Shown here piece after piece: positions 1 through 64,000 of a stretch of 64,000 nucleotides of DNA. Source of the stretch: Patescibacteria group bacterium (GTDB taxonomy: Bacteria; Patescibacteriota; Patescibacteriia; Veblenbacterales; UBA10138). The stretch lies in the NCBI GenBank assembly GCA_041645215.1, contig JBAZQK010000002.1, positions 15,435 to 79,434 on the forward strand, read 5' to 3'. Numbering within the stretch: position 1 is the first letter of the stretch; the number at the start of each line of letters is the position of its first letter. The position numbers were made by a program, and so were the translations under genes. A model generated the notes under the pieces. It ran no database searches. It was not told the origin of the DNA and saw only the letters and a program-made list of their open reading frames with translations.

Positions 1-209
1 CCCTTATCTTTTATCCGGCCATTCACGCCCTCCAACCCTATGTTAGTTCGTTCTTTAGTGGTTTTGATTTTAGTTTGGTCGGCTATTACGCGGCTAATTG
101 GCACACTTTTTGGCCCAGTTTATTTGTCGGCGCCAGTCTGTTGAGCATTGTTGCCTCGGCCGTAGCTATGAGAAAATACTTAAAAACTTAACTGCGTATT
201 ATGTTTCAC

Positions 210-307
210 CCCGTTAGAAGCAGGATGCCCGCCGAATCGGCGGGGATGAATGCCCAATTCTCAACAGCGAACACGGGGTTTAATGCCCCGTGTGAGCTTC
301 TAACGGG
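210..307. mobile_element. Palindromic MITE-like element of the CCCGTTAG-TIR family (copy E1), flanked by direct repeat GTTTCAC (203-209 and 308-314)
   Basis: Seen in sequence: TIR CCCGTTAGAAGC/GCTTCTAACGGG; internal hairpins CCCGCCGAATCGGCGGG and CACGGGGTTTAATGCCCCGTG; 7-bp flanking duplication. Confidence 0.55.
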
Positions 308-330
308 GTTTCACTCGGATTAAATAACAG

Positions 331-690
331 TTGGCAATGGTAGATTTAGCCAAAAGTAAATGTAAACCTGGCGCCAGCGGAGCCAAGCCTTATGATGCCG
401 CCACCGCCCAGCAAATGCTGCCGCTGGTGCCATGGTGGCGTGTGAGCCATAATTCTTTGGTGCGCCACTTGGAATTCACTGATTTCGTTAATGCCATCGC
501 CTTTATTAATGCCCTAGCCAAGGTTGCGGAAGATGAGGGGCATCACCCCAATTTTAGCCTGTACTCCTGGAACAAGGTTGATATTGAGCTGTCTACGCAT
601 GCCACTCACGGCCTGACGGACAATGATTTTATAATGGCCGCTAAAATAAATAATTTGCTGGCTCAGCGTACGGACTGGCTCAAAGACTAA
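331..690 (+). CDS. Pterin-4a-carbinolamine dehydratase (PCD/DCoH family)
   Basis: EDEGHHP motif and overall ~100-aa PCD-like sequence. Confidence 0.6.
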   Translation: MAMVDLAKSKCKPGASGAKPYDAATAQQMLPLVPWWRVSHNSLVRHLEFTDFVNAIAFINALAKVAEDEGHHPNFSLYSWNKVDIELSTHATHGLTDNDFIMAAKINNLLAQRTDWLKD

Positions 691-704
691 CAGGTTATTT
701 TAAT

Positions 705-1190
705 ATGAATAAATATACTGTTGCCAGCATAATTGTACTGTTGATTTTAGCTGGCTATGGCTGGCAACGCTTGATTAGTTATCGCCCGGTTGACGACATC
801 ACGCAAGCGAAACTTAACTTAGGTAATAATATGGCGGCGGTAAAAGAACCGCCCGCCATCGGTGCTCCTTTACCGGCGGTTCCCAATGATTTAGAGCAGG
901 CTAAACAACTGTTAGTCGGCTTTTGGCAAAGCTCTGACGACCTCAAAACAGTGTTAAATTACCAGATTGATAACACGGTTATTGAATACACATCAAGTAA
1001 GCCAACTTCCACCGGGACTTGGAAAGTTGCCATAAGTTCTGATAAAAAAACCGGACAGCAAGCTCTAGTGCTTAGCCTTACAAAGCAGGATAAAACCGAC
1101 AACTATTTAATTGTTAATTTATCCAAGACTAACCTGGTGTATATTCAAAGCGGGCAGGGGGGTATGCATAGTTTTAATAAGATACCCTAG
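705..1190 (+). CDS. Hypothetical protein with N-terminal signal/anchor
   Basis: ORF with hydrophobic N-terminus; no recognisable domain. Confidence 0.4.
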   Translation: MNKYTVASIIVLLILAGYGWQRLISYRPVDDITQAKLNLGNNMAAVKEPPAIGAPLPAVPNDLEQAKQLLVGFWQSSDDLKTVLNYQIDNTVIEYTSSKPTSTGTWKVAISSDKKTGQQALVLSLTKQDKTDNYLIVNLSKTNLVYIQSGQGGMHSFNKIP

Positions 1191-1266
1191 TCCCTTAGTC
1201 ACTTGACCATTAATAGGCTAATAACTAGAATAATTAAGCATTATTATCGCTAGGCTTCGTGTGTTC

Positions 1267-1304
1267 GGCTGGGGGATAGTCTAAAAAGTTTCTGTTAAAA
1301 ACTG
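1267..1304 (+). repeat. tRNA-Gln 5-prime fragment (CTGGGGGATAGTCTAA) fused to a 21-nt copy of the leader of the distal tRNA-Gln(CUG) locus (AAAAAGTTTCTGTTAAAAAC)
   Basis: Direct sequence match to 1341-1357 and to the reverse complement of 61768-61788. Confidence 0.6.
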
Positions 1305-1340
1305 ACGCCATTTATTTGAGTGTTAATTCTCTGCCGGGCT

Positions 1341-1414
1341 GGGGGATCGTCTAATGGTAGGACTCAGGCCTTTGGAGCCTGCTATCATGGTTCGAATCCA
1401 TGTCCCCCAGCCAG
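1341..1414 (+). tRNA. tRNA-Gln (anticodon UUG), CCA encoded
   Basis: Manual fold: acceptor TGGGGGA/TCCCCCA, D-stem GTC/GAC, anticodon stem CAGGC/GCCTG with loop CTTTGGA, T-arm CATGG-TTCGAAT-CCATG, discriminator G then CCA. Confidence 0.85.
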
Positions 1415-1490
1415 GTAGAGAAAATGTAGTGGACTTCCCGCTGTAGCGGGACTATCATGCGTAGCCCCGTAGTTATGCGCTAGCATATAC

Positions 1491-1540
1491 TACTGGGGTT
1501 CGACTTGCCCCGCCATCGGCTTCGGATTCATGTCCCTTAG
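1491..1540 (+). repeat. Degenerate copy of tRNA-Gln 3-prime half (T-arm/acceptor-like TTCGGATTCATGTCCC)
   Basis: Similarity to TTCGAATCCATGTCCCCCAG of the upstream tRNA; pseudo attachment-site-like remnant. Confidence 0.4.
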
Positions 1541-1562
1541 AAACCACTTACTTATCTAAACC

Positions 1563-1976
1563 TTGCACTTAACTATGAAAGTTACAACGCGGGTAGTGGC
1601 AGTAATAATTCAAGACCATAAGCTACTCCTTGAAAAAGGTAAAGGCTATAATGAGTTATGGGTTCCAGGTGGAAAGATTGAGCCTCATGAATCCGAACTG
1701 GACTGTCTTAAAAGAGAGTTGGCGGAGGAGCTTAATATTGAATTAGTCTCGGCTAATTTTTTTAAAAAATATTTGAGTAAGCATTTTTACGACCATAACC
1801 GTTTAACTAAAGATAGGGTATACTTAACCACAGTTAACGGTGCGCCGCAGCCGCAAAATGAAATAGAATCAGTTGTGTGGTTTACTAAAGAAGACTTGGC
1901 TAGTAAAAAATATCAGCTGATTACCAATACTGAAGAAAACTTAATACCGGACTTAATTCAGGCGGGTTTACTTTAG
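1563..1976 (+). CDS. NUDIX hydrolase
   Basis: Nudix box GGKIEPHESELDCLKRELAEELNI. Confidence 0.7.
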   Translation: MHLTMKVTTRVVAVIIQDHKLLLEKGKGYNELWVPGGKIEPHESELDCLKRELAEELNIELVSANFFKKYLSKHFYDHNRLTKDRVYLTTVNGAPQPQNEIESVVWFTKEDLASKKYQLITNTEENLIPDLIQAGLL

Positions 1977-1980
1977 GCAT

Positions 1981-2904
1981 ATGAAAATAGCGACTTTCAA
2001 TTTACGCAACCTGTTTGCCGCCGGCGAGCATAAAATTTTTGATGAGTTGGTTACTTACACTAATGAGCTTCTTGAACAACGCCTAGAACAAGCCGCGGCT
2101 ACAATTAGTGAATTGGATGCCGATATAATCGTGGTAAACGAAATCGGCTCAGCTGAAGTGCTTAAAACCATTGCCGGCAAACTTCCGGGAAAGTATTATT
2201 CATTTATGGCCACGCCCGAGTCAAGAGGCATAGCCAACGGCATACTGTATCGCGATGAACAGGCTTCATGTAAATCTTTTTGTTTATCGCCAAGCTTACC
2301 GCTCTTCATAGCTTCCGCCAGCGAACCATATGTAGGGCAGTTAAAAAGTTATCGCGAAATTATCCACTTTATTACTATTTATGCCGGCAGACCTTTGCAC
2401 GTCTTGGGATTGCATTTAAAAAGTCCAGTTTTCACACCTTTAAAAAATAATCAAGAGGGCAAGGTTAATGAACCAACTAGTCAAACCGAAACTAGTGATG
2501 GAATTATCCGTTCTAACATAAGAAGACTGGCCGAAGCTAGAGCCTTGCGTTTAGTGCTTGACCAAATGTTCAGCGCTGATAATAACCTGCAGGTTATTGT
2601 AACTGGGGATTTTAATGATACTGAAACCAGCGCTACCTTGCGCGCGATAAAAGGGGAGTCAGACCTATTTCCAGAAAGGCTAACCAATGTATGCGAACGC
2701 ATACCCCAGGCTAAACGATATAGTATAGTAGAAGGCGACTATCAACGTTTAATTGACCACGTTTTAGTATCTAAATCACTCGTTGAGCAAGTATTGAGTG
2801 TGGAAATCAAAAATGATAACTTACAGGACCAGGATGCTGAACCAAATTCAGCCTATTTAATTGACAGTGACCACGCGCCGATAGTGGTTGAGTTGAAAGA
2901 CTAA
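1981..2904 (+). CDS. Endonuclease/exonuclease/phosphatase (EEP) family protein
   Basis: DADIIVVNEIG and C-terminal SDHAPIVVEL motifs typical of EEP fold. Confidence 0.6.
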   Translation: MKIATFNLRNLFAAGEHKIFDELVTYTNELLEQRLEQAAATISELDADIIVVNEIGSAEVLKTIAGKLPGKYYSFMATPESRGIANGILYRDEQASCKSFCLSPSLPLFIASASEPYVGQLKSYREIIHFITIYAGRPLHVLGLHLKSPVFTPLKNNQEGKVNEPTSQTETSDGIIRSNIRRLAEARALRLVLDQMFSADNNLQVIVTGDFNDTETSATLRAIKGESDLFPERLTNVCERIPQAKRYSIVEGDYQRLIDHVLVSKSLVEQVLSVEIKNDNLQDQDAEPNSAYLIDSDHAPIVVELKD

Positions 2905-2951
2905 AAATTCCATCCTCTACTAGTTTTAGTTACATACCTAGTTCTACCTGG

Positions 2952-2979
2952 CTCTAATTCGCACGAATAGGCGAATAGT
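2952..2979. promoter_or_regulatory. Candidate operator: 28-bp repeat containing near-palindrome ATTCGCACGAAT, upstream of the ArsR-family gene
   Basis: CTCTAATTCGCACGAATAGGCGAATAGT repeated at 3268-3295 with 1 mismatch. Confidence 0.45.
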
Positions 2980-2994
2980 ATCCGAGGACTATTA

Positions 2995-3273
2995 ATGCTA
3001 TATTATAAACATATGAATGAGCTAGAGCGTGCTCTTAAAGCTATAGCCAACAGGCGTCGCCTAGCCCTGATAAAATATCTCAATTCTCGTCGTGAAGCAT
3101 CAGTGGGGGAATTGGCCGAGGCCATCAAGCTTTCACTTAAAGCCACATCTAAACACTTGGTTATTTTGCATAGCGCGAGCATTGTGGAGCGTGAGCAACG
3201 TTCCCTCCTCATGTACTACCGTCTGGCCGAGCCTCTTCCTAGACCAGTCAAATTCATTCTCTCTTATCTCTAA
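2995..3273 (+). CDS. ArsR/SmtB-family HTH transcriptional regulator
   Basis: wHTH segment VGELAEAIKLSLKATSKHLVILHSASIV; ~90 aa. Confidence 0.65.
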   Translation: MLYYKHMNELERALKAIANRRRLALIKYLNSRREASVGELAEAIKLSLKATSKHLVILHSASIVEREQRSLLMYYRLAEPLPRPVKFILSYL

Positions 3274-3295
3274 TTCGCGCGAATAGGCGAATAGT
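3268..3295. promoter_or_regulatory. Second copy of the 28-bp repeat with perfect palindrome ATTCGCGCGAAT, between the ArsR gene and the downstream IMPase gene
   Basis: Direct repeat of 2952-2979; overlaps the regulator's stop codon. Confidence 0.45.
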
Positions 3296-3338
3296 TTAAA
3301 CCGCCAAAAGAAAAACTATAAAACGACAATATAATTTT

Positions 3339-4154
3339 ATGATAAATTTTAGCAAGCGGACAAAATTTTTACTGGAACTCTCCAAAAAAGCCTGCCGGAT
3401 AATGCTGAAATATTATAATCCGTGCGGGGTTGGTTATGTCATAAAAAATAAGAGCAGCGATTGGGGATTGGACGCCGTAACCAAAGCTGACATGGAGGTA
3501 AATAAAATGGTTTTGCGGGAAATAGAAAAACATTATCCAACTTATGACTTGCTAGGGGAGGAGATTAGCTCTTTTAAAAAAGGCCAAAAGCTGTTCGTGG
3601 TTGACCCGATTGACGGCACGCATATGTTTATAATCGGCGCGCCGTTGTTTGTTTTCTCCGCCGCGGTGGTTATAAATGGTAAACCAGTGGCTGGTGTGCT
3701 GGCTAACCCCTTAGCCAAAAGAACCCTACTGGCAGAATTGGACGGGGGCGCTTATTTGGTAGAACGTAATATTAAATTATCAGTTAGCAACCAGAAAACA
3801 TTCAATGGCTCGCTAATTCGTACTGGCTGGAAGGATTGCACTGCCGCTAAACTCCTGCACCGGCAAAATGCCCGTACACCTGAAGTTTATGCTGTTTGTG
3901 AATCTGCCTCGCTAATAGCTACCGGCGGGTTTGACGGTGACATCTTTATGGGTAATGCCGCCCATGATATCGCGGCGGTTAAAATAGTGGTGGAAGAGGC
4001 TGGTGGTAGAGTGACCAATCTTTGGGGACAAGAGCAAAAATACGACCGCGGCATTAAGGGCGCTATTATTACTAATGGCCATTTGCATAAAAAGTTAGTG
4101 GCGCTGGTAAAACAATCCGGCCTGCTAAAAACTTTTCAACCAGCCGCTAAATAA
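3339..4154 (+). CDS. Inositol monophosphatase family protein (IMPase/SuhB-like)
   Basis: VVDPIDGT motif and C-terminal AHDIAAVKIVVEEAGG. Confidence 0.7.
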   Translation: MINFSKRTKFLLELSKKACRIMLKYYNPCGVGYVIKNKSSDWGLDAVTKADMEVNKMVLREIEKHYPTYDLLGEEISSFKKGQKLFVVDPIDGTHMFIIGAPLFVFSAAVVINGKPVAGVLANPLAKRTLLAELDGGAYLVERNIKLSVSNQKTFNGSLIRTGWKDCTAAKLLHRQNARTPEVYAVCESASLIATGGFDGDIFMGNAAHDIAAVKIVVEEAGGRVTNLWGQEQKYDRGIKGAIITNGHLHKKLVALVKQSGLLKTFQPAAK

Positions 4155-4158
4155 TATC

Positions 4159-4186
4159 ATTCCTACATTCTGCAGAATGTAGGAAT
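4159..4186. promoter_or_regulatory. 28-bp perfect palindrome ATTCCTACATTCTGCAGAATGTAGGAAT, candidate operator upstream of the second ArsR-family gene
   Basis: Perfect dyad; core ACATTCTGCAGAATGT shared with 4524-4545. Confidence 0.45.
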
Positions 4187-4212
4187 AAATAAAATAGTGA
4201 TACAATGTACCA

Positions 4213-4512
4213 ATGACCACAAAACTAAAAACCGCTGAACAAATGGAACGTCACTTTAAGGGTATGGCCAATCACTACCGCATTGCGATACTTCTTTTGA
4301 TTGATAAAGAAAGTGGAATTACCGTTGAAGCTATTACTGAACATCTTAAAGCAAACTTCAAAACCATTTCACAACACACTCGCTATCTTATGAATGCCGG
4401 ACTTATCAAAAAACAGTACCAAGGGAGAATGGTCGCACACTATTTGTCGCCCTATGGCAAACACTTTGTCAGATTCATTAAGAACTTTCAGCGTTTAGGT
4501 AGTAAATACTAA
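4213..4512 (+). CDS. ArsR-family HTH transcriptional regulator (second paralogue)
   Basis: HTH-like HYRIAILLLIDKESGITVEAITEHLKANFKTISQHTRYL. Confidence 0.55.
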   Translation: MTTKLKTAEQMERHFKGMANHYRIAILLLIDKESGITVEAITEHLKANFKTISQHTRYLMNAGLIKKQYQGRMVAHYLSPYGKHFVRFIKNFQRLGSKY

Positions 4513-4523
4513 CTAACAACATT

Positions 4524-4545
4524 CTAACATTCTGCAGAATGTTAG
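4524..4545. promoter_or_regulatory. 22-bp perfect palindrome CTAACATTCTGCAGAATGTTAG immediately downstream of the second ArsR gene
   Basis: Same 16-bp core as the upstream palindrome; preceded by tandem AACATTCT AACATTCT. Confidence 0.45.
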
Positions 4546-4709
4546 AGTGATTAAGATGATAAAGTTTCGTGCGCCCAAGCGTGCCATTAAAGGAAAAATT
4601 GTTGTTTTAATTTGACTAATCCATAAAAGCCTAAAAACGAGCTTTTATGGTAAATAAAGAGACTACCTGAAATTTAGGTAGTCCCTAAAAAATAAACAAT
4701 TCTTTTTTG

Positions 4710-4964
4710 TTACCAGTAAGACGAATAACTATATTCCTTAGGCGGTATATACGCTCCGGACCTGCCTGACATAATATACTCTCTCCTTGATTCTTGGCGA
4801 ATCTGCTCACACTCAAGCGTTTTTTGCTGAAGCAATCTTTGTACTGTAATTCCCAATTTTTTAGCTTCCTCGGCTATTTTTAATAAATACTGCTGGCGTA
4901 ATTCTTGTTTACGCGCCCGTTTGCGCATAATTCGTTCAGTGGTTGATTGAACTATCTTTGTCAT
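4710..4964 (-). CDS. Hypothetical small basic (K/R/Q-rich) protein
   Basis: ORF with AGGAGG 9 nt upstream of the internal ATG (MTKIVQ...); no recognisable domain. Confidence 0.4.
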   Translation of the reverse strand: MTKIVQSTTERIMRKRARKQELRQQYLLKIAEEAKKLGITVQRLLQQKTLECEQIRQESRREYIMSGRSGAYIPPKEYSYSSYW

Positions 4965-5101
4965 TTTGTTAATCCTCCTAGCTGTGTTATTTGCCAATAA
5001 ATTACCTCAGTTATCCACAAAAGTCAAGTAATAATCCTACCGCAGAACACCTACCGCAGAACATTTGTCTATAAAACGGGTTACATCTACACTTAATAAA
5101 T

Positions 5102-5815
5102 ATGCCAAGGTTTAAAGATATATTAGCCTTGTTAATTTTACCGATTATTGTAGTCGGGGCTTACTTAATGGTGTATATTATCTGGCGAATGTTCAATCTG
5201 CCGACCAACGAAGCAGCCGCCAACCTGGTTATGGAAAAATTTTCGCAATACGGCTTATGGCTGGTGTTCGTGGGCGCTTTAATTGAAGGGTTTTTTGTAC
5301 TAGGTCAGTATTTTCCCGGAGGAGCGATTATATTCCTGGGGGTGATTTCCGCTGGTAAAGATATTCCCCGCGCTGCCGCGGTTGTCGGAGTGGTTTTTCT
5401 GGCGTTCGCGATTTCTTATACGCTTAATTATTTCCTGGGTAAATACGGCTGGTATAAGTTGTTTTTAAAATTCGGCTTGGGCAGTTCTCTGGCCACGGCT
5501 CAAAAAAAATTGATTAAGCAAGATACGGCGGCTATGTTTTTTAGCTACTGGGACCCGAACCTAGCCTCCCTGACCGCTACCGCGGCCGGCATTTTACAAA
5601 TACCTCTTAAACGCTTTGAAACTATATCTTTATTAAGTATAGCTTTTTGGAGTACGTTTTGGGGTATATTTGTTTACCAACTGGGTCAAAACGCCTTTAA
5701 AATAATGGGCTTAAAATATGTTCTAATAATCTTTGTTATTTGGTGCACAATCATTTTACTTAAACACTATCTTTACAGCAAAAATCGGCCTATAGTATCA
5801 ATTAATGAGCAATGA
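5102..5815 (+). CDS. DedA/SNARE-associated family membrane protein
   Basis: Multiple TM helices; motif GALIEGFFVLGQYFPGG resembling the DedA signature. Confidence 0.45.
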   Translation: MPRFKDILALLILPIIVVGAYLMVYIIWRMFNLPTNEAAANLVMEKFSQYGLWLVFVGALIEGFFVLGQYFPGGAIIFLGVISAGKDIPRAAAVVGVVFLAFAISYTLNYFLGKYGWYKLFLKFGLGSSLATAQKKLIKQDTAAMFFSYWDPNLASLTATAAGILQIPLKRFETISLLSIAFWSTFWGIFVYQLGQNAFKIMGLKYVLIIFVIWCTIILLKHYLYSKNRPIVSINEQ

Positions 5816-6509
5816 TATACTAAACAACATGACTGAATATAAAAAACTAGCTCTAAGTCTTGCCCGCCAAGCCGGTGATATTATGAAGGCCAACTTTGAG
5901 TTAGGCATGAAAAAAGAATGGAAAGAGGACAAATCACCCCTAACAGTTACTGATTTACAAATAAACGATTTAGTAATAAACCAAATAAAAGAACGCTTTT
6001 CTGAACATGATATTTTAGCGGAAGAACGTAGCAGTATAAGCGGTAAGAGTGAATACGTCTGGGTATGCGATCCCATCGATGGCACTATTATGTTTTCCCA
6101 CGGCATCCCGATTTGCACTTTTTCTTTGGCCTTAACCAAAGGCGGCGAGAGTATTTTGGGCGTCGCTTATGATCCTTTTTCTGACCGGCTCTTTACTGCC
6201 GAAAAGGGCCAGGGGGCATTTTTAAACGATAAAAAAATATCCGTCTCCACCGAATCCAGGCTGGACAAAGTAGTAGGCGAATATGAAATGTTTAAAAGAG
6301 CCAAGTATAACATTAACAGGCTGACCGAGCACTTGAATATGGTAGAGGAAGTTAAACTTATGCACTTTTGTTCCATTGTTTATCCATCGTGCTTAATAGC
6401 AACTGGTGATGTAGGTTTTACAATATTTCCGCACACCACGGCTCATGATATGGCGGCAGTTAAAATAATAGTAGAGGAAGCCGGCGGCAAAGTAACTGAT
6501 TTGTTCTAG
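5805..6509 (+). CDS. Inositol monophosphatase family protein (second paralogue)
   Basis: VCDPIDGT and AHDMAAVKIIVEEAGG motifs; paralogous to 3339-4154. Confidence 0.65.
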   Translation: MSNDILNNMTEYKKLALSLARQAGDIMKANFELGMKKEWKEDKSPLTVTDLQINDLVINQIKERFSEHDILAEERSSISGKSEYVWVCDPIDGTIMFSHGIPICTFSLALTKGGESILGVAYDPFSDRLFTAEKGQGAFLNDKKISVSTESRLDKVVGEYEMFKRAKYNINRLTEHLNMVEEVKLMHFCSIVYPSCLIATGDVGFTIFPHTTAHDMAAVKIIVEEAGGKVTDLF

Positions 6510-6744
6510 ACGCAATGGTACAATATGAAAATTTGGATAAAAATTTTAACGCATTTTTGGTTGGTATAGGAATGGTGTCGCCAGCTGTGCTTCAAAATTA
6601 TTTTTACAGCCACAACCATCATTTAAAAGGGCAATACTAAGATTTAACAAAGACTCAAATCTAACATTATATAAACAGTACTATAGGCCCAGCTGAGCTG
6701 GGTTTTGTGTTTATATAGCTAGTGTATTAAGCTGATAGTAGATT

Positions 6745-8016
6745 ATGTTCAAGGGTTTAAAGAAACTTTTCAAAATCGCCGGACCCGGGGTAATAACCGG
6801 CGCGGCCGGCGACGACCCCTCCGGCATCGCCACCTACACCCAAACCGGCGCCCAGTTTGGCTATGGCCAGCTTTGGACGGTGTTAATGATGTTGCCCTTT
6901 CTGGTGGCCATTCAGGAGGCTTGCGCCCGCATTGGCGCGGTTACCGGCAAAGGCATTGCCGCGGTTATTAAAGAAAATTACAGCAAGAAACTGTTATATT
7001 TTACCCTATTGCTTATTACGGTCGCCAATACCATAAATATTGGAGCTAATCTGGGAGCGATGGGAGCGGCCGCCAGTTTAATAATTCCGGTTGATTTTGC
7101 GGTTTTGACTTTGCTGTTCACGGCTCTAATTCTGATTTTGGAAATATTCACCAGCTATAAAGTTTATGCTCGCATTTTAAAATGGTTGGTGCTGGCGTTG
7201 TTGTCATACCCGATTACTTTGTTTTTAGTTAAACAACCCTGGCTGACATTGCTAAAAGCGACCTTTATCCCGCATATTGAACTAAGTTTTGCTTTCCTTT
7301 TTATAATCACCGGCGTGCTGGGAACCACCATTTCGCCTTATATGTTTTTTTGGCAAGCGGCGGAGGAGGTAGAAGAGGAAAAAGCAAAACATCGCATTAA
7401 AAAAGGCGTGCCTTCTATAACTAAGCGGTTTTTGCGGTCATTGCGGCTGGATAATTTTTTGGGTATGTTGTCGTCGCAAATTGCCACCTGGTGCATAATT
7501 GTGGTGGCGGCCACGGTTTTAAACGGCAACGGCATTACCGACGTGGCCACTGCCGCCGACGCCGCCAAAGCCTTGGAGCCTCTAGTGCAAACCTTCCCCA
7601 ATGCCGGTTTTTTGGCCAAGCTGATATTTTCCATTGGTATTGTCGGTCTGGGTTTGCTGGCGGTGCCGATTTTATCAGCCTCCGCCTCCTATGCCTTGTG
7701 TGAGACTTTAAATTGGAAAGCCGGCTTAAACCTAAAACTCAAACGAGCTCACGGTTTTTACGGCATTATCACCATCGCTACCTTAATTGGGCTCATAATT
7801 AATTTTATCGGCATCAATCCATTTAAGGCGTTGGTTTATACCGCCGTGTTCAACGGCGTGGCGGCGGTGCCATTGTTGTTCATAATTGCGCGGATTGCCC
7901 GCAACGAAAAAATAATGGGCCAATACAAGAGCGGCTCGTGGTCTAACTTTTTTGTGTGGACGACTTTTATTGTTATGGCCGCGGCGGCAGCGGCGATGTT
8001 TTTTACTTTAGGTTAA
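6745..8016 (+). CDS. NRAMP-family divalent metal transporter (MntH-like)
   Basis: N-terminal GPGVITGAAGDDPSGIATYTQTGAQFGY resembling the NRAMP DPGN signature; ~11 TM segments. Confidence 0.55.
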   Translation: MFKGLKKLFKIAGPGVITGAAGDDPSGIATYTQTGAQFGYGQLWTVLMMLPFLVAIQEACARIGAVTGKGIAAVIKENYSKKLLYFTLLLITVANTINIGANLGAMGAAASLIIPVDFAVLTLLFTALILILEIFTSYKVYARILKWLVLALLSYPITLFLVKQPWLTLLKATFIPHIELSFAFLFIITGVLGTTISPYMFFWQAAEEVEEEKAKHRIKKGVPSITKRFLRSLRLDNFLGMLSSQIATWCIIVVAATVLNGNGITDVATAADAAKALEPLVQTFPNAGFLAKLIFSIGIVGLGLLAVPILSASASYALCETLNWKAGLNLKLKRAHGFYGIITIATLIGLIINFIGINPFKALVYTAVFNGVAAVPLLFIIARIARNEKIMGQYKSGSWSNFFVWTTFIVMAAAAAAMFFTLG

Positions 8017-8019
8017 TTT

Positions 8020-8523
8020 ATGATTAAACTAGCACTGCAACGCACTGGCTTTACCCTGATTGAAGTTTTGGTAAGTGTGGCTATTGTAGCTATGCTGGCT
8101 ACGATCGTGGCGGTTTATTTGCTGCCCGCTCGCACCAAGGGGCGTGACGCCAAACGAAAGGTGGATATTTCGCAAATCGGGCGGTTCCTTTCAGCCGGTT
8201 GCTATATGCCTGACGCCGGCAGCGGTGAGTACGATATGGCTGATTTAGCAGGTGAATTAAAAGTTAAATATCCCGATTATGGAGGTTATTTGAGTAACTT
8301 GCCGTATGACCCTAAAACCGGCGATTCAATTAAAACCAACTATCGTTATGGTGTTACAACCGACGGCCGTAAATGCGCGTTATACGCGAATTTAGAAACT
8401 GATTCGGAGCCGATAACTTTGCCGAATCTAACAGCTCCCGCGCCGGGCGGCGGAAATGGCGTGCTGGCGGCGCCAGCTGTGGGTTGGAACGGAACTAATA
8501 AATATTTTCAATTTTCTAATTAG
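8020..8523 (+). CDS. Type IV pilin / pseudopilin
   Basis: Prepilin leader and cleavage motif G-FTLIEV followed by hydrophobic helix. Confidence 0.75.
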   Translation: MIKLALQRTGFTLIEVLVSVAIVAMLATIVAVYLLPARTKGRDAKRKVDISQIGRFLSAGCYMPDAGSGEYDMADLAGELKVKYPDYGGYLSNLPYDPKTGDSIKTNYRYGVTTDGRKCALYANLETDSEPITLPNLTAPAPGGGNGVLAAPAVGWNGTNKYFQFSN

Positions 8524-8541
8524 TAGAATTGTTGATTATCT

Positions 8542-9174
8542 ATGAATAGTTTAATTAAAGCCGTGTTGTTTGATTATAACGGGGTTATTGTTGATGATTT
8601 AGGCGCGTGTGGCCGAGCCGAGTGTGATGTAATACATAGTTTAGGTGGTCAAAAACTATCAATATCTTACTGGTTTAAAAATATTCACCAAGATTGGCAG
8701 AAATTTTATATGGCGCACGGTGTACCGCGTAAAAATCTCCGCCAAACCCATAAGTTAACGGCCAAATATTATCATAAATATGAAAAGTATATAAAATTAA
8801 CACCTGACGTAAAATTAATCTTACAAAGATTGACTGAGCGAAATATTAAGTTAGGAATCTTAAGTGCTGCTAGTAGAGATATTGTTAAAGAAGGTTTAAG
8901 ACGATTTGGTTTGGCAAATTATTTTTCTTTTATTATTGGTGGAGATGATGTTGCTAAACAAAAGCCACATCCACAAGGGTTGAGTAAGGCTGTAAGATTG
9001 TTTAAGGTAAAACCACAAGAGGTAATGTATGTGGATGACATGCCGTCGATTTTCGTAGCGGCTAAAAAAATGGGCGTCAAAACCGTAGGATTTTATTCCC
9101 GGGTCAGTGGCGATTTAAGTTTGGCTGAAGTGCGAATCAGAGATATTCGCAGTTTATTAAAATATATAAAATGA
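8542..9174 (+). CDS. HAD-superfamily hydrolase
   Basis: N-terminal LFDYNGVIVDD (DxD-type motif I). Confidence 0.6.
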   Translation: MNSLIKAVLFDYNGVIVDDLGACGRAECDVIHSLGGQKLSISYWFKNIHQDWQKFYMAHGVPRKNLRQTHKLTAKYYHKYEKYIKLTPDVKLILQRLTERNIKLGILSAASRDIVKEGLRRFGLANYFSFIIGGDDVAKQKPHPQGLSKAVRLFKVKPQEVMYVDDMPSIFVAAKKMGVKTVGFYSRVSGDLSLAEVRIRDIRSLLKYIK

Positions 9175-9833
9175 GCGCAATTTATTTTGACATTGGCGGA
9201 ACCTATGTTAGGACTGAAGTTATTAAAAATGGCCGAAGTTTATTTTATAAAAAAGTTCGTACAGCAAAAAATCGTATTAAATTTATTAGTCAACTAAAGA
9301 GCGTGATTAATAAGTTAGTTAAAAAATATAATTGTCAGCAAATTTGTTTTGGCGTGGCTGGTGTGGTTAGTGGTTCAAAGGTTATTTCTTGTGCTAATAT
9401 TAAATATTTAAGTAATTTTGATTTTAAAAAGATAGTTCCACCTCAAGTTAAAATTTTGGTGGATAATGACGCCCGAGCCTGGCTAAGTCAAATTGTGGTC
9501 AACAATCCGCAATTCCAAAATGGCACTATCTTAGGAATTACGGTCGGTACCGGTATCGGTCGGGCGGTGGCTCGGGATGGTAAAATTTTAAAAATAAAAA
9601 AGTTTGAACATCGGGAAAAATGGGAATCGGAATATCAACAGCGAAAATTTGAACCGAGTCCGAAATTAGCGCGTTGGTTTGCTGAAAAATTGCGGCCGAT
9701 TATCAATTTTTATAAACCTGATTTTATAGTCTTGGCTGGCGGTGTGATTGAGAAAAAACAGGGGTTTTATAGAGAGTTAGTAAATAGTCTAAGTAAAGGC
9801 AGTCCTAAGGTTAAAGTTGTTAAAGTGTTTTAG
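9171..9833 (+). CDS. ROK/BadF-type sugar kinase-like ATPase
   Basis: IYFDIGGTYVR N-terminal phosphate loop, VDNDARAW, GITVGTGIG. Confidence 0.45.
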   Translation: MSAIYFDIGGTYVRTEVIKNGRSLFYKKVRTAKNRIKFISQLKSVINKLVKKYNCQQICFGVAGVVSGSKVISCANIKYLSNFDFKKIVPPQVKILVDNDARAWLSQIVVNNPQFQNGTILGITVGTGIGRAVARDGKILKIKKFEHREKWESEYQQRKFEPSPKLARWFAEKLRPIINFYKPDFIVLAGGVIEKKQGFYRELVNSLSKGSPKVKVVKVF

Positions 9834-9873
9834 TCAATTTGCTTGAAATTAGTCAAATCGCTATACTGTTTTT

Positions 9874-11118
9874 ATGCTGCAATCTCAATTATTTTCCAAA
9901 ACCTCCCGCCAAGTGTCAGCCGATGAGGTGTCTATTAATGCCAAGCTCTTAATTCAAGCCGGTTTTGTTGATAAGCAAATGGCCGGGGCTTACAGCTATT
10001 TGCCTTTGGGTTACCGCGTATTTAAAAAAATAGAACAAATCATTCGTGAGGAAATGAATGCCATTGGCGGCGAGGAAATGATTATGACCGCCATGCAGCC
10101 CAAGGAATTATGGGAGGCAACCGGGCGCTGGGAGACCGACGAAAATATAATGTACAAATGCGAGGACAAGAACGGTCCAACCGTCGGGTTAGCTTGGACT
10201 CATGAGGAGGCGGTGACGGTTATTGCCAAGCGTTTTATCAGTTCTTATCGCGATTTACCGCGCTATGTCTATCAACTGCAAACTAAGTTCCGTAATGAGC
10301 CGCGAGCTAAATCAGGTATTATGCGCACGCGTGAGTTTATAATGAAGGATTTATACAGTTTTCACGCGGACGAGGCTGATTTGGATAAATATTATGAAGT
10401 GGTCAAGCTGGCTTATTTAAAGATATTTGCGCGTTGTGGACTGGAGGCTTTGGTAGTGGAGGCCTCCGGTGGAGCCTTTACCAAAAATTACTCTCATGAA
10501 TTTCAGGTTATAACTGAAGCCGGCGAGGATTACACGGTTTATTGCGCCGCTTGTAAGTACGCGCAAAATCGTGAAGTTGCCCAAGGTAAAGTCGGTGAAG
10601 CTTGCCCGGCTTGCGCCCAGGCTAAACTGCAAGAAGCCAAAAGTTCAGAGGTGGGTAATATTTTTAAACTCGGCACAAAATTTTCCGAAAGTCTTAAGCT
10701 TTATTACACCGCCAAGTCAGGTGAACAAAAGCCGGTTATTATGGCATCATATGGAATTGGTCCGGGTCGGATAATGGGAACAATCGTTGAGGTTCATCAC
10801 GATGATGCCGGTATGGTGTGGCCCCCAAGCGTGGCTCCCTATAAAATTCATTTGCTGGCGCTGGCGAGCAGTGAAACGGCGCTAAGTAAAGCTGACCAGG
10901 CTTATTCCAAACTGACAGCGATGGGAATAGAGGTGCTGTATGACGACCGTCAAGAATCAGCCGGCATAAAATTAAAAGACGCCGACTTAATCGGTCTGCC
11001 GTGGCGGGTAGTTGTCAGCGCCAAAACCGGTGATAATTTTGAGATTAAGGCCCGCCACCAACCGACCAGCCAGCTGTTATCATATTCGGAGCTATTGAAT
11101 AAATTTAGTGTTCAGTAA
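9874..11118 (+). CDS. proS: Prolyl-tRNA synthetase (short form lacking editing insertion)
   Basis: Class II aaRS motifs; strong ProS-like N-terminus (QAGFVDKQMAGAYSYLPLGYRV, RTREFIMKDLYSFH). Confidence 0.8.
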   Translation: MLQSQLFSKTSRQVSADEVSINAKLLIQAGFVDKQMAGAYSYLPLGYRVFKKIEQIIREEMNAIGGEEMIMTAMQPKELWEATGRWETDENIMYKCEDKNGPTVGLAWTHEEAVTVIAKRFISSYRDLPRYVYQLQTKFRNEPRAKSGIMRTREFIMKDLYSFHADEADLDKYYEVVKLAYLKIFARCGLEALVVEASGGAFTKNYSHEFQVITEAGEDYTVYCAACKYAQNREVAQGKVGEACPACAQAKLQEAKSSEVGNIFKLGTKFSESLKLYYTAKSGEQKPVIMASYGIGPGRIMGTIVEVHHDDAGMVWPPSVAPYKIHLLALASSETALSKADQAYSKLTAMGIEVLYDDRQESAGIKLKDADLIGLPWRVVVSAKTGDNFEIKARHQPTSQLLSYSELLNKFSVQ

Positions 11119-11159
11119 TTTACTGGACAACTTAGCGTTGTCAAGCTAAACTAGTATAT

Positions 11160-12203
11160 ATGTTTGGTATTTTTTTGCGCCGTTTTTCCAAAGACATGGG
11201 GATTGATTTAGGCACGGCTAACACTTTGGTCTACGTTAAAGATCGCGGTATTGTCGTGAACGAACCGTCCGTGGTTGCGATAAATTCTCGTACTGATCAA
11301 ATTGTCGCCGTGGGCGAAGAGGCTAAAAAAATGATCGGTAAAACTCCGGGCCACCTGGTAGTGAGTCGTCCTTTGGTCGGTGGCGTTATTTCTGATTTTG
11401 AGGTGACCGAAAAAATGCTTAAGTATTTTATTGATCGGGTACACCGTGAAACTTACACTATTTCGCCGCGACCGCGGGTGGTTATAGGAATTCCACTTGA
11501 TGTCACCGAGGTTGAACGAAAAGCGGTTGAAGACGCGGCTTTATCCGCCGGCGCCCGTGAGGTTTTGCTGATTGAGGAACCAATGGCGGCCGCCTTAGGC
11601 GCCCGTCTGCCGGTTAAAGAGGCGACTGGTCATATGATTGTTGATATTGGCGGTGGTACCACGGAGATTGCCGTGATTTCCTTGGGCGGCGTGGTAATGT
11701 CGCGTTCACTGCGACAGGGCGGCGACGATATGACGGAATCGGTCGTTCAATTTGTGCGCGATAATTTTAATTTATTATTAGGCGATCGTTCAGCTGAAGA
11801 CATTAAAATAAAAATCGGTTCGGCCGTGCCGTTGGATAAACCTTTGGAAATGCGGGTTCGGGGCCGTGATTTAATGACCGGTTTGCCCCGTGAGATTGTG
11901 GTGAATGACAGTCAGATTCGTGAGTCGCTGCAAAAGTTATTAAAGCTAATGATGGAGAATGTTAAAATCACCATTGAGAATACACCGCCTGAATTGGTAG
12001 CCGATATTTATGAGCGTGGTATATTATTGTCGGGTGGTGGTTCGCTGCTGCGCGGCTTAGATAAATTACTGGCGGGAGAATTGGCCATTCCGATTCAAGT
12101 GGTTGATGATCCGTTGACCGCGGTGGTACGCGGCACCGGGGTTATTTTGGAAGATTTAGAAAGTACGCGCGATTTATTATTGCCTTCAATCCAGCGATCT
12201 TAG
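11160..12203 (+). CDS. mreB: Rod shape-determining protein MreB
   Basis: MFG...GIDLGTANTLVYV actin-fold start, DIGGGTTEIAVIS. Confidence 0.9.
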   Translation: MFGIFLRRFSKDMGIDLGTANTLVYVKDRGIVVNEPSVVAINSRTDQIVAVGEEAKKMIGKTPGHLVVSRPLVGGVISDFEVTEKMLKYFIDRVHRETYTISPRPRVVIGIPLDVTEVERKAVEDAALSAGAREVLLIEEPMAAALGARLPVKEATGHMIVDIGGGTTEIAVISLGGVVMSRSLRQGGDDMTESVVQFVRDNFNLLLGDRSAEDIKIKIGSAVPLDKPLEMRVRGRDLMTGLPREIVVNDSQIRESLQKLLKLMMENVKITIENTPPELVADIYERGILLSGGGSLLRGLDKLLAGELAIPIQVVDDPLTAVVRGTGVILEDLESTRDLLLPSIQRS

Positions 12204-12213
12204 TAAATTATTT

Positions 12214-13023
12214 ATGCAAGGTCAGGCTCGTCGGCGATTGAGTAAAATATTAATACTGCTGGCGGCGCTGGTTATTTTAAGCCTCCGACCGGTGTGGCGG
12301 ACCACGCAACAACTTACTCAACCAGCCATTAATTACAGTCTTGAGCTGGTTGATAGGTTGGCGTCCGGTATGGCAACTTTTTTGAACGCTGGTCAGTGGC
12401 AACGCGAAAACGAGCAATTACGCAACCAAGTAGCCTTATTGCACGGTAAGCTAGGCAGTTATGCCGAGTTGGTAAATGAGAACGAGCAATTGCGTCAACT
12501 TAACGCCATGGTTGTTCCGCTTGGCTATAAAAAAATAGGCTCGCGGGTGGTGGGTCAGCAGATAGATGAGTCGGGCTCATATTATTTACTTGATCGCGGC
12601 TGGCGTGATGGACTGCAGGTCGGTATGCCGGTGGTAGTGGGTTTAGAGCAGAGCCAAGACGTTGTGTCAGCTACTATATTGGGCACTATTCAAACAGTTA
12701 GTGAACGAATGTCGTCTTTTAATTTAACTACCTCCAGCGCCAGCCAAATTATAATTCAAATTAATAACGAATCATATACCCAGACCTTAGCCGCGGGCGA
12801 GTATAATTTAGCTATTAGATTAAAATTTATTCCCCAAGATAATAAAATTGAAGCCGGCCAGTTAGTGTTCACCAGTAATTTAAATCCTTTAATTCCACCG
12901 GGCCTATTGGTCGGCGTGATTAGTGAGGTAAGTCAGATTGAAGGTGATTTTTTTAAGTCGGCTATAGTTACGCCGCCGCTGGAGATTACTAATTTAAATT
13001 ATGTTTACGTTTTGGCTAAGTAA
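12214..13023 (+). CDS. mreC: Rod shape-determining protein MreC
   Basis: Position after mreB; coiled-coil N-terminus; MreC-like beta domain. Confidence 0.55.
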   Translation: MQGQARRRLSKILILLAALVILSLRPVWRTTQQLTQPAINYSLELVDRLASGMATFLNAGQWQRENEQLRNQVALLHGKLGSYAELVNENEQLRQLNAMVVPLGYKKIGSRVVGQQIDESGSYYLLDRGWRDGLQVGMPVVVGLEQSQDVVSATILGTIQTVSERMSSFNLTTSSASQIIIQINNESYTQTLAAGEYNLAIRLKFIPQDNKIEAGQLVFTSNLNPLIPPGLLVGVISEVSQIEGDFFKSAIVTPPLEITNLNYVYVLAK

Positions 13024-13529
13024 TGCTCATGACAGTCTTAATCAATATTTTATTAGGATTAGTTTTAGTGGCCGGGCGTTGGTTACTGTTGGGCTGGTTT
13101 GGCCTAATAGCTGACGCTTTGTGGGTTAGCGGGGTTTTGTACTTTAATCGTCAAACCGGCTCGCAACGGGCTTTGTATTTGTTATTGGTTGGCAGTTTAG
13201 TGATTGATTTGGTATCATCAAAAACCTTTCCCCTATATACCGCCACGACTGGGATAGCCTGGTTTATTTACAGTGAATTTATTGGAGCTCATTTGTCATT
13301 TTTAGGCAGTTGGAACCGGTGGTTGTGTTTGACGGTTTGGTTGATTTTGTGGCGTGTCGTCCGTGTAATTCTAGTTTTATGGTTATGGTTTAGTGGCCTA
13401 GACGGCGCGGCACCGACCAATTTAGATTGGCTGACCTGGTTAATTTGGTTAGCGGGCGGAACCTTGGTTTGGTTGGTGGTGGAATGGTTAATTCGCATTA
13501 AACAGCTGCCTTATTATTTAGAACGGTAG
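13023..13529 (+). CDS. mreD: MreD-like membrane protein
   Basis: Small polytopic membrane protein in the mreBC-mrdA operon. Confidence 0.4.
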   Translation: MLMTVLINILLGLVLVAGRWLLLGWFGLIADALWVSGVLYFNRQTGSQRALYLLLVGSLVIDLVSSKTFPLYTATTGIAWFIYSEFIGAHLSFLGSWNRWLCLTVWLILWRVVRVILVLWLWFSGLDGAAPTNLDWLTWLIWLAGGTLVWLVVEWLIRIKQLPYYLER

Positions 13530-13530
13530 T

Positions 13531-15453
13531 ATGACCCGGCCAAAGGATCCATTTGTAATAAAGGAAACTGGCGGCGATATTAAAGATCGCTCAGTTAGTG
13601 GTTTTAGTTGGCGGGCCTTGGAAGGCACTACTTTGGGAGAAGTTGGAGTGGCCACCTTGCGCCGGGTGATATCTCAGACTGTGCCGTATTTTTGGTTGGG
13701 CGGCATTTTGCTGGTCTTACTGGTCTTAGCCGTAAGATTGCTGTATTTGCAAGGTATACAAGGACAATATTGGCGCAATGTCGCCGAGGGTAATCGTATT
13801 CGATTGGAATATTTGCCAGCCATTCGCGGTCCGATGGTGGATCGGGCTGGACGCCCCTTAACGCGGAATACCCCAAATTTTAGTCTAGTGGCGACGCCGT
13901 CTGATTTGCCAAAAAATGAAGTTGAGCGTCAGGCGTTGCTGAATGATTTGCTCGCCCAAGTGCCGCCTGAACTTATCCACCAAGAAGAAATCAGCGCTTT
14001 GTCCAAGGCGTCTTATTTGCCGCAAGTTATAGCCTCTAACATTTCGCGAGAGTTAGCCTTGGTTTTAATGGTTAAGACGGCTGGTAGTAAGGGCGTTAAA
14101 GTGGCGTTGATTAACCAGCGTGAATATTTACTTGGTTCGGCCGCCGCTCATATTTTAGGATATGTCGGGCAAGTTACGCCAGCTGACTTTGAGTCGCCCG
14201 GTGCCAACTATTTATTAAATGACAGTATCGGAAAAAGCGGCCTGGAGTACACCTACGACGGCGTCTTACGCGGTCAGGTTGGTCGTAAAGAAGTGGAAAT
14301 TGACGCCCTGGGCCGTGAACAAAAAGTCTATGCGACTCAAGCGCCGCAAGTCGGCGGTAAATTAATTTTGACGATTGACAGTGAATTGCAGCAGGCGGCC
14401 TATGAACAACTAACCAGCGTGGTTAGTCAAACCGGGAAAGGTGGCAGTGTAGTGGCGCTGGATCCGACAACCGGCGAGATTTTAGCATTAGTTAGTTATC
14501 CTAGCTTTGATCCAAATATTTTTACCCTCCGGCGCGATGCTTTGGCTATTAAAAGTGTTTTATCTGACCCGCGGCGGAGTATGTATAATCGCCCCGTAGC
14601 CGGCGAATACCCGCCGGGCTCAACCATCAAACCGTTATTAGCCGCGTCTGGTTTAGCAGATGGCATCATAACAACCGCGACTACCGTAATGAGTACGGGC
14701 GGACTAAGTTTGGGTGACCAGTTTTTCGCGGACTGGAAGTCGGGTGGACACGGCCTGACCAATGTCTATAAAGCGATAGCTGAATCAGTCAATACTTTTT
14801 TTTATTTATTAGGCGGTGGAGCCCAGGATCGACCGGGCTTAGGAATAAATCGCCTGGATTATTATTTTGATTTATTCGGCATCGGTTACAAAACCAATAT
14901 TGATTTGCCGGGAGAAAGAGTTGGTTTTGTTCCAACCCCAAAGTGGAAGTTGGCGTTAAGAGGTGATCGCTGGTATCTTGGTGATACCTACAATGTATCA
15001 ATCGGGCAAGGCAATTTGCTGGTAACGCCGCTGCGTTTGGCAGTTGCTTACGCGGCGTTGGCGACAGATGGAGTAATACGTTGGCCTCATTTGGTTAGAC
15101 AAATTTTATATTCCGACGGTCAGGTTGAGGAAATTAATCCGAAAGAACTGGGTAAACTATCTTTTAGTCCGGAGGTTTTGCGGGTGGTGCAGCAAGGTAT
15201 GCGTCAGACCGTGACCGAGGGCAGTGCGCGCTCGTTGCAGGCTGTGGCGTGGCCGGTGGCTGGTAAAACCGGAACCGCCCAAACTGGTACGCGAACCGCT
15301 CCCCATGCTTGGTTTGCCGGTTATATGCCAGCTGTCAATCCGCGTTTTTTGGTAGTTGTGATGTTAGAAAACGGCGGTGAGGGATCCAGCGCCGCGGTGC
15401 CAATAGCGCGTAAACTTTTTGACCGGTATTACAATACCTATAAACAAAAATGA
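13531..15453 (+). CDS. mrdA: Penicillin-binding protein 2 (transpeptidase)
   Basis: PBP dimerisation plus transpeptidase domains (STIKP, SIGQG-like, KTGTA). Confidence 0.8.
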   Translation: MTRPKDPFVIKETGGDIKDRSVSGFSWRALEGTTLGEVGVATLRRVISQTVPYFWLGGILLVLLVLAVRLLYLQGIQGQYWRNVAEGNRIRLEYLPAIRGPMVDRAGRPLTRNTPNFSLVATPSDLPKNEVERQALLNDLLAQVPPELIHQEEISALSKASYLPQVIASNISRELALVLMVKTAGSKGVKVALINQREYLLGSAAAHILGYVGQVTPADFESPGANYLLNDSIGKSGLEYTYDGVLRGQVGRKEVEIDALGREQKVYATQAPQVGGKLILTIDSELQQAAYEQLTSVVSQTGKGGSVVALDPTTGEILALVSYPSFDPNIFTLRRDALAIKSVLSDPRRSMYNRPVAGEYPPGSTIKPLLAASGLADGIITTATTVMSTGGLSLGDQFFADWKSGGHGLTNVYKAIAESVNTFFYLLGGGAQDRPGLGINRLDYYFDLFGIGYKTNIDLPGERVGFVPTPKWKLALRGDRWYLGDTYNVSIGQGNLLVTPLRLAVAYAALATDGVIRWPHLVRQILYSDGQVEEINPKELGKLSFSPEVLRVVQQGMRQTVTEGSARSLQAVAWPVAGKTGTAQTGTRTAPHAWFAGYMPAVNPRFLVVVMLENGGEGSSAAVPIARKLFDRYYNTYKQK

Positions 15454-15455
15454 AG

Positions 15456-15484
15456 CCTCTCCCTTTTGTACAAAAGGGAGGGTA
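15456..15484 (+). terminator. Hairpin CTCCCTTTTGTACAAAAGGGAG after mrdA
   Basis: Perfect 8-bp stem; weak U-tract. Confidence 0.35.
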
Positions 15485-15630
15485 TCTTCCGATACCCGCC
15501 TAACCGCTCGTGCGCCTGCTCGGCCCACGGTCCCGCTAAGCGGGGCGGGCCGGCCAAGATCAGCCTAGGGCTGACAAGTGTTAAGGTGTTCAGGAGGATT
15601 AAGTATTCATGAAGCTTCAGACTTAAGCGC

Positions 15631-15660
15631 TTGACAGGTGTTTAATTTGTCATTATCTTT
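15631..15660 (+). promoter_or_regulatory. Candidate sigma70-like promoter TTGACA-17 nt-TATCTT upstream of greA
   Basis: Hexamer spacing only; would give a long leader containing MITE copy C in antisense. Confidence 0.25.
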
Positions 15661-15725
15661 AGTTTGTTATCAAATTACCCCATTAGAACCTGTTTGTCGC
15701 CAATCCAAATTGGTACAGATAGTAA

Positions 15726-15890
15726 TAGGACTTACGCGCTGGCCGCTTGCCGGGCTGGCGGAGCCCGACCCCGCAAGCGGCTTTGGCCAATTTCTTCGTT
15801 AAAACCTCTGCTTGGCGTTCATCCCGCCAGGGCGGGACTCGCTCCAATGCTCGGTTTTGCCTCGAACTTGGCGCAAACGCGTAAGTCCTA
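15726..15890 (-). mobile_element. Structured MITE copy C (TAGGACTTACG TIR family), 165 bp, 5-bp TSD TTACT (plus-strand AGTAA at 15721-15725 and 15891-15895)
   Basis: 13-bp perfect TIR TAGGACTTACGCG/CGCGTAAGTCCTA; ~85-90% identical to copies at 27400-27565 and 53753-53919 with compensatory substitutions. Confidence 0.75.
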
Positions 15891-15903
15891 AGTAATTAAA
15901 CAA

Positions 15904-16377
15904 TTGTCAATTTATATGAGTAATCAGAGTTATATAACTAAACCAGGGTTGGACAAACTAGCACAAGAGCTAAAAGTGTTAAAAACTGATAAACGTAAAG
16001 CCATCGCCAGTCGTATCCAGGAAGCTAAAGAGTTGGGTGATTTATCGGAAAACGCCGAGTATGCTGAAGCAAAAAACGAACAGGCGTTTATTGAGGGCCG
16101 CATTATTGAGATTGAAAATTTGCTTAAGAACGCCATAATCATAAAGGCTGAAACCGGCAGTGAGGTGGTAAAAATTGGCTGTACGGTTATTTTTGATGGG
16201 CCCCACGGCGAAAAAAAATATACCATTGTCGGCTCCAACGAGGCCGACCCCAGCCGGGGTTTAATTTCTAACGAGTCGCCCATCGGCCAGGCTTTTTTGG
16301 GAAGTAAGGTGGGTGACACGGTTGAAGTAAAGTTACCCAAGGGCGTAGTTCACTATAGCGTAACAAGTATTAAATAG
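15904..16377 (+). CDS. greA: Transcription elongation factor GreA
   Basis: GreA coiled-coil and C-terminal FKBP-like domain; true start may be the ATG at 15916. Confidence 0.85.
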   Translation: MSIYMSNQSYITKPGLDKLAQELKVLKTDKRKAIASRIQEAKELGDLSENAEYAEAKNEQAFIEGRIIEIENLLKNAIIIKAETGSEVVKIGCTVIFDGPHGEKKYTIVGSNEADPSRGLISNESPIGQAFLGSKVGDTVEVKLPKGVVHYSVTSIK

Positions 16378-16564
16378 CCTCCTAAGTTATAACACTCCAC
16401 CCGAAGTACATTGGGGTGGTAGCCAAAACGTCCGTCCTCCGCTGTCCTCAAAAAGGTGAACGAAGGATAATAAATTATGAACGCTCGTTATTAGGCGGGC
16501 GTTTTAGTTTGTCAAAATGGCTAAAGTCCATTAAAATATAGTCACTTAATTAACCATCATATTT

Positions 16565-18097
16565 ATGTCGTCACGTGAAGAACAAGAATTAAAAAGCCGA
16601 TTAGATAAGTTGAAGCAATGGTCTAAGTTGGGAACCGAGTTATATCCGTCAATTTGTCGGCGTCAACATACTTCAATTGATATAATAAAGCTGGCGCAAG
16701 GGCAAAATTTGACTTTACTGGGCGAGGATTTAAGTCCGACAGCCTCAATGATGGTTTATACGGCCGGACGACTAATGACCCTGCGTCCGCACGGATCGCT
16801 GGTGTTTGCCACCTTGCAGGACCAGGCCGGGTTGATTCAGCTGGCGTGGCTGAAAAACAAGACGAAGCCGAAAGAGTGGGAGTTGGTGCAGGCGCTTGAC
16901 CGCGGTGATATTATTGCCGCCGCCGGGCCAATTGTAAAAACTAAAAGTGGCGAGGTAACAGTTTTGGTAAAGGAATTCACGCCGCTGGCTAAAGCCTTGC
17001 GGCCGTTACCGGAAAAATGGCACGGCCTAAAGGATGTCGAGGCCAGGCTTAGGCAACGCTATGTTGATTTAATGATGTCGGCGGAAAGTCGTGAACTTTT
17101 TATTAAAAAAAGCCGGTTTTGGCAGACGGTTCGTTCTTATTTAATGACCGCCGGTTTTATGGAGGTAGACACATCAGCCTTGGAGGTAATTGCCGGCGGG
17201 GCAGACGCCACGCCATTCGTAACGCACCACCAGGCCTTAGATAAAGATTTTTATCTGCGCATATCTTTGGAATTGCCCTTAAAGCGTTTGCTGGTAGGAG
17301 GTTATGAAAAAGTGTTTGAAATTGGCAAAGTTTTTCGCAATGAAGGTATAGATACCGAGCATTTGCAGGATTACACTATGTGCGAGTTTTATTGGGCTTA
17401 TGCCAATTATGAGGACCTAATGTCATTCACGCAAAAAATGTATCAAGAGATTGTGCAAGCCGTAACCCATGCACCAGAGTCACTGCGCGGCACGGTGCCG
17501 GGCGCAGCTGGTGGTCTTACCACCACGTATCAAGGCACGATGATTAATTGGGCAGGGGAGTGGCCGCGCCGAGACTATTTTGCTTTGATAAAAGAAATAT
17601 CGGGTGAGGATTTAGCCGGCGTTACTGAAGTAACAGCTTTGCGTAAATTGCTTGATAAGCATCATCTTAAATATGAAGCTAGTATGGGCGTGGGGCGTTT
17701 GATTGATTTGTGGTTTAAGAAAAAAGTGCGCCCACAAGTAACTGGTCCGATATTTTTGATTAATCATCCGGTGGAAGTGTCGCCCTTAGCTAAACGCGAC
17801 CCTAAAAATCCAGCGCGGGTGCAAAGGCTGCAGATTATCGCCGGCGGTTCGGAATTGGGCAATGGCTTTTCTGAACTTAATGACCCGTTTGACCAGCGCA
17901 GCCGTTTTGCCGAGCAGGCTAAATTGCGCGCCGCTGGTGACAGTGAGGCCATGATGCTGGACGAAGATTTTATTACCGCTTTGGAATATGGCATGCCGCC
18001 CGCCGCCGGCTTTGGCCTGTCCGAGCGGCTATTCAGTTTTATAGTTGACAAATCCATCCGCGAAACCACTCTTTTCCCGCCGATGAGGGATAATTAA
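16565..18097 (+). CDS. lysS: Lysyl-tRNA synthetase, class II
   Basis: OB anticodon-binding N-domain; class II motifs (FRNEG, GGSELGNGFSEL). Confidence 0.85.
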   Translation: MSSREEQELKSRLDKLKQWSKLGTELYPSICRRQHTSIDIIKLAQGQNLTLLGEDLSPTASMMVYTAGRLMTLRPHGSLVFATLQDQAGLIQLAWLKNKTKPKEWELVQALDRGDIIAAAGPIVKTKSGEVTVLVKEFTPLAKALRPLPEKWHGLKDVEARLRQRYVDLMMSAESRELFIKKSRFWQTVRSYLMTAGFMEVDTSALEVIAGGADATPFVTHHQALDKDFYLRISLELPLKRLLVGGYEKVFEIGKVFRNEGIDTEHLQDYTMCEFYWAYANYEDLMSFTQKMYQEIVQAVTHAPESLRGTVPGAAGGLTTTYQGTMINWAGEWPRRDYFALIKEISGEDLAGVTEVTALRKLLDKHHLKYEASMGVGRLIDLWFKKKVRPQVTGPIFLINHPVEVSPLAKRDPKNPARVQRLQIIAGGSELGNGFSELNDPFDQRSRFAEQAKLRAAGDSEAMMLDEDFITALEYGMPPAAGFGLSERLFSFIVDKSIRETTLFPPMRDN

Positions 18098-18098
18098 T

Positions 18099-18461
18099 AT
18101 GGTAGAGAATTTATTGATTCGTTTTGTTGATTCTGCAATCTCCGCGGAGTTACTTAAACAAGTAGCGGCGGAACGATTTGGTGATATGGTTAAAGCAGTG
18201 GTTGATGTGGAGCGCAAAGTAATGGCTATAGGCGGTGAGCTTCATGCCGACGAAGAGCAGTATCTTTTAGAGAATGGTTCTATCCCAACCGACTTGTGGG
18301 GTATTAACATTTATATTAACCAGCCCTTACCGCAAGCCGTAGAATTTGATTCCATGATTAACGTGCGTCCCAGCCAAGCCAATCGCTCGCGGGGTGTGGA
18401 TAATGAGGAGTTGCGGAAAAAGATTATTGGGGTTGTACAATCTTTAGTAGGCCAACCTTAA
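18099..18461 (+). CDS. Hypothetical protein (120 aa), translationally coupled to lysS
   Basis: ATG 2 nt after the lysS stop; no recognisable domain. Confidence 0.4.
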   Translation: MVENLLIRFVDSAISAELLKQVAAERFGDMVKAVVDVERKVMAIGGELHADEEQYLLENGSIPTDLWGINIYINQPLPQAVEFDSMINVRPSQANRSRGVDNEELRKKIIGVVQSLVGQP

Positions 18462-18539
18462 ACCGTATCGTCATTGCGAGCACGTTCACTACGTTCAGTG
18501 TAAACTCCGCGAAGCAATCTAATCTATATGTAATTACTT

Positions 18540-18905
18540 ATGCAACATCGTGATTTATCAGCTGGCAGGTGGAATGAGCTTTCGGTAAGCGCGCAGTTCG
18601 CGAACATCGGCAGCGAGGTAGGGCGAGCTATGTCCGCTCACGAGCAAGGCCTTATGGCGCGTCAAGAAGCAGCTCTTAGACGTGCGTTTGAACTGATTGA
18701 TATGACGCTAACCAATATGACTTTGCGTTCATCAGCCAGACGCGAGGCGGCGCGAGTGCGGGAGTTGGTGGCAGATTACTTTTATGGAGATAATAGTTAC
18801 CAGACTAATCGTCAACAATGGGACAGATACTTTAACCAGTTCGCGGTGGCCGCCAACGCCGCCCGCCGCGAGACCACTCCTTTCCCGCCGATGAGGGATA
18901 ACTGA
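18540..18905 (+). CDS. Hypothetical protein (121 aa) whose last 11 codons derive from a duplicated lysS 3-prime end
   Basis: C-terminus ETTPFPPMRDN matches the LysS C-terminus ETTLFPPMRDN. Confidence 0.4.
   Translation: MQHRDLSAGRWNELSVSAQFANIGSEVGRAMSAHEQGLMARQEAALRRAFELIDMTLTNMTLRSSARREAARVRELVADYFYGDNSYQTNRQQWDRYFNQFAVAANAARRETTPFPPMRDN
18872..18904 (+). repeat. 33-bp direct repeat of the lysS 3-prime end (first copy 18071-18103), bracketing an ~0.8-kb insertion
   Basis: CGAGACCACTCCTTTCCCGCCGATGAGGGATAA vs CGAAACCACTCTTTTCCCGCCGATGAGGGATAA (2 mismatches). Confidence 0.7.
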
Positions 18906-18937
18906 TATATCGAAATTTCGATATATTGATATATCAA
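18905..18937. promoter_or_regulatory. Perfect 22-bp palindrome ATATATCGAAATTTCGATATAT plus 12-bp palindrome TTGATATATCAA
   Basis: Seen directly; lies between the lysS-end duplicate and the four-helix-bundle gene. Confidence 0.4.
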
Positions 18938-18938
18938 T

Positions 18939-19379
18939 ATGGCATCAATCAAGAAATTTGAAGATTTGGTTTGTTGGCAGAGAGCTCGGCAACTGGCCAA
19001 TGAAGTATTTAACTTGACAGATAAAAGTCAATTTAAAGATTTTGACCTTAAACGACAAGTACGGCGAGCCGCAGTATCACCAATGTCCAATATAGCTGAA
19101 GGTTTTGACAGAGCAACCCGTAATGAATTCATAGACGCTTTATACATTGCCAAAGGAGAAGTTGGCGAAGTTAGGAGTCAGACTTACTTAGCTTTTGATA
19201 GAAAATATATCAATCAGTCCGAATTAGAATCTTTATTAAAACTGACTGATGAATGTTCTCGCTTAATTCAAAGCTTTGCCTATAAAGTTAAGGGCGGCTC
19301 TAGGCAAGGCATTCAGTTTAAAACAGTAAAGAAAGCTGATGATTTAGATGAACTGATTAATAGTTATATTGATAAATAA
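18939..19379 (+). CDS. Four-helix-bundle protein (23S rRNA intervening-sequence protein family)
   Basis: Signature LVCWQRARQLANEVFNLT...VRRAAVSPMSNIAEGF. Confidence 0.7.
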   Translation: MASIKKFEDLVCWQRARQLANEVFNLTDKSQFKDFDLKRQVRRAAVSPMSNIAEGFDRATRNEFIDALYIAKGEVGEVRSQTYLAFDRKYINQSELESLLKLTDECSRLIQSFAYKVKGGSRQGIQFKTVKKADDLDELINSYIDK

Positions 19380-19938
19380 AATTATGACGCGTGACGGTGC
19401 CTGGCAATTAGTACAAGAAAAGGTTAAAGGTGCGTTCTTAAGGAACCACCTTTTGGCATCCGAGGCCATAATGCGCGCGTTGGCCCGGCATTTCCAGCAA
19501 GACGAGGAAATTTGGGGACTGGCTGGTTTGGTGCATGATATAGATTGGGAAGTAACGGAAACAGAACCGCAGACGCATGGTTTAATTGGCGCGGGTTGGC
19601 TCTCCAGCGCTGGTTTTCCAGCCGAGGTAGTAGAGGCCGTTAAAGTACACAATCATATGACCGGCCTTGAACCCAAAACACTGTTGGAAAAAACTTTATG
19701 GTGCGCGGAGGAATTAACTGGTTTAATTGTGGCTTGCGCTTATGTTCAGCCGGATAAAAAACTGGCGAGCGTTAAACCGTCGTCAGTCAAGAAAAAATTT
19801 AAAGATAAAGCTTTTGCCGCCGGTGTGAATCGTGAAATTATTTTAAAATGCCAGGAAATGATTGGATTGAGTCTGGATGAATTAATTGACATTGAACTTA
19901 AGGCGATGCAAGAAATTGCTAATGATTTAGGAATGTAA
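19369..19938 (+). CDS. HD-domain (HDIG-type) phosphohydrolase
   Basis: LAGLVHDIDWE with upstream His; ~190 aa. Confidence 0.6.
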   Translation: MINKIMTRDGAWQLVQEKVKGAFLRNHLLASEAIMRALARHFQQDEEIWGLAGLVHDIDWEVTETEPQTHGLIGAGWLSSAGFPAEVVEAVKVHNHMTGLEPKTLLEKTLWCAEELTGLIVACAYVQPDKKLASVKPSSVKKKFKDKAFAAGVNREIILKCQEMIGLSLDELIDIELKAMQEIANDLGM

Positions 19939-19941
19939 TAT

Positions 19942-20355
19942 ATGAAACAGACTAATTTGATAGTGCAAGCCATAATTGAGCACCGGGGTAAGGTACTGGT
20001 TGGCAAAAGATTAAAAACATCTAAACATATGATATTTAGTTCGTGGCAAATTCCCGGTGGGCATCTTGAACCTGACGAAACTTTTGACCAGGCCGTCAAG
20101 CGTGAAATCGGCGAAGAAACCGGTTTGCGTATTAGGTTGATTAAATCATTTCCGTATTTTTTTAATCGCCCGTCGAAAGCAGGCGATCAGGTTTTATTGC
20201 TTTATTATGCCAGGGTAGTCGGTCGGCGGTTATTAAAGAGTAGCCAGGAGTATGGGGAGTTTGCTTGGATTATAAAAAAAGATTTAAAAAATATGGAATT
20301 TACCATTGGTACCAAGCGAGCCTTGACTTATTGGTTTAAATTGCGTAATAGGTAA
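19942..20355 (+). CDS. NUDIX hydrolase
   Basis: Nudix box GGHLEPDETFDQAVKREIGEETGL. Confidence 0.7.
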   Translation: MKQTNLIVQAIIEHRGKVLVGKRLKTSKHMIFSSWQIPGGHLEPDETFDQAVKREIGEETGLRIRLIKSFPYFFNRPSKAGDQVLLLYYARVVGRRLLKSSQEYGEFAWIIKKDLKNMEFTIGTKRALTYWFKLRNR

Positions 20356-20360
20356 ATTAT

Positions 20361-20636
20361 ATGAATATAGAAAAAATACTACCAATAAGAGAAGACGAGA
20401 GAGGAGCACGTTATGATTTGGAAATTATTAAAGTAGTTATACGCAAAAGCGGTACTATCAGCGCTGACCATCAGCACCCTGAAGCGGAAGTACTTTATTT
20501 CATAAGCGGTCAGGTTAAGTTAACAGTAGGCGAGGAAACTCAAATTATTACCGCGCCGGTTAAGGTTACTATACCGCCTAATACTTATCATAAGATTGAA
20601 GCTTTGACTGATTTTATTTTGCTTTACGAAAGATAG
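20361..20636 (+). CDS. Small cupin-like protein
   Basis: 91-aa beta-rich ORF with His pair (HQHPEAEV); weak. Confidence 0.3.
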   Translation: MNIEKILPIREDERGARYDLEIIKVVIRKSGTISADHQHPEAEVLYFISGQVKLTVGEETQIITAPVKVTIPPNTYHKIEALTDFILLYER

Positions 20637-20640
20637 TACT

Positions 20641-21120
20641 ATGTCTTACGAAAAATCTAATAAACTTCATATTGTGGCGGTAACGGCAGTTATTCGCAAT
20701 CGCGAAGGCAGATATTTATTGCTAAAGCGTCATCCCCGGGAGATTACTTTTCCTAACAGGTGGTGTTTTCCCGGCGGTAAAGTTGACGGCAATGATTCAG
20801 TTGAATACACCTTACGCAAAGAAGTTAAGGAGGAGGCTGGACTCAATTTGTTGCCGGGAAAAATATTGTTGCGGGATACGGTTTTTACCAGACCGGACGG
20901 GCAAACAGCCATGGTTTTTACCTATCTTTGTCAGGCCGACGACAAGCAAGAAGTTAAGCTAGATGTTAATGATTTTATTGATTATAAATGGGTGAGACTA
21001 GAAGATTTAAAAGATTTGGAACACGTTGGCGTGGACGAGGAAATAGCGCAGGCGGAAAAAATACTTAATTTAGGAATACCATTTGACCGTCTGATTACCC
21101 CGTCTGGACCGAAGGAATAA
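20641..21120 (+). CDS. NUDIX hydrolase
   Basis: Nudix box GGKVDGNDSVEYTLRKEVKEEAGL. Confidence 0.7.
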   Translation: MSYEKSNKLHIVAVTAVIRNREGRYLLLKRHPREITFPNRWCFPGGKVDGNDSVEYTLRKEVKEEAGLNLLPGKILLRDTVFTRPDGQTAMVFTYLCQADDKQEVKLDVNDFIDYKWVRLEDLKDLEHVGVDEEIAQAEKILNLGIPFDRLITPSGPKE

Positions 21121-21124
21121 ATTT

Positions 21125-21751
21125 ATGGCTAAGTTATTAATTGCCACCAAGAACCCGGCTAAGTTTAAAAACTTTGCCAGACTTTTAGCCGGTTATAATT
21201 TTGACATAGTATCGTTGGCTGATATTGGCGTAGCAGTCGGCGTAGTAGAAACCGGCACGACATTTGAAGAGAACGCCAAACTTAAGGCCAAGGCTTATTT
21301 TGACCTGACCCAATTGCCTACGCTGGTAGATGACAGTGGTCTGGCCATTGACGCGCTCGGCGGCTGGCCGGGTTTATACTCGCGACGGGTCTGGGGACCG
21401 GATAAACCCGAAGCCACGGATGAAGAAGCTCGGGCCGAAGTATTAAAGCGCCTGGCCGATATACCAGATGGTAAACGCCAAGCCCACTTCATAGTGGTGG
21501 CGGCACTGGCTATGCCAGACCGACAAGTATACACAGCCACTTTTAGCGTCGACGGAGTTATTTCACGTGAACCACGCGGGACGCTTTCTCCCGGTTTCCC
21601 TTATCGCACAATTTTTTACCTGCCTCAGTATGGTAAAACAGCAGCTGAGCTGGAAGCTGAAGGTAATCATGATAATTACCTAAACCACCGAAAAAACGCT
21701 ATAATGAAATTTGATAACTATTTAAAGCAGTTAGAAGATCATGCTCAGTAA
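21125..21751 (+). CDS. Non-canonical purine NTP pyrophosphatase (RdgB/Ham1, ITPase)
   Basis: N-terminal LLIATKNPAKFKNF (Ham1 motif) and overall length. Confidence 0.7.
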   Translation: MAKLLIATKNPAKFKNFARLLAGYNFDIVSLADIGVAVGVVETGTTFEENAKLKAKAYFDLTQLPTLVDDSGLAIDALGGWPGLYSRRVWGPDKPEATDEEARAEVLKRLADIPDGKRQAHFIVVAALAMPDRQVYTATFSVDGVISREPRGTLSPGFPYRTIFYLPQYGKTAAELEAEGNHDNYLNHRKNAIMKFDNYLKQLEDHAQ

Positions 21752-22030
21752 TACAACTTGGCTAGCACTCGCCCTAACCACCAGCTATTATAACTTTATG
21801 TCTTATCTAACATCATTTAATCATTTATTCTTGTCTAACCACGCTTCGTGTGTAAGGGTGGTTAAGCCAAGTTGATATACTGGGTATGCCCAGTAACAAA
21901 ACTTCACTATACTCGCAAAGGCACTTGATATTAATCCTCATTTATAAACCTATGATTTTAGTTTCAGCTAATTTAATTTCTCTTTCACTCGGCTCGTATA
22001 AAGTGCCTAGTGAAGTTATTGTTACTGGGT

Positions 22031-23254
22031 ATGCTTGATATTAAATTTATTCACGAAAACCCGGAGTTAGTCAAACAAGGTACAGCCGCCAAAGGCCGGC
22101 CGGCTGACGTGGCGGCGATTTTAAAATTGGATACTGAGCGTCGCGCTTTGCAAACTGAAGTTGATGGTTTGCGCCAGGGCCGGGGTGACAAAGTAGTAGA
22201 TATTGAGGCGGCTCGTGCTAAAAAGCAGCAGTTAAAAGTCAAAGAGGATGGGCTGAACACAATTTCTGAAAAGTTGGAGGCTTTACTGTCAGCTGTTACC
22301 AACCTACCACGGCCGGACGTTAAAGTCGGTAAGGATGAAACCGAGAATGAGGTCGTAGCTACTTGGGGTGAGCCGACTAAGTTTGATTTTAAACCGCTTG
22401 ATTATATGACGCTGGCGGCTAAGCATGATTTGATTGATATGGAGCGCGCCGGTAAAGTGTCAGGCTCCCGCTTTGGCTATTTAAAAAATGATTTGGTTCT
22501 GCTGGAGTTCGCTTTAGTTCAATATGGTTTAAGTAAAGTTTTGCCGCACGGCTTTACGCCGGTTATTCCGCCGGTCTTAATTGGCGAGCCAGCTATGCGC
22601 GGTATGGGTTATTTGGACCATGGCGGCGAAGACGAGACTTATCATTTTAAAGAAGAGAAAATGTATTTGGTCGGCACTTCGGAACAATCAATCGGGCCTA
22701 TGCATATGGATGAGGTCTTGGCCGAAACAGATTTACCCAAGCGTTATATTTCATTTTCCACTTGTTTTCGGCGCGAGGCTGGTTCTTATGGCAAAGATAC
22801 ACGCGGTATTTTGCGGGTGCACCAGTTTGATAAGCTGGAAATGGTAGTTTACGCCCAGCCGGAGGAATCGGACAAAGAGCATGAATTTTTAGTTAGTCTG
22901 GAGCAAGAAATTATGCAGGGTTTAGGCTTGCCCTATCGTTTGGTGCGTTTATGTACGGGCGATTTAGGCGACCCGTCAGCCCGAACTTATGATATTGAAA
23001 CTTGGCTGCCATCGGAAAATAAATACCGGGAGACTCATTCTTGTTCAACCACGACTGACTATCAGAGTCGGCGGCTTAATATTCGTTACAAAAATGCCGC
23101 CGGCAAGCTGGCTTTGGTTCACATGCTTAACGGTACGGTTTTTACTAATCGCGCCAGCATCGCAATCTTGGAAAATTATCAGCAGGCTGACGGGCGCATT
23201 ATGATTCCAATGGTGTTGCGGCCGTATATGGGTGGCCGGGAGTACATTGGTTAA
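22031..23254 (+). CDS. serS: Seryl-tRNA synthetase
   Basis: MLDIKFIHENPELV N-terminal coiled-coil arm; class II core (FRREAGS, GRIMIP); start moved to the internal ATG. Confidence 0.85.
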   Translation: MLDIKFIHENPELVKQGTAAKGRPADVAAILKLDTERRALQTEVDGLRQGRGDKVVDIEAARAKKQQLKVKEDGLNTISEKLEALLSAVTNLPRPDVKVGKDETENEVVATWGEPTKFDFKPLDYMTLAAKHDLIDMERAGKVSGSRFGYLKNDLVLLEFALVQYGLSKVLPHGFTPVIPPVLIGEPAMRGMGYLDHGGEDETYHFKEEKMYLVGTSEQSIGPMHMDEVLAETDLPKRYISFSTCFRREAGSYGKDTRGILRVHQFDKLEMVVYAQPEESDKEHEFLVSLEQEIMQGLGLPYRLVRLCTGDLGDPSARTYDIETWLPSENKYRETHSCSTTTDYQSRRLNIRYKNAAGKLALVHMLNGTVFTNRASIAILENYQQADGRIMIPMVLRPYMGGREYIG

Positions 23255-23258
23255 TATT

Positions 23259-24419
23259 ATGCCACAAAATATTTCACACCATTCTTGGGTGGAGGTTAGT
23301 GGCAGCGCTTTAATTCACAATTTAAAGCAGTATCGCCGCGCCTTAAAGCCGGGCGTGAGTTTACTGGTGGTGGTAAAAAGTAATGCTTATGGCCATGGTT
23401 TAACGCTGGCCAGTCAAGTGGCAGCCCAGTCCGGTTTAGTGGATTGGCTGGGAACAGCTTCACTCAGCGAAGCCTTAACCTTGCGCTCAGTTGGTTTTAA
23501 ATTGCCTATCTTAGTTTTGAGTTATTACCATCCTTTGCAAGTTGATGAACTTATTCGCGGTATTAAAACCAATATCTCTTTTGTGGTTTATGAAACTCAA
23601 GCTATTAAACAGTTGGCGGTGGCGGCCAGGAAAGCCCGGCAACGCGCCAAAGTGCACTTAAAAATTAATACGGGTATGGCGCGGCTCGGGATAGATTATC
23701 GGGAGGCCAGTCAATATCTTCGTTTGATTAAAGGTGATAAAAATTTATTACTGGAAGGTGTAGCTTCGCATTTTGCCACCGCTGAATCAAAGTTTACCGG
23801 TTTTTTGCAAACTCAATTGGAAAATTTTGACAAGTTCCTGGTGGAAAACAGTTCATTATTGGGTTCAAAGATTTATAAACACATCGCTTGTTCAGCAGCC
23901 ATTAATACGCAAACCGGTTCGCAATATAATTTAGTCAGGCTAGGTATAGGTTATTACGGTTTGTGGCCGTCGTTTGATAATAAGACCATGGTTAAAAAAA
24001 CGCAGCCATATTTTAAGCTGCAGCCGGCCTTAACTTGGAAAACAAATATTATTGAGTTGCAAAAACTGGCGGCTGGAGTGACCGTTGGTTATGGCCGCTC
24101 TTATTTAACTAAGCGGCCGTTAACCATGGCCGTCTTGCCTATTGGTTATTGGGATGGTTATGACAGAAAATTATCAAATCATGCTCAAGTTTTAGTGCAA
24201 GGGAAGTTGTGTTCTATTATTGGCCGTGTTTGTATGAATATAACTATGGTTGACGTCTCTCATGTAAAAAACGTTAAAGTCGGCGACGAAGTGGTGCTGC
24301 TGGGACGCCAGGGCAGGGGAGTTGTAGCGGCCGAGTATTTAGCTGAAAAATCTGCTACTATTAATTATGAGGTGGTCACGAGAATTAATCCGAACTTGCC
24401 TCGAGCATTAGTTGGTTAA
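23259..24419 (+). CDS. alr: Alanine racemase
   Basis: PLP site VVKSNAYGHG; start chosen just after the serS stop. Confidence 0.85.
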   Translation: MPQNISHHSWVEVSGSALIHNLKQYRRALKPGVSLLVVVKSNAYGHGLTLASQVAAQSGLVDWLGTASLSEALTLRSVGFKLPILVLSYYHPLQVDELIRGIKTNISFVVYETQAIKQLAVAARKARQRAKVHLKINTGMARLGIDYREASQYLRLIKGDKNLLLEGVASHFATAESKFTGFLQTQLENFDKFLVENSSLLGSKIYKHIACSAAINTQTGSQYNLVRLGIGYYGLWPSFDNKTMVKKTQPYFKLQPALTWKTNIIELQKLAAGVTVGYGRSYLTKRPLTMAVLPIGYWDGYDRKLSNHAQVLVQGKLCSIIGRVCMNITMVDVSHVKNVKVGDEVVLLGRQGRGVVAAEYLAEKSATINYEVVTRINPNLPRALVG

Positions 24420-24422
24420 TTT

Positions 24423-25559
24423 ATGAAAAAAGCTAAAAAAATTCGCGTGGGAGTTTTGTTGGGCGGCCGCTCGGCCGAACACGAAGTGTCGATTGTATCA
24501 GCCCGTTCGGTGATGGCCGCACTGGATAAAAAAAAGTACGAAGTCATTCCCATCGGCATATCAAAGGAAGGTCATTGGCTGGTAGGGGAGCGGGTAGTGA
24601 ATTTATTGGAGTCGGGAACTAAAATTCCGCGACAACTGGCGCAAATATTGCCGGCCGACCCCATGGTTAAATCGCTTGTTCCTCTGGTACGCAGTTCAAA
24701 GCGCGAAGCTAAGGGTACCGAGATTGACGTGATTTTTCCGGTTTTACACGGCACTTTTGGCGAAGACGGTACGGTGCAGGGGTTGTTGGAACTCGCTAAT
24801 ATTCCCTATGTTGGCGCCGGGGTTTTGGGTTCAGCCGTAGGCATGGATAAGATAGTCCAAAAAATGATTTTTCAGGCTAACCATTTGCCCACGCCTGATT
24901 TTGTTTATACCACCAGCCATTATTATAAGCGTGCGGCGATTAAGTTTCATAAACAAGTGGGTGCCCGGATAGGCTATCCTTGTTTTGTTAAACCGCCTAA
25001 TTTGGGTTCCTCGGTCGGTATTAGTAAAGCGCATAATCAAACAGAATTAGTAAAAGCTATTAAGCTGGCTCTCCAATACGACCGTCGGGTTATAGTGGAG
25101 CAAGGTATTGAACAGGCTTGGGAAATTGAATGTGCGGTTTTGGGTAATGAAGCTCCTAAGGCCTCAATCGCCGGACGAGTCATAACCTCAAATGAGTTTT
25201 ACGATTATGACGCTAAATACGTAGATGGCAAATCACAGTTAGTGATTCCGGCGCCTTTGCCTAAGGAAGTTATGGCTAAAGTCAGAAACTTGGCAGCGCA
25301 GGCTTTTACGACGCTGGATTTAGCCGGTATGGCGCGAGTTGATTTTTTGGTGCAGCCTAGGAAATGGAAAATTTATTTGAGTGAAGTTAATACTATTCCC
25401 GGATTCACCAGTATCAGTATGTATCCTAAATTATGGTCAGCCAGCGGGTTACCTTATCCTAAACTGCTTGACGAGCTGATTAAATTAGCCTTGGAACGTT
25501 TTAAAATTAAGAGCCGGCTTACTATCAGTTATCAGCCTAAATCCTTATGGTATCGTTAA
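24423..25559 (+). CDS. ddl: D-alanine--D-alanine ligase
   Basis: ATP-grasp Ddl motifs (GGRSAEHEVS, FVKPPNLGSSVGIS). Confidence 0.85.
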   Translation: MKKAKKIRVGVLLGGRSAEHEVSIVSARSVMAALDKKKYEVIPIGISKEGHWLVGERVVNLLESGTKIPRQLAQILPADPMVKSLVPLVRSSKREAKGTEIDVIFPVLHGTFGEDGTVQGLLELANIPYVGAGVLGSAVGMDKIVQKMIFQANHLPTPDFVYTTSHYYKRAAIKFHKQVGARIGYPCFVKPPNLGSSVGISKAHNQTELVKAIKLALQYDRRVIVEQGIEQAWEIECAVLGNEAPKASIAGRVITSNEFYDYDAKYVDGKSQLVIPAPLPKEVMAKVRNLAAQAFTTLDLAGMARVDFLVQPRKWKIYLSEVNTIPGFTSISMYPKLWSASGLPYPKLLDELIKLALERFKIKSRLTISYQPKSLWYR

Positions 25560-26434
25560 AGTTTTTTTCTCGTAAACGACGCCGCGAGCGACGACGTGAC
25601 TACTCAAGCCAGTACCATGGCCAGCCGGTAGTTATGAAGCAATTGACCCGGGCTTATCACCGGGGTGGTCGGCCAGCTCACAGTAAATGGTTGATCAAAT
25701 ATGGTCCGCCGATCGCAATGGCAATAATGATTGCAATTGCTTATTCTCCAATTTTTCGTATTCGTAATGTTATTATAAATAACATTCCTTTTCGACAAAC
25801 GGAGGAGCGTTTGCAGGCGACGATGCAGGATTATTTTACGAGTAGGCGTGGTTTTATTTTTCCGCAGTCTAACTTGCTTTTTTTTAGGGCCGAGTCGGCG
25901 CGTCAGGCGCTAAGCCGTGAGATTTACAGCGATAAGGTAGTATTTGAACGGCACTGGCCTAATGTTTTAAGGATCAATTATAATCCGGAGAATATCATTG
26001 CCCTGTGGCAGACCACCGGTAAACTTTTTGCCGTGGATCAGCGCGGCATTATGGTACAGGAACTGACTGGCGTAAAACTATACAATGTTGATTTGATTGT
26101 AGTTGATGAGGTTAACACGGTGGATCATAAGATCGGCGATCAGGTAGCCGGCCAGCAACTGGTTGATCTATTGGTCAATTTGCCCGGCGCCTGGGGCGGC
26201 AGCGTTGGTAAATTCAAGATTGAACGGGTGGCGGTGGATACTCAATTTTTACCAACTGTTGATATTTATACTGCTGACGGCTGGTATGTAATGGTCTCGG
26301 CCGAGGAGAGTATTGATAAGCAGATGCTAGTTTTAAAAAGATTGATAGATGAAAAAATTAAAAATGACATTAACCGCGTTCAATATATTGATGTCCGTTT
26401 TATTCAAAAGGCCAGTTATTCATTTAAGAATTAA
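25547..26434 (+). CDS. ftsQ: Cell division protein FtsQ/DivIB-like
   Basis: Basic N-terminus, one TM, POTRA-like region; position after ddl. Confidence 0.5.
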   Translation: MVSLKFFSRKRRRERRRDYSSQYHGQPVVMKQLTRAYHRGGRPAHSKWLIKYGPPIAMAIMIAIAYSPIFRIRNVIINNIPFRQTEERLQATMQDYFTSRRGFIFPQSNLLFFRAESARQALSREIYSDKVVFERHWPNVLRINYNPENIIALWQTTGKLFAVDQRGIMVQELTGVKLYNVDLIVVDEVNTVDHKIGDQVAGQQLVDLLVNLPGAWGGSVGKFKIERVAVDTQFLPTVDIYTADGWYVMVSAEESIDKQMLVLKRLIDEKIKNDINRVQYIDVRFIQKASYSFKN

Positions 26435-26562
26435 GCGGCGTTAATAAAACTTGGAAGCCGTAACGGCTTACTCCACCGTAGTCCTTAAAAAAGGTGAAGG
26501 AAGGCCGGAAGCTGTGGGGTATTATGGCGTAGTCCCGCAAAGCGGGACGAAGACGGATAAAT

Positions 26563-26767
26563 CCCGTTACATTTCCACGGGGTATTAGACGGACGCGGAA
26601 ATTGACCCCGTTAGAGATGCGGAACAAAGTGTAATTTGTAGGATGTTAATGTGTGCGGAGCGTATCTTACTATATGTTTCAGTACTGAGTGAATCTCTAA
26701 CGGGGTGAATCTGAATTTGCTGCGGTATCCCCGCGGCCAGACCGCGGGGTTTTTAAAATGTAACGGG
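26563..26767. mobile_element. Nested palindromic element (copy E2): outer TIR CCCGTTAC/GTAACGGG with flanking ATAAA(T/A); inner element 26606-26705 with TIR CCCCGTTAGAGAT/ATCTCTAACGGGG
   Basis: Seen directly; same architecture as 52174-52343. Confidence 0.55.
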
Positions 26768-26984
26768 ATAAAACTATCGTACATTTTGCGACACAAAGGA
26801 TGTTACCGGCAAAGTAGTTTGAGTGTGTAATAAATATTATTGACATAAAAATAATCATAATTGGCCGCAGAATTAAAAAATGAAGCCGGTGAGTTGGTAT
26901 AGTAATTGCATGTACCTGTGATTACTTATTACCGATTTTCCCAATTCAATTTACCAAACAGGATTTTATTATTCTCCAGTTATT

Positions 26985-27186
26985 CCCGCCTGCCTAAGCC
27001 TGTCTTAAGACAAGCGAAGTTAATAAAAAAGAAGATTTAAAACTAAATAATAAATAATCAATTATGCGAGGCATATGGCGGGCAGGCCCGCCTGCCTAAG
27101 CCTGTACAAAGTAAACGATGCTATTAAATAGAAAACTACAACACTAAATAATAATTATCGATTGCAAGAGGCCGATGGCGGGCAGG
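26985..27186 (+). repeat. Two tandem ~100-bp direct repeats, each beginning CCCGCCTGCCTAAGCCTGT and ending ATGGCGGGCAGG (complementary termini)
   Basis: Unit 1 26985-27086, unit 2 27087-27186; termini conserved, AT-rich interior diverged; terminus motif also at 50310-50323 (reverse). Confidence 0.65.
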
Positions 27187-27399
27187 TAAAAAATGGAAAA
27201 ATTATGCAGTTTTATGACGAAGTCATAGCTATCTTCATACCCCTGAAATCAACCTCGGGCCATATACGAGGTTGGTTTTTTGATAATATAAGGCCGCGGG
27301 GCTAATTTAAGTGTAACCCCGACAAATAAAGTGTCTGCTAATTATTACACAAAAAACTGTCCGGTTTTATAAAAAGCCACGACTTTATTGGTTTATAAT

Positions 27400-27565
27400 T
27401 AGGACTTACGGGTTTGAGCCAAGTTCGAGGCAAAACCGAGCATTTGAGCGAGCCGTAGTAAAACTACGGTGAGCGAAAAGCGGAGGTTTTAACAAAGAAA
27501 TTGGCCAAAGCCGCTTGAGGGGTCGGGCTGCGCCCGCCCTGCAAGCGGCAAGCCCGTAAGTCCTA
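27400..27565 (+). mobile_element. Structured MITE copy A (TAGGACTTACG TIR family), 166 bp, 5-bp TSD ATAAT (27395-27399 and 27566-27570)
   Basis: 13-bp perfect TIR TAGGACTTACGGG/CCCGTAAGTCCTA; internal hairpin CCGTAG/CTACGG covaries with CCCGCC/GGCGGG in copies B and C. Confidence 0.8.
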
Positions 27566-27717
27566 ATAATAACAAAAACATCAATTATAATGGGAGTAGC
27601 CGCTATTTAGGGATAATAAGAGTTTAAGCGGTATTTGCCTGATTTTAAAGACTATGTTAAACTGAGTATAATATCCCAAACGCTCAGTTATTTATACTAT
27701 AGACAAATATAGGTCAT

Positions 27718-28203
27718 ATGCCAAACTCCCCTGCAATAAATAGCATGACTGATGAGGCTAAAGCCTGGTTAGCAGGTTTTATTGATGGTGAAGGTTATAT
27801 CGGTTTAACCTTTCAAATAAAAAAAGCAACACCAACCTCGGCCCGCACGCCTCGTTATCACCCTTATTTGATAATAGCTAATACCAATAAAGCGGTTATT
27901 GAATATATTCAGACCATTTTGGGTGTGGGCAGAGTTTATAATTTTTTTCCAAAAAATATAAAATTCAAAGGTGCTTATCAAATTAAGATTAGTCAGAACA
28001 ATGATTTGCAGGCCGTTTTAACAGCCATACTCCCCTATTTGCGGGTTAAGTCTGAACAAGCTCGTATAGTTTTGGATTTTTTAGCCAGACGAAAAGACAT
28101 TAAACCTATTACTAGCCGCGGTCACAGAGGCGCGACTTCATTTGGTGAAGCCGATAAGGCTTTATATCAACGTTTATTGGATTTAAATAAGAAAGGACCA
28201 TAA
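27718..28203 (+). CDS. LAGLIDADG homing endonuclease (single-motif, homodimer type)
   Basis: AWLAGFIDGEGYIGL motif; ~160 aa. Confidence 0.7.
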   Translation: MPNSPAINSMTDEAKAWLAGFIDGEGYIGLTFQIKKATPTSARTPRYHPYLIIANTNKAVIEYIQTILGVGRVYNFFPKNIKFKGAYQIKISQNNDLQAVLTAILPYLRVKSEQARIVLDFLARRKDIKPITSRGHRGATSFGEADKALYQRLLDLNKKGP

Positions 28204-28205
28204 AT

Positions 28206-29141
28206 ATGCTGCCGCACTTTGATGATTTTCTGCTTTCATTGCAGGTGAATAATTATTCTAAAGAGACGGTCTATAATTACGAGCGCGACCTTAAGGTGTT
28301 TGAATTTTTTTTGGTTAATGACATAAAATTGAAAAATTTTGCCAAAATTAATAAAAAAACCATAGAACTTTATAAGGCTTATTTGGCCTCCAGAGACCGT
28401 GAGACGGCGACTGGCAAAAAAAGTCATGGCCAACTAACAAGTTTTTCAACTAATAGATTTTTATCTTCTTTGCGTCGCTATCTTAAATACTTGATTGAAA
28501 TGGACCTGCCTACTCCCCTGCCGCCCGAGGCGGTTAAGCTGGTAAAGACTGAGCGAAAGCACCCGCAGGTGGCGGAATTCACTGAACTGGTGCGCTTAAT
28601 TGAATCACCAACTTGGTTAGAAAAAAATAAGGTAGTTGGTTTGCGCAATCGGGTGATGTTGGAGGTTTTATTTGCCACTGGTATGCGGATTTCCGAATTA
28701 ACCGGACTTAATCGGGTACAAATCGACGACAGCGGCCGTATATTTATAACGGGTAAGGGTAAAAAACAGCGCTTTGTTTATTTGACCGAGCGGGCCAAAA
28801 AATATTTGAATATGTATTTAGCTAAACGTCCAGATACACACCCGGCCCTATTTATTCCCTACCGGGGAGGGAATGCCGGTAAGAATAACAGACGTTTATC
28901 AACTAATTATTTACAAATGAAAATCAAACAATACCGCGAGACTTTGCGCATAAATGTGCCAACCTCGGCCCACTCCCTGCGTCATGGCTTTGCCACTTAT
29001 TTGGCGGAAAGCGGCGCTAATCCGGCAGCTATTCAAGTTTTACTCGGTCACGAATCGCTTGATACCACTACCCGTTATGTCCACGCCTCCGATAAATATG
29101 CCGAAAGTACGCATAAAAAATTTCATCCGTTAAAAACTTGA
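28206..29141 (+). CDS. Tyrosine site-specific recombinase (XerC/XerD-like)
   Basis: N-terminal SAM-like core-binding domain; catalytic box HSLRHGFATYLAESG...LGHESLDTTTRYVH. Confidence 0.8.
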   Translation: MLPHFDDFLLSLQVNNYSKETVYNYERDLKVFEFFLVNDIKLKNFAKINKKTIELYKAYLASRDRETATGKKSHGQLTSFSTNRFLSSLRRYLKYLIEMDLPTPLPPEAVKLVKTERKHPQVAEFTELVRLIESPTWLEKNKVVGLRNRVMLEVLFATGMRISELTGLNRVQIDDSGRIFITGKGKKQRFVYLTERAKKYLNMYLAKRPDTHPALFIPYRGGNAGKNNRRLSTNYLQMKIKQYRETLRINVPTSAHSLRHGFATYLAESGANPAAIQVLLGHESLDTTTRYVHASDKYAESTHKKFHPLKT

Positions 29142-29196
29142 CATTATCCATTTTTATATGTAAGTTTTAAATTAAAATAACATATCAACCAAAAGA

Positions 29197-29706
29197 ATGG
29201 GAGCAAAAATGGAAACCTTAAAAAATATTTATCTTTTTTTGACTGGCCGTAAAAGCAGTAAATACATGGGATTTTTATCCCAACGTTTGCTCTGGATTTC
29301 GTCTAGTTTTTTTATTTCCGGCGTTGTATTAATAGTATGCATATTAGCCGTGGACCGGTTGGGTGCCAACGTGACCTATAAGGATTATGCGATTGTTGGC
29401 GCAATGTTTTTCGGTGTGGCCGCATCAGTTGTAGGATTTGTGGTGGTACCTGTGGCATTAAGGATGTTTTTGGCGTGGTTGTTTCCAAAAACTTCCGGGC
29501 TCGGTTTATTGCGCTGGCAGATAACTTCGGAGGCAGATGAAACAATTTGGTGGGTAGCAGTTATGGTTATTGGTTTAATTTTGTTTTGTTGGTTGTCCAC
29601 AACCTCTTTCTTATTGGCGCAAGTGATAAGTTATGTAGGCGGCGCTTTACTGCTTTTAATTTTCATATCTCATAATAGCAAGCCGGTCAAACCAACCAAA
29701 ACCTAA
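29197..29706 (+). CDS. Hypothetical polytopic membrane protein
   Basis: Four predicted TM helices; no domain recognised. Confidence 0.4.
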   Translation: MGAKMETLKNIYLFLTGRKSSKYMGFLSQRLLWISSSFFISGVVLIVCILAVDRLGANVTYKDYAIVGAMFFGVAASVVGFVVVPVALRMFLAWLFPKTSGLGLLRWQITSEADETIWWVAVMVIGLILFCWLSTTSFLLAQVISYVGGALLLLIFISHNSKPVKPTKT

Positions 29707-29726
29707 AAATAAAGTCTTAATAAAAG

Positions 29727-29758
29727 AAGCGTACCGAAATTCATAGGTACGCTTTTTA
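29727..29758. terminator. Bidirectional intrinsic terminator between convergent genes (AAGCGTACC...GGTACGCTT then TTTTAAT)
   Basis: 9-bp perfect stem followed by T-run on plus and A-run on minus. Confidence 0.55.
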
Positions 29759-29781
29759 ATATGTACATTTATATATCAAAT

Positions 29782-30222
29782 TTATATGTCAAAACGCATT
29801 TGCGCATCTCCAGAAGTTAGAACTCTGTCATTTTCTGGGTTATTGGTAAAATCTTTTTCTTTATTGAATTCGTTTTGCAAATTTTCAGAATCCAGCTGTG
29901 CGACCACAGATTTAATATCTGCGGCAGATTCAATAGACACCTTAACCGTGGGCCAGGTTGATTTAATGGTATTTATGAACCACTCATCAAGATTGCCCGA
30001 CAAAGCGCGGTCGTAAACCACTATCACCTCCTCTGTTAGCGTATTTTTAAATTGATGCAGGTACGCTCCTGTGCCTTTATCAGCCACTACGTATATACTT
30101 TGAGGGTCATCATTGCCCGACGGGTATTCAATATCAAAGTATTTAAGGCTAAGGGAGACTGGTTTAGGAATAGTTAATTTGTCTTTTAATAAATTTTGGA
30201 TTAAAACCAGAACCTTTTTCAT
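29782..30222 (-). CDS. Hypothetical protein (146 aa), AT-rich gene
   Basis: ORF only. Confidence 0.35.
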   Translation of the reverse strand: MKKVLVLIQNLLKDKLTIPKPVSLSLKYFDIEYPSGNDDPQSIYVVADKGTGAYLHQFKNTLTEEVIVVYDRALSGNLDEWFINTIKSTWPTVKVSIESAADIKSVVAQLDSENLQNEFNKEKDFTNNPENDRVLTSGDAQMRFDI

Positions 30223-30299
30223 TGTTAATTTCCTTTGTTTGTTTTAGATTTATTTGCCCAAATCTTAGCACAGATTGCTTATTAATTCAAGTATGGCGG

Positions 30300-30329
30300 T
30301 TGACAGAATTTAGAAAATGGTTTACAGTG
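30300..30329 (+). promoter_or_regulatory. Candidate promoter TTGACA-17 nt-TACAGT upstream of the NDK-like gene
   Basis: Hexamer match and spacing only. Confidence 0.25.
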
Positions 30330-30359
30330 GTATGCTAAAAACAAAAAGGTTATTTAAAA

Positions 30360-30791
30360 ATGGAAAAGTCAGTCTTTATTATTAAGCCTGATGCCATGAA
30401 ACGTTCTAGAAAAGTTAAGAATGTTTTGCTTCGGGCCGGGCTTAAGATTGTCAGCAGTAAAAAAATTCGACTTACCCCAAAAATGATTGATAGATTTTAT
30501 GATAATTTACGTCACAAAAGATCTATCCGTCAAGCTACTATGGATTATTTGTTGAATAAAACAGTGGAAATTGGAGTAGTAGAAGGTAAGTCAGCTATAT
30601 TGCGTTTAGTCGCTGTTTGCGGCCAGTGGACTAATCCGAAAAAATGCGAACCTAATACTATTAGGGCGCTACTTGGCGGTAAACAAGGCAAAAGAATTAA
30701 CCGCAGTTATACTTTTTGGCGGAATGCCATACATCGCTCGCGTAACAAAAGTGAGGCCAAAAGAGATCTTAAAATATTTTATACCATCTAA
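30360..30791 (+). CDS. ndk: Nucleoside diphosphate kinase-like protein (divergent)
   Basis: IIKPDA, NP, NTIRALLGG and a His in NAIHRS resembling the NDK active site. Confidence 0.5.
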   Translation: MEKSVFIIKPDAMKRSRKVKNVLLRAGLKIVSSKKIRLTPKMIDRFYDNLRHKRSIRQATMDYLLNKTVEIGVVEGKSAILRLVAVCGQWTNPKKCEPNTIRALLGGKQGKRINRSYTFWRNAIHRSRNKSEAKRDLKIFYTI

Positions 30792-30793
30792 TA

Positions 30794-30831
30794 CCCAAGC
30801 AAAATTTGTTAAATCAAGCTTGGGTTTTTTA
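30794..30831 (+). terminator. Intrinsic terminator CCCAAGC...GCTTGGG then TTTTTT
   Basis: 7-bp stem and T6 tract right after the ndk stop. Confidence 0.6.
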
Positions 30832-30857
30832 TAGATGAAAAATAGTTGGGTAGGTTT

Positions 30858-32060
30858 TTAGGGCAGATAATCCAACGGGTTGATTGGTATGCCGTTGGCG
30901 CGCAATTCAAAATGCAAATGCGGACCAGTGGTTAATGATCCGGCGCCACGGGTGCCGGGCGTGCCCCCCACCGCGCCAATTACTTGTCCTTTGGCAACGT
31001 AAGTATCCTCGGTCACATCAATACGGCTGACGTGTCCATAGACACTGGCAAAACCGTCTTTGTGGATTATCATAATGTAGCTGTAACCTAAGCCCGCGTC
31101 TTTAGCTCGCGCGACATAGCCGGCCGCGGCCGCTTTAATCGCGCTACCTTGAGGTTGGGGAATGTCTATGCCCGGATGTTCAAAATAACGGCGAAAGATA
31201 TAGTTGGGATCGTTAAAATAGGTTGATATGCCCTTATAAGGTTTAACTGACCAAATAAAGTTGGTATCAAGCTGATCAAGCCGGCCGCCCAATTGCAAGC
31301 GTTGCCGAACTTCCTGCTCCATTTTTCTGATGTCGCTATTGGCTCTCTCCTGCTCCAAAATTGTTTGCTGCAATAGTGACTGGTACTTGCTTTCCGACAA
31401 TTTAGTTTGACGCAGTAACGACTCCTTAGTATCTTGCTGAGCCGAAAATTGAGAACGCGCTGTCTCCAGTTCGGTTTTAACCTTAAGCAACTGGCTGCGA
31501 TAATTACCTAAATCTTGTTGACGGTGTTCCAGTTGAACTTTGGCTGACTGAACGTTATTTATATTAAGCTGGAGCGTCCGTTGCAGTTCGGCTAGATAAT
31601 TTAACTCCTCAAAATACTGCCCTAACGAGTTATTTAAGGCAATAACTTCTAAAATGCCGCGCTGATCCGACCGATTCAACTGGCGCAATATTTCGCTGAT
31701 TTTAATTTTTTTGTCGCTGAGGTCGCGTTCTTTGCCGCCGATATCAAGGCTGACTGCTTGTATTTCCAAACTTACGGTATTCAAATTAAGCTCTTTGGTT
31801 TTAATATCCAGCTCGGCCCGGGCAATTTGATCATCTAAAATATTTAATTGTTTTTTTAAAGTTGAGGCTTGAGCTTGCTTTTGGGCAATGGCGTTTTGAT
31901 AAGCGTCCATTTGTTTTTTTAAGTCGCTAATTTTATCCTGCTTTTGCTGAATCTGATTTTTCAAATCATCAATTGAGACAGCCTTAACGTCGGGCGTCAG
32001 ATAAAAGCTTACCAAAGCCAAAACAAAAAATACCGCTGCCATTTTGGTTAATTTAATCAT
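30858..32060 (-). CDS. M23-family peptidase with N-terminal coiled coil (EnvC-like murein hydrolase activator)
   Basis: Signal peptide, long coiled-coil, C-terminal HPGIDI...GHVS...GPHLHFE LytM motifs. Confidence 0.75.
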   Translation of the reverse strand: MIKLTKMAAVFFVLALVSFYLTPDVKAVSIDDLKNQIQQKQDKISDLKKQMDAYQNAIAQKQAQASTLKKQLNILDDQIARAELDIKTKELNLNTVSLEIQAVSLDIGGKERDLSDKKIKISEILRQLNRSDQRGILEVIALNNSLGQYFEELNYLAELQRTLQLNINNVQSAKVQLEHRQQDLGNYRSQLLKVKTELETARSQFSAQQDTKESLLRQTKLSESKYQSLLQQTILEQERANSDIRKMEQEVRQRLQLGGRLDQLDTNFIWSVKPYKGISTYFNDPNYIFRRYFEHPGIDIPQPQGSAIKAAAAGYVARAKDAGLGYSYIMIIHKDGFASVYGHVSRIDVTEDTYVAKGQVIGAVGGTPGTRGAGSLTTGPHLHFELRANGIPINPLDYLP

Positions 32061-33505
32061 GATAAGACGCCGTGAGCCATTGTCAGACGGCGGGTGGCCT
32101 CTTCTTGGCCTAAGGCAAATAATAAACTAGGGACATCGGGTGATTGTTTTTCCCCGCTTAGCGCCACTCGCACCGGCCACAAAAATTCTTGATTGGTAAA
32201 CTGGTTAGCTTGTTTAATTTGCTCAAGCCGCTTTTGAATGTTGCTTAAACTCCACTCCCCCAGCGCCGCCGTTGAATTTAGCATTGTCTGAATAGCAATT
32301 AATGTTTTACCGGCTGAACCGTCGGGCGGAATTAACAGCCCCGACGAGGGCGCCGCATCAGCTTTAAAAAACCAGACCGCCGAATTATTGACATCGCCTA
32401 AAATCACCAAGCGCGGCTGCAAAATTTGCGTTAAGTTAATGGTGTCTTGGCGACCGCAACCGTATTGTTGGCCGAGTTTAAGATAAAATGGCTTAAGCAG
32501 ATTATTCAATTCAAGCACCGGCAAATTCTTGATGTAGGCGCTGTTAAACCAATTCAGCTTAGTTATATCAAAAATCGCCCCGGCTTTTTGGACACGCTCA
32601 AGATTGAACGTTTTAATTAAATCGGCGGTGGAAAATATTTCCTGATTATCAACCGGATGCCAGCCCAGTAGCGCCAAAAAATTAACCAACGCCGCCGGCA
32701 GGTAACCTTGCTCAATATAGGTGGCGAGCCAAACTGATGCGCCGTCTTTTCGTTTGGATAGCTTGGCGCGATTGGCATTAAGCACGTTTGACAGGTGAGC
32801 AAATTTCGGAATATCCCAGCCCAAAGCTTGATAAATAATAATGTGTTTAACAGTTGACGGCAGCCACTCCTCGCCTCTTATAATATGGCTTATTTGCATT
32901 AAGTGATCATCCACTACGTTAGCCAAATGATAAGTCGGGTAGCCGTCTGATTTTAACAAAACTTGTTCATCCACTGTTTTATTAGCTATCGTCATTGGGC
33001 CGCGCACTATATCATTGAATTCAGTGTGGCCGGCGGGAATTCGTAAACGAACCACGTTAACTTCGGCCCGGTTAATTTTAGCCGTGATGGCGCGGTGTGA
33101 TAAATTGGCACACTTACCGTCATAGCGGGTAGGCAGAGAGTTGCTTTGCTGTTGTGTTCTCAATTCTGTAAGTCGCTCAGCGGAACAAAAACAATAATAA
33201 GCCGCGCCTTTAGCAATCAGTTCGCTGGCATATGCTTTGTATAACTTGGTTCGGTCGGACTGGACATAGGGCCCATATTTACCCCCAACATCAGGACCTT
33301 CATCCCAGGATAAACCCAGCCATTTCAGCCCGTTAAGTATTCTTTCAAGGCTACCCTCAACCAGGCGCGTCTGATCCGTATCTTCAATGCGAATCACAAA
33401 TTGACCCTGGTGCTGGCGGGCAAATAAAAAATTATACAGCGCGGTGCGGGCGCCGCCGATATGTAGTTCTCCGGTTGGCGAGGGGGCAAATCTAACTCTT
33501 ACCAT
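32057..33505 (-). CDS. gltX: Glutamyl-tRNA synthetase
   Basis: RFAPSPTGELHIGGARTALYNF (HIGH) and KLSKR (KMSKS-like). Confidence 0.85.
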   Translation of the reverse strand: MVRVRFAPSPTGELHIGGARTALYNFLFARQHQGQFVIRIEDTDQTRLVEGSLERILNGLKWLGLSWDEGPDVGGKYGPYVQSDRTKLYKAYASELIAKGAAYYCFCSAERLTELRTQQQSNSLPTRYDGKCANLSHRAITAKINRAEVNVVRLRIPAGHTEFNDIVRGPMTIANKTVDEQVLLKSDGYPTYHLANVVDDHLMQISHIIRGEEWLPSTVKHIIIYQALGWDIPKFAHLSNVLNANRAKLSKRKDGASVWLATYIEQGYLPAALVNFLALLGWHPVDNQEIFSTADLIKTFNLERVQKAGAIFDITKLNWFNSAYIKNLPVLELNNLLKPFYLKLGQQYGCGRQDTINLTQILQPRLVILGDVNNSAVWFFKADAAPSSGLLIPPDGSAGKTLIAIQTMLNSTAALGEWSLSNIQKRLEQIKQANQFTNQEFLWPVRVALSGEKQSPDVPSLLFALGQEEATRRLTMAHGVLS

Positions 33506-33523
33506 AAAATAACTATAAGTTAA

Positions 33524-33545
33524 TAATAACGACTTACGCGTTTGT
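33524..33545. repeat. Solo terminal fragment of the TAGGACTTACG MITE family (CGACTTACGCGTTTG)
   Basis: 14/15 nt match to the 5-prime end of copy C. Confidence 0.4.
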
Positions 33546-33731
33546 CATCCTGCTTGCCCCGCCAACGGCGGTGGCTTGCCCCGCATTTGCGGAGGAACCA
33601 CAGTACTAGAAACTTCGTTTCAGTACATGGCAGGTTTATTTCAGGATCTCGGCATTGTTAAAAAATGCTTAGAAAGCCTTCATTTAGTATCAACCTCGGT
33701 AAATCCTGTATTAATAATAACAAACTGCGGT

Positions 33732-34721
33732 TCAAGAGGCTAATCCGAGTCGTTTAATTTCAGCGAGAGCGATTTTTCCTACTTCGCGTCGCACTGGTGT
33801 TAATAATTTCAGCATATCTGAATGTTTAACCCATTTTAACGCCATAATTTCGCGGGCGTCAGGTTTGAGCGCGGAATAATTATTGGCTATCATTACGACA
33901 GCTAAACTTTGTTCCTGTCCGATAAAAGCACTCTTGGATTTGTCGGTCCCCTCGCGGCGCAGTTGGGCTGGCCAACGGTAGCGATGAATGCGATCCTTAA
34001 TTGACAGTATTTGAAAATTATTCAAATCCAACTCTTCTTTTAGTTCGCGACTTACCGCCTGCGCGGTAGTTTCAGCTGGTTCAATACCACCTTGCGGCAG
34101 CTGCCAAAGATTTGATTTGGATAAAGGATGTTTAACCAGCAACACCTGACTATTGTGGTTAACTAAACAAATAACTACATTAGCTCTAAATTTTACCGGA
34201 TTGGGCGCTAGCTTAAAATTCTTAAGAGTTTCATAAGTCGGGCCGCTAGCCGCTAAAGCACTATTAATAAGTTCTACGTTTGTAACCAGGAAGGAGTCAG
34301 TGAATTGAAAATTGAACGGATTTGACTTGGTTGATTTTGAACTCAAACGAATTACGGTAAGGTGTGGTTGATTGGCTGATGTATTTATTTTTAAATTGAG
34401 CAAGGCTAATTTTAACTTATACTGCAAATTGCTAAAGGCGGCAGAATCTTTGATATTAATTATCCCCAGTCGTGGTTGATTAACCGGCAGCCAACCGAAT
34501 TGACCAACGGTTAGGCTGAACTGGGGTATTAATTTTACGGTTTTGTCAATGGCCTTGGCTACGGCCGGCAATAAATCAGCCTTAATCTCGCCTAAAAAAT
34601 TAACCGTCAGGTGAATTTGTTCCGGTTTAACGGGCCGACCGGGCAGATTGACGGTGGTTGAAAAATCTAACCACGACTTAATTAGCCGCGGGGGCGGTAT
34701 AATAGCAATAAATAAGCGCAT
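33732..34721 (-). CDS. Fusion protein: N-terminal 2H phosphoesterase (LigT-like) plus C-terminal NUDIX hydrolase
   Basis: Two H-x-T-x motifs (HLTVNF, HLTVIR); Nudix box GGIEPAETTAQAVSRELKEELD. Confidence 0.6.
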   Translation of the reverse strand: MRLFIAIIPPPRLIKSWLDFSTTVNLPGRPVKPEQIHLTVNFLGEIKADLLPAVAKAIDKTVKLIPQFSLTVGQFGWLPVNQPRLGIINIKDSAAFSNLQYKLKLALLNLKINTSANQPHLTVIRLSSKSTKSNPFNFQFTDSFLVTNVELINSALAASGPTYETLKNFKLAPNPVKFRANVVICLVNHNSQVLLVKHPLSKSNLWQLPQGGIEPAETTAQAVSRELKEELDLNNFQILSIKDRIHRYRWPAQLRREGTDKSKSAFIGQEQSLAVVMIANNYSALKPDAREIMALKWVKHSDMLKLLTPVRREVGKIALAEIKRLGLAS

Positions 34722-34830
34722 AAGATTGATATAATTATAACATTTTTGAGCAGGCCCGGCTAATAAAAAATGCCCTTGGAATTATAGATTTATTCCAACG
34801 GCATGATAATGATTTGTTTGGCGACTATTC

Positions 34831-35415
34831 TCAATTGTTGAGATAGCTAAGCAGTTTTTCTACTTCCTTGTCTTGTTCTGGAGCAGAGCCAACAAGCCAC
34901 GGGGTGATTTCAAAATTTTTCTTAATCATCTGGACGACTAAGGCATAACTGTTATTGCCGGACAGTTTTTTGGCTAAAGGCAGCAGTCTGTTTTTAATTA
35001 CACAATTGGCTCTTGGGTCAATCAAGACTGGATTCATGGACAGGTTGACCAGCGCCAGCATGCACTTATCGATCTTACTTTCAATTTTAATAAGATCGTT
35101 GATTTTATTAAAGATAGCGTCTATTTTATGGATTAATCTGAATCCTATTACACCAGTAGTATTATCTTTATACTTAACTTTAATAACAAACGGTGTGGCG
35201 CGCTGGATCAGTTGTTTGGTAAACAACGCCATCGTTTCTTCAAACTCTGGGGTAGGAAATTCAGCATCAATCTTGCCATTGTCTTCGCATTCTTCAACAA
35301 TAATCGTATCCTGGTCTATTTTTATGCAGCGAAATAGTGGAATATTGTGTTTATTCTCGAGGAAATATTCTTCTATAAATAAACACAGCGCTTCTGCTTG
35401 TCTGGTTACGTCCAT
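34831..35415 (-). CDS. Hypothetical protein (194 aa), AT-rich
   Basis: ORF only. Confidence 0.35.
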   Translation of the reverse strand: MDVTRQAEALCLFIEEYFLENKHNIPLFRCIKIDQDTIIVEECEDNGKIDAEFPTPEFEETMALFTKQLIQRATPFVIKVKYKDNTTGVIGFRLIHKIDAIFNKINDLIKIESKIDKCMLALVNLSMNPVLIDPRANCVIKNRLLPLAKKLSGNNSYALVVQMIKKNFEITPWLVGSAPEQDKEVEKLLSYLNN

Positions 35416-35574
35416 GGCATTTCTCCTTGGTTTTCGTGTTATTTTTAGCCTATTTGTTAGGGGCCGAAAAAAATTATTTAGATAAACTAGATTGTTAAAG
35501 AAAAGGTAAGTTTATATCTCGAAGGGTCAATTGTCAAGTTGTGCAGCCGCTTAATTTGTGTTAAAATAATTTAT

Positions 35575-36972
35575 ATGTTTAAGCGTATAAAGCGCCTCTT
35601 TTTTATGTTAATCAGCGCCGTCTGGTTCACCAGCGCTACCTTGTGGCCGTTATTTTCCATATCAGCTCAAACTGATTTTAATTACAATTATATTTTGTCC
35701 GACAATGATATACTGGATTATCAAACAATGACGCCGGCTGAAATCCAGAATTTTTTGTTGTCAAAAAACAGCCCCTTGGCAAACTATTATGATTCAATAA
35801 CTAACTGGCGGGCTGACAAAATCATTTATCAATCGTCGCAGGATTGGCAAATAAATCCCAAGTTTTTGCTGGCGCTAATGCAAAAAGAGCAAAGTTTAAT
35901 TGATAATTCCACACCGGTGCAAACTAATTTTGATTGGGCTACGGGTTATGCGGTTTGCGACGATTGCAGTTATGATGACCTTTTAATTCAGAAATTTAAA
36001 GGTTTTTATAATCAGGTTTATAACGCCGCTAAAAAAATCCGATTAGGATATTTACCGGATTTGGACAAAAATGGTAAAACCAGCTCTGGTTTTGGGCCTG
36101 GTTTAGCTAAACAAGTGGATAACATAACGGTCGTGCCGGCTAATCGGGCAACCGCGATATTATATACTTATACGCCGCACTTAAAAGGTAATCGTCTAAT
36201 GTCCTTAGTTTGGAATAAATATTTTATGCGTAGTTATCCTGATGGTACTGTGGTTAATGTTGAGGGCGAGTCAGCGGTTTGGTTAATTGAAAGTGGTTGG
36301 CGCCGTCGTTTTGCCAACAAATCAGTTTATTTATCGCGTTATAATTCGTGGGACAAGGTTATAACCGTCAGCCAAACAGAGTTACTTAAATATCCCGAAG
36401 GCAAGATAATTAAGTTTCCTAACTATTCTTATCTTAGAAATGAACGAGGAACAGTATATTTATTGACTAACGATATGTTGCGCGGATTTAGTTCGAGCTC
36501 CGCCCTGCGCCAAATTGGAATTAATCCCGCCGAAATTGTTAACGTTACTACTGTTGATTTAATTGATTATGCCGAGAGTCAACCAATAACCACTAAGTCA
36601 GTTTACCCCTTAGGGACTTTGGCGCAAGATACTAAAACCGGTGGCGTTTATTGGGTACAAGACGGCGTCAAGCATCCAATTTTCTCGGTGGAAATACTAA
36701 AAGCTAATTTTGGGAAACGTCGAATTAATAAATTTAACGCCAAACAGTTAGCGGAGTATACTACCAGTACGCCGGTTTTATTTCCGGACGGTGAACTGGT
36801 GACGAGTCGCTCTGACAGCGCTGTCTATTTAATATCCAACAAACAGCGCCGCCCGTTTGTGTCGGCCAAGGCGTTTCTCGAGTTAGGGTTTGATTTTAAA
36901 AACGTCATAGTTACCGCTGAATCAGCCATGGGCGTTCATGAATTAGGTCAAATAATTGGTGAAACTTATTAA
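35575..36972 (+). CDS. Secreted protein with four tandem ~60-aa repeats (each V[YW]LI..G.rR.F)
   Basis: Signal peptide from MFKRIKRLFF; repeats AVWLIESGWRRRF, TVYLLTNDMLRGF, GVYWVQDGVKHPI, AVYLISNKQRRPF. Confidence 0.4.
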   Translation: MFKRIKRLFFMLISAVWFTSATLWPLFSISAQTDFNYNYILSDNDILDYQTMTPAEIQNFLLSKNSPLANYYDSITNWRADKIIYQSSQDWQINPKFLLALMQKEQSLIDNSTPVQTNFDWATGYAVCDDCSYDDLLIQKFKGFYNQVYNAAKKIRLGYLPDLDKNGKTSSGFGPGLAKQVDNITVVPANRATAILYTYTPHLKGNRLMSLVWNKYFMRSYPDGTVVNVEGESAVWLIESGWRRRFANKSVYLSRYNSWDKVITVSQTELLKYPEGKIIKFPNYSYLRNERGTVYLLTNDMLRGFSSSSALRQIGINPAEIVNVTTVDLIDYAESQPITTKSVYPLGTLAQDTKTGGVYWVQDGVKHPIFSVEILKANFGKRRINKFNAKQLAEYTTSTPVLFPDGELVTSRSDSAVYLISNKQRRPFVSAKAFLELGFDFKNVIVTAESAMGVHELGQIIGETY

Positions 36973-36975
36973 ATT

Positions 36976-37764
36976 ATGTCTATTGTCGCCGCTGCCATTT
37001 TACCACACTCCCCGCTCTTACTCCCGGGGTTAAACCAGGAAGTTAAGTCGCAAGTAACTAAGACGACGAGGGCGATTGCTGAACTTGGGCATGAGTTATA
37101 CGCTCGGCAAATTGATGTCGTCTTTTTTTTGGCTGCCCCGGGCCAAGGTAATGATCTGCCCAATCAGTTCAGTTTGTTGCCGGGTGCTGTCTTGGCCTAT
37201 TCATTTAGGGAATTTGGTGATTTAAAAACGGTTGGTGAAATTCAGATTGATATTGGCTTGACCCATAAAATTAAAGAACGCTGTGAATCACGTTTGTTAA
37301 TGCCGCTAATTACGGTCAAACAATTGTCTTATACTTTTGCCGTGCCCTGGGCGCTGTTAAGCCAGTTTTTGTTGGGAAAAAAAATCGTTTGTTTACAAAT
37401 ACCGCAATCGGCTAATTTTGATGATATGAGTTGGCTGGCGGAAACAGTTAAAGAAGTAATTGACAATCAGCCTGTTCGCGTAGCTTTGATAGCGGCTGGT
37501 GATTTAGCTCATTATACTCCAACCACTGACAGCAATTCAAGAATTTTTGATCAGTCTTACATAAAAGCGATTAAACTCGGCGCCATTGACAAGCTGTTGA
37601 ATTTAGATATTGAATTGAGAGAACGAGCGCGGGAATGTTTAGTCAATCCCACGATTTTTTTACATACGCTGTTGCGAGCCCATTTACTGCCAGCCGAAGT
37701 TTTATCGTATGCCAATAATCTGGGTACGGGAATGGTGGTGGCGCATTTGCCGGTTAATTCATAA
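36976..37764 (+). CDS. LigB/Memo-like (class III extradiol dioxygenase fold) family protein
   Basis: N-terminal AAILPHSPLL resembles the metal-binding start of LigB/YgiD-type proteins; weak. Confidence 0.3.
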   Translation: MSIVAAAILPHSPLLLPGLNQEVKSQVTKTTRAIAELGHELYARQIDVVFFLAAPGQGNDLPNQFSLLPGAVLAYSFREFGDLKTVGEIQIDIGLTHKIKERCESRLLMPLITVKQLSYTFAVPWALLSQFLLGKKIVCLQIPQSANFDDMSWLAETVKEVIDNQPVRVALIAAGDLAHYTPTTDSNSRIFDQSYIKAIKLGAIDKLLNLDIELRERARECLVNPTIFLHTLLRAHLLPAEVLSYANNLGTGMVVAHLPVNS

Positions 37765-37767
37765 TTA

Positions 37768-39618
37768 ATGGATCAAGCGAATAAAATTATTGAAGTTATT
37801 CCGCTGGTACGCCTGCCGCGTCATCAGCAGTTTTTTGATTATTCAGTGCCGGTTGAACTTAAACTTGAGCCAAGTATTGGTGATTTGGTAACCGTTCCGT
37901 GGCGCCGTCAAATTGTAGACGGCGTGGTGGTTGGCATTAAAAAACACTCAACCCTCAAAATAAAACTAAAAAATTTGCAAGCCATAGTGTTTAAAAATTA
38001 TATGCCCATAACCCAACTAAAGTTAGTCAAATGGGTAGCTGAATATTATGGAGTAGCTTTGAGTTCGGCCTTGCAGTTGGCTCTGCCCGTATTGCCCAAT
38101 AGGCGTTATCAACCAAACCTGAACATTTATAACGGTGTTGTAAAAAAAATTAAACCAAGTCGGCCTTATATTTTTGCCGGTGGCAGTGCCGGCGAACAAA
38201 CCACTGTAACCGCCTCGCTCATAAAAAAAGTTTTGCGGCGGCGGCAACAAGTTTTAGTTTTGGTTCCAACCAAATTTGAATTACGGGTTTGGCAACAACG
38301 GCTAGCTGATTATCCGGTCATTATATTTTCGCCGTCCTATAAAATAACCGAACAACGCGCGGTTTGGGAAGCCTGCCGATCAGGCCGCCCCGCCGTTATT
38401 ATTGGTTTGCGGTCGGCCTTATTTTTACCTTATGTTAATTTAGGCGGCATTATTATGACTTCGGCCGATGACGCAAGTTATAAACAATGGGATCAAAATC
38501 CCCGTTATCATGGCCTGGCGGTGGCCCGACAGCTTAGCCAGCTGACTGGAACTGGTCTGGCATTAATATCAGCGGCGCCGAGCGTGGAATTATGGCAGGC
38601 GGCTAACGCTGGCAATTTAATCTGGCGAAATTTAGCAGCCCCCGCGACTAAATTTACTTTAATTGATATGATAAAAAATCGAGCCGGCGGCGATAGCGGA
38701 GTTATTTCTAAATTATTGTGGCAAGCTATAAAACTAAAATTAGACCGAGGTGATAAAGTTTTTTTGTATCTTAACCGGCGCGGAACGGCCACGGCAGTTT
38801 TATGCCCTGATTGCGGTTTTGTTCCCATTTGTTTGGTTTGCCAACGTAATTTAGTGTGGGCGGAAAACTTAAAAAAATTATTTTGTTTTCATTGCAATGT
38901 TGGTCAGGATTTAATTATTCCTTGCGTTAAGTGCGGTGGTAGCAAGGTTGATTACAAAGGTATCGGTTTGGACCGATTAAATCAGGAAATTATCAGACTG
39001 TTGCCTGATTACCAGCCATTAATTATTGAGGGTGATGTCACAGACGCCGAAGTTAATCTTGAACATCATAATTTAATAATTGGCAGTCAAGCGGCCTGGT
39101 CAAAATTAGCTTGGTCGGACATTTCTTTAGTTGCTTTGGTGGCGCCCGATGGCGAGATGACTGTGCCCGAGTTCAGATCAACCGAAGAAGTTTGGCAAAA
39201 AATCAGGCGGCTGTTAAATTATAATGTGGAAGTTGTCGTCCAAACTTATCGGGCTGATAACCATATTTGGAAAAGTTTTTTAAAAAAGGATATGACCGTA
39301 TATTATAAAGCGGAATTGGAATTAAGAGAGAAATACGGCTATCCGCCGGCGGTGGAGTTGGCGCGCTTCACTTTTCAAAATCAGAATCAAGTTGAGGCTA
39401 AAAAACAGGCGCTTAAGGCCCGACAATCGTTAATGGCGGTGTTACCGGCGCAGTCTAGCTTATCCCCCGTTTATGTGGATTATTATCAAAGCGCGCGCGG
39501 GCGGTATCGCTATCATATCTTGCTTAAATATCAGTTTGGCACTAAAATCAATCAATTGTGGCAAGTTTTACCAACAGCGGCCATAATAGACCGTCAGCCG
39601 TTAACGGTTTTAAGTTGA
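37768..39618 (+). CDS. Primosomal protein N-prime (PriA)-like with degenerate ATPase motifs
   Basis: PriA-like N-terminus, VLVLVPT, DDASYKQWDQNPRYHGLAVA and Cys4-type zinc cluster; Walker A reads GGSAGEQT and DEEH is SADD. Confidence 0.55.
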   Translation: MDQANKIIEVIPLVRLPRHQQFFDYSVPVELKLEPSIGDLVTVPWRRQIVDGVVVGIKKHSTLKIKLKNLQAIVFKNYMPITQLKLVKWVAEYYGVALSSALQLALPVLPNRRYQPNLNIYNGVVKKIKPSRPYIFAGGSAGEQTTVTASLIKKVLRRRQQVLVLVPTKFELRVWQQRLADYPVIIFSPSYKITEQRAVWEACRSGRPAVIIGLRSALFLPYVNLGGIIMTSADDASYKQWDQNPRYHGLAVARQLSQLTGTGLALISAAPSVELWQAANAGNLIWRNLAAPATKFTLIDMIKNRAGGDSGVISKLLWQAIKLKLDRGDKVFLYLNRRGTATAVLCPDCGFVPICLVCQRNLVWAENLKKLFCFHCNVGQDLIIPCVKCGGSKVDYKGIGLDRLNQEIIRLLPDYQPLIIEGDVTDAEVNLEHHNLIIGSQAAWSKLAWSDISLVALVAPDGEMTVPEFRSTEEVWQKIRRLLNYNVEVVVQTYRADNHIWKSFLKKDMTVYYKAELELREKYGYPPAVELARFTFQNQNQVEAKKQALKARQSLMAVLPAQSSLSPVYVDYYQSARGRYRYHILLKYQFGTKINQLWQVLPTAAIIDRQPLTVLS

Positions 39619-40817
39619 TGACGGTGGTGGAAAAAATTTTATCCAACGTAAAGAAATTTTATTGGTTCAGCTTTTTTAGCGAATGGGTTTTTTGGATACC
39701 GGTCGTAGTTTTGTTCTGGCAAAAGAACGGTTTAAACTTGACGCAGATAATGGTTTTGCAAGCTATTTTCGCTTTGGCCGTGGTAATTCTGGAAGTGCCG
39801 ACCGGCGTGGTGGCGGACAGGCTCGGACGAAAAAAGAGTTTACTCCTCGGAGCAGCCTTTAGAATTACCGGTTTCACCGCTTACGCTTTGGGTTTTAATT
39901 TTGGGCAGTTTATGGTTGCCGAAATAATCCTGGCCTTTGGCGCCAGTTTTATCTCCGGCGCTGATACGGCTTTTTTGTATGACAGCCTAAAACAGGTTAA
40001 TAAGGAGAGTCAGTTTAAAAAAGTGCGGGGACACAGCAATTCTTTAGGATACTTAGCCGCCGCCTTAACCAGCATGGCTGGCGGCTTTATAGCCGTTTAC
40101 AGTTTAAGGCTGACGTGGTGGTTTAGCGTAGTTGGCATGATTTGTCTTTTCCTGGTAGCGCTGACCTTCGTTGAGGCTAAACATTCAGACGAGCCAGCGG
40201 TCAAGGACGGTTATTTAAAGCACTTGGCTGATTGTTTTAAAGAATCGCTTCATAATAAAAATTTTCTTTTTCTCTTGCTTTTTTATTCAATCCTGACGCT
40301 GTTCGCCAGAGTTAGCCTATGGTTTTATCAGCCTTATATGAAGCTCTCCGGCTTAGACATAGTTTATTTTGGCATAGTTTGGGCCAGTTTTAATTTGTTT
40401 GCCATCAGCGGCGGTAAGGCGGCGGATAGAATTGAACGATATTTAGGCGAACGTAGGAGTCTGTGGCTGATAGTTATGATAATACCGCTGTCTTTAGTGT
40501 TTATGAGTCAGTGGTTTGTAATTTGGGGACTAATTTTTATTTTTTTGCAGCAATTTGTCAGAGGGTTTGCCGCGCCGGTACTTGAAGACTTCACTCACCA
40601 TCATTTGTCCACGGCCAAAAGAGCCACGCTGATGTCCATTAGGAACATGGCCGGCAGTTTAGTGTTTGCAATTTTAGGGCCGGCGTTCGGTTATCTGGCG
40701 GATACTTATTCATTAAGCACAGCTTTGGCAGTGGCGGGAGTGAGTTGTTTTATTTTATTCGCGGCGCTCTTAATTTGGAACCGGTATAGAGATAATTTTA
40801 AAAATGTTGTAAGCTAG
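39618..40817 (+). CDS. MFS transporter
   Basis: 12 TM helices; GVVADRLGRKK-type loop motif; TGATG overlap with upstream stop. Confidence 0.65.
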   Translation: MTVVEKILSNVKKFYWFSFFSEWVFWIPVVVLFWQKNGLNLTQIMVLQAIFALAVVILEVPTGVVADRLGRKKSLLLGAAFRITGFTAYALGFNFGQFMVAEIILAFGASFISGADTAFLYDSLKQVNKESQFKKVRGHSNSLGYLAAALTSMAGGFIAVYSLRLTWWFSVVGMICLFLVALTFVEAKHSDEPAVKDGYLKHLADCFKESLHNKNFLFLLLFYSILTLFARVSLWFYQPYMKLSGLDIVYFGIVWASFNLFAISGGKAADRIERYLGERRSLWLIVMIIPLSLVFMSQWFVIWGLIFIFLQQFVRGFAAPVLEDFTHHHLSTAKRATLMSIRNMAGSLVFAILGPAFGYLADTYSLSTALAVAGVSCFILFAALLIWNRYRDNFKNVVS

Positions 40818-40852
40818 ACAGTAGTAGTGTAAAATAGTTTGACTGTAAGTTT

Positions 40853-41383
40853 ATGTTGCCTTTAATTATTGCTCCCCATCCCCTGTTGCGTCAGGTAGCC
40901 GCTCCGATTGACCTTTCAGCCGGTGGGCTTAAGCTGCGTTCTTTTGTAAAAAAAATGTATAAAGCCATGCTGCATTACGATGGCATTGGTTTGGCAGCCC
41001 CGCAAGTTGGGCAGAGCGTCCGTTTAATGGTGATGAATACTCCGGGAGAACCGACAGTTTATTTTAATCCGGAAATTTTAAAAACCTCCTGGCGTAAAAT
41101 TGTGATAGAAGAAGGTTGCTTGTCGGTACCTGATGTTTACGGTTTAGTAAAACGGCCAGCCAGAATTCAGGTGCGCTACCAAACCTTGATGGGTGAAATA
41201 AAACAAGAATGGCTGGATGATTTATGGGCGCGAGTTTATCAACATGAGGTTGATCACCTTAATGGGGTGTTATTTATTGATTTAACGCGTGATTTTCTCC
41301 AAGGTAAGGAATTGCTTAATCACTACCTCGGCGCTAGCGCGGGTACTAACAAGAACGTCAAAAGTTATACGCGTCGGCGGTAA
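40853..41383 (+). CDS. def: Peptide deformylase
   Basis: GIGLAAPQ, EGCLSVP, HEVDHLNG motifs. Confidence 0.85.
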   Translation: MLPLIIAPHPLLRQVAAPIDLSAGGLKLRSFVKKMYKAMLHYDGIGLAAPQVGQSVRLMVMNTPGEPTVYFNPEILKTSWRKIVIEEGCLSVPDVYGLVKRPARIQVRYQTLMGEIKQEWLDDLWARVYQHEVDHLNGVLFIDLTRDFLQGKELLNHYLGASAGTNKNVKSYTRRR

Positions 41384-41414
41384 ATTTAGCAGAATTTTAC
41401 AAAAATTTTAAGGT

Positions 41415-42338
41415 ATGGATTACAAATTTACCTATTATGGAACCAGTGATTTTTCCGCTCAAATTTTACAAGGGTTGGTACAATCCGGTTTGACTCCGCA
41501 ATTAGTAATTTCAACGCTAGCCAAACCGGCCGGACGGAATTTAACAGTTCATTCAACCCCAGTTAGTCAGCTGGCGGCTAGTTTAGGCATTGAGATTTGG
41601 GAGGTTAGCAATTTAAAGTCAGTTGAACAGCCGGCTAAAATTGCGGCCCGGGCGCATCAATTCGCAATTTTAGCCGCTTTTGGCAAAATTATCCCAGCCG
41701 CCGTCTTGGGCTGTTATCCGGGGGGCATAATTAATGTTCATCCATCGTTACTGCCGCTTTATCGAGGGCCATCACCCATTCAGTATGCCATTAAAGATGG
41801 AGCGGCCGAAACCGGCGTTAGTTTAATAGTTTTAGATAATGAAATTGACCATGGGCCGATTATTGCCCAAAGCGCCTGCGCGCTAATGCCAGTTGATGAT
41901 GCGGTAACTTTGGCTAATAAATTGGCACCCCTGGCAGTTAAACTTTTACTTGATAATTTGCCCGGTTATCTAAATGGATTGATAACACCCAAGCCGCAGA
42001 ATCACCTTCAGGCAACATTCAGCAAAATGATATCGCGCGCCGACGGCCAAGCTGATTTCAACAAAACCGCGCTGGCAATTGGGCGGCAACGACGCGCCTT
42101 TACCCCCTGGCCCGGGCTTTGGACTTATTGGCGGGAAAAGCGTTTAAAGTTGATAGATGTTGCGGTGTTTGATTATCAAGATACTCCAGGTAAAGTGTCA
42201 TTGATTAATAATCAGGTCGTCATTAGTTGTGGTCAAGGCAGTTTAGCAGTTAAATTACTGCAATTGGAAGGTGGCAAACAATTAACTGCCGCTGATTTCA
42301 GCCGCGGACATAAAGATTTTATTGGCAGTACCTTATAA
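41415..42338 (+). CDS. fmt: Methionyl-tRNA formyltransferase
   Basis: IINVHPSLLPLYRG formyltransferase motif; def-fmt order. Confidence 0.8.
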   Translation: MDYKFTYYGTSDFSAQILQGLVQSGLTPQLVISTLAKPAGRNLTVHSTPVSQLAASLGIEIWEVSNLKSVEQPAKIAARAHQFAILAAFGKIIPAAVLGCYPGGIINVHPSLLPLYRGPSPIQYAIKDGAAETGVSLIVLDNEIDHGPIIAQSACALMPVDDAVTLANKLAPLAVKLLLDNLPGYLNGLITPKPQNHLQATFSKMISRADGQADFNKTALAIGRQRRAFTPWPGLWTYWREKRLKLIDVAVFDYQDTPGKVSLINNQVVISCGQGSLAVKLLQLEGGKQLTAADFSRGHKDFIGSTL

Positions 42339-42431
42339 TAAATAACACTGTGCTGTACGGTCTAATTCCCCGAAGAAGTAAGAACTCTACGGGGCGCAGC
42401 GTACGAATAAGGCGAAGGATAAAAAATAATT

Positions 42432-43487
42432 GTGAAAAAGCAGTTACAAAAATATAGTTTATTATGGTTGCCAATTTTATTAGTTGGCTTATTATGGTTG
42501 CCAAGTAAGTCTAACAGTGCCGTGATTCCAATTAGTAACAAAGTTACAATTTTAGCCGTGGGCGATATTATGCTGTCACGCAATGTGGCCGCTAAAATTG
42601 CTAAAGCTAAAAATCCCTTGCTCCCTTTTCAACAGGTTAAAGATTTATTACTGGCGACTGATTTTAATATAGGTAATTTGGAGTCGCCCTTTTCCGGTAA
42701 AGATACTTATCCTAAAACCGGCAGTTTGGTGTTCAACGCGCCGCGGTGGTCAGTTCAGGGTTTGGTTAAATATAATTTTAAAGTTTTAAGTTTGGCCAAC
42801 AATCACGTCCTTGATCAAGGGCTTAAGGGACTTATTTATACTAAGAATTATTTAGCGCAAAATAATATTCAAGCCATTGGCGCAGGCCAAAATTTAAGCG
42901 AAGCTTGGCAGCCCGCTATTATTGAAGCCAAGGGAGTTAAAATAGGTTTTATAGCCGCTTCTTACGCTTCGCTTAATGATAATGGTAAAAAGAAGAATGA
43001 ATACGTGGCTCGTCTTGAGGATTTGGATAATTTAAAAAAATCCATTGCGCAGGCCAAAGATAAGGCTGACTTAGTAATAGTCAGTCTACATGCCGGTACA
43101 GAATATAAACATCAGCCTAACAATGCGCAAATTAAATTTGCTCACGCCGCCATAGACAACGGCGCGGATTTGGTAATTGGCCATCACCCGCATTGGGCGC
43201 AGACTATAGAAAAGTATAAAGGCAAATATATTTTTTACTCCTTAGGCAACTTTATTTTTGACCAAATGTGGAGTACCAAGACACGGCAAGGTTTGGCTGT
43301 TAAATTTACAGTAAACGTTAATAATCAAACTAGCGGCGCTAAGGCCGCTTTTGCTCAAGCCGAGTTAATTCCCGTTATAATTGACAACTACTCCACTCCC
43401 CGCTTGACTAATTCCAAAGAGTCCACGATTATATTGAAATCAATTGGTGTGGTTGATAATGTAATTGATTTAAATTCAGAAAATTAA
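42432..43487 (+). CDS. CapA-family metallophosphatase (poly-gamma-glutamate synthesis/capsule-like)
   Basis: ILAVGDIMLSR and LANNHVLDQG motifs. Confidence 0.65.
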   Translation: MKKQLQKYSLLWLPILLVGLLWLPSKSNSAVIPISNKVTILAVGDIMLSRNVAAKIAKAKNPLLPFQQVKDLLLATDFNIGNLESPFSGKDTYPKTGSLVFNAPRWSVQGLVKYNFKVLSLANNHVLDQGLKGLIYTKNYLAQNNIQAIGAGQNLSEAWQPAIIEAKGVKIGFIAASYASLNDNGKKKNEYVARLEDLDNLKKSIAQAKDKADLVIVSLHAGTEYKHQPNNAQIKFAHAAIDNGADLVIGHHPHWAQTIEKYKGKYIFYSLGNFIFDQMWSTKTRQGLAVKFTVNVNNQTSGAKAAFAQAELIPVIIDNYSTPRLTNSKESTIILKSIGVVDNVIDLNSEN

Positions 43488-43560
43488 ATTGTTTCTTTAG
43501 GCTAGAGATTTGTTTATTTCACGCAATGTTTGCTGATATGAGAAGTAGTGAACGAAGCGA

Positions 43561-43634
43561 GGAAGGTTTTTTCCTGCGAGCGTTCATTCTTTTTTGAGGA
43601 AGGTTTTTTCCTGCGAGCGTTCATTCTTTTTTAA
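43561..43634. repeat. Tandem 37-bp repeat x2 (GGAAGGTTTTTTCCTGCGAGCGTTCATTCTTTTTT) forming imperfect hairpins
   Basis: Seen directly; second unit overlaps the 3-prime end of the minus-strand methyltransferase gene. Confidence 0.6.
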
Positions 43635-44349
43635 TGATGGCGATATAAATTGATTTATCAGAATCAATAAAATTTCTGACTCTCCAACCAGTATTTTTCA
43701 AAATATTTTTCATTTGGTTTTTAGAAACAAGTAAGTAATCAAACCAATCTCCAATATATTTCTTGAATCTAATTCTAATGCGAAGTTGCCCAGGCATTCT
43801 TCCTCTTTTTTCGTTGAACTTATGATAAGAGAGGTGTACCGGATCGTCTGTTTTATAAACATCATTGCTTTCAGCGAGTATCAAGGCGTTAGAGCTGGTT
43901 ATTTTGTGAAGTTTCTTGAGTAAGGATTTGGCTTTCTTAAAACTACCAAATAAACCAAAGTTGTTGCCGAACATGATAACAGTATCAAAAGTTTTTGGTT
44001 TGAATGTGCCGATTTTTTCAATAGGTAAAACTTTGGCGTTCTTTACACCACGCTTTTTACAGACTTTTATAGCAAGTGGTGAATTGTCTATGGCAATCAC
44101 ATCAAAATTTCTTTTCTGAAGATAAAGAGAATTGCGTCCAGCCCCAGCACCGATATCAAGGATTTTACCTTTGGCTAACTTGATTGCTTGTTTTTCAATT
44201 TTCGGCCAATCTTTAAAATTCGCAAAATAAGCCGATGCACCTCCCGACAGACCAATGAAACCGTCATCTCTTTCAACGACTTCATAAGAATCTTTTTTGA
44301 GGAAGAATGCCCATACCTCTTGTCCGTAAGCATCTTTGTTTGTATCCAT
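43621..44349 (-). CDS. Class I SAM-dependent methyltransferase
   Basis: Motif I ILDIGAGAGRNSLYL. Confidence 0.7.
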   Translation of the reverse strand: MDTNKDAYGQEVWAFFLKKDSYEVVERDDGFIGLSGGASAYFANFKDWPKIEKQAIKLAKGKILDIGAGAGRNSLYLQKRNFDVIAIDNSPLAIKVCKKRGVKNAKVLPIEKIGTFKPKTFDTVIMFGNNFGLFGSFKKAKSLLKKLHKITSSNALILAESNDVYKTDDPVHLSYHKFNEKRGRMPGQLRIRIRFKKYIGDWFDYLLVSKNQMKNILKNTGWRVRNFIDSDKSIYIAIIKKE

Positions 44350-44372
44350 ATTGGTTTGATTATGACTGGGAT

Positions 44373-44768
44373 TTATTCCTTAAAAAGTTTTATCCAGCCT
44401 AATTTTAACCACAAAACTATTTCATCGTAGGATTGGACACTCTTATCAGGCATTTGCAAAAGTATCACTTCAATATTTTTATTATAAATCAAATTTTGAG
44501 CAATGCCAAAGCCTATTTCAGCAAAGGTTTCAGCGCCGATGTATCCGGTGATGGCGTTTTTATCTTCATTCATAACAAAAAGAATATCCGTTTCGGTTAT
44601 GTTTTTAAAAAATTCCGTATGCACCTTTGGATATTCTTCTAAGAAAGTTTTCTTGGGAACTGGCAATGGGTAGCCGGTAACTAAATAGCCATTATCTTCC
44701 CAAAACTTTTTCCAATGTTGAACTTTTTCTTGCGGTCCGGCGCTGCCGACAATAACAACTTTTTTCAT
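44373..44768 (-). CDS. LOG/SLOG/nucleoside 2-deoxyribosyltransferase-fold protein (short)
   Basis: VVIVGSAG N-terminal and ITGYIGAETFAEIGFGIAQ resembling the LOG PGGxGTxEE / NDT glycine-rich motifs. Confidence 0.4.
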   Translation of the reverse strand: MKKVVIVGSAGPQEKVQHWKKFWEDNGYLVTGYPLPVPKKTFLEEYPKVHTEFFKNITETDILFVMNEDKNAITGYIGAETFAEIGFGIAQNLIYNKNIEVILLQMPDKSVQSYDEIVLWLKLGWIKLFKE

Positions 44769-44826
44769 AATGAGTAATGATTGTAAAATAGTGTGATTTG
44801 AGCTGAAGACGAAAAGGCAAAAAACA

Positions 44827-45273
44827 TTACTTTAAAAAGCTATCATACAGTTCAAAAGCTTTTAAGCATTCGTTTTTTACATTAACGGGAATGTGTTCTT
44901 TGTTTAAATCATTTTTAGTAAACCACCCAAAATTCTTTAACTCATTATTTATTTTTAGTCGTTCTGGATTTATGGCCTTGCAAACATAATACAGCGAACA
45001 ATGGTCATGGTCGCCAACTGAATGGACATTTACATAAAAAGGCGTAGCCAGATTATATTTGACATTTCCTTCTTCGGGTAAATCACTGACGTTGAGAATT
45101 TCTACGTCAATTCCGATTTCTTCTTTAATCTCACGAAGCAAGGCCTGGTCAGGAGTTTCGTTTTCGTCAATATGACCTCCCACAGCCAGCCATAAATCCA
45201 AACTTTTATGGTGAATTAGTAAAACCTTGTTTTCATGAATAATATATCCTGTAACGACTAAATCCGTTTTCAT
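44827..45273 (-). CDS. NUDIX hydrolase
   Basis: Nudix box GGHIDENETPDQALLREIKEEIGI. Confidence 0.7.
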   Translation of the reverse strand: MKTDLVVTGYIIHENKVLLIHHKSLDLWLAVGGHIDENETPDQALLREIKEEIGIDVEILNVSDLPEEGNVKYNLATPFYVNVHSVGDHDHCSLYYVCKAINPERLKINNELKNFGWFTKNDLNKEHIPVNVKNECLKAFELYDSFLK

Positions 45274-45398
45274 ATTGTGGCTTGAGTCTAATATGTTAAA
45301 TTTTGATAAATTGACGTTGAGATAATTATCAGTATCAGAAATAAGATAATGTTTGTAATTGCCGGATTAAGGAATTTTTTCCAGTTCATAGGTTTAAT

Positions 45399-45659
45399 TT
45401 ATTGATAAATATCATGGTCGCCGACTGAATGAAAAAATACTGCGTCTTTGTCCTTGGAAAACTCAAAAATTATTCTATATTTATAGCCAATAGAAAAAGA
45501 TAAAAACCCACTTAACTTACCTTTAAGCTTGTGGGTTTTTAGTTTAGAATCAAAAGGATTTTGTCTAAATATCTTTTCCTGCTGTTCAGCGATATCTTTG
45601 ATATTGTCCGGCAGCCTTTTGTATTCCCGGGCGAATTTTGAACTATAGATTACCTCCAT
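45399..45659 (-). CDS. RelE/ParE-family toxin
   Basis: 86 aa; KTHKLKGKLSGF...YRIIFEF...VGDHDIY pattern typical of RelE/ParE. Confidence 0.6.
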   Translation of the reverse strand: MEVIYSSKFAREYKRLPDNIKDIAEQQEKIFRQNPFDSKLKTHKLKGKLSGFLSFSIGYKYRIIFEFSKDKDAVFFHSVGDHDIYQ

Positions 45660-45671
45660 AAAAGGCAGTGA

Positions 45672-45887
45672 TTATCTCAAAGCTTTTAAAGATTTTAAAA
45701 CCTTACCATTGCCGGAGTTAATTTCTTGACGGCTTTGGTTAAGCTCGCTTAAGAGCTTACCCTCTTGCCACTCTCTTAAAATATGGCGAAAAAATTCGCT
45801 GGTAGAGGAATAATTTCCGGTTTTGACCATGTCTTTTACGGTTTTAGCCATTGGGGATGGCAGTGAAATGTTAATTACTTTACGCAT
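45672..45887 (-). CDS. Antitoxin (RHH/ParD/RelB-like) partner of the RelE/ParE toxin
   Basis: 71-aa ORF directly upstream of the toxin; STSEFFRHILREW motif. Confidence 0.55.
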   Translation of the reverse strand: MRKVINISLPSPMAKTVKDMVKTGNYSSTSEFFRHILREWQEGKLLSELNQSRQEINSGNGKVLKSLKALR

Positions 45888-45995
45888 ATGTTTAAATATT
45901 AATTGTAATAGTTTGTATTACAATATTATCAAATCTTAAAAACATTGTCAAATGCTATAAAATAAGCGGCATTTTCTTTAACTGTATACGCTGTG

Positions 45996-46478
45996 TTAGG
46001 CGATGTTAATTTTACTTTTTATGATTTTTTCCTCTATTAATGATGTTCTGATTTTATTTACACCAGAGGATAAAAAAATTGTTTTAATTCCTGGAAATTT
46101 GCTTTCGACATTCTTTGCAATATCTTTTCTTCGTTTTATTTTGTCTTTTTCATTTGAAAAAACCAAAAAATTCGGTTTTATTTTCTTTAAATTTTCATCG
46201 TCATATAAGGCCCTATTTGTCACAAATACATAATCAACAGCTTTTAATCCTAATAATAATTCAGCACGTTGTTTTTCTGGAATTATAGGACGATGATTTC
46301 CTTTGGTTTTTTTAATAAATCTATCACCGTTAATTCCAATAACTAAAATATCGCCGAATTTTTTGGCTTTTTCAATAAAACGAAGGTGTCCTATGTGTAA
46401 AATGTCGAAACACCCACCCAATAAAACAATTTTTTTTAGTCTGTTCAGATCGTTACCTAGTATATCTAAAGAAGTCAT
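45996..46478 (-). CDS. Cytidylyl/adenylyltransferase (HxGH nucleotidyltransferase; RfaE domain II / TagD-like)
   Basis: LLGGCFDILHIGH motif; ~160 aa. Confidence 0.65.
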   Translation of the reverse strand: MTSLDILGNDLNRLKKIVLLGGCFDILHIGHLRFIEKAKKFGDILVIGINGDRFIKKTKGNHRPIIPEKQRAELLLGLKAVDYVFVTNRALYDDENLKKIKPNFLVFSNEKDKIKRRKDIAKNVESKFPGIKTIFLSSGVNKIRTSLIEEKIIKSKINIA

Positions 46479-46504
46479 AAAAAGTAAAATTAATTTCGTT
46501 TAAC

Positions 46505-46680
46505 GTTCCAGAATATGCGATATTTGCCATTGCTATAATATCGCGAAGCGGTAGCAGTGGCAAATATGGGTGTAGCGAGGTGCAACCGAGCGAAACCGCA
46601 TATTCTGTGTTAAGTGAGGCGTAGGCCGAGCCCGAGGGCAACGTCCCGAAGGGCTGGCGAGAGTTACAATTTTTTTCTTA
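46505..46680 (+). ncRNA. Candidate small structured RNA ending in an intrinsic terminator (nested inverted repeats, then hairpin plus T7)
   Basis: Stems CAGAATATGCG/CGCATATTCTG and ATATTTGCCATTGC/GCAGTGGCAAATAT; GC hairpin at 46624-46660 followed by TTTTTTT on plus strand only. Confidence 0.3.
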
Positions 46681-47131
46681 TAAAAGATTGAACGATATTT
46701 AACTCGAGATACTTTTTTTGTAAATCAGGGGGGAGATGTCGGAAATCCCCAATAGTATGTCGGCAGTTTTGGCCCTTACATTCACATTGAAGGGTCCAAT
46801 TATCTTCATCCATTGTTGTTGAATAATCATAAAAAATTTCTTGACCTGGTGAAATATCTTCAATTGCCACAAGAAACCGATCATCCTTAATACCGGCATT
46901 TGGCGAGCATGAATGGTTGACTAAAACACCAGGCTCTTGAATATCAATATACTCTGTTGACCCAATTTGAAGCGGACAACTTAATTTATCTAATGGTTTT
47001 TGCAGTGCCTGTTCAGGAGAGATAACTGGACCTGTAAATTCAAGCATGCACTCGCCTTTGAGTATTGGCTTTGTTGCAAATACACCTCTGCCAAAATTGC
47101 CGCTATCCATAATTTCAATTTTTCCCGACAT
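46664..47131 (-). CDS. SET-domain protein lysine methyltransferase
   Basis: NHSCSPN, EIFYDY and post-SET CECKGQNCRH motifs. Confidence 0.75.
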   Translation of the reverse strand: MSGKIEIMDSGNFGRGVFATKPILKGECMLEFTGPVISPEQALQKPLDKLSCPLQIGSTEYIDIQEPGVLVNHSCSPNAGIKDDRFLVAIEDISPGQEIFYDYSTTMDEDNWTLQCECKGQNCRHTIGDFRHLPPDLQKKYLELNIVQSFIRKKL

Positions 47132-47186
47132 CGTTTTAATGGTTAAAATTACTGGCGAATTTTGCCTAACTGGTTGCTATGCGAAC

Positions 47187-47468
47187 CCCGTTAGAAATTT
47201 TGAAGAAAAGATTTTAGTCTATTTTTCAAATATCGCCTTCCCATCCCCGATTTTAAATACTTTTCTCAACTTTTGGCATCAGTCTCATTTATACATGCTT
47301 CATAGTAGACAAGCTTCCATGGTCTTTTCCCTTTGGTGGAACGATTGATTCCTTTATTATGTTCAGAAAATCTTTTCTTCAAATTATTGGTATAGCCAAT
47401 ATACAAGAGTAATCTTTTAAACTTTAAAGAAGATAAACGCAACAAAATGGCATATAATTTCTAACGGG
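47187..47468. mobile_element. CCCGTTAG-TIR element (copy E3) carrying a degenerate GIY-YIG ORF; TIR CCCGTTAGAAATT/AATTTCTAACGGG; 6-bp direct repeat GCGAAC (47181-47186 and 47469-47474)
   Basis: Seen directly. Confidence 0.65.
47266..47452 (-). pseudogene. Truncated GIY-YIG nuclease-domain ORF inside element E3 (no ATG, lacks C-terminal helix)
   Basis: Translation ...LLLYIGYTNNLKKRFSEHNKGINRSTKGKRPWKLVYYEA... contains the GIY-YIG core; opens right after a TAG inside the TIR. Confidence 0.5.
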
Positions 47469-47545
47469 GCGAACTTAAGTTAATTATTTTGCAAAAATTG
47501 TCCTGCCTAAATTCTATAATAAACGCCGAATTAAGCAAACACCAA

Positions 47546-49054
47546 TCAATCAACGGCTTGTTTCTTTTCCGTCACCCAAAAACCCAGATATTTGCCCAGC
47601 ATCAGGCGGGTTTGGGCGTCAGTCGCCGGTATAGCGCCAAATACGATCATAGTAATAGGAAAAAGGAACCACTGCATTACCATGGGAATGTATTTGTACC
47701 AGGGTTGTTTAGTGTCGCGCGACGGCAGCATAGCGGTTGACAAAATCGCGCTTAACACCAAACCTATCATGGCCAGCGTCATTATCCACTGCAACGCCAT
47801 GGGAGCATTATGGGCGAGCAAGTTGGATTTAACCGCGTCATCGGCGGTCCAGAGCGGCAAACGACCAAGAATAAAAATAATTAACGGCGCCGTGGCCCAA
47901 GAATAAACCCCTTCCAATTGATTCCATAAATAGCGAATTTTCCGATTAAAAGGAATGGTGCGCGAGCGCCAAAAATGCCAGGCCATGTAGGGAAAATTTT
48001 CTACGCCGTAGGCCCAGCGACGTTGCTGTTTGTACTGATTGACAACGCTGCGCCACAAAGATCCGGCATAAACCGTATCCATTGAAATTGGTATGTACAT
48101 GGGGGTTACGCGATAGTTTCCGTTGTAACGTATAAAGCATTGCAAAAAAATCCGCGAATCCTCGGTCACAATGTCATTTTGCCAAAAACCGACATCTACC
48201 AGGGCGGTGAACGGCATGGAGTGCGAGGAAAATGTAAATAATCTTTCGGGCCGCGCCAAGTCCGTCAACAGCCAAAACGTGGTTGAGTTGGCCACAATTC
48301 GGTTAATGGCCGGCGATTCCCAAATATTATTATTATAAACGGCTAACGGCTGATAGCTGGTATGCAACGGGTCGGGCACGGTCAGATATTTATAGGTTAA
48401 ATAAGCGAAATATTGAGGATGGGCGCAGGAATCAACGTCAAAAGTTGATACCACCACATTTTTGTACGGTATTTTTAAATTATCAATTAATTTTTGGGCT
48501 TGATGCCCGGCCCAATTAGTATTGGCCCCCTTGCCGGCCATTTCGCCGATAATGTTGCCCGGATGGAGCGTAATTAAAAAATAACCAAAGCGATCGCCGT
48601 ATTGTTGTTTGATGCTGGTTGAGATTAATTCAAAATTTGCTTGATCACGCTCCTCGCCGGCTAACACCACAATTAATTTATCAAGCGGATACTTGATTTG
48701 AGTTAAAGATTCTATTGATTTAACCACGACTTCATAAGGCTCGCGAAAAGTGGGCAGAAAAATTAAGTGGTAAATGTCATTATAATGCGGAAGTACTTTC
48801 ACTTTTTCAAACCAATCAGCGCGCAGAGTTACGCGATATTGTTTCCAGGAAGATAACAGGTAAATAATCAGATAAGCCACTCGGAGCAGCCAATATAAAT
48901 CAAATATTATGATTACGTATATCGCCCACAATGGTTTAACAAATGATAAAACAACGGCTCCGATAAGAGTCGTCCATACTAAAACTCCGGGTATAATCTC
49001 TAAAAAGCGGTAAACCTTTTTTTTGTCCAAATTATCAATATAATCACGCAGCAT
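47546..49054 (-). CDS. Membrane-embedded family 2 glycosyltransferase of the processive type (cellulose/hyaluronan-synthase-like)
   Basis: DxD region (STFDVDS) and QQRRW (QxxRW) motif flanked by TM helices. Confidence 0.65.
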   Translation of the reverse strand: MLRDYIDNLDKKKVYRFLEIIPGVLVWTTLIGAVVLSFVKPLWAIYVIIIFDLYWLLRVAYLIIYLLSSWKQYRVTLRADWFEKVKVLPHYNDIYHLIFLPTFREPYEVVVKSIESLTQIKYPLDKLIVVLAGEERDQANFELISTSIKQQYGDRFGYFLITLHPGNIIGEMAGKGANTNWAGHQAQKLIDNLKIPYKNVVVSTFDVDSCAHPQYFAYLTYKYLTVPDPLHTSYQPLAVYNNNIWESPAINRIVANSTTFWLLTDLARPERLFTFSSHSMPFTALVDVGFWQNDIVTEDSRIFLQCFIRYNGNYRVTPMYIPISMDTVYAGSLWRSVVNQYKQQRRWAYGVENFPYMAWHFWRSRTIPFNRKIRYLWNQLEGVYSWATAPLIIFILGRLPLWTADDAVKSNLLAHNAPMALQWIMTLAMIGLVLSAILSTAMLPSRDTKQPWYKYIPMVMQWFLFPITMIVFGAIPATDAQTRLMLGKYLGFWVTEKKQAVD

Positions 49055-49070
49055 AATAAGTTTCCGAATT

Positions 49071-49508
49071 TTAGTTTGGTTCCGGTCGGTAGATAAAAGT
49101 TAACACCGCCACCGCCGCAAAAACCAAGAAACCCCACACGCAGGCCGGCACCGCCAACATCGAAAAGGTTTCCCAATAGTAGGCGCCTTTAGTTATAATG
49201 GGCAAGCCGATTTCACGCCAGCCAACCCAGCCCGAGAATATTACCCCGGCCACGGCAAATAATCGCATTAGCCAAGAGCCATAGTGATGGTTGATTGTTT
49301 GCTTTAAAGTTAAAAATGACAGTACGGTCAAAATGGTAAATAAGGCTAAACCATAAGGGCAGGGCGAGTAACCTAAAATTTTAAAACCGACGCAAGAAAA
49401 TATACCCGGTTGGGTCGCGGGAGCGATAAATTGGCGCGCCGTCACCAAGCCGGCAAACAATGTTCCCAGCAGCGATAAGTAAAAAATAGCTCGAATTTTA
49501 TTAAGCAT
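49071..49508 (-). CDS. Small polytopic membrane protein with paired cysteines (DsbB/VKOR-like?)
   Basis: 4 TM; Cys pair in FSCVGFKILGYSPCPYG. Confidence 0.3.
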   Translation of the reverse strand: MLNKIRAIFYLSLLGTLFAGLVTARQFIAPATQPGIFSCVGFKILGYSPCPYGLALFTILTVLSFLTLKQTINHHYGSWLMRLFAVAGVIFSGWVGWREIGLPIITKGAYYWETFSMLAVPACVWGFLVFAAVAVLTFIYRPEPN

Positions 49509-49522
49509 AATTGAACAATTCC

Positions 49523-50218
49523 CTATTTAAGTTCAATTGCTTGAATTACAATATCCGACAACGGATGATCATTGGCATTGGTGGGGGCCGATTCAATTTC
49601 AGCCAGAATTTCTTGTCCTTCAATCAACTCCCCAAAATTAGTGTGTTTGCCGTCTAACCACGGTGTCGCGGCGGCGGTAACAATAAAAAATTGACTGCCA
49701 TTGGTGTTGGGGCCGGCGTTCGCCATGGCAAGTGAACCTCTAACCAGTTTGTTATTATTAATTTCATCGGCAAATTGGTAGCCCGGACCGCCTTGGCCGT
49801 CATTTGACCAATCATCGTCCTTAGAATTTGGGTCGCCGGTTTGAACCATAAAACCCTTAATAACACGATGAAATTTAACCCCATTATAAAAACCGCTGTT
49901 AGCCAATTTAACAAAATTGGCCACCGTGTTGGGTGATGCGGGGTAAAATTTAAAAACCAAATCGCCCCGATTGGTTTTTATGACGGCTTTGGTTACTGGC
50001 GGCATTTGGTAATTGTTTCCAGCGGCGGCGGACTCGGTTGGATTGGCGGCGGCGGGATTAACCGGGGTATTTTTTAGCGTTGACTTAGAGGCTTGGGCGG
50101 CGGCATCAAATTCAGTCATAGTTGGTTGGATAGAGGGCGAACGAAAGATACAACCGCTTAGGGTTAATACGAAAAATATTAGTGCGATTACGATTGAAAA
50201 TTTATTAATCTTGCGCAT
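49523..50218 (-). CDS. Cyclophilin-type peptidyl-prolyl cis-trans isomerase (secreted/lipoprotein)
   Basis: [18 protein letters not shown] ... [18 protein letters not shown]. Confidence 0.85.
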
Positions 50219-50343
50219 AATTGGATCAAATAATATCTAATTACCCGTCTGCCCACGGTCCCGCTACGGCGGAACCCCGGCCTTTTGGCGGGGTGTGACC
50301 GGCAGGCCCCGCTCAAGCTTAGGCAGGCAGGGATTTAGAAATT

Positions 50344-51948
50344 CTAATACATTTCGTCCTTTTTGTCTTTAAGGAATTGAAACCAGTCTTCAATAATTTT
50401 TAAAGCGGTTTTGAAAGGAACTTCAAATAAAAAGTCAAGCACAAAAACAAAAACATTGACTCGGTCAAAAGTTTGCGATAACCATTTACCGACGGCTATA
50501 ACCGGCACCGCAAAAAAATCAAGCAAAAAAGCCACTATGGTTTCACGGCTGCGCACCACTTTGAGCTGGCGGGCGTGCTGACGCAGAGAAATTCCAAAAA
50601 AACTTACCAGACTGACAAAGAATATAAATATTATGCCCGAGATAAAATTAAAGTCTAACCGCCATAACAAATAAATCACTCCTCCAAACGATCCCACAAA
50701 GGTCGCAACGTATAAAAAGGTATAAGCAATTTTTTTTACCAATCCCATCTTAGGCTTGGTTACCGGCTGGGGCCGGTAAAAGTTCGGCTCGTAACCCAAA
50801 ACTAATTCGTTGACACCCATGGCTACCATATCGGCATCAGCCTGACTGGGAGATTTTATCATTACCGTTATGATACCCATTAAAACTGGCGGCACCAGCA
50901 AGTTGATAATCACTGATAAATAGTTAATTGATCCCAGCATTAACCGTTCATAAGGTATCTCCAACAGCAAAGCTAAAACCATTTTAGTCAAAAAAATGTA
51001 TATTATAGCGTGCCAACCGCGCCGGCGCAGCTTACGACTGGTCGTTTTCCAATATTTCTGGTAGGTTTGTCTAACCGTTGACTCTAATTGATGGGCGTTG
51101 GTGAGAAGGCCGCGCCAATTATCCAGGCGGTCTCGTAAAATATCCTGCAAAATGATTACCGGCACCAATAGCCGGCGGACACGAGTTAAAAGTCGCCGGC
51201 CCAGCTCGTGGTCGTTTAAATTTTTAAAATTTAATAAAATCTCATCTACTGAATTGGCCAACGCCGGCACCGCCACCGCCGGTTCATTGTTAAACCAATA
51301 TGGGTAGTAATGGACTAATAGGTAATAATTGATAATATCGCTGTCGGCGCGCTCCAACGCCCGTTGAATATCAATTATTAATTGAACATTCTTGGGCTCG
51401 GCCTCGGTGTCGTTATCAGGCAAAATCAGTACGTCTTTTAATATTTTATAGGCAAAAGAAATGTAGGCGTTGCGAAAGTCTGGCGATACTAATTGATTAT
51501 CACATTCAACGGCCGCCAGTCCCAAAAGCTGTTCGCGCCATTTAGGTATGTTTGACTTATGGTCAGCCAGCAAATTGAACAATGCGTAATATTTACTTAA
51601 GATTGCCGCCACGGCCGTAATTTTAGTTTCGGGTATTGCGTTGTTGGCCAGATAGCGCGCTAAAATAAGTTCGCGTATTAATGCTTGGGCGGCGATTTGC
51701 GGCTGGTGATTGAATTGCGGCAGCCAAAATTTACGTTTCAAAAAACGTCTGATGGCATTTTTACGCAATAAAAATTCGTCTTTGTAATCAATAAAATTAC
51801 GAATCTTTTCGTAGGCAAAAGCCGGTAAGCTGGTTAGCTCGGAAACGCGGATTTTGGTTAGGTCTTCAGGATAATGACTAAGTTTGCTCGCCTCTTCCAA
51901 CTCATGAACTAAATCGCTTGTAACTTTCGTCAGATTTGACTGGGGCAT
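50344..51948 (-). CDS. Hypothetical protein (534 aa) with C-terminal polytopic membrane region
   Basis: ORF; helical N-domain; 5-6 TM at C-terminus. Confidence 0.4.
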   Translation of the reverse strand: MPQSNLTKVTSDLVHELEEASKLSHYPEDLTKIRVSELTSLPAFAYEKIRNFIDYKDEFLLRKNAIRRFLKRKFWLPQFNHQPQIAAQALIRELILARYLANNAIPETKITAVAAILSKYYALFNLLADHKSNIPKWREQLLGLAAVECDNQLVSPDFRNAYISFAYKILKDVLILPDNDTEAEPKNVQLIIDIQRALERADSDIINYYLLVHYYPYWFNNEPAVAVPALANSVDEILLNFKNLNDHELGRRLLTRVRRLLVPVIILQDILRDRLDNWRGLLTNAHQLESTVRQTYQKYWKTTSRKLRRRGWHAIIYIFLTKMVLALLLEIPYERLMLGSINYLSVIINLLVPPVLMGIITVMIKSPSQADADMVAMGVNELVLGYEPNFYRPQPVTKPKMGLVKKIAYTFLYVATFVGSFGGVIYLLWRLDFNFISGIIFIFFVSLVSFFGISLRQHARQLKVVRSRETIVAFLLDFFAVPVIAVGKWLSQTFDRVNVFVFVLDFLFEVPFKTALKIIEDWFQFLKDKKDEMY

Positions 51949-52173
51949 ATTTAAGTAAACCGCTATAACCTGATTAAATATTTAAGACTGCCAAAGTTTA
52001 ACATTTTTTAATATTTTTGGCAAGGCTAAATTGGTTTACCGCCTAAATAACCCTGAATTACGAAATACTTTTTCCCGTCATTCTTCAGCCGATTCCGCCA
52101 GCCGGCGGACAGCGGGAGGTATCCGCCGCCGTTCGCCGCAGCGAGCGGCGGCGGATAAAAAAAGACTATTTAC

Positions 52174-52343
52174 CCCGTTACACCCAGAATGCCCCACCCT
52201 TCAGGGTGGGGATGAACCCCGTTAGAAGTAATTCCAATGGCTGTCGGGATACTCCACCACCGGTGGAGACTTCTAACGGGGTGAATGGGAAATTAAAAAT
52301 CTTCCCCAAAAATGCCCCGTCCTTCAGGACGGGGCGTAACGGG
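52174..52343. mobile_element. Nested palindromic element (copy E4): outer TIR CCCGTTAC/GTAACGGG with flanking TTTAC; inner 65-bp element 52217-52281 with TIR CCCCGTTAGAAGT/ACTTCTAACGGGG
   Basis: Seen directly; arms carry hairpins GCCCCACCCTTCAGGGTGGGG and GCCCCGTCCTTCAGGACGGGGC. Confidence 0.6.
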
Positions 52344-53724
52344 GTTTACTAAGAGCGGCGCTGTAAATAACATTGGGGGCTTTTAGTAAATCATAGATTA
52401 AATTGTATTTTACAATATAGTAGGCGGTTTCGTTTTTAAGAGCGTAGCGATTGACTAGATTGTAAAATTGATCGGCGGCGGTCGCATGTTGTTTGTAAAT
52501 TTTAAGCTGCTGTTTGAGTTTAGCTTTTTCCAAGGTGGTTATTTGTTTGCCAGTCAGCTGTTGTTTTAATGATTTGACTCCGGCTAAATACGTGTTTTTT
52601 TCTTGTTGATAGAATTTTTTTAAAGTAACTCGGCTGGCTGACCAGTTATCCCCCCACTTTTCAAAAGCTTTAATGACACGGGCTAATCCACCGTTATAAC
52701 TAGCGGCCAAATAGGCGCCCAGTTTTTTATCGTCGGCCGCGCCGGCGTTCTTAATTGTCTGCGGCAAATGACTAAGGATATCGTCTAAATAGCCGATTTC
52801 CGCCTTAATCGCGTTATAAGGGTCGGTCATCCCCTGTTCAAAATTAGGATTAAGAACCAGTTCGGGGCGCCGCTTGACCATCAGTTTATAAGTTGATGGT
52901 ATAAACTGGGCCAGGCCGCGGGCCGAGGCGGTAGACTTGGAATAAGCAAAGGAAAAATGCCGGTTAGTCGCCAGCGTTACAAAAAAACGATCTAAAAATT
53001 CGGCCGGCTGACTGCTGGTGCGGCTGATATTGTCAGCATGCTCAATCGCGATAATTGATTTTACCAAAATTGGATCTATGACATCAATCAATAATTTATC
53101 GGGGTAAGCTTGCGATTTCACCCCTAAGGCGGCGATTTCGTCATAAACCGCGGTAATTTTAGTGGCAAAAAAACGCTTGCCCTCGTCAATAATCGCCGCG
53201 GTTTTTAAATAATCATGATAGGGCACGTAAACGGTGTTTTGTAATTTATATTGGGAGCGCGTTTTAGCGCCAAGGCTAAGGTAAATTGGATGAATAACCG
53301 CCACCACCAAAGCCTTGGGTTCGCCCGCCACTATATACTGTGAATTCACGCCGTTGTCATACTTAACTTTGATGTCATAGTTCCGGTTGTCATTAAGCGT
53401 TACCCGCCGACCTGATTTTAAACCGTTGACAAATACGATTTGATCTGCGACGGGCTGCCACAAAGCTAAAGTAACCGGTATGGGAGTGTTTTTACTTTTG
53501 ACCACAACCGGTTTAAATTTTGGATTGGTCAATTCATCGTTAACCCGGGCTTGCAATGTCATTTTGGCCGATAATATGGCTTGATATAACAAATTATCCG
53601 GCTCAACTTGCGCTGGCTTTGAATCAAGAATGTCTGAATTGTCAGCTTTAACCGCCAGCGGGCTAAGTGCTAACAAACCAATTGCCCAGCTTAGGCCGGC
53701 TATTTTTAAACTATGTAACATCAT
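52324..53724 (-). CDS. Lytic transglycosylase (SLT domain), secreted
   Basis: Signal peptide; SASARGLAQFIPSTY and AYNGG motifs. Confidence 0.7.
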   Translation of the reverse strand: MMLHSLKIAGLSWAIGLLALSPLAVKADNSDILDSKPAQVEPDNLLYQAILSAKMTLQARVNDELTNPKFKPVVVKSKNTPIPVTLALWQPVADQIVFVNGLKSGRRVTLNDNRNYDIKVKYDNGVNSQYIVAGEPKALVVAVIHPIYLSLGAKTRSQYKLQNTVYVPYHDYLKTAAIIDEGKRFFATKITAVYDEIAALGVKSQAYPDKLLIDVIDPILVKSIIAIEHADNISRTSSQPAEFLDRFFVTLATNRHFSFAYSKSTASARGLAQFIPSTYKLMVKRRPELVLNPNFEQGMTDPYNAIKAEIGYLDDILSHLPQTIKNAGAADDKKLGAYLAASYNGGLARVIKAFEKWGDNWSASRVTLKKFYQQEKNTYLAGVKSLKQQLTGKQITTLEKAKLKQQLKIYKQHATAADQFYNLVNRYALKNETAYYIVKYNLIYDLLKAPNVIYSAALSKPRYAPS

Positions 53725-53752
53725 ATTTATAATAACAAAATATAATTATAAG

Positions 53753-53919
53753 TAGGACTTACGGGGTTGAGCCAAGTTCGAGGCAAAACCGAGCAAGTGG
53801 TACGAGTCCCGCCATGGCGGGATGAACGAAAAGCGGAGGTTTTAACGAAGAAATTAGCCAAAGCCGCTTGCGGGGTCGTCCCTGCGCCAGCCCTGCAAGC
53901 GGCAAGCGCGTAAGTCCTA
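53753..53919 (+). mobile_element. Structured MITE copy B (TAGGACTTACG TIR family), 167 bp, 5-bp TSD ATAAG (53748-53752 and 53920-53924)
   Basis: TIR TAGGACTTACG/CGTAAGTCCTA; internal hairpin CCCGCC/GGCGGG. Confidence 0.8.
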
Positions 53920-53930
53920 ATAAGATTAAT

Positions 53931-55373
53931 TTACAATTCAATTGTTTGGTTAAGAGACGGCACAAACACTTGGACTTGCGGCAACTCGGTTCTAATAGCT
54001 TGCGCCAAGGCCTGGGCCTGACTGGTTTCACCATGCACCAAAAAAATCTTTTGTAAGTCAGCTATCTGTTTAGCGTAATTAATCAGAGTGGGCTGGTCAG
54101 CGTGCGCGCTTAATTCGTGTAACACCACCACTTGGGCCTTGACGCTGTAATTTTTGCCAAACAATTTTATAGCTCTCGCGCCGTCCATCAAGCGCCGTCC
54201 GACTGTCTGCGCGGCCTGGAAACCGGTTATAAGTATGGTATTTTTTGGATTGCCGATGTTATTTATTAAATGATGGATGATGCGGCCGGCCTCGGCCATG
54301 CCGGAGGATGAAATTATCATTAACGGACCAGGCATCGCATTAAGAGCTTTGGACTCCTCAACCGATGACACCAGGCGCAAATTTTTAAATGACAACGGCA
54401 CCTCACCGAATTGCCCAAAATCCACCCAGCTCTCGCGGTCGTAAATTTCACGGTGATTTTTAAAGACCGTTGTTATTTCCAAGGCTAAGGGGCTGTCAAC
54501 ATAAATCGGCATATTGGCCAGTTCGCCTTCGTCGCTAATTTGGTGCAGCATATAAACTAATTCCTGGGTGCGTCCCAGGGCAAAGGCGGGTACGATAATT
54601 TTACCCCGGTTAGCCAAAGTTGCTTTAATCACGTTATCCAGCATGGCTTTGGCTTGGGCAATCGGTTCATGGGTACGATTGCCATAAGTTGATTCCATTA
54701 GTAATACCGGAACTTGATCGCGGATAAAGGCTGGACTTTTTAGTAAAGGGGCGTCGTTGCGTCCCAGATCGCCGGTAAAGGCAATACGCGCTCTCTGACC
54801 GTTGGCTTGACCCTCAAGCACGATCGCCGCCGAACCAAGTATGTGCCCAGCCTCATAAAGTTTTATTCTAAGATCGGGAAAAATTTCAAACCACTGATTT
54901 GAATTATCAACATAAGGAACAGCTACAAATTTAGCCATAGTGCTATCAACATCATCAATCGTAAACAACGGTTCAGCCAGTTCACTGCCCTCAATATGAT
55001 GCTTACGCATGTATTGTAAATCGGCCAATTGAATATGAGCCGAGTCTTTCAGCATCCATCGGGTTATGTCGCGGGTGGCGGCGGTGGCAAAAATTTGACC
55101 TTGATAACCGTGTTTAAGCAACATTGGCAACGAACCGCAATGGTCCAAGTGACCATGCGATAAAATCACCGCTGTTAAATCCTCGGCCGCAAATGGCAGT
55201 TTACTGTTTAGTTCGCGGGTTAAGCGGCGACGGCCCTGAAACGAGCCGCAATCAAGTAAAACTTTATACTTGCCTATTTCCACTAAATGTTTAGAACCAG
55301 TAACACCCTCGGCCGCACCATAAAATGTAACACGCATAGTGAGTGAAAGTTTAATTTGCCAACCAACCGCCAT
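53931..55373 (-). CDS. MBL-fold beta-CASP ribonuclease (RNase J-like)
   Basis: HGHLDHCGSLP (HxHxDH), beta-CASP region; ~480 aa. Confidence 0.65.
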   Translation of the reverse strand: MAVGWQIKLSLTMRVTFYGAAEGVTGSKHLVEIGKYKVLLDCGSFQGRRRLTRELNSKLPFAAEDLTAVILSHGHLDHCGSLPMLLKHGYQGQIFATAATRDITRWMLKDSAHIQLADLQYMRKHHIEGSELAEPLFTIDDVDSTMAKFVAVPYVDNSNQWFEIFPDLRIKLYEAGHILGSAAIVLEGQANGQRARIAFTGDLGRNDAPLLKSPAFIRDQVPVLLMESTYGNRTHEPIAQAKAMLDNVIKATLANRGKIIVPAFALGRTQELVYMLHQISDEGELANMPIYVDSPLALEITTVFKNHREIYDRESWVDFGQFGEVPLSFKNLRLVSSVEESKALNAMPGPLMIISSSGMAEAGRIIHHLINNIGNPKNTILITGFQAAQTVGRRLMDGARAIKLFGKNYSVKAQVVVLHELSAHADQPTLINYAKQIADLQKIFLVHGETSQAQALAQAIRTELPQVQVFVPSLNQTIEL

Positions 55374-56112
55374 CCACGTAAAAAGTCGCGCCGGTGATGT
55401 AACTGGATTCAGCCGACGCTAAAAATACTACCAGCGGCGCGACTTCTTCCGGCTGACCAATACGGCGCAACGGCACTCGCGCCAGCAATGCCGCCAATAC
55501 GTCTTGGGGCATAGCCGAAAAATTGGCCATTGGCGTATCAATAGCTCCAGGAGCGATGGCATTAACTGTAATGCCAAATTGTCCCCACTCAATCGCTAAG
55601 GTTTCAGTTAAAGCGATTACGCCGCCTTTAGAAGCCGTATAATGGGCGGCATTCGGATAACCGACGCCAACTTGGCCGGACGCAATTGAGGAAATATTTA
55701 TAATCCGTCCCCATTTTTGTTTAATCATTTCTCGCGCCGCGCGCTGGGCGCACAAGAATTGGCCTTTGAGGTTTATGTTAAGCGTTTTATCCCAATCGGC
55801 TGCAGTCAGTTCCAGGGCTGGTTTAGGTAAAAACACGCCGGCATTGTTTACTAATATATCTAACCGGCCAAATTCAGCGATCACCGCTGAAATTACTTGG
55901 TCCACCTCGGCGGCGTTGGCAACATCAAGTTGGAACGCTTGGGCCCGTCCGTTGCCAGATTTTATTTCCTTAACCACAACTTCGCATTCAGCCAGGTTAA
56001 TGTCAGTTACAACTACAATCGCGCCCTGTTTAGCCAATGCCAACGCGTGCGCCCGGCCCATACCGCGCCGCGCCCCAGTCACCAAAGCGACTTTATCTTT
56101 AAGTTCAAACAT
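55351..56112 (-). CDS. SDR-family oxidoreductase (FabG-like)
   Basis: LVTGARRGMGRA (TGxxxGxG), NNAG, YTASKGGV (YxxxK). Confidence 0.85.
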   Translation of the reverse strand: MFELKDKVALVTGARRGMGRAHALALAKQGAIVVVTDINLAECEVVVKEIKSGNGRAQAFQLDVANAAEVDQVISAVIAEFGRLDILVNNAGVFLPKPALELTAADWDKTLNINLKGQFLCAQRAAREMIKQKWGRIINISSIASGQVGVGYPNAAHYTASKGGVIALTETLAIEWGQFGITVNAIAPGAIDTPMANFSAMPQDVLAALLARVPLRRIGQPEEVAPLVVFLASAESSYITGATFYVDGGWLAN

Positions 56113-56225
56113 ATAACCGCAGTTAGAGTTAATATTGATAGTTGAATTATAGCATATTAGTGGCGCTTTTAACTATGGCACTGGTGCTAAAATGGACTAC
56201 GGCCGTAAGTGATGCCGTTTAATTT

Positions 56226-56861
56226 TTAAACTAAAGTTGTTATCAGTTCAGGTAACCTGCTGAATAAAGGCGTGCACGCATCAGCTTCATCAAATTTATT
56301 TTTGGAATAAATAATAACTTTCATTCCCGCCGCTCTCGCCGCCTTGATGTCGTTCACCACATCCCCTATGTAAACGCATTCTTCGGGTTTAACTTTCAAC
56401 TTGTCCGCCGCCAAGAGTAGCGGTTCGGGATGTGGTTTGTGGTTAGTGGTGTCTTGATAGGAAACTGCAACCTTAAAATACTTTTCCAACTTTGCGAGTC
56501 GCGGAAATTCGTAAACACTTTCCTTTACGCGACTCGTAACAATTCCAAGAAGATAATTTTTAGCCAATGTCTCTGTAACTTTTTCTGCGTTCTCGGGCAT
56601 AGTCAATAATTTAAACTCGTATCCTACTTCGCGGCTCCGCCCCATTTCCCAGATTCTTTTAATTTCTTCCTCGGCGATGGATTTAGTAAGAACTTTTATG
56701 GCATCGAGCATGCTCAAATGAAAAATTGCCGGAAATTCTTTTCGCGTCGGTGGTCTATAACCAGTTCTTGTCATGAGGTCCTGAAAAAATTTCAAATTTG
56801 CCTCGAACGAATCGAGTAAGACACCATCAATATCAAAAATAACAGCTTTAATCATATTCAT
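56226..56861 (-). CDS. HAD-superfamily hydrolase
   Basis: VIFDIDGVLLDS motif I; GDVVNDIKAA motif IV. Confidence 0.7.
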   Translation of the reverse strand: MNMIKAVIFDIDGVLLDSFEANLKFFQDLMTRTGYRPPTRKEFPAIFHLSMLDAIKVLTKSIAEEEIKRIWEMGRSREVGYEFKLLTMPENAEKVTETLAKNYLLGIVTSRVKESVYEFPRLAKLEKYFKVAVSYQDTTNHKPHPEPLLLAADKLKVKPEECVYIGDVVNDIKAARAAGMKVIIYSKNKFDEADACTPLFSRLPELITTLV

Positions 56862-57011
56862 TTCAATAATTCATCATCTGATACGCCCCCAGCGTTCGCT
56901 AGTCGCTCTAAGGCAGGCGAGTTCAGAGCCGGCACTGAGGAGTTCGGCTGCGGCTCACTCGCAGCCCTCATGGCCGAAGTGTTGGACTGCGGTGATGACA
57001 GCACGTTAGTG

Positions 57012-57028
57012 GGCAAACGGGTAAGTCC
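57012..57028. repeat. Terminal remnant of the TAGGACTTACG MITE family (GGGTAAGTCCTAAT) inside a 300-bp noncoding gap
   Basis: 14/15 match to the MITE 3-prime terminus; ORFs 56858-57133(-) and 56970-57170(+) here look spurious. Confidence 0.35.
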
Positions 57029-57166
57029 TAATGGAGACAAAATTATCTGTCTGATGTTGAAGTGTTTTAGTGATCCAGTGATTAATAGTTTATTATCCTT
57101 CGCCCCGCTTAGCCGGGCTTCGCTTAAAACCACTACCCTAACGCCCCCGGAGCATCATAACTTAAA

Positions 57167-58030
57167 TTAACGCTTTTTTGCCCAATTAGATATAATTTTA
57201 ACCACTTTATAGCCTAAACCGTCAAAGTTGTGTAATGCGTCCTTAACCACGGCAAATGAGGCGTCAGCGGCCCTTATATGGCCTTTAAACCAGTCTAACA
57301 TAGCACTTGGCTGAATATCGCCATGCTCGTCCTTTTCGGCCAATACAGTGAGAATTGGTACCTTAATCTGGTGTAGTGTTTTAGGTATTACATTCGGTCG
57401 CGCGTAAGTGAACATTTCCTCTTTACTGTCAGGTGTGTGCAGGCTTAAGAAGCGTTGCGCGTCTATGATATAGGGCCAGGCGTTACCGGGCAATAATTCG
57501 TGCGGTCGTTTTTGCTTAACCAATTCGCGAGCAATTTTGGTCGCCCGCCCTAAAACACGCGGGTTAGTAAATTTCTTGGCAGACGAATAATCGCTAAGTG
57601 GGCACAACAGCACTGCGCCCTTAATAGCCGATTGCGGTTTGGCGCGCGCCAGATAATAAATTATTTTTTGACAACCGGTGGAATGCCCGACCAGATAAAT
57701 ATTCTTTACTCCCCGGCTCCGGGCAAAATTAACCGCGCCCTGGATATCGTCCACGCAGTCCGTAAACACCTCGTGCGCCATACCGGCGATTATTGATTTG
57801 CAGCCTTTTTTACTTTTTTTATCAACTGGGTATATCGTGGCGATGATATCATGCCCGCGATTGCTAAAAGTCATCGCCGCCGTACCCTTCCCCACTAACG
57901 GAACTACCAGGTCGTGATTGGAAAAGGCGTTAGCTGTTAAGCCGTGAACAAAAATAAAAAGTTTCTGGGGTTGGCCTGAACCAAACCATAAACCATTTAA
58001 AATATATTTTTTGGGAGTAATTATGTTCAT
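57167..58030 (-). CDS. Alpha/beta-hydrolase (esterase/lipase-like)
   Basis: Nucleophile elbow LVGHSTGCQ (GxSxG). Confidence 0.7.
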   Translation of the reverse strand: MNIITPKKYILNGLWFGSGQPQKLFIFVHGLTANAFSNHDLVVPLVGKGTAAMTFSNRGHDIIATIYPVDKKSKKGCKSIIAGMAHEVFTDCVDDIQGAVNFARSRGVKNIYLVGHSTGCQKIIYYLARAKPQSAIKGAVLLCPLSDYSSAKKFTNPRVLGRATKIARELVKQKRPHELLPGNAWPYIIDAQRFLSLHTPDSKEEMFTYARPNVIPKTLHQIKVPILTVLAEKDEHGDIQPSAMLDWFKGHIRAADASFAVVKDALHNFDGLGYKVVKIISNWAKKR

Positions 58031-58304
58031 AGCGGGATTATAGCAAAATGAAACATATTTACAACCCCGATGTAACCCGACGTAACATTGGGGTATCTGA
58101 TTTTCATTCTCCCAAGCTGTCCGCCCTCGTCCCGCTTAGCGGGACTTCCGCGGATTATGCTCCACGTCATTCATCCCCGCCGAATCGGCGGGGTATTCTA
58201 GCGAAAAATTCCGAGCTTGGCTAAGGGTTGACTTATTTAAATGTTGTGCTAAACTAGTACAAAATAAAAAAAGTATTATTTAAAACTGAATTAAGAGGCA
58301 AACC

Positions 58305-59027
58305 ATGAATCTACCACAATTAATGAAGCATTTTTTTGAACTTTACGGCAAAAGAAACCGTATTTTTCTGGAAAGTCTGCTTAAGCGCATTGTGTTTTTG
58401 AACCTAGCGATTGCTGATTTAGAAGACGCCATTCGTAAACAAGCCGACTTACCCGACTTGGAAACAGCCTTGGCTAGAGTAGTGGCCAGAATTTTTTGTA
58501 TCGCTGATTATTTTGGCGAACTACCCATAAACTTACCGCTGGCGCAGAAATATCCCCAAACTCATTGCAGTTACTGTAAAACTTCCCCTTGCAGTTGTCC
58601 TGAACGAAGGCCTGATTACACACTGGAGAAAATTGAAGCCACCAACGAACAATTATTATGGTCTTTAGGGAAGTGGTGCGAACACTTTAAAAAAGTATAC
58701 GGTTCAAAAAACAAAGCCGAGGGAATAGAAAATTTAATTAGCCGCCTGTTTAAAGAAATAAGCGAACTACTTACTCTAGCCATGAAAACACCCAGCAGGT
58801 TTTCAGCCAATACCACAATTGACGATGTGGAAACGGAATTTTCTAAAGAACTATGCGACGCGTTGGCCTGGACAATAGCCATAGCAAACTATTGGGAAAT
58901 TGATCTTGAAAATTCAGTAATTAAGCGCTATGGCGAAGTGTGCTGGAAATGCCGCAAAAAACCATGTGATTGCACTGAATTCAGTATGGATCAAATTGTC
59001 TGGCCGTCAACAAAAAATTTTTCATAA
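58305..59027 (+). CDS. Tandem all-alpha MazG-like NTP-pyrophosphatase-fold protein with two C-x2-C-x5-6-C-x-C knuckles
   Basis: Two similar halves, each MazG-like helices then Cys cluster (CSYCKTSPCSCP; CWKCRKKPCDCTEF). Confidence 0.35.
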   Translation: MNLPQLMKHFFELYGKRNRIFLESLLKRIVFLNLAIADLEDAIRKQADLPDLETALARVVARIFCIADYFGELPINLPLAQKYPQTHCSYCKTSPCSCPERRPDYTLEKIEATNEQLLWSLGKWCEHFKKVYGSKNKAEGIENLISRLFKEISELLTLAMKTPSRFSANTTIDDVETEFSKELCDALAWTIAIANYWEIDLENSVIKRYGEVCWKCRKKPCDCTEFSMDQIVWPSTKNFS

Positions 59028-59245
59028 AAATAATAAAGCTGAACTTAACGGTTCAGTTTTTTATTATGAAAATCATAACTGTGGCGAAAACCACGGCGGC
59101 CTATACCGGTATATATGAAAAAAACAACAAACCTTGGCCCGATGTTTTTCCATGGCTGTGTGTCTCGATCTAGGGTGGGCATTTCAGGGGGAATTGAAGA
59201 ATTATTAGTGTCCTAAAATGACACACCTTGGTAAAATTAAGTTAT

Positions 59246-59881
59246 CTAATTTTTCCCAAAATATTTTAGATACGCTCCCCAAAACAACCTTAAGTATTCT
59301 TGAAATTTTATTCTAATATCACCAAGATATTCGGTATACGTTCCATCTTTATTTCTATGCTTTATAAGACTTAAAGAAGCAAATGCTCCTGAATCTTGAT
59401 CTATTAAATTAAACCAATGTGCGTCGTGAATAAATCCGTTTCTCATATCATATAATATTTCCCAAAATTCTAATCGAATAGAAACTCCGTTTAAAGGTTG
59501 TACCATTATCGCCTCATTTAAAGTGCTTATATCATTAGATGAAAAATATTTTATAAAATCTTTTATTCTTTCTACTGACTTTGTTTTATCGTTGTTCAGA
59601 TGTTCTATTATAGAAAGAGTTATTTGATACATGAAACCATCAATATTTACAATCGCTTTGTCTCCAGTAATTCTGTAAAGATCATGAACGTAATAAAAAT
59701 AAATCGTATAAAGGAAATCTTCAAATTTATCTTTTGAAATATTCTCTAAAAAAGTGAAGTATTGATCTTCATTAGTAAAATATGCTGCTAAATATCTCCA
59801 ACCTTCTTCTAATATTCTTGGAATTCTACCTATAAATATAGCTCTATCGGTTTTTTCCAATAAAATTTGGGGAACTATCAT
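59246..59881 (-). CDS. Abi_2 (AbiD/AbiF)-like HEPN-motif protein, candidate abortive-infection factor
   Basis: C-terminal MRNGFIHDAHW matching the HEPN Rx4-6H / Abi_2 RNxxAH signature; AT-rich gene. Confidence 0.35.
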   Translation of the reverse strand: MIVPQILLEKTDRAIFIGRIPRILEEGWRYLAAYFTNEDQYFTFLENISKDKFEDFLYTIYFYYVHDLYRITGDKAIVNIDGFMYQITLSIIEHLNNDKTKSVERIKDFIKYFSSNDISTLNEAIMVQPLNGVSIRLEFWEILYDMRNGFIHDAHWFNLIDQDSGAFASLSLIKHRNKDGTYTEYLGDIRIKFQEYLRLFWGAYLKYFGKN

Positions 59882-59955
59882 ATATTAAATCATTAATGCT
59901 GTCACCGCGTCTCCCGCACAAGGCTCGAAAATTTGCTCATGAATTGAGTGATTTT

Positions 59956-60576
59956 TTATGGTTGAACACCTCGGTCAACTAGGATTGCCAAAGATACAAA
60001 CCTTCCAATTAAATCTTCATAGTCCTTAAAAAGGACTGGATAAAAACCAATTTCTTGTGAAAGACGGAGACTTTGTTCACTATCATCGATAAATATCAGT
60101 TCGCTTGGACTAACCCCAAGCTTTTTTATAAACAAATTAAATATTTCGGAACTCGGTTTTTGATAACCAACCTCCGCCGATATAACCACAACATCAAAAT
60201 GCTGGCCAAGTACGTCTTGGCGAATTTTTGACCAATTTTCTGGACTATTGTTACTTAAGAGGCCGGTCTTGTAGCCTAGCGTTCGCAAACGATCAACCAG
60301 TTCCACCATCTTGGGATCAATGTTAGTTTTTTGTTCAGAAGCAATATACTTTAAGACTTCTGCCGACTTTTTTTCTTTTTTCAGTTTTTCAAGTATAATT
60401 CCCCAAAACTTATCATAAGGAACTCCATCAACATTTACTAGACTGTTGTGGTGGAAATACACTTTTTTCAATTCGTCTAAAGGTACTCCAAGAATCTCAG
60501 CGATGCCCGCCATAAATCCAGGTGGTTGGTCGTCTATAACACCTCCGTAATCAAAACCGATCGCACGAATGTTCAT
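59956..60576 (-). CDS. HAD-superfamily hydrolase
   Basis: IGFDYGGVIDD motif I; IFIDDSEQ motif IV. Confidence 0.6.
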   Translation of the reverse strand: MNIRAIGFDYGGVIDDQPPGFMAGIAEILGVPLDELKKVYFHHNSLVNVDGVPYDKFWGIILEKLKKEKKSAEVLKYIASEQKTNIDPKMVELVDRLRTLGYKTGLLSNNSPENWSKIRQDVLGQHFDVVVISAEVGYQKPSSEIFNLFIKKLGVSPSELIFIDDSEQSLRLSQEIGFYPVLFKDYEDLIGRFVSLAILVDRGVQP

Positions 60577-60750
60577 AAAAAAGTATTAACGTATTCAGGT
60601 TTCTTAAGATAACAAGAATTGATGCCTATCCACTCGGGTTAGGTACCCCCATGCTACAGTGTGTTGAGAGGTTTTTCAAGCGTCGTCCAGGGGTTTAATT
60701 TTAGGTACGATGGTCAGGTGATTTTTTGAACGAATCAAAAAGTTTTGAGA

Positions 60751-61284
60751 TCAATTCTGCGAGAGCTGCGAAAGATTGAGGCCAAAGAAAATAAAAATTA
60801 TATAAATAATAATCAAAAGTAGTAGCCCACCAACTATAATAGCAAAGGTTTGATTATTAGTGAGCCTCTCTAAGTGGTTCATTGGAGGCCTTTTAACAGT
60901 ACTCGTTTCTTTTGCAATATTCATCCTCTTATATCTATTATAGATTTCATCAAATTTTGGTTGTACGACTTTCAAATTTAAATATTGAGTAGCTATGCCA
61001 CCATTTTTATAAAGAACAAAAATCTCATCAATACTATAATTAGGATCGTCTATTTGGGGTAACTTAGCTAGTACGCCGACACCTGTTTTTATTTCTATTG
61101 CTTTCATCCCTTCAATTTTATCCAAAACAGCCTTTTCTCCCTTATCAAAAACAAAAGCTTTATGATCTGAATTGTATTTTGATTCTTTCCAATTAATCTC
61201 TTGTGTATTATTAAATAAAAGCCCCTCCTTTATTTTTTGAAGGATTTCCCAAATTTTATTATCGAATTTTTCTTCAGGAGTCAT
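60751..61284 (-). CDS. Hypothetical protein with C-terminal TM anchor
   Basis: ORF; single C-terminal hydrophobic helix. Confidence 0.35.
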   Translation of the reverse strand: MTPEEKFDNKIWEILQKIKEGLLFNNTQEINWKESKYNSDHKAFVFDKGEKAVLDKIEGMKAIEIKTGVGVLAKLPQIDDPNYSIDEIFVLYKNGGIATQYLNLKVVQPKFDEIYNRYKRMNIAKETSTVKRPPMNHLERLTNNQTFAIIVGGLLLLIIIYIIFIFFGLNLSQLSQN

Positions 61285-61320
61285 TTTATTTATATACCTC
61301 GGTCTCTCGATAACATATAT

Positions 61321-61497
61321 TCAAATCTGGGGGACATGGATTCTCCCTCGCTCCGACTCGGGCACCTGGGCGCTATGCACCATCCCGCCATAGCGGGACT
61401 CTCGCGCCCTTCGAATCCATTGTACTACCAATAGATATAAAAAAACAACAGACCAAGGCCTGATGCTTTTTTATGGCTGGGGGACATGGATCCCCGC
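61321..61497 (-). repeat. Two degenerate copies of the tRNA-Gln 3-prime end (CTGGGGGACATGGAT at 61327-61341 and 61483-61497) plus tRNA-like debris downstream of tRNA-Gln(CUG)
   Basis: 15-nt identity with the tRNA 3-prime end at 61698-61712; CATGATTACCGCGTC also recurs three times (61511, 61609, 61719). Confidence 0.6.
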
Positions 61498-61673
61498 CTA
61501 GCGGACGGGGTAAGTCAACTCATGATTACCGCGTCTCCCACACAAGGCTCGGGGGCTTGGATTCGAACCCCCGCAGTAGTCCCGCGGTGCGGGACACTAC
61601 GGGGCAAGCATGATTACCGCGTCCACCCCGCCACAGGCGGGGCAAGGCGCTCGCGTCCTATTCACCCCGCCAA

Positions 61674-62012
61674 TTATATCTGGCTTCTGTTAAAAACTGG
61701 GGGACATGGATTCGAACCATGATTACCGCGTCCAGAGCGCGGCGTCCTACCATTAGACGATCCCCCAGTTTTTAACAGAAACTTTTTAAAGGCGTTACCA
61801 CTATGCCAACTTTTAATTTGTTTTTCTCTTTGACGGGCATCTGTATAGCTTAAGTATTTTTCCGTATAAATCAAGTGCCATGGTCTAAATAATTTTGTCG
61901 ACGTAACTAAACCTTTATTATGTCTAGTTAAACGTAACTTGGGTTCTAACTTAGTTATTCCTATATAGTACCTACCAAAATTATTTCGTAGTATATATAA
62001 ATGACAAATCAT
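61674..62012 (-). CDS. Stand-alone small GIY-YIG nuclease (YhbQ-like); ORF has no stop before reading through the downstream tRNA-Gln
   Basis: YILRNNFGRYYIGITKLEPKLRLTRHNKG...RPWHLIYTEKY...REKQIKSW; domain ends ~61772, C-terminal 30 codons overlap the tRNA. Confidence 0.55.
   Translation of the reverse strand: MICHLYILRNNFGRYYIGITKLEPKLRLTRHNKGLVTSTKLFRPWHLIYTEKYLSYTDARQREKQIKSWHSGNAFKKFLLKTGGSSNGRTPRSGRGNHGSNPCPPVFNRSQI
61698..61767 (-). tRNA. tRNA-Gln (anticodon CUG), no encoded CCA; 13-bp leader/trailer helix
   Basis: Manual fold of reverse complement; anticodon stem CCGCG/CGCGG loop CTCTGGA; flanks TTCTGTTAAAAAC / GTTTTTAACAGAA complementary. Confidence 0.85.
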
Positions 62013-62156
62013 ATAATTGGCGGGACAAGTTAGACCTGTCCCGCTAAGCGGGACGATCTCCCAACACTACCAAAAATTTTAAAAAATGACGCCATAACTA
62101 AAATTAGTGCACCAAATCAATAACGACGCTTATTGTAAATGTTCGCCTATATAAAA

Positions 62157-63707
62157 TCAAACCTCCTCCACCACTCGCCCACCCAAAGTATTAACCACGC
62201 TCGACAATAAATCTCCGGTCGTGCCGCTAGCATTGCTACTAGCCTCCGGTACCACCGGCTCAATTATAAGCTGGGCGCCTAAAATTTCATTAACGACATT
62301 CTCAATCGTCAGTTTTATCTTTTTTTCTTTAACGCGCTCCTGGTGCAACTTATATTGAAACTGAACATAAAGCTTATTCTTTTCCAATTTTATCGGTTTG
62401 GCCACGCTTAAAATAAACGACAACGAGTGGTTGTATTCTTTAATTTTATTTACCACTGTGTCCCATTTGTCAATAATTTCTTGAACGCTCATCTTGCCGC
62501 TAATTTTAGAATCTGCCTCGGTGGCGGCAATTTTAATACCGGTCGCTGGCGGGGGCGGGGCCGCGGGAATTAATGGGGGCTTGAAAGGTACTTGAATTTC
62601 CGCCTCGTTCTTAGTTAGTTCGCACATTTTAATAACCGCTATTTCCAGCGGCAGCTGATAAACTTCGGCCTGGCGCCATTGGCCCTCTATTTCTAACCAG
62701 TCGCTTAACAAATTTTGCAGGCGCAAATAGCTTAATGGCGGCACTAAATTCATTAATTCATCGGCTATTTCATCCTCATATTCCACATTGGCTCCGGTAG
62801 CGGTTTTACCGCCGAGCTTTACCAGCAACAAATGGCGCAGCAATTCCAAAACCTGCTTATAAAAATAATTTATTTCGCCACCGGCGGATAAAAACTTGTT
62901 TATTAATTCAATGGCGGGGCCGGCTTTTTTATTGACAATGTCGGTTACAAATTCCAGCGCGATTTTGATATTGGAGTGAGGTAAAACTATCTGCGCCGCC
63001 TCGGCGGTAATTTTCTTAATACCCAAGCCCAACAGCTTGCCTAAATAACTTTCGGCGTCGCGGCTGGAACCGTTGGCCAAATAAGCCATATCGGTCAAAA
63101 CCGAGTCGGCAATCTCCACTTTTTCCTGACTGGCGATTTCGGCCAAACGTTTTTTTAACAGCGTTACCGATAACCGCTGAAAATCAAACCGCTGACAACG
63201 CGAGACGATGGTGGCGGGCAACTTGTGCGCTTCGGTGGTCGCCAAAATAAAAAAAACGTGAGCCGGCGGCTCCTCCAAAGTTTTTAATAGCGCGTTAAAA
63301 GCTTCGGTGGTAAGCATATGCGCCTCGTCAATAATCACTACCTTGTAGCGCGAGCGGGCCGTGCCATAAGGAACCTTGTCGCGAATTTCGCGAATATCAT
63401 CAATCCGGCGGTTAGAGGCGGCGTCCAGCTCAATTAAATCCAATGATCGGCCAGCCGTAATTTCAACACATGACAAACACTTATTGCAGGGCTCAAAATC
63501 ACCGTCTTGGCGATTTTCACAATTTATCGCCTTAGCGAGTAGCCTGGCCAAGGTGGTTTTACCCACCCCGCGCGTACCGCAAAACAAATAAGCGTGCGCT
63601 AATTTATTCAATTTAAGCTCATTTTCCAGGGTTTGCTTAATATGCTCTTGGCCCGCCACGGCTGCGAATGTTTGCGGACGATATTTACGATAAATAGTTT
63701 CGGTCAT
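62157..63707 (-). CDS. dnaX: DNA polymerase III subunit gamma/tau
   Basis: AAA+ Walker A GTRGVGKTTLARLLA, zinc module CNKCLSC, clamp-loader boxes. Confidence 0.85.
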   Translation of the reverse strand: MTETIYRKYRPQTFAAVAGQEHIKQTLENELKLNKLAHAYLFCGTRGVGKTTLARLLAKAINCENRQDGDFEPCNKCLSCVEITAGRSLDLIELDAASNRRIDDIREIRDKVPYGTARSRYKVVIIDEAHMLTTEAFNALLKTLEEPPAHVFFILATTEAHKLPATIVSRCQRFDFQRLSVTLLKKRLAEIASQEKVEIADSVLTDMAYLANGSSRDAESYLGKLLGLGIKKITAEAAQIVLPHSNIKIALEFVTDIVNKKAGPAIELINKFLSAGGEINYFYKQVLELLRHLLLVKLGGKTATGANVEYEDEIADELMNLVPPLSYLRLQNLLSDWLEIEGQWRQAEVYQLPLEIAVIKMCELTKNEAEIQVPFKPPLIPAAPPPPATGIKIAATEADSKISGKMSVQEIIDKWDTVVNKIKEYNHSLSFILSVAKPIKLEKNKLYVQFQYKLHQERVKEKKIKLTIENVVNEILGAQLIIEPVVPEASSNASGTTGDLLSSVVNTLGGRVVEEV

Positions 63708-63781
63708 AACAAAAATATTGTAGCAACTTAACAGAGTTTAGCAAATAGCCAGCTAGCATGAAGCCGGTAATTTAAGGAGAA

Positions 63782-63826
63782 TTTCAATGAAGCTCCCCCG
63801 CCCCCGCCAAGGCGGGGGCGGGGTAT
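63782..63826. other. Perfect GC-rich palindrome CCCCGCCCCCGCC-AAG-GCGGGGGCGGGG upstream of dnaX
   Basis: Seen directly; 13-bp stems. Confidence 0.5.
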
Positions 63827-64000
63827 AAAGGCGAAATTCTCCTTTAGCCGCTACCTTCCTTACTTAGCTTTGAATTACGAAATACCTTTTTCGCGTCATT
63901 CTGAGGGAGTCGGCGACCGAAGAATCTCGGTATTTTGAGATCCTTCATTGCGTTCCGCTCCGCTACACTTCATTCAGGATGACAGAAAGGTCGCATTTCG

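Follow-up and report, generated by a model that had tools for sequence, protein, structure and literature searches.

Nested tRNA-Gln genes in a Patescibacteria genome and a candidate cassette joining a GIY-YIG nuclease gene to a replacement tRNA

The 64,000 nt of Patescibacteria DNA analysed here, referred to as the window, encode two tRNA-Gln genes that lie 60 kb apart and are flanked by pieces of tRNA sequence. How did these genes come to be surrounded by such pieces? The original prediction regarded them as the scars of integrase-mediated insertion. We consider instead, with a probability of roughly 0.55, that both loci are nested genes produced by the serial insertion of a selfish replacement cassette made up of a nuclease gene and a tRNA. 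Insertion of DNA into a tRNA gene is thus retained as the most likely source of the fragments, whereas their interpretation as integrase att scars is not.

Architecture of the two tRNA-Gln loci

According to ARAGORN and Rfam, tRNA-Gln(UUG) occupies 1340–1410(+), followed by an encoded CCA at 1411–1413 (locus 1), and tRNA-Gln(CUG) occupies 61767–61697(-), with no encoded CCA (locus 2). The two genes score 61.3 and 62.7 bits against Rfam RF00005 (threshold 29), form full cloverleaves and are identical at 61 of 71 positions. As originally predicted, both are accompanied by tRNA fragments, far beyond chance expectation. Rfam searches of the window at the gathering threshold, and of both loci by E-value, returned nothing beyond the two tRNAs. 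Exact tRNA k-mers of at least 12 nt elsewhere in the 64 kb were confined to the minus strand, no more than 370 nt downstream of tRNA-Gln(CUG). The features of locus 2, in the direction of the tRNA gene, are as follows.

62132–62160 (-): possible sigma-70-like promoter TTGATT-17-TACAAT, a match to the consensus only and so weak evidence, just past the dnaX stop codon and upstream of the outer 5' fragment
62030–62064 (-): outer 5' fragment of tRNA-Gln, TTGGGAGATC-GTC[CCGCTTAGCGG]GAC-AG-GTCTAA
62011–62029 (-): left inverted repeat, CTTG-TCCCGCCAATTATAT, overlapping the ATG of the nuclease ORF
61768–62012 (-): predicted GIY-YIG nuclease ORF, catalytic domain only, ~82 aa
61685–61780 (-): inner intact tRNA-Gln(CUG) with its clamp, TTCTGTTAAAAAC / GTTTTTAACAGAA
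61665–61679 (-): right inverted repeat, ATATAATTGGCGGGG
61474–61664 (-): outer 3' part of the split tRNA-Gln ('unit A'), beginning with the D-loop junction TGAATAGGAC
61646–61625 (-): unit A, CTTG-hairpin in the anticodon loop
61624–61609 (-): unit A, exact tRNA block GGACGCGGTAATCATG
61608–61569 (-): unit A, CTTG-hairpin in the T stem
61568–61558 (-): unit A, T loop
61557–61492 (-): unit A, 66-nt insert with a further tRNA block and a hairpin
61491–61474 (-): unit A, ATCCATGTCCCCCAG-CCA
61439–61472 (-): intrinsic-terminator-like hairpin with a T run, end of the composite transcription unit
61327–61430 (-): 'unit B', tRNA-derived 3' remnant past the terminator
61477–61491 (-): exact match to the tRNA 3' end, 15 nt
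61327–61343 (-): exact match to the tRNA 3' end, 17 nt
61521–61535 and 61609–61625 (-): exact matches to tRNA nt 34–49
61558–61569 (-): exact T-loop match

The two additional 3'-end copies had already been noted in the original prediction, which did not include the 5' fragment upstream of locus 2 (62064–62030), the 14-nt inverted repeat or the 20-bp helices described below. At the centre of the locus is a cassette of ~365 nt in which the GIY-YIG ORF runs directly into the complete tRNA-Gln(CUG). Its ends are 13–14-nt inverted repeats of the form CTTG-CCCGCC / CTTG-CCCCGCC plus an A/T-rich part; at locus 2, the repeat is perfect over 14 nt (62024–62011 / 61679–61666), the left arm being 100% complementary to 61666–61679. 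The cassette occupies the D-loop-coding part of an outer, decayed tRNA-Gln copy, so that it lies within a split, older copy of the gene, while the inner tRNA, whose stems are 98–100% paired across 13 loci, is the working gene. The outer 5' fragment consists of tRNA nt 1–15 with an inserted GC hairpin (62054–62038), which its ortholog in the related metagenomic locus L248 lacks, and in the minimum free energy fold it pairs with the 3' end of unit A. In unit B, ACAATGGATTC pairs with GAATCCATGT, GC hairpins lie within, and the unit ends in GAATCCATGTCCCCCAG. The sequence beyond unit B is homologous to that beyond the outer 3' end of L248, and unit B probably represents an older layer.

The corresponding features of locus 1 are listed below.

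1203–1231 (+): sigma-70-like promoter match TTGACC-17-TAGAAT, a match to the consensus only, upstream of the composite
1267–1284 (+): outer 5' fragment GGCTGGGGGATAGTCTAA, tRNA nt 1–15 with one mismatch
1282–1304 (+): exact 23-nt remnant TAAAAAGTTTCTGTTAAAAACTG, 100% identical to 61788–61766(-)
1327–1422 (+): intact tRNA-Gln(UUG) with its own clamp, TTCTCTGCCGGGC / GCCAGGTAGAGAA
1423–1540 (+): outer 3' part, a degenerate copy, beginning with the D-like AATGTAGTGGACT
1436–1451 (+): outer 3' part, hairpin in place of the anticodon arm, followed by CTATCATG
1460–1497 (+): outer 3' part, long hairpin at the T-stem site, then GTTCGA
1504–1525 (+): outer 3' part, CTTG-hairpin, followed by ATTCATGTCCCTTAG, whose pairing with the outer 5' fragment includes two G·U pairs

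The outer 5' fragment is 94% identical to the start of the tRNA gene. The degenerate copy of the 3' part after tRNA-Gln(UUG), also recognized originally, spans 1423–1540 and includes TTCGGATTCATGTCCC, with 88% identity to the tRNA; its hairpin positions agree with those of L248 and locus 2. The segment shared in inverted orientation by the two loci, which had been described as a common leader, is real and exact over 23 nt (1282–1304 and 61788–61766(-)), with an estimated chance expectation of ~6e-5 for such a match in 64 kb. The sharing stands, but the description as a leader does not, as at locus 2 this sequence is coding and belongs to the 3' end of the 82-aa GIY-YIG ORF. It comprises the end of the ORF, the clamp leader and the first tRNA bases, abuts the outer 5' fragment and is all that locus 1 retains of the nuclease gene. 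In structure, locus 1 corresponds to locus 2 after loss of the nuclease ORF.

The ORF product matches the Pfam GIY-YIG family (PF01541, E = 3.5e-13, residues 4–71), and its best solved relative is the UPF0213 protein 1ywl in the PDB (E = 4.5e-5). Residues Y6, Y16-I17-G18, R27, H31 and E63 are invariant or nearly so in 66 homologue clusters; in a set of 25 homologues, Y6, Y16, G18, R27 and E63 are invariant and H31 nearly so. From its sequence, the protein belongs to the minimal UPF0213/Slx1-like GIY-YIG branch and is a predicted nuclease. The C-terminal DNA-binding region of GIY-YIG homing endonucleases is absent: after ~82 aa, the frame, which has no stop codon ahead of the tRNA and stays open as far as 61674, consists of translated tRNA. 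The translated D arm, SSNGRT, appears at about residue 84 in 61 of the 66 clusters, a count biased towards ORFs reading into the tRNA given that the query included the tRNA-encoded tail. The anticodon is read as S[GE] (CUG) in 32 clusters and as F[GE] (UUG) in 25. NCBIfam contained no family for the nuclease or for two neighbouring ORFs of unknown function.

The last codons of the nuclease ORF also form the leader strand of a helix that clamps the inner tRNA. This clamp is 13 bp long and 100% complementary at locus 2, where it lengthens the acceptor stem to 20 bp; at locus 1, it is 90% complementary, with one G·U pair, and forms the same 20-bp extended acceptor helix. Across 12 loci, the clamp covaries, with 142 Watson–Crick pairs, 16 G·U and 1 A·C. 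Overall, 90% of cells are paired, both sides change in 13 of 14 pairs, and none of 500 shuffles reached the observed values. Among 118 unselected tRNA-Gln loci, such a helix was found only in L218 and L183. This covariation clearly points to RNA-level selection on the clamp. The inverted repeats are possibly constrained as RNA as well. L248 shows a compensatory change relative to the window (CCAGTTAT/ATAACTGG). In the comparison of G·U with A·C pairs, the stems of the cassette's inverted repeats and small hairpins are almost all perfect, a result compatible with constraint on DNA as much as on RNA. Promoter-like and terminator-like sites bracket the whole composite, and the composite has a fold z-score of -9.6.

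Recurrence and decay of the composite in other lineages

At least 12 independent metagenomic loci carry this composite, and its layout is repeated across dozens of uncultured bacterial lineages, in the common order of outer 5' fragment, inverted repeat, GIY-YIG ORF, clamped tRNA, inverted repeat and outer 3' part. The D-loop type comprises L243, L244/245, L246/247, L248, L249, L250/251, L252, L254, L255–258 (identical across the composite) and L259. In L183 and L184, the ORF lies instead at the anticodon-stem position (nt 30), and the two insertion positions go with two GIY-YIG subfamilies; in L218 and L240, a GIY-YIG gene directly adjoins the tRNA. Inverted repeats of 10–14 nt were found in L244, L246, L248, L250 and L255, and the right repeat is kept as an A/T-rich part plus TTGGCGGGG in L243–L259. 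The 15-nt outer 5' fragment TGCGGGATCGTCTAA occurs at the same position in L244, L246, L250, L252, L254, L255 and L259. In the 6-kb related loci, the motif CTTG[TC]CCCGC was found only inside composites and only on the tRNA strand; the window has two extra copies at 33553–33596.

The genomic context varies, as composites follow dnaX, GluRS, FtsX/HicA or NADAR genes and involve both isoacceptor genes. The dnaX–GIY-YIG–tRNA-Gln synteny spans lineages with DnaX identities of 44–47% and GIY-YIG identities of 51–61%, and empty dnaX–tRNA-Gln sites, with no ORF, fragments or clamp, are present in L153, L219 and L210. Deeper nesting was also observed: a clamped tRNA-Gln lies within the T loop of the cassette's tRNA in L252, and within the anticodon region of the outer copy, beside a dead cassette tRNA, in L259. 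The inverted copies that, in the original prediction, could mediate inversion of the intervening ~60 kb are present, but the one further assembly of this organism, L001, follows the gene order of the window as far as the tRNA and ends inside the shell. A scan of metagenome contigs with the 5' half of the tRNA gave a control set and about 10 informative loci; its matches extend over many phyla because that half is widely conserved. Scanning genome contigs with a 15-nt pattern gave chance matches only, in unrelated phyla. No filled and empty pair within one species and no target-site duplication were found.

The outer copies form a continuum of decay. At one end, the outer copy of L246 is identical to the inner one at 54 of 54 positions, and that of L255 keeps its stems intact in its own sequence. 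The outer copy of L244 carries a single hairpin, a precise 20-nt insertion relative to L246 and to its own inner copy, with no flank duplication; those of L249 and L254 contain two hairpins each, and those of L243, L248 and both window loci are heavily rearranged. In L243, L249, L250 and L255, paired positions are not the same in the outer as in the inner copy, yet each copy remains self-complementary, as expected if the two are of different origin.

The hairpins of the 3' part occupy fixed positions, namely the anticodon loop (33/34), the T stem (48/49) and the T loop (56), and, since they bear the terminal motif of the cassette, we read them as its cargo-less miniatures. Similar hairpins, (G)TCCCGC-N3-5-GCGGGA(C), occur in other structured repeats of the window, where paralogs swap them. 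A hairpin breaks the anticodon loop in window locus 2, L244, L249 and L254, and anticodon-stem pairing is lost in window locus 2, L248 and L254; removing the hairpin in L249 gives a 9-nt loop. The junction T(G/T)AA(G)TAGGAC, present in 10 of 10 D-loop-type loci, means that G18-G19 are missing. The outer 5' fragment and 3' end are complementary across 350–600 nt in 7 of 9 loci, and this pairing persists in L243 and L249, where the outer copy differs from the inner one, and through G·U pairs in locus 1. By inspection, the closing helices are 13–14 continuous bp, with a ~6x6 internal loop beside the D stem, and an archaeal-type bulge-helix-bulge (BHB) intron was rejected on this ground. A group I intron was likewise rejected, given that 61200–62150 and 1150–1650 had no Intron_gpI match at E-values up to 10.

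Origin of the nested arrangement

Under the replacement-cassette reading, the cassette would be a selfish element that disrupts an essential tRNA gene and is tolerated since it supplies the replacement. It would spread, now or in the past, through repair of a nuclease-initiated break in a homing-like manner, with co-conversion of the flanks. Gene conversion would intermittently homogenise inner and outer copies, and extra 3'-end copies, such as unit B, would be older layers. A 14-bp leader/trailer helix, stacked coaxially on the acceptor stem, holds the inner tRNA in the transcript, and clamp and hairpins would prevent misfolding between the redundant tRNA pieces and the real tRNA. A further effect may be to limit translation of the nuclease, because RNase P cleavage would leave an mRNA with no stop codon. 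Some observations weigh against mobility. An intact inner tRNA would recreate any target lying within the tRNA, and the bare catalytic domain makes the protein unlike a site-specific homing enzyme. Moreover, in view of the old dnaX–GIY-YIG–tRNA-Gln synteny, long vertical inheritance under selection fits at least as well as repeated homing. Neutral debris hardly accounts for the conservation, over such distances, of the 15-nt 5' fragment, the hairpin positions and the TGAA(G)TAGGAC junction, and given the RNA-level constraint, some of the architecture may serve a function instead of being selfish.

The proposal that the repeats are attL/attR-type partial duplications, left by a tyrosine integrase during integration and excision of islands or prophages at the tRNA 3' end, is very improbable. 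Integration at tRNA genes is a classic pattern, tRNA-Gln(CUG) is followed by three direct copies of the tRNA 3' end, and an ORF beside unit B (60751–61284) is absent from L248, the closest relative, which indicates indel traffic beside the locus. The ~10 kb around each locus, however, contains no integrase gene. Among 70 ORFs scanned against Pfam, there was no integrase next to a tRNA and a single Xer-like recombinase; this gene (28206–29141, with an Xer-type SAM-like N-domain), the only tyrosine recombinase in the 64 kb, is 27–32 kb from the loci. The flanking genes are of housekeeping type and encode a pterin dehydratase, NUDIX, Exo_endo_phos, an ArsR-type HTH protein, an inositol phosphatase and Nramp on one side, and DnaX, HAD, an alpha/beta hydrolase, SDR and a beta-CASP protein on the other. 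The 60 kb between the loci is core chromosome, encoding MreB/C, PBP2, GreA, several aminoacyl-tRNA synthetases, Alr, Ddl, PriA, Def and Fmt. The 3'-end repeats are 150–220 nt apart and enclose only hairpins and a terminator, with no cargo block. The tRNA 3' end had no match in 2.9 million viral contigs, and scans of viral contigs for both cassette junctions were likewise negative. Finally, 5' pieces upstream of the tRNA and internal pieces interleaved with hairpins form the wrong pattern for att duplication, and in at least 12 other loci, it is a GIY-YIG ORF that accompanies this pattern.

Two further explanations address the shell itself. One holds that it is a functional RNA, the composite transcript folding into a tRNA-shaped scaffold with an outer acceptor helix, a D stem and helix-closed loop insertions, which yields a second, split or spliced, tRNA-Gln or, in a processing or regulatory role, couples nuclease translation to tRNA-Gln maturation; the GIY-YIG protein could then act on RNA. 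All inserted modules lie in loops, each closed by its own helix, and the layout resembles the split tRNA genes of Nanoarchaeum, in which GC-rich complementary segments adjoin the 5' and 3' pieces. The selection on the clamp, the complementary outer ends, the intact stems of L255, the bracketing transcription signals and the fold z-score are consistent with this idea, as is the preservation of the architecture and the CTTG-CCCCGCC motif at DnaX identities of 44–47%. A link to RNA metabolism was also suggested in a 2006 survey, which described a prokaryotic Slx1-like GIY-YIG domain fused to a TrmH-type tRNA Gm18 methyltransferase (PMC1564403). We nonetheless consider a functional shell unlikely, as the ten D-loop-type loci lack G18-G19, anticodon loops are interrupted and anticodon stems unpaired in several loci, and L249 would keep a 9-nt loop even after hairpin removal. 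In addition, the continuous closing helices are not bulge-helix-bulge motifs, there is no group I intron signal, a second tRNA-Gln would be redundant with the canonical one of the same anticodon inside, and the outer copies show a continuum of decay rather than uniform constraint. A specific version, in which helix-closed modules (nuclease mRNA, tRNA-Gln and mini-hairpins) in the D, anticodon and T loops of the outer scaffold are released or joined by an RNA-level pathway undescribed in bacteria, possibly through the GIY-YIG protein, appears quite unlikely.

The other explanation dispenses with a mobile element: the composite would have arisen once, through local duplication or template switching at the inverted repeats of the tRNA itself, beside a resident GIY-YIG housekeeping gene, and been inherited vertically since, the hairpins being generic GC-rich stem-loops found in many non-coding RNAs of an AT-rich genome. 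A single template switch at a quasi-palindrome can make leader and trailer complementary, similar hairpins occur elsewhere in the window, and the long-lived synteny and its identity levels are compatible with vertical descent. Such a single origin is rather improbable given the differing genomic contexts and isoacceptor genes, the association of two insertion positions with two GIY-YIG subfamilies, the empty sites in related lineages, the nesting in L252 and L259, the divergence of outer and inner copies in four loci and the restriction of the CTTG motif to composites in related loci.

Relation to known systems and implications

The composite shares traits with several known arrangements. As with integrative elements that target tRNA genes, tRNA function is kept and partial tRNA copies form direct repeats, but the cassette comes with no integrase and restores function through a complete tRNA instead of a 3' segment. 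Fragments, 5' and internal pieces among them, lie on both sides of it, it interrupts the D loop or anticodon stem, and it measures ~0.36 kb. Archaeal split, multi-intron and permuted tRNA genes are known from Nanoarchaeum and Thermoproteales. Like the split genes, the composite has GC-rich complementary segments adjoining the pieces and short inserts at D-loop, anticodon and T-loop positions; unlike them, it lacks a bulge-helix-bulge, its outer copies are often visibly defective, and it encloses an intact copy of that tRNA. We know of no splicing endonuclease in bacteria.

The free-standing GIY-YIG homing endonuclease SegB of phage T4 is encoded in a tRNA gene cluster (PMC2330249). Both systems place a GIY-YIG gene beside tRNA genes with no intron ribozyme, and the proposed mode of spread, cutting of a nuclease-less allele and co-conversion of flanks, is the same. 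However, SegB-type enzymes have a C-terminal DNA-binding region, whereas the cassette protein is a bare 82-aa domain of putative activity, and the cassette ORF is fused to a complete tRNA, bounded by inverted repeats and located inside a copy of the same tRNA, on a chromosome rather than in a phage. Group I introns in Patescibacteria tRNA genes have been described with HNH, LAGLIDADG and PD-(D/E)XK enzymes, with no mention of tRNA-Gln or GIY-YIG (PMC13011429). They also interrupt a tRNA gene in a loop, sometimes with a nuclease ORF, but the composite has no ribozyme core, its insertion lies in the D loop or at nt 30 rather than at 33–37, and the insert holds a full tRNA.

Tagged palindromic repeats such as the GTAG/CGTC-tagged REPs (PMC3733652) offer another comparison. 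Like REP/RAYT systems and MITEs, the hairpins are short GC-rich palindromes with a 5' tetranucleotide tag (here CTTG), strand-specific, free of target duplication and associated with one nuclease gene; terminal inverted repeats are shared with MITEs. Unlike in REP/RAYT systems, the partner is a GIY-YIG protein and not a Y1/HUH transposase, the hairpins are nearly confined to tRNA-Gln-derived sequence, and the full form carries a tRNA. The cassette protein is itself a member of the UPF0213/prokaryotic Slx1-like group, which are stand-alone GIY-YIG proteins of ~85–95 aa with conserved catalytic residues (1ywl; PMC1564403). A tRNA-Gln fusion context for UPF0213 was not described in the literature searched, nor did we find a description of the GIY-YIG/tRNA-Gln arrangement in the searchable literature.

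These composites have consequences for annotation. Gene callers yield 110–190-aa 'proteins' with C-termini of translated tRNA, tRNA finders can call pseudo-tRNAs, as ARAGORN does in L246, and assemblies break at composites, as in L001. Minimal UPF0213/Slx1-like GIY-YIG proteins, which are widespread orphans, gain a concrete genomic behaviour and a candidate substrate, either tRNA-Gln DNA or the CTTG-tagged hairpins. The presence of a covarying 14-bp clamp on the precursor also makes it worth asking how tRNAs are processed in these reduced-genome bacteria. Should the outer shell prove functional, bacteria would have their own equivalent of the split or multi-intron tRNAs of archaea. If the replacement-cassette reading is true, a selfish nuclease gene has settled inside an essential tRNA gene, carrying a clamped replacement copy and leaving nested shells of dead tRNA.

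Nested anatomy of the two tRNA-Gln loci

Exactly two tRNA genes were detected in the window by ARAGORN and Rfam (scores of 61–63 bits), tRNA-Gln(UUG) at locus 1 and tRNA-Gln(CUG) at locus 2, which are identical at 61 of 71 positions. As the original prediction stated, both are accompanied by tRNA fragments, and these are not due to chance: a 5′ fragment and a degenerate 3′ copy occur at locus 1 and short k-mer copies at locus 2. All tRNA-derived k-mers of ≥12 nt outside the genes follow the CUG gene on its own strand, at a distance of ≤370 nt. The inverted leader said to be common to both loci was also confirmed, as an exact 23-mer (1282–1304 and 61788–61766). At locus 2, this 'leader' is coding sequence, the end of a GIY-YIG nuclease ORF whose closest solved relative is the UPF0213 protein 1ywl and whose final codons (KKFLLKT) pass into the tRNA with no stop between. 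The parts of locus 2 are listed between a promoter-like site and a terminator, both calls being consensus matches only.

Features of the two tRNA-Gln loci
62064–62030, minus: outer 5′ tRNA fragment, TTGGGAGATC…GTCTAA, with a small hairpin inserted
62029–62011, minus: left inverted repeat, CTTGTCCCGCCAATTATAT, overlapping the ATG of the ORF
62012–61674, minus: GIY-YIG ORF (Pfam GIY-YIG, 3.5e-13)
61767–61697, minus: tRNA-Gln(CUG), without CCA (ARAGORN, Rfam)
Locus 2, minus: clamped inner tRNA (13-bp leader, tRNA, 13-bp trailer; 20 bp with the acceptor stem, 100% complementary)
61679–61665, minus: right inverted repeat
61664–61474, minus: outer 3′ part, 'unit A'
61472–61439, minus: terminator (consensus match only)
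61430–61327, minus: 'unit B', a further remnant
61327–43, 61477–91, 61521–35, 61558–69 and 61609–25, minus: tRNA k-mer copies (≥12 nt)
1267–1284, plus: outer 5′ fragment of locus 1, 94% identical (1270–1284 as a part of the nested layout)
1282–1304, plus: 23-nt remnant of the ORF end
Locus 1, plus: its own clamp, TTCTCTGCCGGGC / GCCAGGTAGAGAA
1340–1410 (CCA to 1413), plus: tRNA-Gln(UUG) (ARAGORN, Rfam)
1423–1540, plus: outer 3′ part of locus 1, the degenerate 3′ copy

Unit A runs from TGAATAGGACGCGAGCGC through a hairpin, GGACGCGGTAATCATG, a second hairpin, GTTCGAATCCA and a 66-nt insert to ATCCATGTCCCCCAG-CCA. Aligned to the inner tRNA, it covers nt 19–71 and is interrupted by insertions after nt 33, 49 and 56. 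The cassette (ORF plus inner tRNA) thus lies in the D loop of an outer tRNA-Gln copy, which retains CCA and the terminator. The predicted 646-nt transcript of locus 2 folds far better than shuffled sequences (z = −9.6). In its minimum-energy structure the inner cloverleaf is present together with its clamp, the leader/trailer helix that extends the acceptor stem, and the outer 5′ fragment is base-paired to the end of unit A. A 177-aa ORF with a hydrophobic C-terminus and no family match (60751–61284, minus) adjoins unit B; the closest relative, the metagenomic comparison locus L248, lacks it and has a HAD hydrolase gene directly after the composite, an indel of ~0.9 kb beside the tRNA.

Locus 1 has the same layout minus the nuclease gene. 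In its outer 3′ part, a hairpin stands in place of the anticodon arm and a long hairpin occupies the T-stem site; GTTCGA, a CTTG-hairpin and ATTCATGTCCCTTAG follow. In the variable region each shell, that is, the split outer copy, agrees with the gene beside it (CTATCATG for locus 1, GTAATCATG for locus 2).

Recurrence of the composite and evidence for insertion

Using the read-through ORF as query, we found 66 homologue clusters (44–76% identity), and the translated tRNA D-arm (SSNGRT) lies at about residue 84 in at least 61 of them, a lower bound from a homologue set biased by the query. Anticodon-encoded residues point to both CUG and UUG genes. DNA was obtained for eleven proteins (L243, L244/245, L246/247, L248, L249, L250/251, L252, L254, L255-258, L259), and all retrieved loci share one order: TGCGGGATCGTCTAA, CTTGCCCCGCC-A/T-rich, ATG…GIY-YIG…, clamped tRNA-Gln, A/T-rich-GGCGGGG, and an outer 3′ part beginning T(G/T)AA(G)TAGGAC…. 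The comparison is based on about 15 distinct DNA loci in all. A random sample of 118 tRNA-Gln loci contributed more cases. In a second type (L183, L184), the ORF occupies the anticodon-stem position and the D loop of the 5′ fragment carries a hairpin; in two loci the GIY-YIG gene abuts a tRNA with a 17-bp clamp (L218, L240); and several loci repeat the 5′ fragment in tandem or have 3′ fragments past the terminator. Among nuclease-less loci, L123 (~380 nt upstream of tRNA-Gln) and L239 carry tandem 5′-fragment arrays (TGGGGGATCGTCTAATGGGAAGAACC…) with a period of ~125 nt; downstream, L123, L137, L158 and L162 have a conserved remnant past the terminator that ends in GACCGAaTCCCTgTCCCCCAGCC, with which its 5′ end pairs. 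At L246 3338–3403, ARAGORN reports a second, D-armless tRNA-Gln, an annotation artefact made of the outer 3′ part and right inverted repeat, which such loci will produce.

In many of these lineages, tRNA-Gln directly follows dnaX, and empty dnaX–tRNA-Gln sites (L153, L219, L210) have a 40–120-nt spacer without ORF, fragments or clamp. The composite is also found after genes for GluRS, FtsX/HicA and NADAR, and it occurs at the genes of both isoacceptors. Insertions are nested further in L252 (3230–3470), where a complete tRNA-Gln(CUG) with a 19-bp clamp sits in the T loop of the tRNA that the cassette carries, and in L259 (1400–1660), where a clamped tRNA-Gln(UUG) occupies the anticodon region of the outer copy and the nuclease-adjacent cassette tRNA is degenerate and dead. 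Outer copies range from pristine to heavily rearranged. In L243, L249, L250 and L255, the outer copy differs from the inner one at base-paired positions and each stays self-complementary, the outcome expected when a cassette with a different tRNA-Gln allele invades a resident gene.

Clamp and small hairpins

When 13 loci are aligned without gaps, 90% of the 14-bp leader/trailer helix is paired and 13 of its 14 pairs vary on both sides; shuffles and slid registers come nowhere near. It is absent from unselected tRNA-Gln loci, apart from L218 and L183 among 118. Its pairs comprise 142 Watson–Crick, 16 G·U and 1 A·C, an asymmetry expected under selection on the tRNA-sense transcript and not for a DNA palindrome. 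Judged from these alignments, the clamp is an RNA structure.

The small hairpins open with the cassette terminal motif CTTG[TC]CCCGC and close with GCGGGR, and so are read as two cassette ends minus cargo. They occupy the same three tRNA positions in different loci, and in related 6-kb loci the motif occurs inside the composite only, on the tRNA strand only. Their presence varies among close relatives (L244 versus L246; the window versus L248, which lacks both the 62054–62038 hairpin and the anticodon hairpin of the window).

The sole cassette-end motif copies in the window beyond the tRNA-Gln loci are two tandem CTTG-tagged GC hairpins (CTTGCCCCGCCAACGGCGGTGG, CTTGCCCCGCATTTGCGGAGG; 33553–33596, plus), in a structured 226-nt gap directly upstream of, and antisense to, the GluRS gene (32057–33505). 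The window holds other repeats:

15720–15894 (minus), 27393–27572 (plus), 53746–53923 (plus): ~180-nt repeat, copies 87–96% identical, inverted ends TTAGGACTTACG.G / C.CGTAAGTCCTAA, with internal hairpins at one position that differ between copies; without a match in Rfam; possibly a MITE or a structured RNA not yet described
~200–320, 26560–26720, 52272–52294: structured intergenic repeats with CCCCGTTAGA…TCTAACGGGG pairs
228–252, 58168–58192: 25-nt hairpin CCCGCCGAATCGGCGGGGATGAATG, two copies in inverted orientation
43559–43632: two perfect tandem copies of a 37-nt unit (GAGGAAGGTTTTTTCCTGCGAGCGTTCATTCTTTTTT) where convergent gene blocks meet
4156–4186, 4521–4551; 2952–2979, 3268–3295: repeated palindromes (ATTCCTACATTCTGCAGAATGTAGGAAT) and a 28-nt repeat flanking two ArsR-type HTH genes, likely terminators or operator sites

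Chromosomal setting and proposed origin of the composite

The fragments had been interpreted as integrase att scars, a reading that Pfam searches of 70 ORFs do not bear out: the neighbours are housekeeping genes, and the single tyrosine recombinase of the window (28206–29141, plus; Phage_integrase and SAM-like N-domain) is Xer-type. Core chromosome makes up the 60 kb from one locus to the other (MreB/C, PBP2, GreA, LysRS-class, SerRS, GluRS, Alr, Ddl, PriA, Def, Fmt). The peak in cumulative GC skew falls near 44 kb, where gene orientation also switches, placing the two tRNA loci on opposite replication arms, each co-oriented with replication; this pattern suggests that the window spans a region of replication-fork convergence. 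The Xer-like gene lies near the skew plateau and peak (30–46 kb) and the orientation switch. Regarding the proposed inversion, repeats able to support it are present (72 nt at 86%, 23 nt at 100%), and L001, the sole other assembly of this organism, has the same isomer; it matches window 64000–61654 at 100% identity and stops within the shell, illustrating assembly breakage at this point. Past the right edge of the window, L001 carries another small GIY-YIG gene (1954–2241) and a 181-nt segment (8159–8339) 97% identical to window 52169–52349.

The known systems that come closest are T4 SegB (PMC2330249), integrase att duplications, archaeal split tRNAs, tagged REP-like palindromes (PMC3733652), group I introns in Patescibacteria tRNAs (PMC13011429, which mentions neither tRNA-Gln nor GIY-YIG) and uncharacterised UPF0213/Slx1-like proteins, once suggested to have an RNA role on the basis of a fusion to a tRNA methyltransferase (PMC1564403). 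In none of them does a nuclease ORF, joined to a clamped replacement tRNA, lie within a split copy of the same tRNA.

Several points argue against simple homing. No DNA-binding domain is present in the protein, any target within the tRNA would be restored by the inner copy, and dnaX–GIY-YIG–tRNA-Gln synteny persists across lineages with 44–47% (DnaX) and 51–61% (GIY-YIG) identity; the conserved junction and hairpin positions also suggest constraint. The main rival explanation takes the outer shell to be a functional RNA in its own right, as a scaffold or a split tRNA; it appears unlikely, given that G18-G19 are missing, anticodon loops are interrupted and stems are visibly decayed in several loci.

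These comparisons establish a nested anatomy, its recurrence, empty sites, an RNA clamp and conserved catalytic residues. In the mechanism that we propose, a selfish nuclease-plus-tRNA cassette would insert into tRNA-Gln genes and replace the function of the gene it breaks. Repeated events and deletions may have produced the layers of 5′ and 3′ fragments, with the shell probably refreshed through gene conversion with the inner copy, while the hairpins and clamp would insulate the real tRNA from its pseudo-copies.

Follow-up and report, generated by a model that had tools for sequence, protein, structure and literature searches.

Why does the 3' end of a lysyl-tRNA synthetase gene recur, in frame, at the end of an unrelated gene a short distance downstream, and what is the segment that the two copies enclose? 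In the 64,000-nucleotide stretch of Patescibacteria DNA analysed here (the window), the class II lysyl-tRNA synthetase gene lysS (16565–18097, + strand; Pfam tRNA-synt_2, E 1.5e-66, and tRNA_anti-codon) is the left conserved anchor of the locus; its product ends ...IRETTLFPPMRDN, and its orthologues within the clade are 65–72% identical. A repeat search found two direct copies of a 43-nt sequence, both on the + strand, at 18058–18100 and 18866–18908, which are identical at 39 of 43 positions with a spacing of 808. The first copy (tail1) comprises the final 12 lysS codons, the stop and 3 nt more; the second (tail2), which cross-locus comparison shows to be lysS-derived and cassette-borne, is fused in frame to a small open reading frame, ORF3. 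The initial annotation had described a duplication of the last 33 bp of lysS with two mismatches, at 18071 and 18872. The duplication is genuine, but those intervals are out of register (spacing 801 instead of 808), the repeat is the longer one given above, and with the two copies properly aligned the terminal 33 nt of lysS, stop codon included (18065–18097), differ from 18873–18905 at three positions (CTT/CCT, AAT/AAC and TAA/TGA). Its statement that the second copy codes for the final 11 codons of a 121-aa ORF is confirmed, since 18540–18905 ends ...RRETTPFPPMRDN and a stop. The pair is the longest repeat within 16000–20500, where the next families are 14–25 nt long and 67–93% (mostly 74–88%) identical, and a degenerate 20-mer built from it matches without mismatch at the two copies only, with no third tail copy anywhere in the 64 kb. 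The repeat is real and non-random.

Two small genes lie between the copies, as had been noted, and the ATG of the first starts one base past the lysS TAA. This first gene (18099–18461, + strand) encodes a 120-aa DUF5674 family protein, which scores 106.3 bits against Pfam PF18924 (cut-off 27) and covers 107 of the 109 model positions; a GAGG within tail1, 10 nt upstream of its ATG, is a putative ribosome-binding site. The DUF5674 family is very large and strongly conserved; a literature search for it returned no publication. A 78-nt spacer (18462–18539, + strand; defined from the sequence) precedes the second gene, ORF3 (18540–18905, + strand; 121 aa), whereas the two genes abut or overlap in loci L001 and L035 and in the Omnitrophica loci. 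Homologue alignment and an AF2 model (pLDDT 89.8, five helices, residues 113–121 of low confidence) describe the ORF3 product as a predicted helical-bundle protein. Its family has 167 homologues, and none of the 120 listed carries a Pfam domain; members are normally 108–112 aa long and end near ...FAVAANAAR, so that the window protein is longer by its lysS-derived tail. Comparison of the fold with the PDB gave nothing significant (best match FliS, E 0.84). A small ORF that follows DUF5674 on Nostocales plasmids was considered as an ORF3 homologue and rejected, there being no detectable homology. Neither cassette gene has a defence or toxin-antitoxin match in PADLOC or NCBIfam, and the sole toxin-antitoxin-like trait of the cassette is the tight coupling of its two genes. 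Searches of IMG/VR and the GenBank phages with both genes found no relative and so lend no support to a phage or virus origin.

A perfect 22-nt palindrome, ATATATCGAAATTTCGATATAT (18905–18926, no strand assigned), lies where tail2 meets the gene that follows, a 23S rRNA-IVP/four-helix-bundle gene (18939–19379, + strand; PF05635, E 1.2e-31, and TIGR02436), both as the initial annotation had them. The palindrome is unique in the window, is present elsewhere only in the conspecific locus L061, and folds into a hairpin of 10 bp (z -2.6) that lacks a T-run. The IVP gene is a variable neighbour, found in this position only in the window and L061 and absent there from all other loci compared; that ORF3 might be a diverged relative of this adjoining IVP/Avd four-helix-bundle family was ruled out by an hhalign probability of 0.8%. 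An HD-domain gene (19384–19938, + strand; Pfam HD and synteny) is the right conserved anchor, and the gene order around the repeats is lysS, DUF5674, ORF3, IVP, HD, NUDIX, cupin, NUDIX, Ham1. No tRNA or tmRNA target lies near the cassette, the tRNA genes of the window being two tRNA-Gln at 1340 and 61696. Were the cassette to form a tandem or a circle, the junction of the left part of tail2 with the DUF5674 start would read …CGCCGCGAGACCACTCC…GATAA[Y]T[AG]ATATGGTAGAGAA, and precise excision would leave the lysS tail followed by TATATCGAAATTTCGATATAT.

We compared about 25 related loci from genome and metagenome collections. All of them are metagenome assemblies, in which repeats can yield mis-joins; the layout nonetheless recurs in independent assemblies. 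The order lysS-DUF5674-ORF3 is widespread in this Patescibacteria clade, where the cassette occupies a hypervariable slot between lysS and the HD-domain gene. The two genes also occur together away from lysS, in Omnitrophica (L039/L040 and L067/L068) and Krumholzibacteriota (L069), and in other phyla they sit in unremarkable chromosomal surroundings; DUF5674 and ORF3 form an autonomous module of two genes that several phyla possess. Within the clade its distribution is patchy, with some genomes carrying it and sister genomes lacking it. Locus L028, which has the cassette, groups with L004 and L003, which do not (bootstrap 100); L071 similarly groups with cassette-free L045 (bootstrap 97) and L001 with cassette-free L044 (bootstrap 78), and the L002/L047/L048 clade is cassette-free. 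The initial annotation had proposed looking in relatives for an uninterrupted lysS that runs directly into the sequence from 18905 onward. Uninterrupted lysS genes with a single tail and no cassette were indeed found (L002, L004 and L042–L049), but with other genes after lysS, and none of the loci compared has the 18905+ sequence in that position. L004 resembles L028 less the segment between the tails, and in L048 the HD gene begins 17 nt after lysS with nothing between. Relatives that carry both small ORFs without a repeat, which the same annotation had named as evidence against its reading, exist in part: L035, L037 and L071 have both ORFs after lysS and no repeat.

Divergence at synonymous sites separates the cassette from its flanks. 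Among the window, L001, L028 and L033, identity at four-fold sites is 0.51–0.78 in the cassette and 0.24–0.43 in lysS (0.34–0.41 in HD for the window pairs), and in five of the six pairs cassette and flank differ with Fisher p values of 7e-7 to 3e-3. Third-position identity rises from 0.27–0.53 over the last 30 lysS codons to 0.73–0.83 over the first 30 DUF5674 codons, and in the binned profile the transferred DNA ends sharply on the left at the lysS stop codon; no stretch of lysS has clearly come with it, and a weak hint of co-transfer is seen in the window-L033 pair only (four-fold matches 18/31 vs 22/72). Against L029, L035 and L037 the cassette genes are saturated at four-fold sites (0.10–0.47). 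In addition, ORF3 GC3 is above host GC3 in L001 (0.41 vs 0.31) and L028 (0.44 vs 0.38). Since synonymous divergence of the cassette among the window, L001, L028 and L033 is far below that of lysS and HD, the cassette has moved horizontally between related Patescibacteria. The earlier suggestion of cargo inserted at the lysS terminus is borne out, and at synonymous sites the cassette is much younger than its flanks. Recombination at the locus is active and acts on short tracts. In a binned identity profile the L028 cassette is mosaic, and the window differs from conspecific L061 by 22 SNPs in 18635–18813, within ORF3, and by none over the following 2.1 kb. This cluster is an imported recombination tract, for which no donor was matched among the sampled alleles.

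The tails themselves indicate how the repeat arose. In other genomes tail1 is host-type at synonymous sites, whereas in L001, L028 and L033 tail2 is of the cassette type and not of the host's: tail2 of L001 and that of L028 differ at one position of a 24-nt core, and tail2 differs from its own tail1 at 4–5. In L033 the tail-bearing cassette stands after DUF3800, 1.8 kb from lysS. These comparisons show that tail2 travels as part of the cassette and is not remade at each insertion. All tail-bearing ORF3 copies share the joint GCC GCC CGY MGS GAR AC, and the fusion of ORF3 to the tail has a single origin. The joint, …GCC GCC CGC/CGC GAR ACY…, falls at the usual end of the ORF3 family (…AAR and stop), and lysS reads ATC CGC GAA, so that CCGC is shared; a conserved anchor (lysS) on one side and a microhomology joint on the other would suit an event of illegitimate nature. 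The tail is in frame with ORF3 in the window, L061, L001, L028 and L033; in the P0006/P0007/P0011/P0013 group its DNA is in another frame (…AAKQSFFHR) or half degenerate (…KLSSPPMRSK). Both window copies have the ETT and DN states, where other lysS sequences have ETV in 20 of 20 cases, and these shared derived changes show that the copies were homogenised in the window lineage.

The slot holds other cassettes with junctions of their own. In L001 a 327-aa ORF is bracketed by a 73-nt duplication of the HD 5' end; HD 5' fragments occur in L001, L028, L033, L042 and L071, and lie upstream of DUF5674 in L028, L033 and L071. In L031 and L064 an NYN gene is flanked by a duplicated ORF3 3' end plus tail, and this NYN cassette is polymorphic: L062 and L063 lack it precisely, the crossover having fallen within the 17-nt CCGCCGATGAGGAGTAA, and L065 carries it in tandem, a further sign of short-tract recombination at the locus. 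L031 has three tail copies in series, and cassettes of the DUF3800, NYN and DUF5674 kinds start 1–10 nt downstream of a tail copy. The palindromes at junctions vary from genome to genome, that of L071 being one. Because junctions in the slot are also made of other gene ends (HD 5' and ORF3 3'), general recombination fits them better than a single att site.

No integrase lies inside or beside the cassette in any cassette-bearing locus, and the Patescibacteria cassette loci gave no match to a recombinase Pfam family. The only tyrosine recombinase of the window by Pfam is an Xer-like gene (28206–29141) 9 kb away. A regular-expression scan for recombinase motifs gave no match, a null that weighs weakly because the scan also missed this Xer-like gene. 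Elements with serine recombinases do lie near the gene pair in L068 (by a tRNA) and L039 (about 220 nt downstream of ORF3), but ORF3 is not their target. A transposon with a TSD was rejected, as the repeat is 43 nt long (TSDs are 2–14 bp), the repeat search reported no terminal inverted repeats at the ends and there is no transposase; so was an integron cassette, as there is no intI, the tail folds no better than shuffled sequence and the junction palindromes vary. The initial annotation had preferred attL/attR integration followed by loss of the integrase. In its favour, the insert has target-derived direct repeats at both ends (43 nt, 39/43) and the target is empty in relatives (L002, L004, L042–L049); against it, no integrase is found, the repeat is missing from some occupied sites (L035, L037, L071), and tail2 is cassette-type and hence not regenerated from the host. 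Nor, in the limited sample of about 25 clade loci, does an integrase-bearing element occupy the same att site, as would be looked for in a CIME.

The explanation that we favour, and that we hold to be rather probable though far from assured, is a cassette that lacks a recombinase of its own and is shuffled by the host, through homologous or illegitimate recombination at the conserved ends of genes. The mobile unit would be DUF5674, ORF3 and the lysS-derived tail, with the repeat marking the boundary of the unit. A single illegitimate joining of the last ORF3 codon (…AAR) with the terminal ~36 nt of a lysS gene, at or beside the shared CCGC, would have produced a cassette with lysS sequence at both sides, and this lysS-bounded form would then have spread horizontally across lineages that are synonymously saturated in their own genes. 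Gain, loss, duplication and mosaicism of the cassette would follow from host homologous or homology-facilitated illegitimate recombination (HFIR) with short, conserved ends of genes (the 3' end of lysS, the 5' end of HD) as substrates, probably on DNA from relatives; host recombination in place of a dedicated site-specific recombinase, and DNA uptake from relatives as the source, are what we infer. Translation would add the tail to ORF3 as a disordered C-terminal extension, and the tail would also place a GAGG/stop/start junction before whichever gene comes next. In the window lineage the copies probably exchanged sequence, by gene conversion or re-integration, which would explain their 39/43 identity. 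Several points count against this explanation. Tails of lysS are about 75–85% identical across lineages, with a mismatch at about every third base, and are therefore poor substrates for RecA-type exchange. The sharp left edge at the lysS stop is the outcome expected of a site-specific event, and cassettes of several kinds starting 1–10 nt past a tail copy resemble att-site accretion. The tail also carries an imperfect dyad, read from the sequence as TTTTCCC-N8-GGGATAA, and tyrosine recombinases bind dyads of this type.

It is a possibility, if a doubtful one, that the copies represent attL and attR, with the cassette as a cis-mobilisable element moved by a site-specific recombinase (tyrosine, possibly of Xer type) that is encoded elsewhere or by a helper, with the lysS 3' end as attB. 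The dyad, the coincidence of the cassette edges with the tail copies, the three serial tails of L031, the different cargo genes that begin directly after a tail and the Xer-like gene at 28206–29141 all speak for it, and 3' ends of lysS are known to serve as att sites (PMC4701971, PMC8725431). Against it stand the lack of an integrase-bearing element at the site in ~25 clade loci, a 43-nt repeat that exceeds the known lysS cores in length, the unrelated junction sequences in the same slot (HD 5' end, ORF3 3' end, the L071 palindrome), the cassettes that follow lysS without a repeat in L035, L037 and L071, and the inheritance of tail2 with the cassette instead of its regeneration from the host site. 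We think it unlikely that the lysS tail and the HD head are sites of a dedicated, integron-like cassette exchange driven in trans by a perhaps Xer-type recombinase, with the ORF3 tail as the cassette's own site; to our knowledge, site-specific cassette traffic without cassette-borne integrases has not been described in these reduced genomes.

Other readings concern the repeat itself. The LysRS C-terminal peptide (ETVLFPPMR) might have been exapted as a functional part of ORF3, for example as a mimic or an interaction tag, and the reading frame is kept in the window, L061, L001, L028 and L033, where the tail2 core differences (L001, L028, L033) are all third-position changes (4/4 between L001 and L033, for instance). 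However, few changes would be expected anyway of a young cassette, most members of the ORF3 family are tail-less, the P0006/P0007/P0011/P0013 group has the tail frame-shifted or half degenerate, the window copy has an L->P change and the tail is predicted to be disordered, and we regard such a role as improbable; it explains persistence and not origin, and is compatible with the preferred explanation. Still more doubtful is a purely vertical history, in which an ancient tandem duplication or slippage in situ left the lysS tail behind ORF3 and every absence is a deletion between repeats. The widespread lysS-DUF5674-ORF3 order, the ease of deletion between direct repeats (L004 looks like L028 minus the inter-tail segment) and the tandem duplication in L065 would suit it, but not the cassette's synonymous identity far above that of the flanks in 5/6 pairs, the deviating ORF3 GC3 in L001 and L028, the changed position relative to DUF3800 in L028 and L033 or the L028 mosaic; nor is an intrinsically low synonymous rate of the cassette observed in the comparisons with L035 and L037. 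Finally, we give hardly any credence to the repeat as a common regulatory element (terminator, attenuator or RNA motif) needed after both genes. Each copy does close a coding region before a downstream start or an intergenic hairpin, and each holds GAGG, but there is no terminator-like site at either copy and no Rfam match, tail1 folds like shuffled sequence (z +0.44), and copies elsewhere differ mainly synonymously, so that lysS coding sequence accounts for the conservation of the first copy.

Taken as a cassette moved by host recombination, the DUF5674/ORF3 unit is no new kind of system, and it shares features with several known ones. CIMEs are att-flanked DNA segments without an integrase that are moved by the integrase of a related element, and IMEX and pdif modules are Xer-dependent. 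Like these, the cassette is a small cargo between site-like repeats with no recombinase of its own; it differs from them in having no cognate integrase-bearing element at the site in the relatives examined, in a repeat without an 11-6-11 dif-like architecture, and in that the remaining junctions of the slot are built from other sequences. SCCmec-type elements insert at the 3' end of rlmH (orfX), and the insertion at the last codons, the repeats that include those codons and the tandem accretion are alike, but SCC elements carry ccr serine recombinases and the cassette carries none. In Firmicutes, the lysS 3' end is the att site of ICEs with tyrosine integrases, with direct repeats of 13–17 bp, and of vanD islands, with 11 bp (PMC4701971, PMC8725431). 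The target, the last bases of lysS, is the same here as in these elements (streptococcal ICESt3-type ICEs, Enterococcus vanD), and in both the insert is flanked by gene-end direct repeats and leaves lysS intact, its terminal codons supplied or preserved by the insert. Those elements are, however, 20–200 kb long with their own integrase, transfer functions and 11–17 bp repeats (PMC4701971, PMC8725431), whereas the window insert is 0.8 kb with two genes, no recombinase and a 43-nt repeat whose right-hand copy belongs permanently to a cassette gene and is translated with it. With HFIR, which has been discussed for natural transformation (PMC6382021), and with flexible genomic islands driven by homologous recombination the locus has several traits in common: a single gene serves as the conserved anchor, the illegitimate joint falls in a short GC-rich microhomology, short tracts have been imported, and a variable slot lies between conserved genes. 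PMC4033161 deals with replacement islands that homologous recombination drives. HFIR is defined by experiment in transformable model bacteria, where its products are usually single events, whereas the present cassette, with its copy of the anchor's end, seems to have become repeatedly transferable.

Patescibacteria have tiny genomes with few recognisable mobile elements, so that accessory-gene exchange in the group is poorly understood, and the lysS slot is a concrete, sequence-traceable case of it. Having gained a copy of the conserved end of an essential neighbour, the cassette is bounded by a sequence that is present in every relative. The other duplicated gene ends, together with a live presence/absence/tandem polymorphism, make the locus a natural system for distinguishing host recombination from a hidden recombinase, and the ORF3 tail illustrates how part of an aminoacyl-tRNA synthetase can end up as a translated extension of an unrelated protein.

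The sequence of positions 16400-19800 was read and its ORFs listed, which gave the order lysS (class II LysRS; 16565-18097), a 120-aa DUF5674 ORF (18099-18461; family match E 1e-30), the 121-aa ORF3 (18540-18905), a 146-aa gene matching the 23S-rRNA-IVP/four-helix-bundle family (IVP; 18939-19379) and an HD-domain ORF (19384-19938). A repeat search returned one outstanding match, a 43-nt direct repeat at 18058-18100 and 18866-18908 (39/43 identical), and a degenerate 20-mer of this repeat has zero-mismatch matches at those two copies only in the 64-kb window. One copy (tail1) is the 3' end of lysS; the other (tail2) supplies the C-terminal end of ORF3, as had been noted initially and as comparison of the two termini bears out (ORF3 …RRETTPFPPMRDN; lysS …IRETTLFPPMRDN). 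The initial annotation of a duplicated lysS end enclosing two small ORFs is thus confirmed apart from register: its two intervals were about 7 nt out. The DUF5674 ORF starts one base past the lysS stop. The perfect 22-nt palindrome it had placed before the four-helix-bundle gene is also there, unique in the window and exactly between the ORF3 stop and the IVP gene (18905-18926). A 16-nt direct repeat, TATATTGATAWATMAA (14/16; 18922-18937 and 19365-19380), encloses the IVP gene in turn. Only the window and its conspecific, L061, have the gene at this place, so it may be another inserted cassette. Upstream, a 450-nt stretch between a PBP2-type transpeptidase gene and greA (15454-15903) contains no convincing ORF, and even a threshold of E<=1 brought no Rfam match.

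Relatives of lysS were taken from genome and metagenome collections, and contigs encoding ORF3 homologues were added; every comparison rests on metagenome assemblies. In the clade compared, whose lysS genes are 65-76% identical to that of the window, the backbone is PBP2-greA-lysS, a variable stretch, HD, a second variable stretch, and NUDIX-Ham1-serS. What lies in the slot between lysS and HD changes with almost every genome of the clade; the slot is empty in contig L048, and elsewhere holds various membrane proteins, DUF3800, an NYN-domain gene, HTH genes, the IVP gene or the DUF5674-ORF3 pair. The pair is carried by the window, L061 and the relatives L001, L028, L029-31, L033, L035, L037 and L071, and is absent from L002, L004 and L042-L049. 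In a bootstrapped LysRS tree (a simple NJ tree of one protein), carriers and non-carriers are interleaved: L028 is sister to non-carriers L004/L003 (100%), L071 to non-carrier L045 (97%) and L001 to L044 (78%).

Unrelated genomes also have DUF5674 and ORF3 side by side or overlapping, well away from any lysS, so the pair is an autonomous two-gene module. DUF5674 is a very large family (at least 7997 matches) and a strongly conserved one (mean column identity 66% in a cross-phylum sample), and its many invariant polar residues (K32, D36, H49, D51, E53, N70, E82, D84, R90, Q93 and N95) suggest an enzyme. ORF3 had no match in Pfam, NCBIfam or PADLOC; its 167 homologues come from Patescibacteria, Omnitrophica, Krumholzibacteriota and others, are typically 108-112 aa long and end near …FAVAANAAR, so that the ETTPFPPMRDN tail is an add-on confined to the closest relatives. 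The ORF3 structure model is a five-helix bundle (pLDDT 89.8, with low confidence in the final nine residues) with no significant match in the PDB, and no relationship to the neighbouring IVP protein was detectable. DUF5674 is found on Nostocales plasmids too (L072, L073); the next ORF there, of about 120 aa, overlaps it and shows no detectable resemblance to ORF3. In two non-Patescibacteria genomes, large-serine-recombinase elements (TIR, Rep_1, HTH and SpoVG genes) lie just downstream of the pair: in L039 (5550-7302 and beyond) about 220 nt past ORF3, with L040/L041 as empty sites, and in L068 (4350-5888) adjoining a tRNA gene.

Synonymous sites indicate that the tail-bearing cassette has moved horizontally. 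Among the window, L001, L028 and L033, lysS is identical at 0.24-0.43 of four-fold degenerate sites and HD (window pairs) at 0.34-0.41, which is essentially saturation, whereas DUF5674 and ORF3 reach 0.51-0.78 (Fisher p 7e-7 to 3e-3 in 5/6 pairs). Codon bias does not explain the excess, since DUF5674 and ORF3 are both saturated (0.10-0.47) against L029, L035 and L037, whose host genes have diverged to a similar degree. The common ancestor of the tail-bearing cassette is thus more recent than that of its carrier genomes, which supports the initial view of the insert as a small, mobile cargo at the end of lysS. Between the last 30 lysS codons and the first 30 DUF5674 codons, third-position identity jumps from 0.27-0.53 to 0.73-0.83, which places the left edge of the transferred segment at the lysS stop. 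In L001 and L028, both AT-rich, ORF3 GC3 exceeds host-gene GC3. The L028 cassette (4649-5366) is a mosaic: by third-position identity its ORF3 is near the L001 one (0.70-0.87) and its DUF5674 is not (0.43-0.57). This DUF5674 starts with TTG after an HD 5' fragment.

The right-hand repeat copy is part of this cassette. The ORF3-lysS joint (…GCC GCC CGY MGS GAR AC…) is the same in all tail carriers and falls exactly at the normal end of the ORF3 family; tail2 sequences of L001, L028 and L033 are closer to one another than to their own genomes' lysS tails; and in L033 the tail accompanies a cassette that is 1.8 kb away from lysS, after a DUF3800 gene. Tail-bearing alleles share a signature (DYFYG…R[EQ]QW[DE]RYF) apart from that of tail-less ones (DWFYGG…ESWNRYF), which points to a single fusion event. 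In a group of diverged homologues (P0006/7/11/13) the tail DNA persists, half degenerate or in another reading frame. Both window copies read ACC ACT (Thr-Thr) and GAT AAY (Asp-Asn); 20/20 other LysRS sequences have ETV. These shared derived states show that sequence passed between the two copies in the window lineage, by gene conversion or re-integration through the tail, and this exchange explains why the repeat is so conspicuous here.

Other traces show recombination to be active at the locus. The window and L061 are identical over 18814-20965, with 22 differing sites at 18635-18813, inside ORF3, and smaller clusters at 20966-21000 and 21774-21864; these look like short tracts imported from diverged alleles, and none of the alleles sampled is the donor. 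L031/L064 have three tail copies (lysS, ORF3 tail, NYN gene, internally deleted ORF3 fragment, third tail). The NYN segment is precisely missing in two independent assemblies, L062 and L063, with the crossover inside the 17-nt CCGCCGATGAGGAGTAA at which two tail copies are identical, and L065 has the ORF3-NYN unit twice in tandem; these variants were seen in different assemblies, from populations closely related to one another. In L001 a 73-nt copy of the HD 5' end (81% identity; 8951-9023 and 10026-10098) brackets a 327-aa ORF, and HD 5' fragments (MTRD/EQAWQLVQEK…) lie upstream of DUF5674 in L028 (~4500-4600), L033 (~1975-2020) and L071 (~3545-3580), with another in L042/43 (L042 8025-8147). 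The HD duplication mirrors that of the lysS tail on the opposite side of the slot. In L071 a near-perfect 24-nt palindrome, TTTCTTATTCGCGCGAATAAGAAA, stands at either end of the tail-less pair (3612-3629 and 4357-4374), and the contig ends within its second copy; two occurrences of a similar motif, TAATTCGCRCGAATAG, lie in a window intergenic region (2955-2970 and 3271-3286). L033 and L031 share a hairpin-like motif, about 50 nt long, at cassette boundaries (GCACCGCTTAAGGACA..CTTAAGAAGTGCCTTTTC.TGTGTATG): at ~2020-2075 in L033, upstream of DUF5674, and at ~1895-1950 in L031, downstream of NYN.

The initial annotation had read the two repeats as attL and attR of an integrase. None of the carriers examined was found to have a recombinase gene within the cassette or next to it, the pair follows lysS without any tail in L035, L037 and L071, and slot junctions use at least three different duplicated sequences. 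We therefore lean, with reservations, towards shuffling by host recombination. One illegitimate joint at a CCGC microhomology would have fused ORF3 to a lysS tail, much as homology-facilitated illegitimate recombination with its anchor in lysS would do. With lysS sequence on either side, the fused cassette could afterwards enter or leave the genome of any relative through recombination at short conserved gene ends. The roughly 80% identity of lysS tails between lineages and the sharp left edge of the cassette count against this, and both would be more naturally explained by a site-specific recombinase acting in trans on att sites in the tails. In Firmicutes, ICEs are proven to use the 3' ends of lysS as att sites (PMC4701971, PMC8725431). 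The window does encode an Xer-like tyrosine recombinase 9 kb away (28206-29141; 311 aa; Phage_integrase and Phage_int_SAM_1), missed by a regex motif scan and the sole recombinase among 16 window proteins scanned with Pfam. The specific reading of the repeats as integrase att sites is unsupported, and action in trans is the less probable of the two accounts.

All differences in the tail2 core among L001, L028 and L033 are synonymous, which hints at constraint and would suit a functional LysRS-mimic peptide on ORF3. Against this hint stand the young age of the cassette, the predicted disorder of the tail, an L->P change in the window copy and other alleles that read the tail DNA in another frame, and such a role is possible but not proven. 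The tail may contribute a putative ribosome-binding site, since its GAGG lies 10 nt before the DUF5674 start and, in tail2, just before the starts of the genes that follow it in L028 (DUF3800) and L029 (NYN).

The lysS cassette is akin to insertion sites at gene 3' ends, to att-flanked elements without an integrase and to recombination-driven flexible slots, and the locus is a variation on all three of these known phenomena. Its value lies mainly in offering a tractable case of gene flux in Patescibacteria.

Follow-up and report, generated by a model that had tools for sequence, protein, structure and literature searches.

A free-standing LAGLIDADG gene between a dif-like site and xer in Patescibacteria, a probable homing endonuclease

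A 64,000-nucleotide stretch of a Patescibacteria chromosome (the window) carries a LAGLIDADG gene directly upstream of a gene for a Xer recombinase. We conclude that this gene likely encodes an endonuclease of I-CreI type, free-standing and homodimeric, which homes to the dif–xer junction and whose probable substrate is a pseudo-palindromic dif-like site. The case is built on the anatomy of the locus, the fold of the protein, its exclusive association with xer, its patchy distribution, decayed copies and scars, a site variant in carriers and a gradient of divergence. From these we infer that the protein cuts DNA and which target it cuts, that it homes by double-strand-break repair, and that the dif-like site is the dif of the chromosome. 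Free-standing LAGLIDADG genes are rare in bacterial chromosomes. The literature that we searched held no description of a LAGLIDADG gene tied to a xer/dif locus, and reported no dif site for Patescibacteria.

RESULTS

Gene content of the locus

The genes and sites considered here lie in the window as follows.

23232-24419, alr (ORF call, Pfam)
24423-25559, ddl (ORF call, Pfam)
25547-26434, + strand, FtsQ-like gene (PF03799, E = 7.5e-4; a weak match of 20.8 bits, just under the cut-off)
26435-27634, no strand, lineage-specific non-coding filler with repeats, hairpins and a MITE-like element
27644-27672, + strand, promoter-like site (TTTAAA, 17 nt, TATAAT)
27661-27688, + strand, dif-like Xer site, carrier variant (ACTGAGTATAA-TATCCC-AAACGCTCAGT)
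27718-28203, + strand, LAGLIDADG gene (161 aa; PF00961, 26.7 bits versus a cut-off of 23.1)
28206-29141, + strand, xer gene, termed type A (311 aa; PF00589, E = 1.7e-32, plus a SAM-like N-domain, PF02899)

The LAGLIDADG gene ends with TAA at 28201-28203, leaving 2 nt before the xer ATG at 28206, and the nuclease gene contains, near its 3′ end, a Shine–Dalgarno-like AAAGGA for xer. This agrees with the original prediction, whose features (a tract with repeats, a single-motif LAGLIDADG gene, the 2-nt gap and a Xer-like gene) are all present. That prediction also expected ftsA-ftsZ after ftsQ; relatives have xer there instead. In related genomes, xer comes after a conserved serS-alr-ddl-ftsQ block, of which the FtsQ-like gene is the last member; the same gene order is seen at loci L006, L013, L015, L017, L020 and L021.

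The upstream repeat tract

The tract from 26435 to 27717 (1,283 bp) contains no ORF of 70 aa or more. Its elements are listed below.

26561-26574/26756-26769, nested inverted repeat, outer (14 nt, 100%)
26601-26618/26693-26710, nested inverted repeat, inner (18 nt, 94%)
26729-26749, terminator-like hairpin, within the nested inverted repeat region 26561-26769
26985-27086 and 27087-27186, tandem units of ~101 bp, 74.5% identical to each other
27238-27281, hairpin (44 bp)
27393-27572, MITE-like element (180 nt, with 24-nt terminal inverted repeats)

Both tandem units start with CCCGCCTGCC and end with GGCGGGCAGG. The MITE-like element folds far better than shuffled versions of itself (z = -10.6) and is dispersed, with other copies in the window at 53746-53923 (84%) and 15720-15901 (82%, inverted) and a fragment near 57012. 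Rfam searches over the tract, at gathering and permissive thresholds, returned no intron, ribozyme or known RNA family; the best match, to a Bacillus sRNA, scored 32 bits against a cut-off of 60 and came from a terminator-like hairpin. A tRNA scan found none in the tract or near the locus. Compared with the closest relative, L013, whose Xer is 92% identical, only the last 83 bp of the tract and the hairpin at 27238-27281 are conserved. Other carriers of the nuclease lack the tract; in one, the nuclease gene starts just 23 bp after ftsQ. In L015 and L017, an ORF of ~150 aa separates ftsQ from the site; we looked for it in the window's tract, where it is absent. The repeat tract is unrelated, lineage-specific filler outside the nuclease/recombinase system. 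The earlier suggestions that the repeats belong to this system, and that repeats or RNA act as guides, thus lose their footing: the tract is poorly conserved, its MITE-like element is scattered, and we saw no sign of RNA guides.

The recombinase

The translated xer gene shows the motifs GMRISE, HSLRHGFAT, LLGHES and TRYVH and has the R-K-H-R-H-Y catalytic residues of a tyrosine recombinase. It matches the XerD structure 1A0P with E = 1.7e-25. Scores against curated equivalog models all fall below the cut-offs (XerC, 195.8 versus 335; XerD, 184.9 versus 330; XerA, 167.9 versus 220; XerS, NF003462, 88.6 versus 267), which places the protein, as judged by these profiles, in a separate Xer subfamily outside the curated XerC, XerD, XerA and XerS equivalogs. 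It is 66-92% identical across 80 species of Patescibacteria and Dehalococcoidia and sits in a conserved order, serS-alr-ddl-ftsQ-xer-…-M23-gltX. Some Dehalococcoidia have a second Xer paralogue in tandem. Conservation and synteny indicate that the recombinase is a housekeeping chromosomal Xer.

This bears on the proposal that the recombinase is part of a mobile module. Synteny is conserved, a dif-like site adjoins the gene, and 78 of the 80 closest species lack the nuclease, all of which speaks against that role. A composite element would be expected to have an integrase that occurs only with it and to be bounded by att sites or direct repeats at varying places in the genome; here xer occurs without the nuclease in those 78 species and keeps its gene neighborhood, and the repeat tract is not conserved. 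The original prediction was to fall if the recombinase proved to be a chromosomal Xer beside a dif site and if its LAGLIDADG neighbor occurred in this genome only; the former is what we find, with a dif-like site, but the adjacency of LAGLIDADG and xer genes recurs at 26 loci.

A dif-like site that overlaps a promoter-like site

At 27661-27688, overlooked by the original prediction, is the feature that explains the locus: a 28-bp dif-like site with an 11-6-11 architecture, in which two 11-bp inverted arms (10 of 11 positions symmetric) flank a 6-bp center. The consensus in nuclease-free genomes is ACTGAGTATAA-TATCCC-TTACACTCAGT, and the site was found upstream of type-A xer at 72 distinct nuclease-free loci in two phyla. 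It occurs once in the 64-kb window, with 0 occurrences expected by chance. It has 16 of 28 positions in common with the experimentally used dif of P. abyssi, and about 15 of 28 with that of E. coli.

Carriers of the nuclease almost always differ from this consensus. The first base of the right arm is changed from T to A in 14 of the 15 intact type-A carriers, which belong to various clades, and A is also found in L118 and L084, the two among the decayed or deleted copies whose upstream region can be read. Just 2 of the 72 nuclease-free loci have A at this position. For the 13 carriers tabulated at the time, linkage of the A variant to the nuclease gave a Fisher p of 9e-12.

The promoter-like site at 27644-27672 is the best plus-strand match (10 of 12 positions) in a scan that performed no better than chance overall. 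Its -10 hexamer, TATAAT, falls within the left arm of the dif-like site, and in L046, L049 and L067 a TTGACA or TTGACT lies 17 nt upstream of the corresponding TATAAT. We suggest that this site probably drives the LAGLIDADG-xer transcript. The T-to-A base sits at about +1 of the overlapping promoter-like site, and the change could therefore be an expression adaptation instead of an immunity.

GC skew was used to ask whether the site lies at a replication terminus. In the window itself, gene orientation and GC skew switch together at ~43.5 kb, 16 kb from the site, which makes single-window skew ambiguous because gene strand confounds it. A multi-species test was used in its place: in 45 of 49 species the skew switches sign at the locus (p = 2e-11), and the switch is still seen when only same-strand genes are compared. 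From position, architecture and skew, the 28-bp site is the putative dif of the chromosome. For Dehalococcoides, a different, AT-rich dif was predicted by Kono et al. with a profile-based approach. Exact copies of the 28-bp site were absent from viral contigs. At loci with the other Xer paralogue, we looked for a dif-like site or a shared non-coding motif and found neither; k-mers common to those loci were coding sequence or remnants of xer ends.

The LAGLIDADG protein

The nuclease gene product has 161 aa, or 152 aa with the ATG at 27745 as start codon. Its single motif, LAGFIDGEG, spans residues 18-26 and includes the catalytic Glu as residue 25; A19-G26 are invariant in 30 homologues. K111 aligns with K98 of I-CreI, and this lysine too is invariant in the 30 homologues. 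An extra C-terminal motif, TGRGxRGxTSF…LNKRG, is conserved. An AlphaFold2 model (pLDDT 88.9, pTM 0.83) and Foldseek comparisons revealed the alpha-beta-beta-alpha-beta-beta-alpha fold with its DNA-binding beta saddle. Foldseek against the PDB put I-CvuI, I-CreI and I-MsoI on top over the full length (E down to 6e-10, TM 0.70-0.77); these are the nearest solved relatives, at 16-24% identity. The model and the invariant residues predict that the protein is an active nuclease. Values of dN/dS for the gene are 0.2-0.3, indicating purifying selection.

The gene has its own start and stop and is located between a non-coding site and xer. Being a separate ORF with no intron or other Rfam family around it, it is therefore free-standing, outside any intron or intein, as the original prediction held.

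Association with xer, distribution and decay

The nuclease family is tiny: among 1.84 billion cluster representatives, only 3 exceed 190 bits. At all 26 distinct loci with enough flanking sequence, intact members abut a xer gene on the same strand. The predicted tight coupling to a recombinase gene is hence recurrent, and it involves xer genes of two paralogous types. By comparison, of the 80 nearest xer loci at species level, just 2 have the nuclease. In the Xer tree, carriers turn up in at least six separate places, and the Xer of each clusters with those of nuclease-free neighbors (trees are neighbor-joining, without support values). On viral contigs we found only distant LAGLIDADG relatives (≤38% identity) and no close one.

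The homologous site is polymorphic for presence and absence of the gene, with degenerate and lost copies. Beside intact xer genes, the nuclease is frameshifted in L112 and truncated in L115 and L118, and in L084 a 22-codon N-terminal remnant is fused to the xer start. This patchiness and decay agree with the earlier view of the nuclease as mobile DNA. In L253, the spacing of the nuclease ATG after the site (TTAAATATG) equals that of the xer ATG in nuclease-free L017 and L021.

Several loci bear scars. In L093, a duplicate of the xer 5′ end precedes the nuclease gene; this recipient-derived remnant, between the site and the nuclease gene, ends right after the ...SYSPGTVY codons, in the most conserved N-terminal motif, and the A variant is still present. 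Where the nuclease comes after the other Xer paralogue, the nuclease gene begins within or just past the ...HRKFH codons, and 3′ remnants of type-A xer lie downstream. In L004, the other paralogue and a nuclease gene occupy the syntenic position of the conserved Xer. The L004 replacement and the type-A remnants show that recombinase genes are sometimes exchanged at the locus.

Some genomes have a second, unrelated LAGLIDADG gene stacked at the same locus. In Dehalococcoidia an ORF of ~190 aa is found at the same position; its sequence, compared with Pfam and the PDB, yielded no more than a PD-(D/E)XK hint below threshold. The locus looks like a hotspot for the stacking of different nuclease genes and for the exchange or destruction of xer paralogues.

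Divergence around the nuclease gene

For two pairs of carriers, the nuclease gene and the adjoining part of xer show the least synonymous divergence, which rises with distance from them. Successive values are 0.26, 0.45-0.51 and 1.3-2.3 for the window versus L013, and 0.62, 0.53 and saturated for L024 versus L098; such estimates saturate fast and differ among neighboring genes (ndk, 0.33). This gradient resembles a co-conversion tract, judging from the two pairs. Windowed amino-acid identity of Xer revealed no converted xer 5′ end common to carriers across clades.

DISCUSSION

A model for homing to the dif–xer junction

In the model that we favor, a selfish nuclease gene would have inserted in the few bases between the dif-like site and the xer start codon. 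The site would there also bear the -10 box of the xer promoter, and the inserted gene would capture the transcription and translation start signals of xer and be co-expressed with it. The I-CreI-like protein would act as a homodimer on ~22 bp of pseudo-palindromic DNA. Its likeliest target would be the nuclease-free allele, either the 28-bp dif-like site or the right half of it plus the junction to xer. Nothing else at the locus shows conservation between species at the level of nucleotides. Once cut, an allele would be repaired from a carrier chromosome, with the nuclease gene and a short flanking tract copied in. The T-to-A change at the first right-arm base would protect carriers from self-cleavage. 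The junctions inside xer coding sequence, in L093 and at the other-paralogue loci, fit either a target within xer or illegitimate repair junctions there, instead of in dif.

A more far-reaching idea, which we put forward tentatively, is that the natural target is dif itself, a single and nearly invariant site on which every chromosome depends for dimer resolution, and that the gene with its T-to-A variant forms a gene-drive-like 'selfish dif allele'. After DNA uptake, such an allele would turn the wild-type dif–xer loci of related CPR cells into copies of itself, with replacement, duplication and loss of xer at the terminus as by-products. In a stronger version, the protein would in addition cooperate with Xer at the altered right arm.

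Other readings of the locus

The same selfish endonuclease might instead cut within the conserved coding sequence of xer, at the codons for N-terminal ...YSxETIYNYERDL... or C-terminal ...HRKFH..., with the change in the site reflecting hitch-hiking or promoter mutation. The scars give this reading substance: the xer 5′ remnant of L093 ends exactly after ...SYSPGTVY, and at other-paralogue loci the nuclease starts within or just after ...HRKFH, followed by xer 3′ remnants. Free-standing endonucleases of phage T4 do cut away from their own gene, and the changed base lies near the +1 of the promoter-like site. Yet 14 of the 15 intact type-A carriers, spread over different clades and including L093, have the variant; a homodimer suits a pseudo-palindrome, of which the dif-like site is the clearest at the locus; and the termini of xer are kept as protein, far less as DNA. 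We therefore consider cleavage in xer unlikely, albeit the most serious rival. Less probable again is that the LAGLIDADG protein has been domesticated as an accessory or regulatory factor of Xer recombination, binding the altered right arm or repressing the shared promoter, and is no longer a mobile nuclease. Domestication of the fold has a precedent in WhiA. The association with two types of xer paralogue is complete, the layout of the genes suggests coupled translation, selection on the nuclease gene is purifying, and the changed right arm could bind a new partner. I-TevI, a homing endonuclease that also serves as an autorepressor, shows that the two roles can be combined. But 78 of the 80 nearest Xer orthologues do without the nuclease, and frameshifted, truncated and deleted copies sit beside intact xer genes. 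In contrast to degenerate domesticated folds, the family has kept its catalytic Glu and Lys in all 30 homologues; duplicated xer ends and the divergence gradient speak for invasions; and an accessory role does not sit well with the second, unrelated LAGLIDADG gene stacked at the locus in some genomes.

The original prediction had joined nuclease, recombinase and repeats or structured RNA into one composite mobile element, in which the nuclease makes the break, the recombinase integrates or resolves, and the repeats are sites or guides. In its favor, nuclease-xer adjacency recurs, L004 has the other paralogue plus nuclease in place of the conserved Xer, and type-A remnants lie beside the other paralogue plus nuclease elsewhere. 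Nevertheless, xer keeps its synteny and an identity of 66-77% between the two phyla with or without the nuclease, and the Xer proteins of carriers group with those of nuclease-free neighbors. Conservation of the repeat tract fails already in the closest relative, and other carriers have no such tract; copies of the MITE-like element are scattered in the genome, Rfam searches gave no match, and viral contigs hold no close relative of the nuclease. We regard this reading as very improbable: a composite mobile module is largely refuted by conserved synteny, nuclease-free xer genes and an unconserved repeat tract. An endonuclease homing to the dif–xer junction remains our preferred explanation.

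If dif is the target, the nuclease would be a selfish gene exploiting the one site that a circular chromosome cannot easily change, and a compact natural meganuclease with a defined candidate target of 22-28 bp. The nuclease aside, the locus provides a concrete candidate dif/xer module for Patescibacteria and Dehalococcoidia, differing in sequence from the published dif prediction for Dehalococcoides.

Comparison with known systems

I-CreI, I-MsoI and I-CvuI resemble the window nuclease in size (~160 aa), single motif, catalytic acidic residue and C-terminal helices, and the 22-bp pseudo-palindromes that they cut, with 4-nt 3′ overhangs left behind, match the symmetry of the dif-like site. Their genes, however, lie within group I introns of the 23S rRNA genes of algal chloroplasts, whereas the window nuclease is free-standing and bacterial, only 16-24% identical to them and from a family with an extra C-terminal motif. 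In genetic setting, the closer parallel is the 'intronless homing' of the seg and mob genes of T-even phages. There too, an endonuclease gene lies between conserved host genes or beside one, outside introns and inteins, and is patchily distributed. It moves through repair of double-strand breaks, its flanks being co-converted, and carriers differ from non-carriers around the cut, all of which we propose for the window nuclease as well. Those enzymes are GIY-YIG or HNH proteins of phages that spread by co-infection, whereas ours is a LAGLIDADG protein whose relatives occur only at this one locus of CPR chromosomes, with no close relative found on viral contigs.

Among Xer systems, xerS/difSL of streptococci and lactococci has its site adjoining the recombinase gene, as here, and forms a module near the terminus. 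But difSL is 31 bp with an 11-bp center, compared with 11-6-11 here, and XerS is a distinct 356-aa family, whose model (NF003462) gives the window Xer 88.6 bits versus a cut-off of 267. Archaeal XerA/dif and bacterial XerCD/dif share with the dif-like site the 28-bp length, 11-bp arms, 6-bp center and TATAA…TTA inner core. The window Xer matches the XerC, XerD and XerA models, all below equivalog cut-offs, and archaeal dif lies apart from xerA, whereas the dif-like site here adjoins xer. Finally, IMEX such as the CTX phage are also selfish DNA that lands at the single conserved dif locus. They hijack host Xer and carry a dif-like attP; the window element has a nuclease and no attP-like duplicate, and we propose that it moves by break repair.

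Genes and repeats in the window

The original prediction had the anatomy right: alr, ddl and an FtsQ-like ORF are followed by a noncoding tract with the repeats it described, a nuclease gene and a recombinase gene. The features, including dispersed copies of one repeat, are as follows.

23232–24419, alr
24423–25559, ddl
25547–26434, FtsQ-like ORF, weak
26561–26769, nested inverted repeats
26985–27186, two tandem ~101-bp units with complementary termini
27393–27572, plus strand, 180-nt MITE-like element with 24-nt terminal inverted repeats
27661–27688, 28-bp dif-like site
27718–28203, LAGLIDADG nuclease ORF, 161 aa, above the Pfam LAGLIDADG_1 threshold
28206–29141, Xer-like recombinase ORF, 311 aa, strong phage-integrase/Xer signature
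15720–15901, minus strand, further copy of the MITE-like element
53746–53923, plus strand, further copy of the MITE-like element
57012–57047, fragment of the MITE-like element

The 1,283 bp between the FtsQ-like and nuclease ORFs contain no credible ORF. The recombinase ATG lies 2 nt past the nuclease stop codon (28201–28203), and AAAGGA, a ribosome-binding-like sequence, is found within the 3' end of the nuclease gene. Elsewhere, two tRNA-Gln genes (1340–1413, plus strand, and 61696–61768, minus strand; anticodons TTG and CTG) sit in inverted orientation close to both window ends and are 86% complementary across 72 nt.

The three MITE-like copies are 82–84% identical and have a very stable fold (z = -10.6), with an internal hairpin showing compensating changes among copies (GCCGTAGTAAAACTACGGT versus GTCCCGCCATGGCGGGAT). 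This dispersed MITE-like repeat has no match in Rfam, and Rfam and tRNA scans of the tract were negative for introns, ribozymes, tRNAs and all other Rfam families. We compared the upstream DNA with that of L013, the closest relative available (a Kerfeldbacteria MAG whose Xer is 92% identical to the window's). Only the last 83 bp (27635–27717), within which the dif-like site lies, and one 44-bp hairpin (27238–27281) could be aligned. In L004, another locus carrying the gene pair, just 23 bp separate ftsQ from the nuclease gene. The repeats had been proposed as part of a module with the two genes; a tract that is unconserved in L013 and near-absent in L004, and whose MITE-like element is dispersed, argues against this. 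The tract is filler, and nothing links its repeats to the nuclease and xer.

Other sequences were seen downstream of ftsQ in relatives. Two nuclease-free loci (L015, ~5390–5850; L017, ~4220–4690) have a conserved ~150-aa ORF separating ftsQ from the dif-like site; L021 has an AT-decayed version, and the window and L013 lack it. A short TATATTTTGCGACGCTTGAG-like motif right after the ftsQ stop is conserved in L015, L017 and L021, and occurs inverted in L004 (6490–6515), right behind the nuclease gene.

A housekeeping Xer and an adjacent dif-like site

A scan of one genome per species gave 80 loci, from many Patescibacteria lineages and Dehalococcoidia, whose product is 66–92% identical to the window recombinase over its full length. 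We call this recombinase and its orthologues type A. In Patescibacteria the neighbourhood is conserved, with serS-alr-ddl-ftsQ upstream and a convergent M23 peptidase-gltX-ligT/NUDIX group downstream; the alternative order is gltX-M23-xer. Hence ftsA-ftsZ, which had been expected after ftsQ, is not expected there in the window's lineage: the conserved order runs from ftsQ to xer. The type-A protein matches XerC, XerD and XerA models, scores under every equivalog cut-off, and has XerD as its nearest solved relative. The window recombinase is a housekeeping Xer. There is also a type-B paralogue, 32–35% identical to type A, whose gene in some Dehalococcoidia is directly upstream of type-A xer; type-B orthologues in CPR genomes are 46–49% identical. 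We also noted a 73-bit match between the Xer catalytic domain and PDB 9i5v chain 14 (401 residues), labelled 'ribosome-associated translation inhibitor RaiA', a depositor's name that looks at odds with the sequence.

A conserved 28-bp site beside type-A xer has the nuclease-free form ACTGAGTATAA-TATCCC-TTACACTCAGT; written whole for a nuclease-free relative (e.g. L017, ahead of the xer start), it reads ACTGAGTATAATATCCCTTACACTCAGT. Two 11-bp arms, inverted repeats at 10/11 positions, flank a 6-bp centre, the layout of known dif sites. The experimentally used Pyrococcus abyssi dif oligonucleotide has 16/28 positions in common with it, and xerS/difSL is a precedent for a site directly beside its own recombinase gene. 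In 72 distinct nuclease-free loci, drawn from both phyla, we detected it ahead of type-A xer, usually 5–60 bp from the xer start, and the intergenic DNA around it is unalignable. The window copy is the sole one within 64 kb. The left arm includes TATAAT, with a TTGACA-like hexamer 17 nt upstream in several species, and the site probably overlaps the xer promoter; such overlap would permit autoregulation. Several Paceibacteria-type loci have the site on the strand opposite to xer, and therefore it is not simply a promoter.

A terminus-proximal dif predicts a shift in GC skew and convergent gene orientation. Both were seen. In 49 species having 4.5 kb or more on either side of xer, top-strand GC skew was +0.062 to the left and -0.036 to the right, the left value being higher in 45 of the 49 loci (Wilcoxon p = 2e-11). 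A shift of ~0.07–0.085 persisted among genes of the same orientation alone, and in the multi-species comparison gene orientation converges on the xer locus. In the window itself, orientation and skew have their main switch at ~43.5 kb, 16 kb from the site. Two perfect copies of a 37-bp unit (GAGGAAGGTTTTTTCCTGCGAGCGTTCATTCTTTTTT, 43559–43632) stand in tandem exactly at the plus-to-minus gene flip and cumulative GC-skew peak, the window's apparent replication terminus. For Dehalococcoides, a profile-based study predicted a different, AT-rich dif. We put forward the site and its neighbouring gene as a candidate dif/xer module, new for both Patescibacteria and Dehalococcoidia.

A rare nuclease family beside xer

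In a homology search, CPR MAGs and metagenomes from groundwater and sediment yielded ~60 close homologues of the nuclease, about 155 aa long and 40–86% identical. The family is small, since an exhaustive profile search gave only three of 1.84 billion cluster representatives above 190 bits. A search of viral contigs gave no close relative.

An intact family member with sufficient flanking sequence is available at 26 distinct loci, and at every one the nuclease gene adjoins a xer gene on the same strand. The window and 14 distinct loci have it downstream of the dif-like site and directly ahead of type-A xer (overlapping or a few nt away); at 12 distinct loci it directly follows type-B xer. L004 has it 445 bp upstream of a type-B xer that occupies the syntenic position of type-A xer. 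Counted from the recombinase side, only L013 and L024 among the 80 nearest xer loci have the nuclease, and in a neighbour-joining Xer tree without support values, carriers occupy at least six separate places among type A. The predicted pairing thus recurs as seen from the nuclease (26/26 loci), and the Xer is usually without it (78/80). The idea of a composite nuclease-integrase-guide element is not supported: the Xer is conserved in synteny, 78 orthologues are nuclease-free and the repeats are not linked to the genes. The adjacency is more interesting than chance, though for a reason other than the one first offered.

Decay, scars and possible homing

Beside an intact xer, the nuclease gene is frameshifted in L112 and truncated in L115 and L118. 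In L084, which had been scored nuclease-free, 22 codons of the nuclease N-terminus (…EKAWLAGFID) are fused onto the xer start (~5735–5860) behind a variant dif-like site (…TTACCC-AACTGCTCACT), a deletion scar on a contig with a run of N shortly after the remnant. L093 has, in order, a variant dif-like site (95–122), a duplicate xer 5' end of 25 codons (160–235), the nuclease (418–893) and a complete xer. The duplicate ends within the conserved …TVY|NYERDL motif, making this an insertion scar with its junction in xer coding sequence.

At type-B loci, a remnant of the type-A xer 3' end (…ASDRYAERIFRKYHPLKE*, last ~20 codons) lies just downstream of the nuclease gene:

L008, 6464–6532
L102, 5450–5491
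L103, ~5440–5498
L104, 5433–5495
L110, 1416–1466

It is often followed by a type-B xer 3' remnant, sometimes with a GC-rich hairpin interrupting. These loci now have type-B xer only, and the remnants therefore point to past replacement or destruction of type-A xer. Several type-B loci have another LAGLIDADG ORF (MNITK…GCFDLQFRRD…), unrelated to the first and placed right behind it (L255, 4529–5014; L256, 4529–5017; also L097, L101 and L114), so the locus appears to accumulate endonuclease genes.

Several placements disagree between the nuclease and Xer trees; the L099 nuclease, for instance, precedes type-A xer and groups within nucleases located behind type-B xer. Two carrier pairs showed a gradient in synonymous divergence, with the lowest values in the nuclease and adjoining xer part and higher ones further away.

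Synonymous divergence in two carrier pairs
Window versus L013: nuclease, 0.26; xer codons 1–140, 0.45–0.51; codons 141–311, 1.3–2.3; neighbouring genes, 0.33 to 0.99
L024 versus L098: nuclease, 0.62; first 70 xer codons, 0.53; far part, saturated

Though the estimates are noisy, this gradient resembles a co-conversion tract. Intact nuclease copies are under purifying selection (dN/dS 0.2–0.3, versus 0.06 for xer). Collectively, these patterns suggest the behaviour of a selfish homing endonuclease gene, with nuclease activity predicted.

Dehalococcoidia with tandem type-B and type-A xer lack the dif-like site. Where CPR have the LAGLIDADG gene, these genomes have a ~190-aa ORF whose end coincides exactly with the type-A xer ATG (L030, 5418–5996; L044; L043, 1175–1726; L033, frameshifted; L068, truncated; L074). 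Decayed copies occur, and the ORF has only a sub-threshold PD-(D/E)XK hint (PF08011, E=0.047). It may be an unrelated nuclease gene with the same landing site.

Enzyme type and candidate target

A confident AlphaFold2 model of the nuclease (pLDDT 88.9) matches I-CreI, I-MsoI and I-CvuI along its full length (TM 0.70–0.77). Intact copies invariably have LAGFIDGEG and a lysine that aligns to K98 of I-CreI. Its motif, Pfam threshold and modelled fold place the nuclease in the I-CreI-type LAGLIDADG family. Single-motif enzymes of this type are homodimers acting on 22-bp pseudo-palindromes. The obvious pseudo-palindrome at the locus is the dif-like site (half-sites GAGTATAA and GAGTGTAA), the only stretch conserved at the DNA level across taxa with the nuclease gene.

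First right-arm base of the dif-like site
Intact type-A carriers: A, 14 of 15; T, 1 (L095)
Decayed or deleted copies whose upstream sequence could be read (L118, L084): A, 2 of 2; T, 0
Nuclease-free loci: A, 2 of 72 (L019, L070); T, 70

Site variant and nuclease were strongly associated (Fisher p = 9e-12, with the 13 carriers then tabulated). Carrier right arms start AAAC, AAAT or AACC, and T at that base is otherwise universal in nuclease-free loci. With the enzyme centred on the site, we take the changed base to be +4, inside the ±3–5 triplet directly contacted by I-CreI. Because the site is symmetric and conserved, the variant linked and the position I-CreI-like, we propose that the enzyme would cut either the wild-type site or a target made up of its right half and the xer junction, with T-to-A as the change that would confer immunity. 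The insertion point fits this proposal: in L253 the nuclease ATG has the same TTAAATATG spacing after the site as the xer ATG in nuclease-free L017 and L021. The nuclease gene has thus captured the start signals of xer.

A promoter effect is a possible alternative for the T-to-A change, as the changed base is also at about +1 of the overlapping promoter. Nor need the target be the same everywhere: the L093 and type-B scars end inside conserved xer codons, so some lineages may cut within xer, although such scars could instead be one-sided illegitimate repair junctions, as described for T4. That the nuclease is a domesticated Xer accessory factor is unlikely, given 78 nuclease-free orthologues and decayed copies. 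We favor a rare lineage of free-standing LAGLIDADG homing endonucleases, apparently specialised on the CPR dif–xer locus; in the window, the gene is inserted between a variant dif-like site and a housekeeping xer.

Comparison with known systems

The nuclease shares motif, Pfam threshold and fold with the I-CreI-type family, but unlike intron- or intein-encoded members it is free-standing. In lifestyle it resembles seg and mob of T4, the genes of 'intronless homing', from which it differs in nuclease family, in residing on cellular chromosomes and in its single fixed locus. The site-plus-xer pair is similar to xerS/difSL and archaeal XerA/dif, and the window Xer misses the curated thresholds of all named Xer families.
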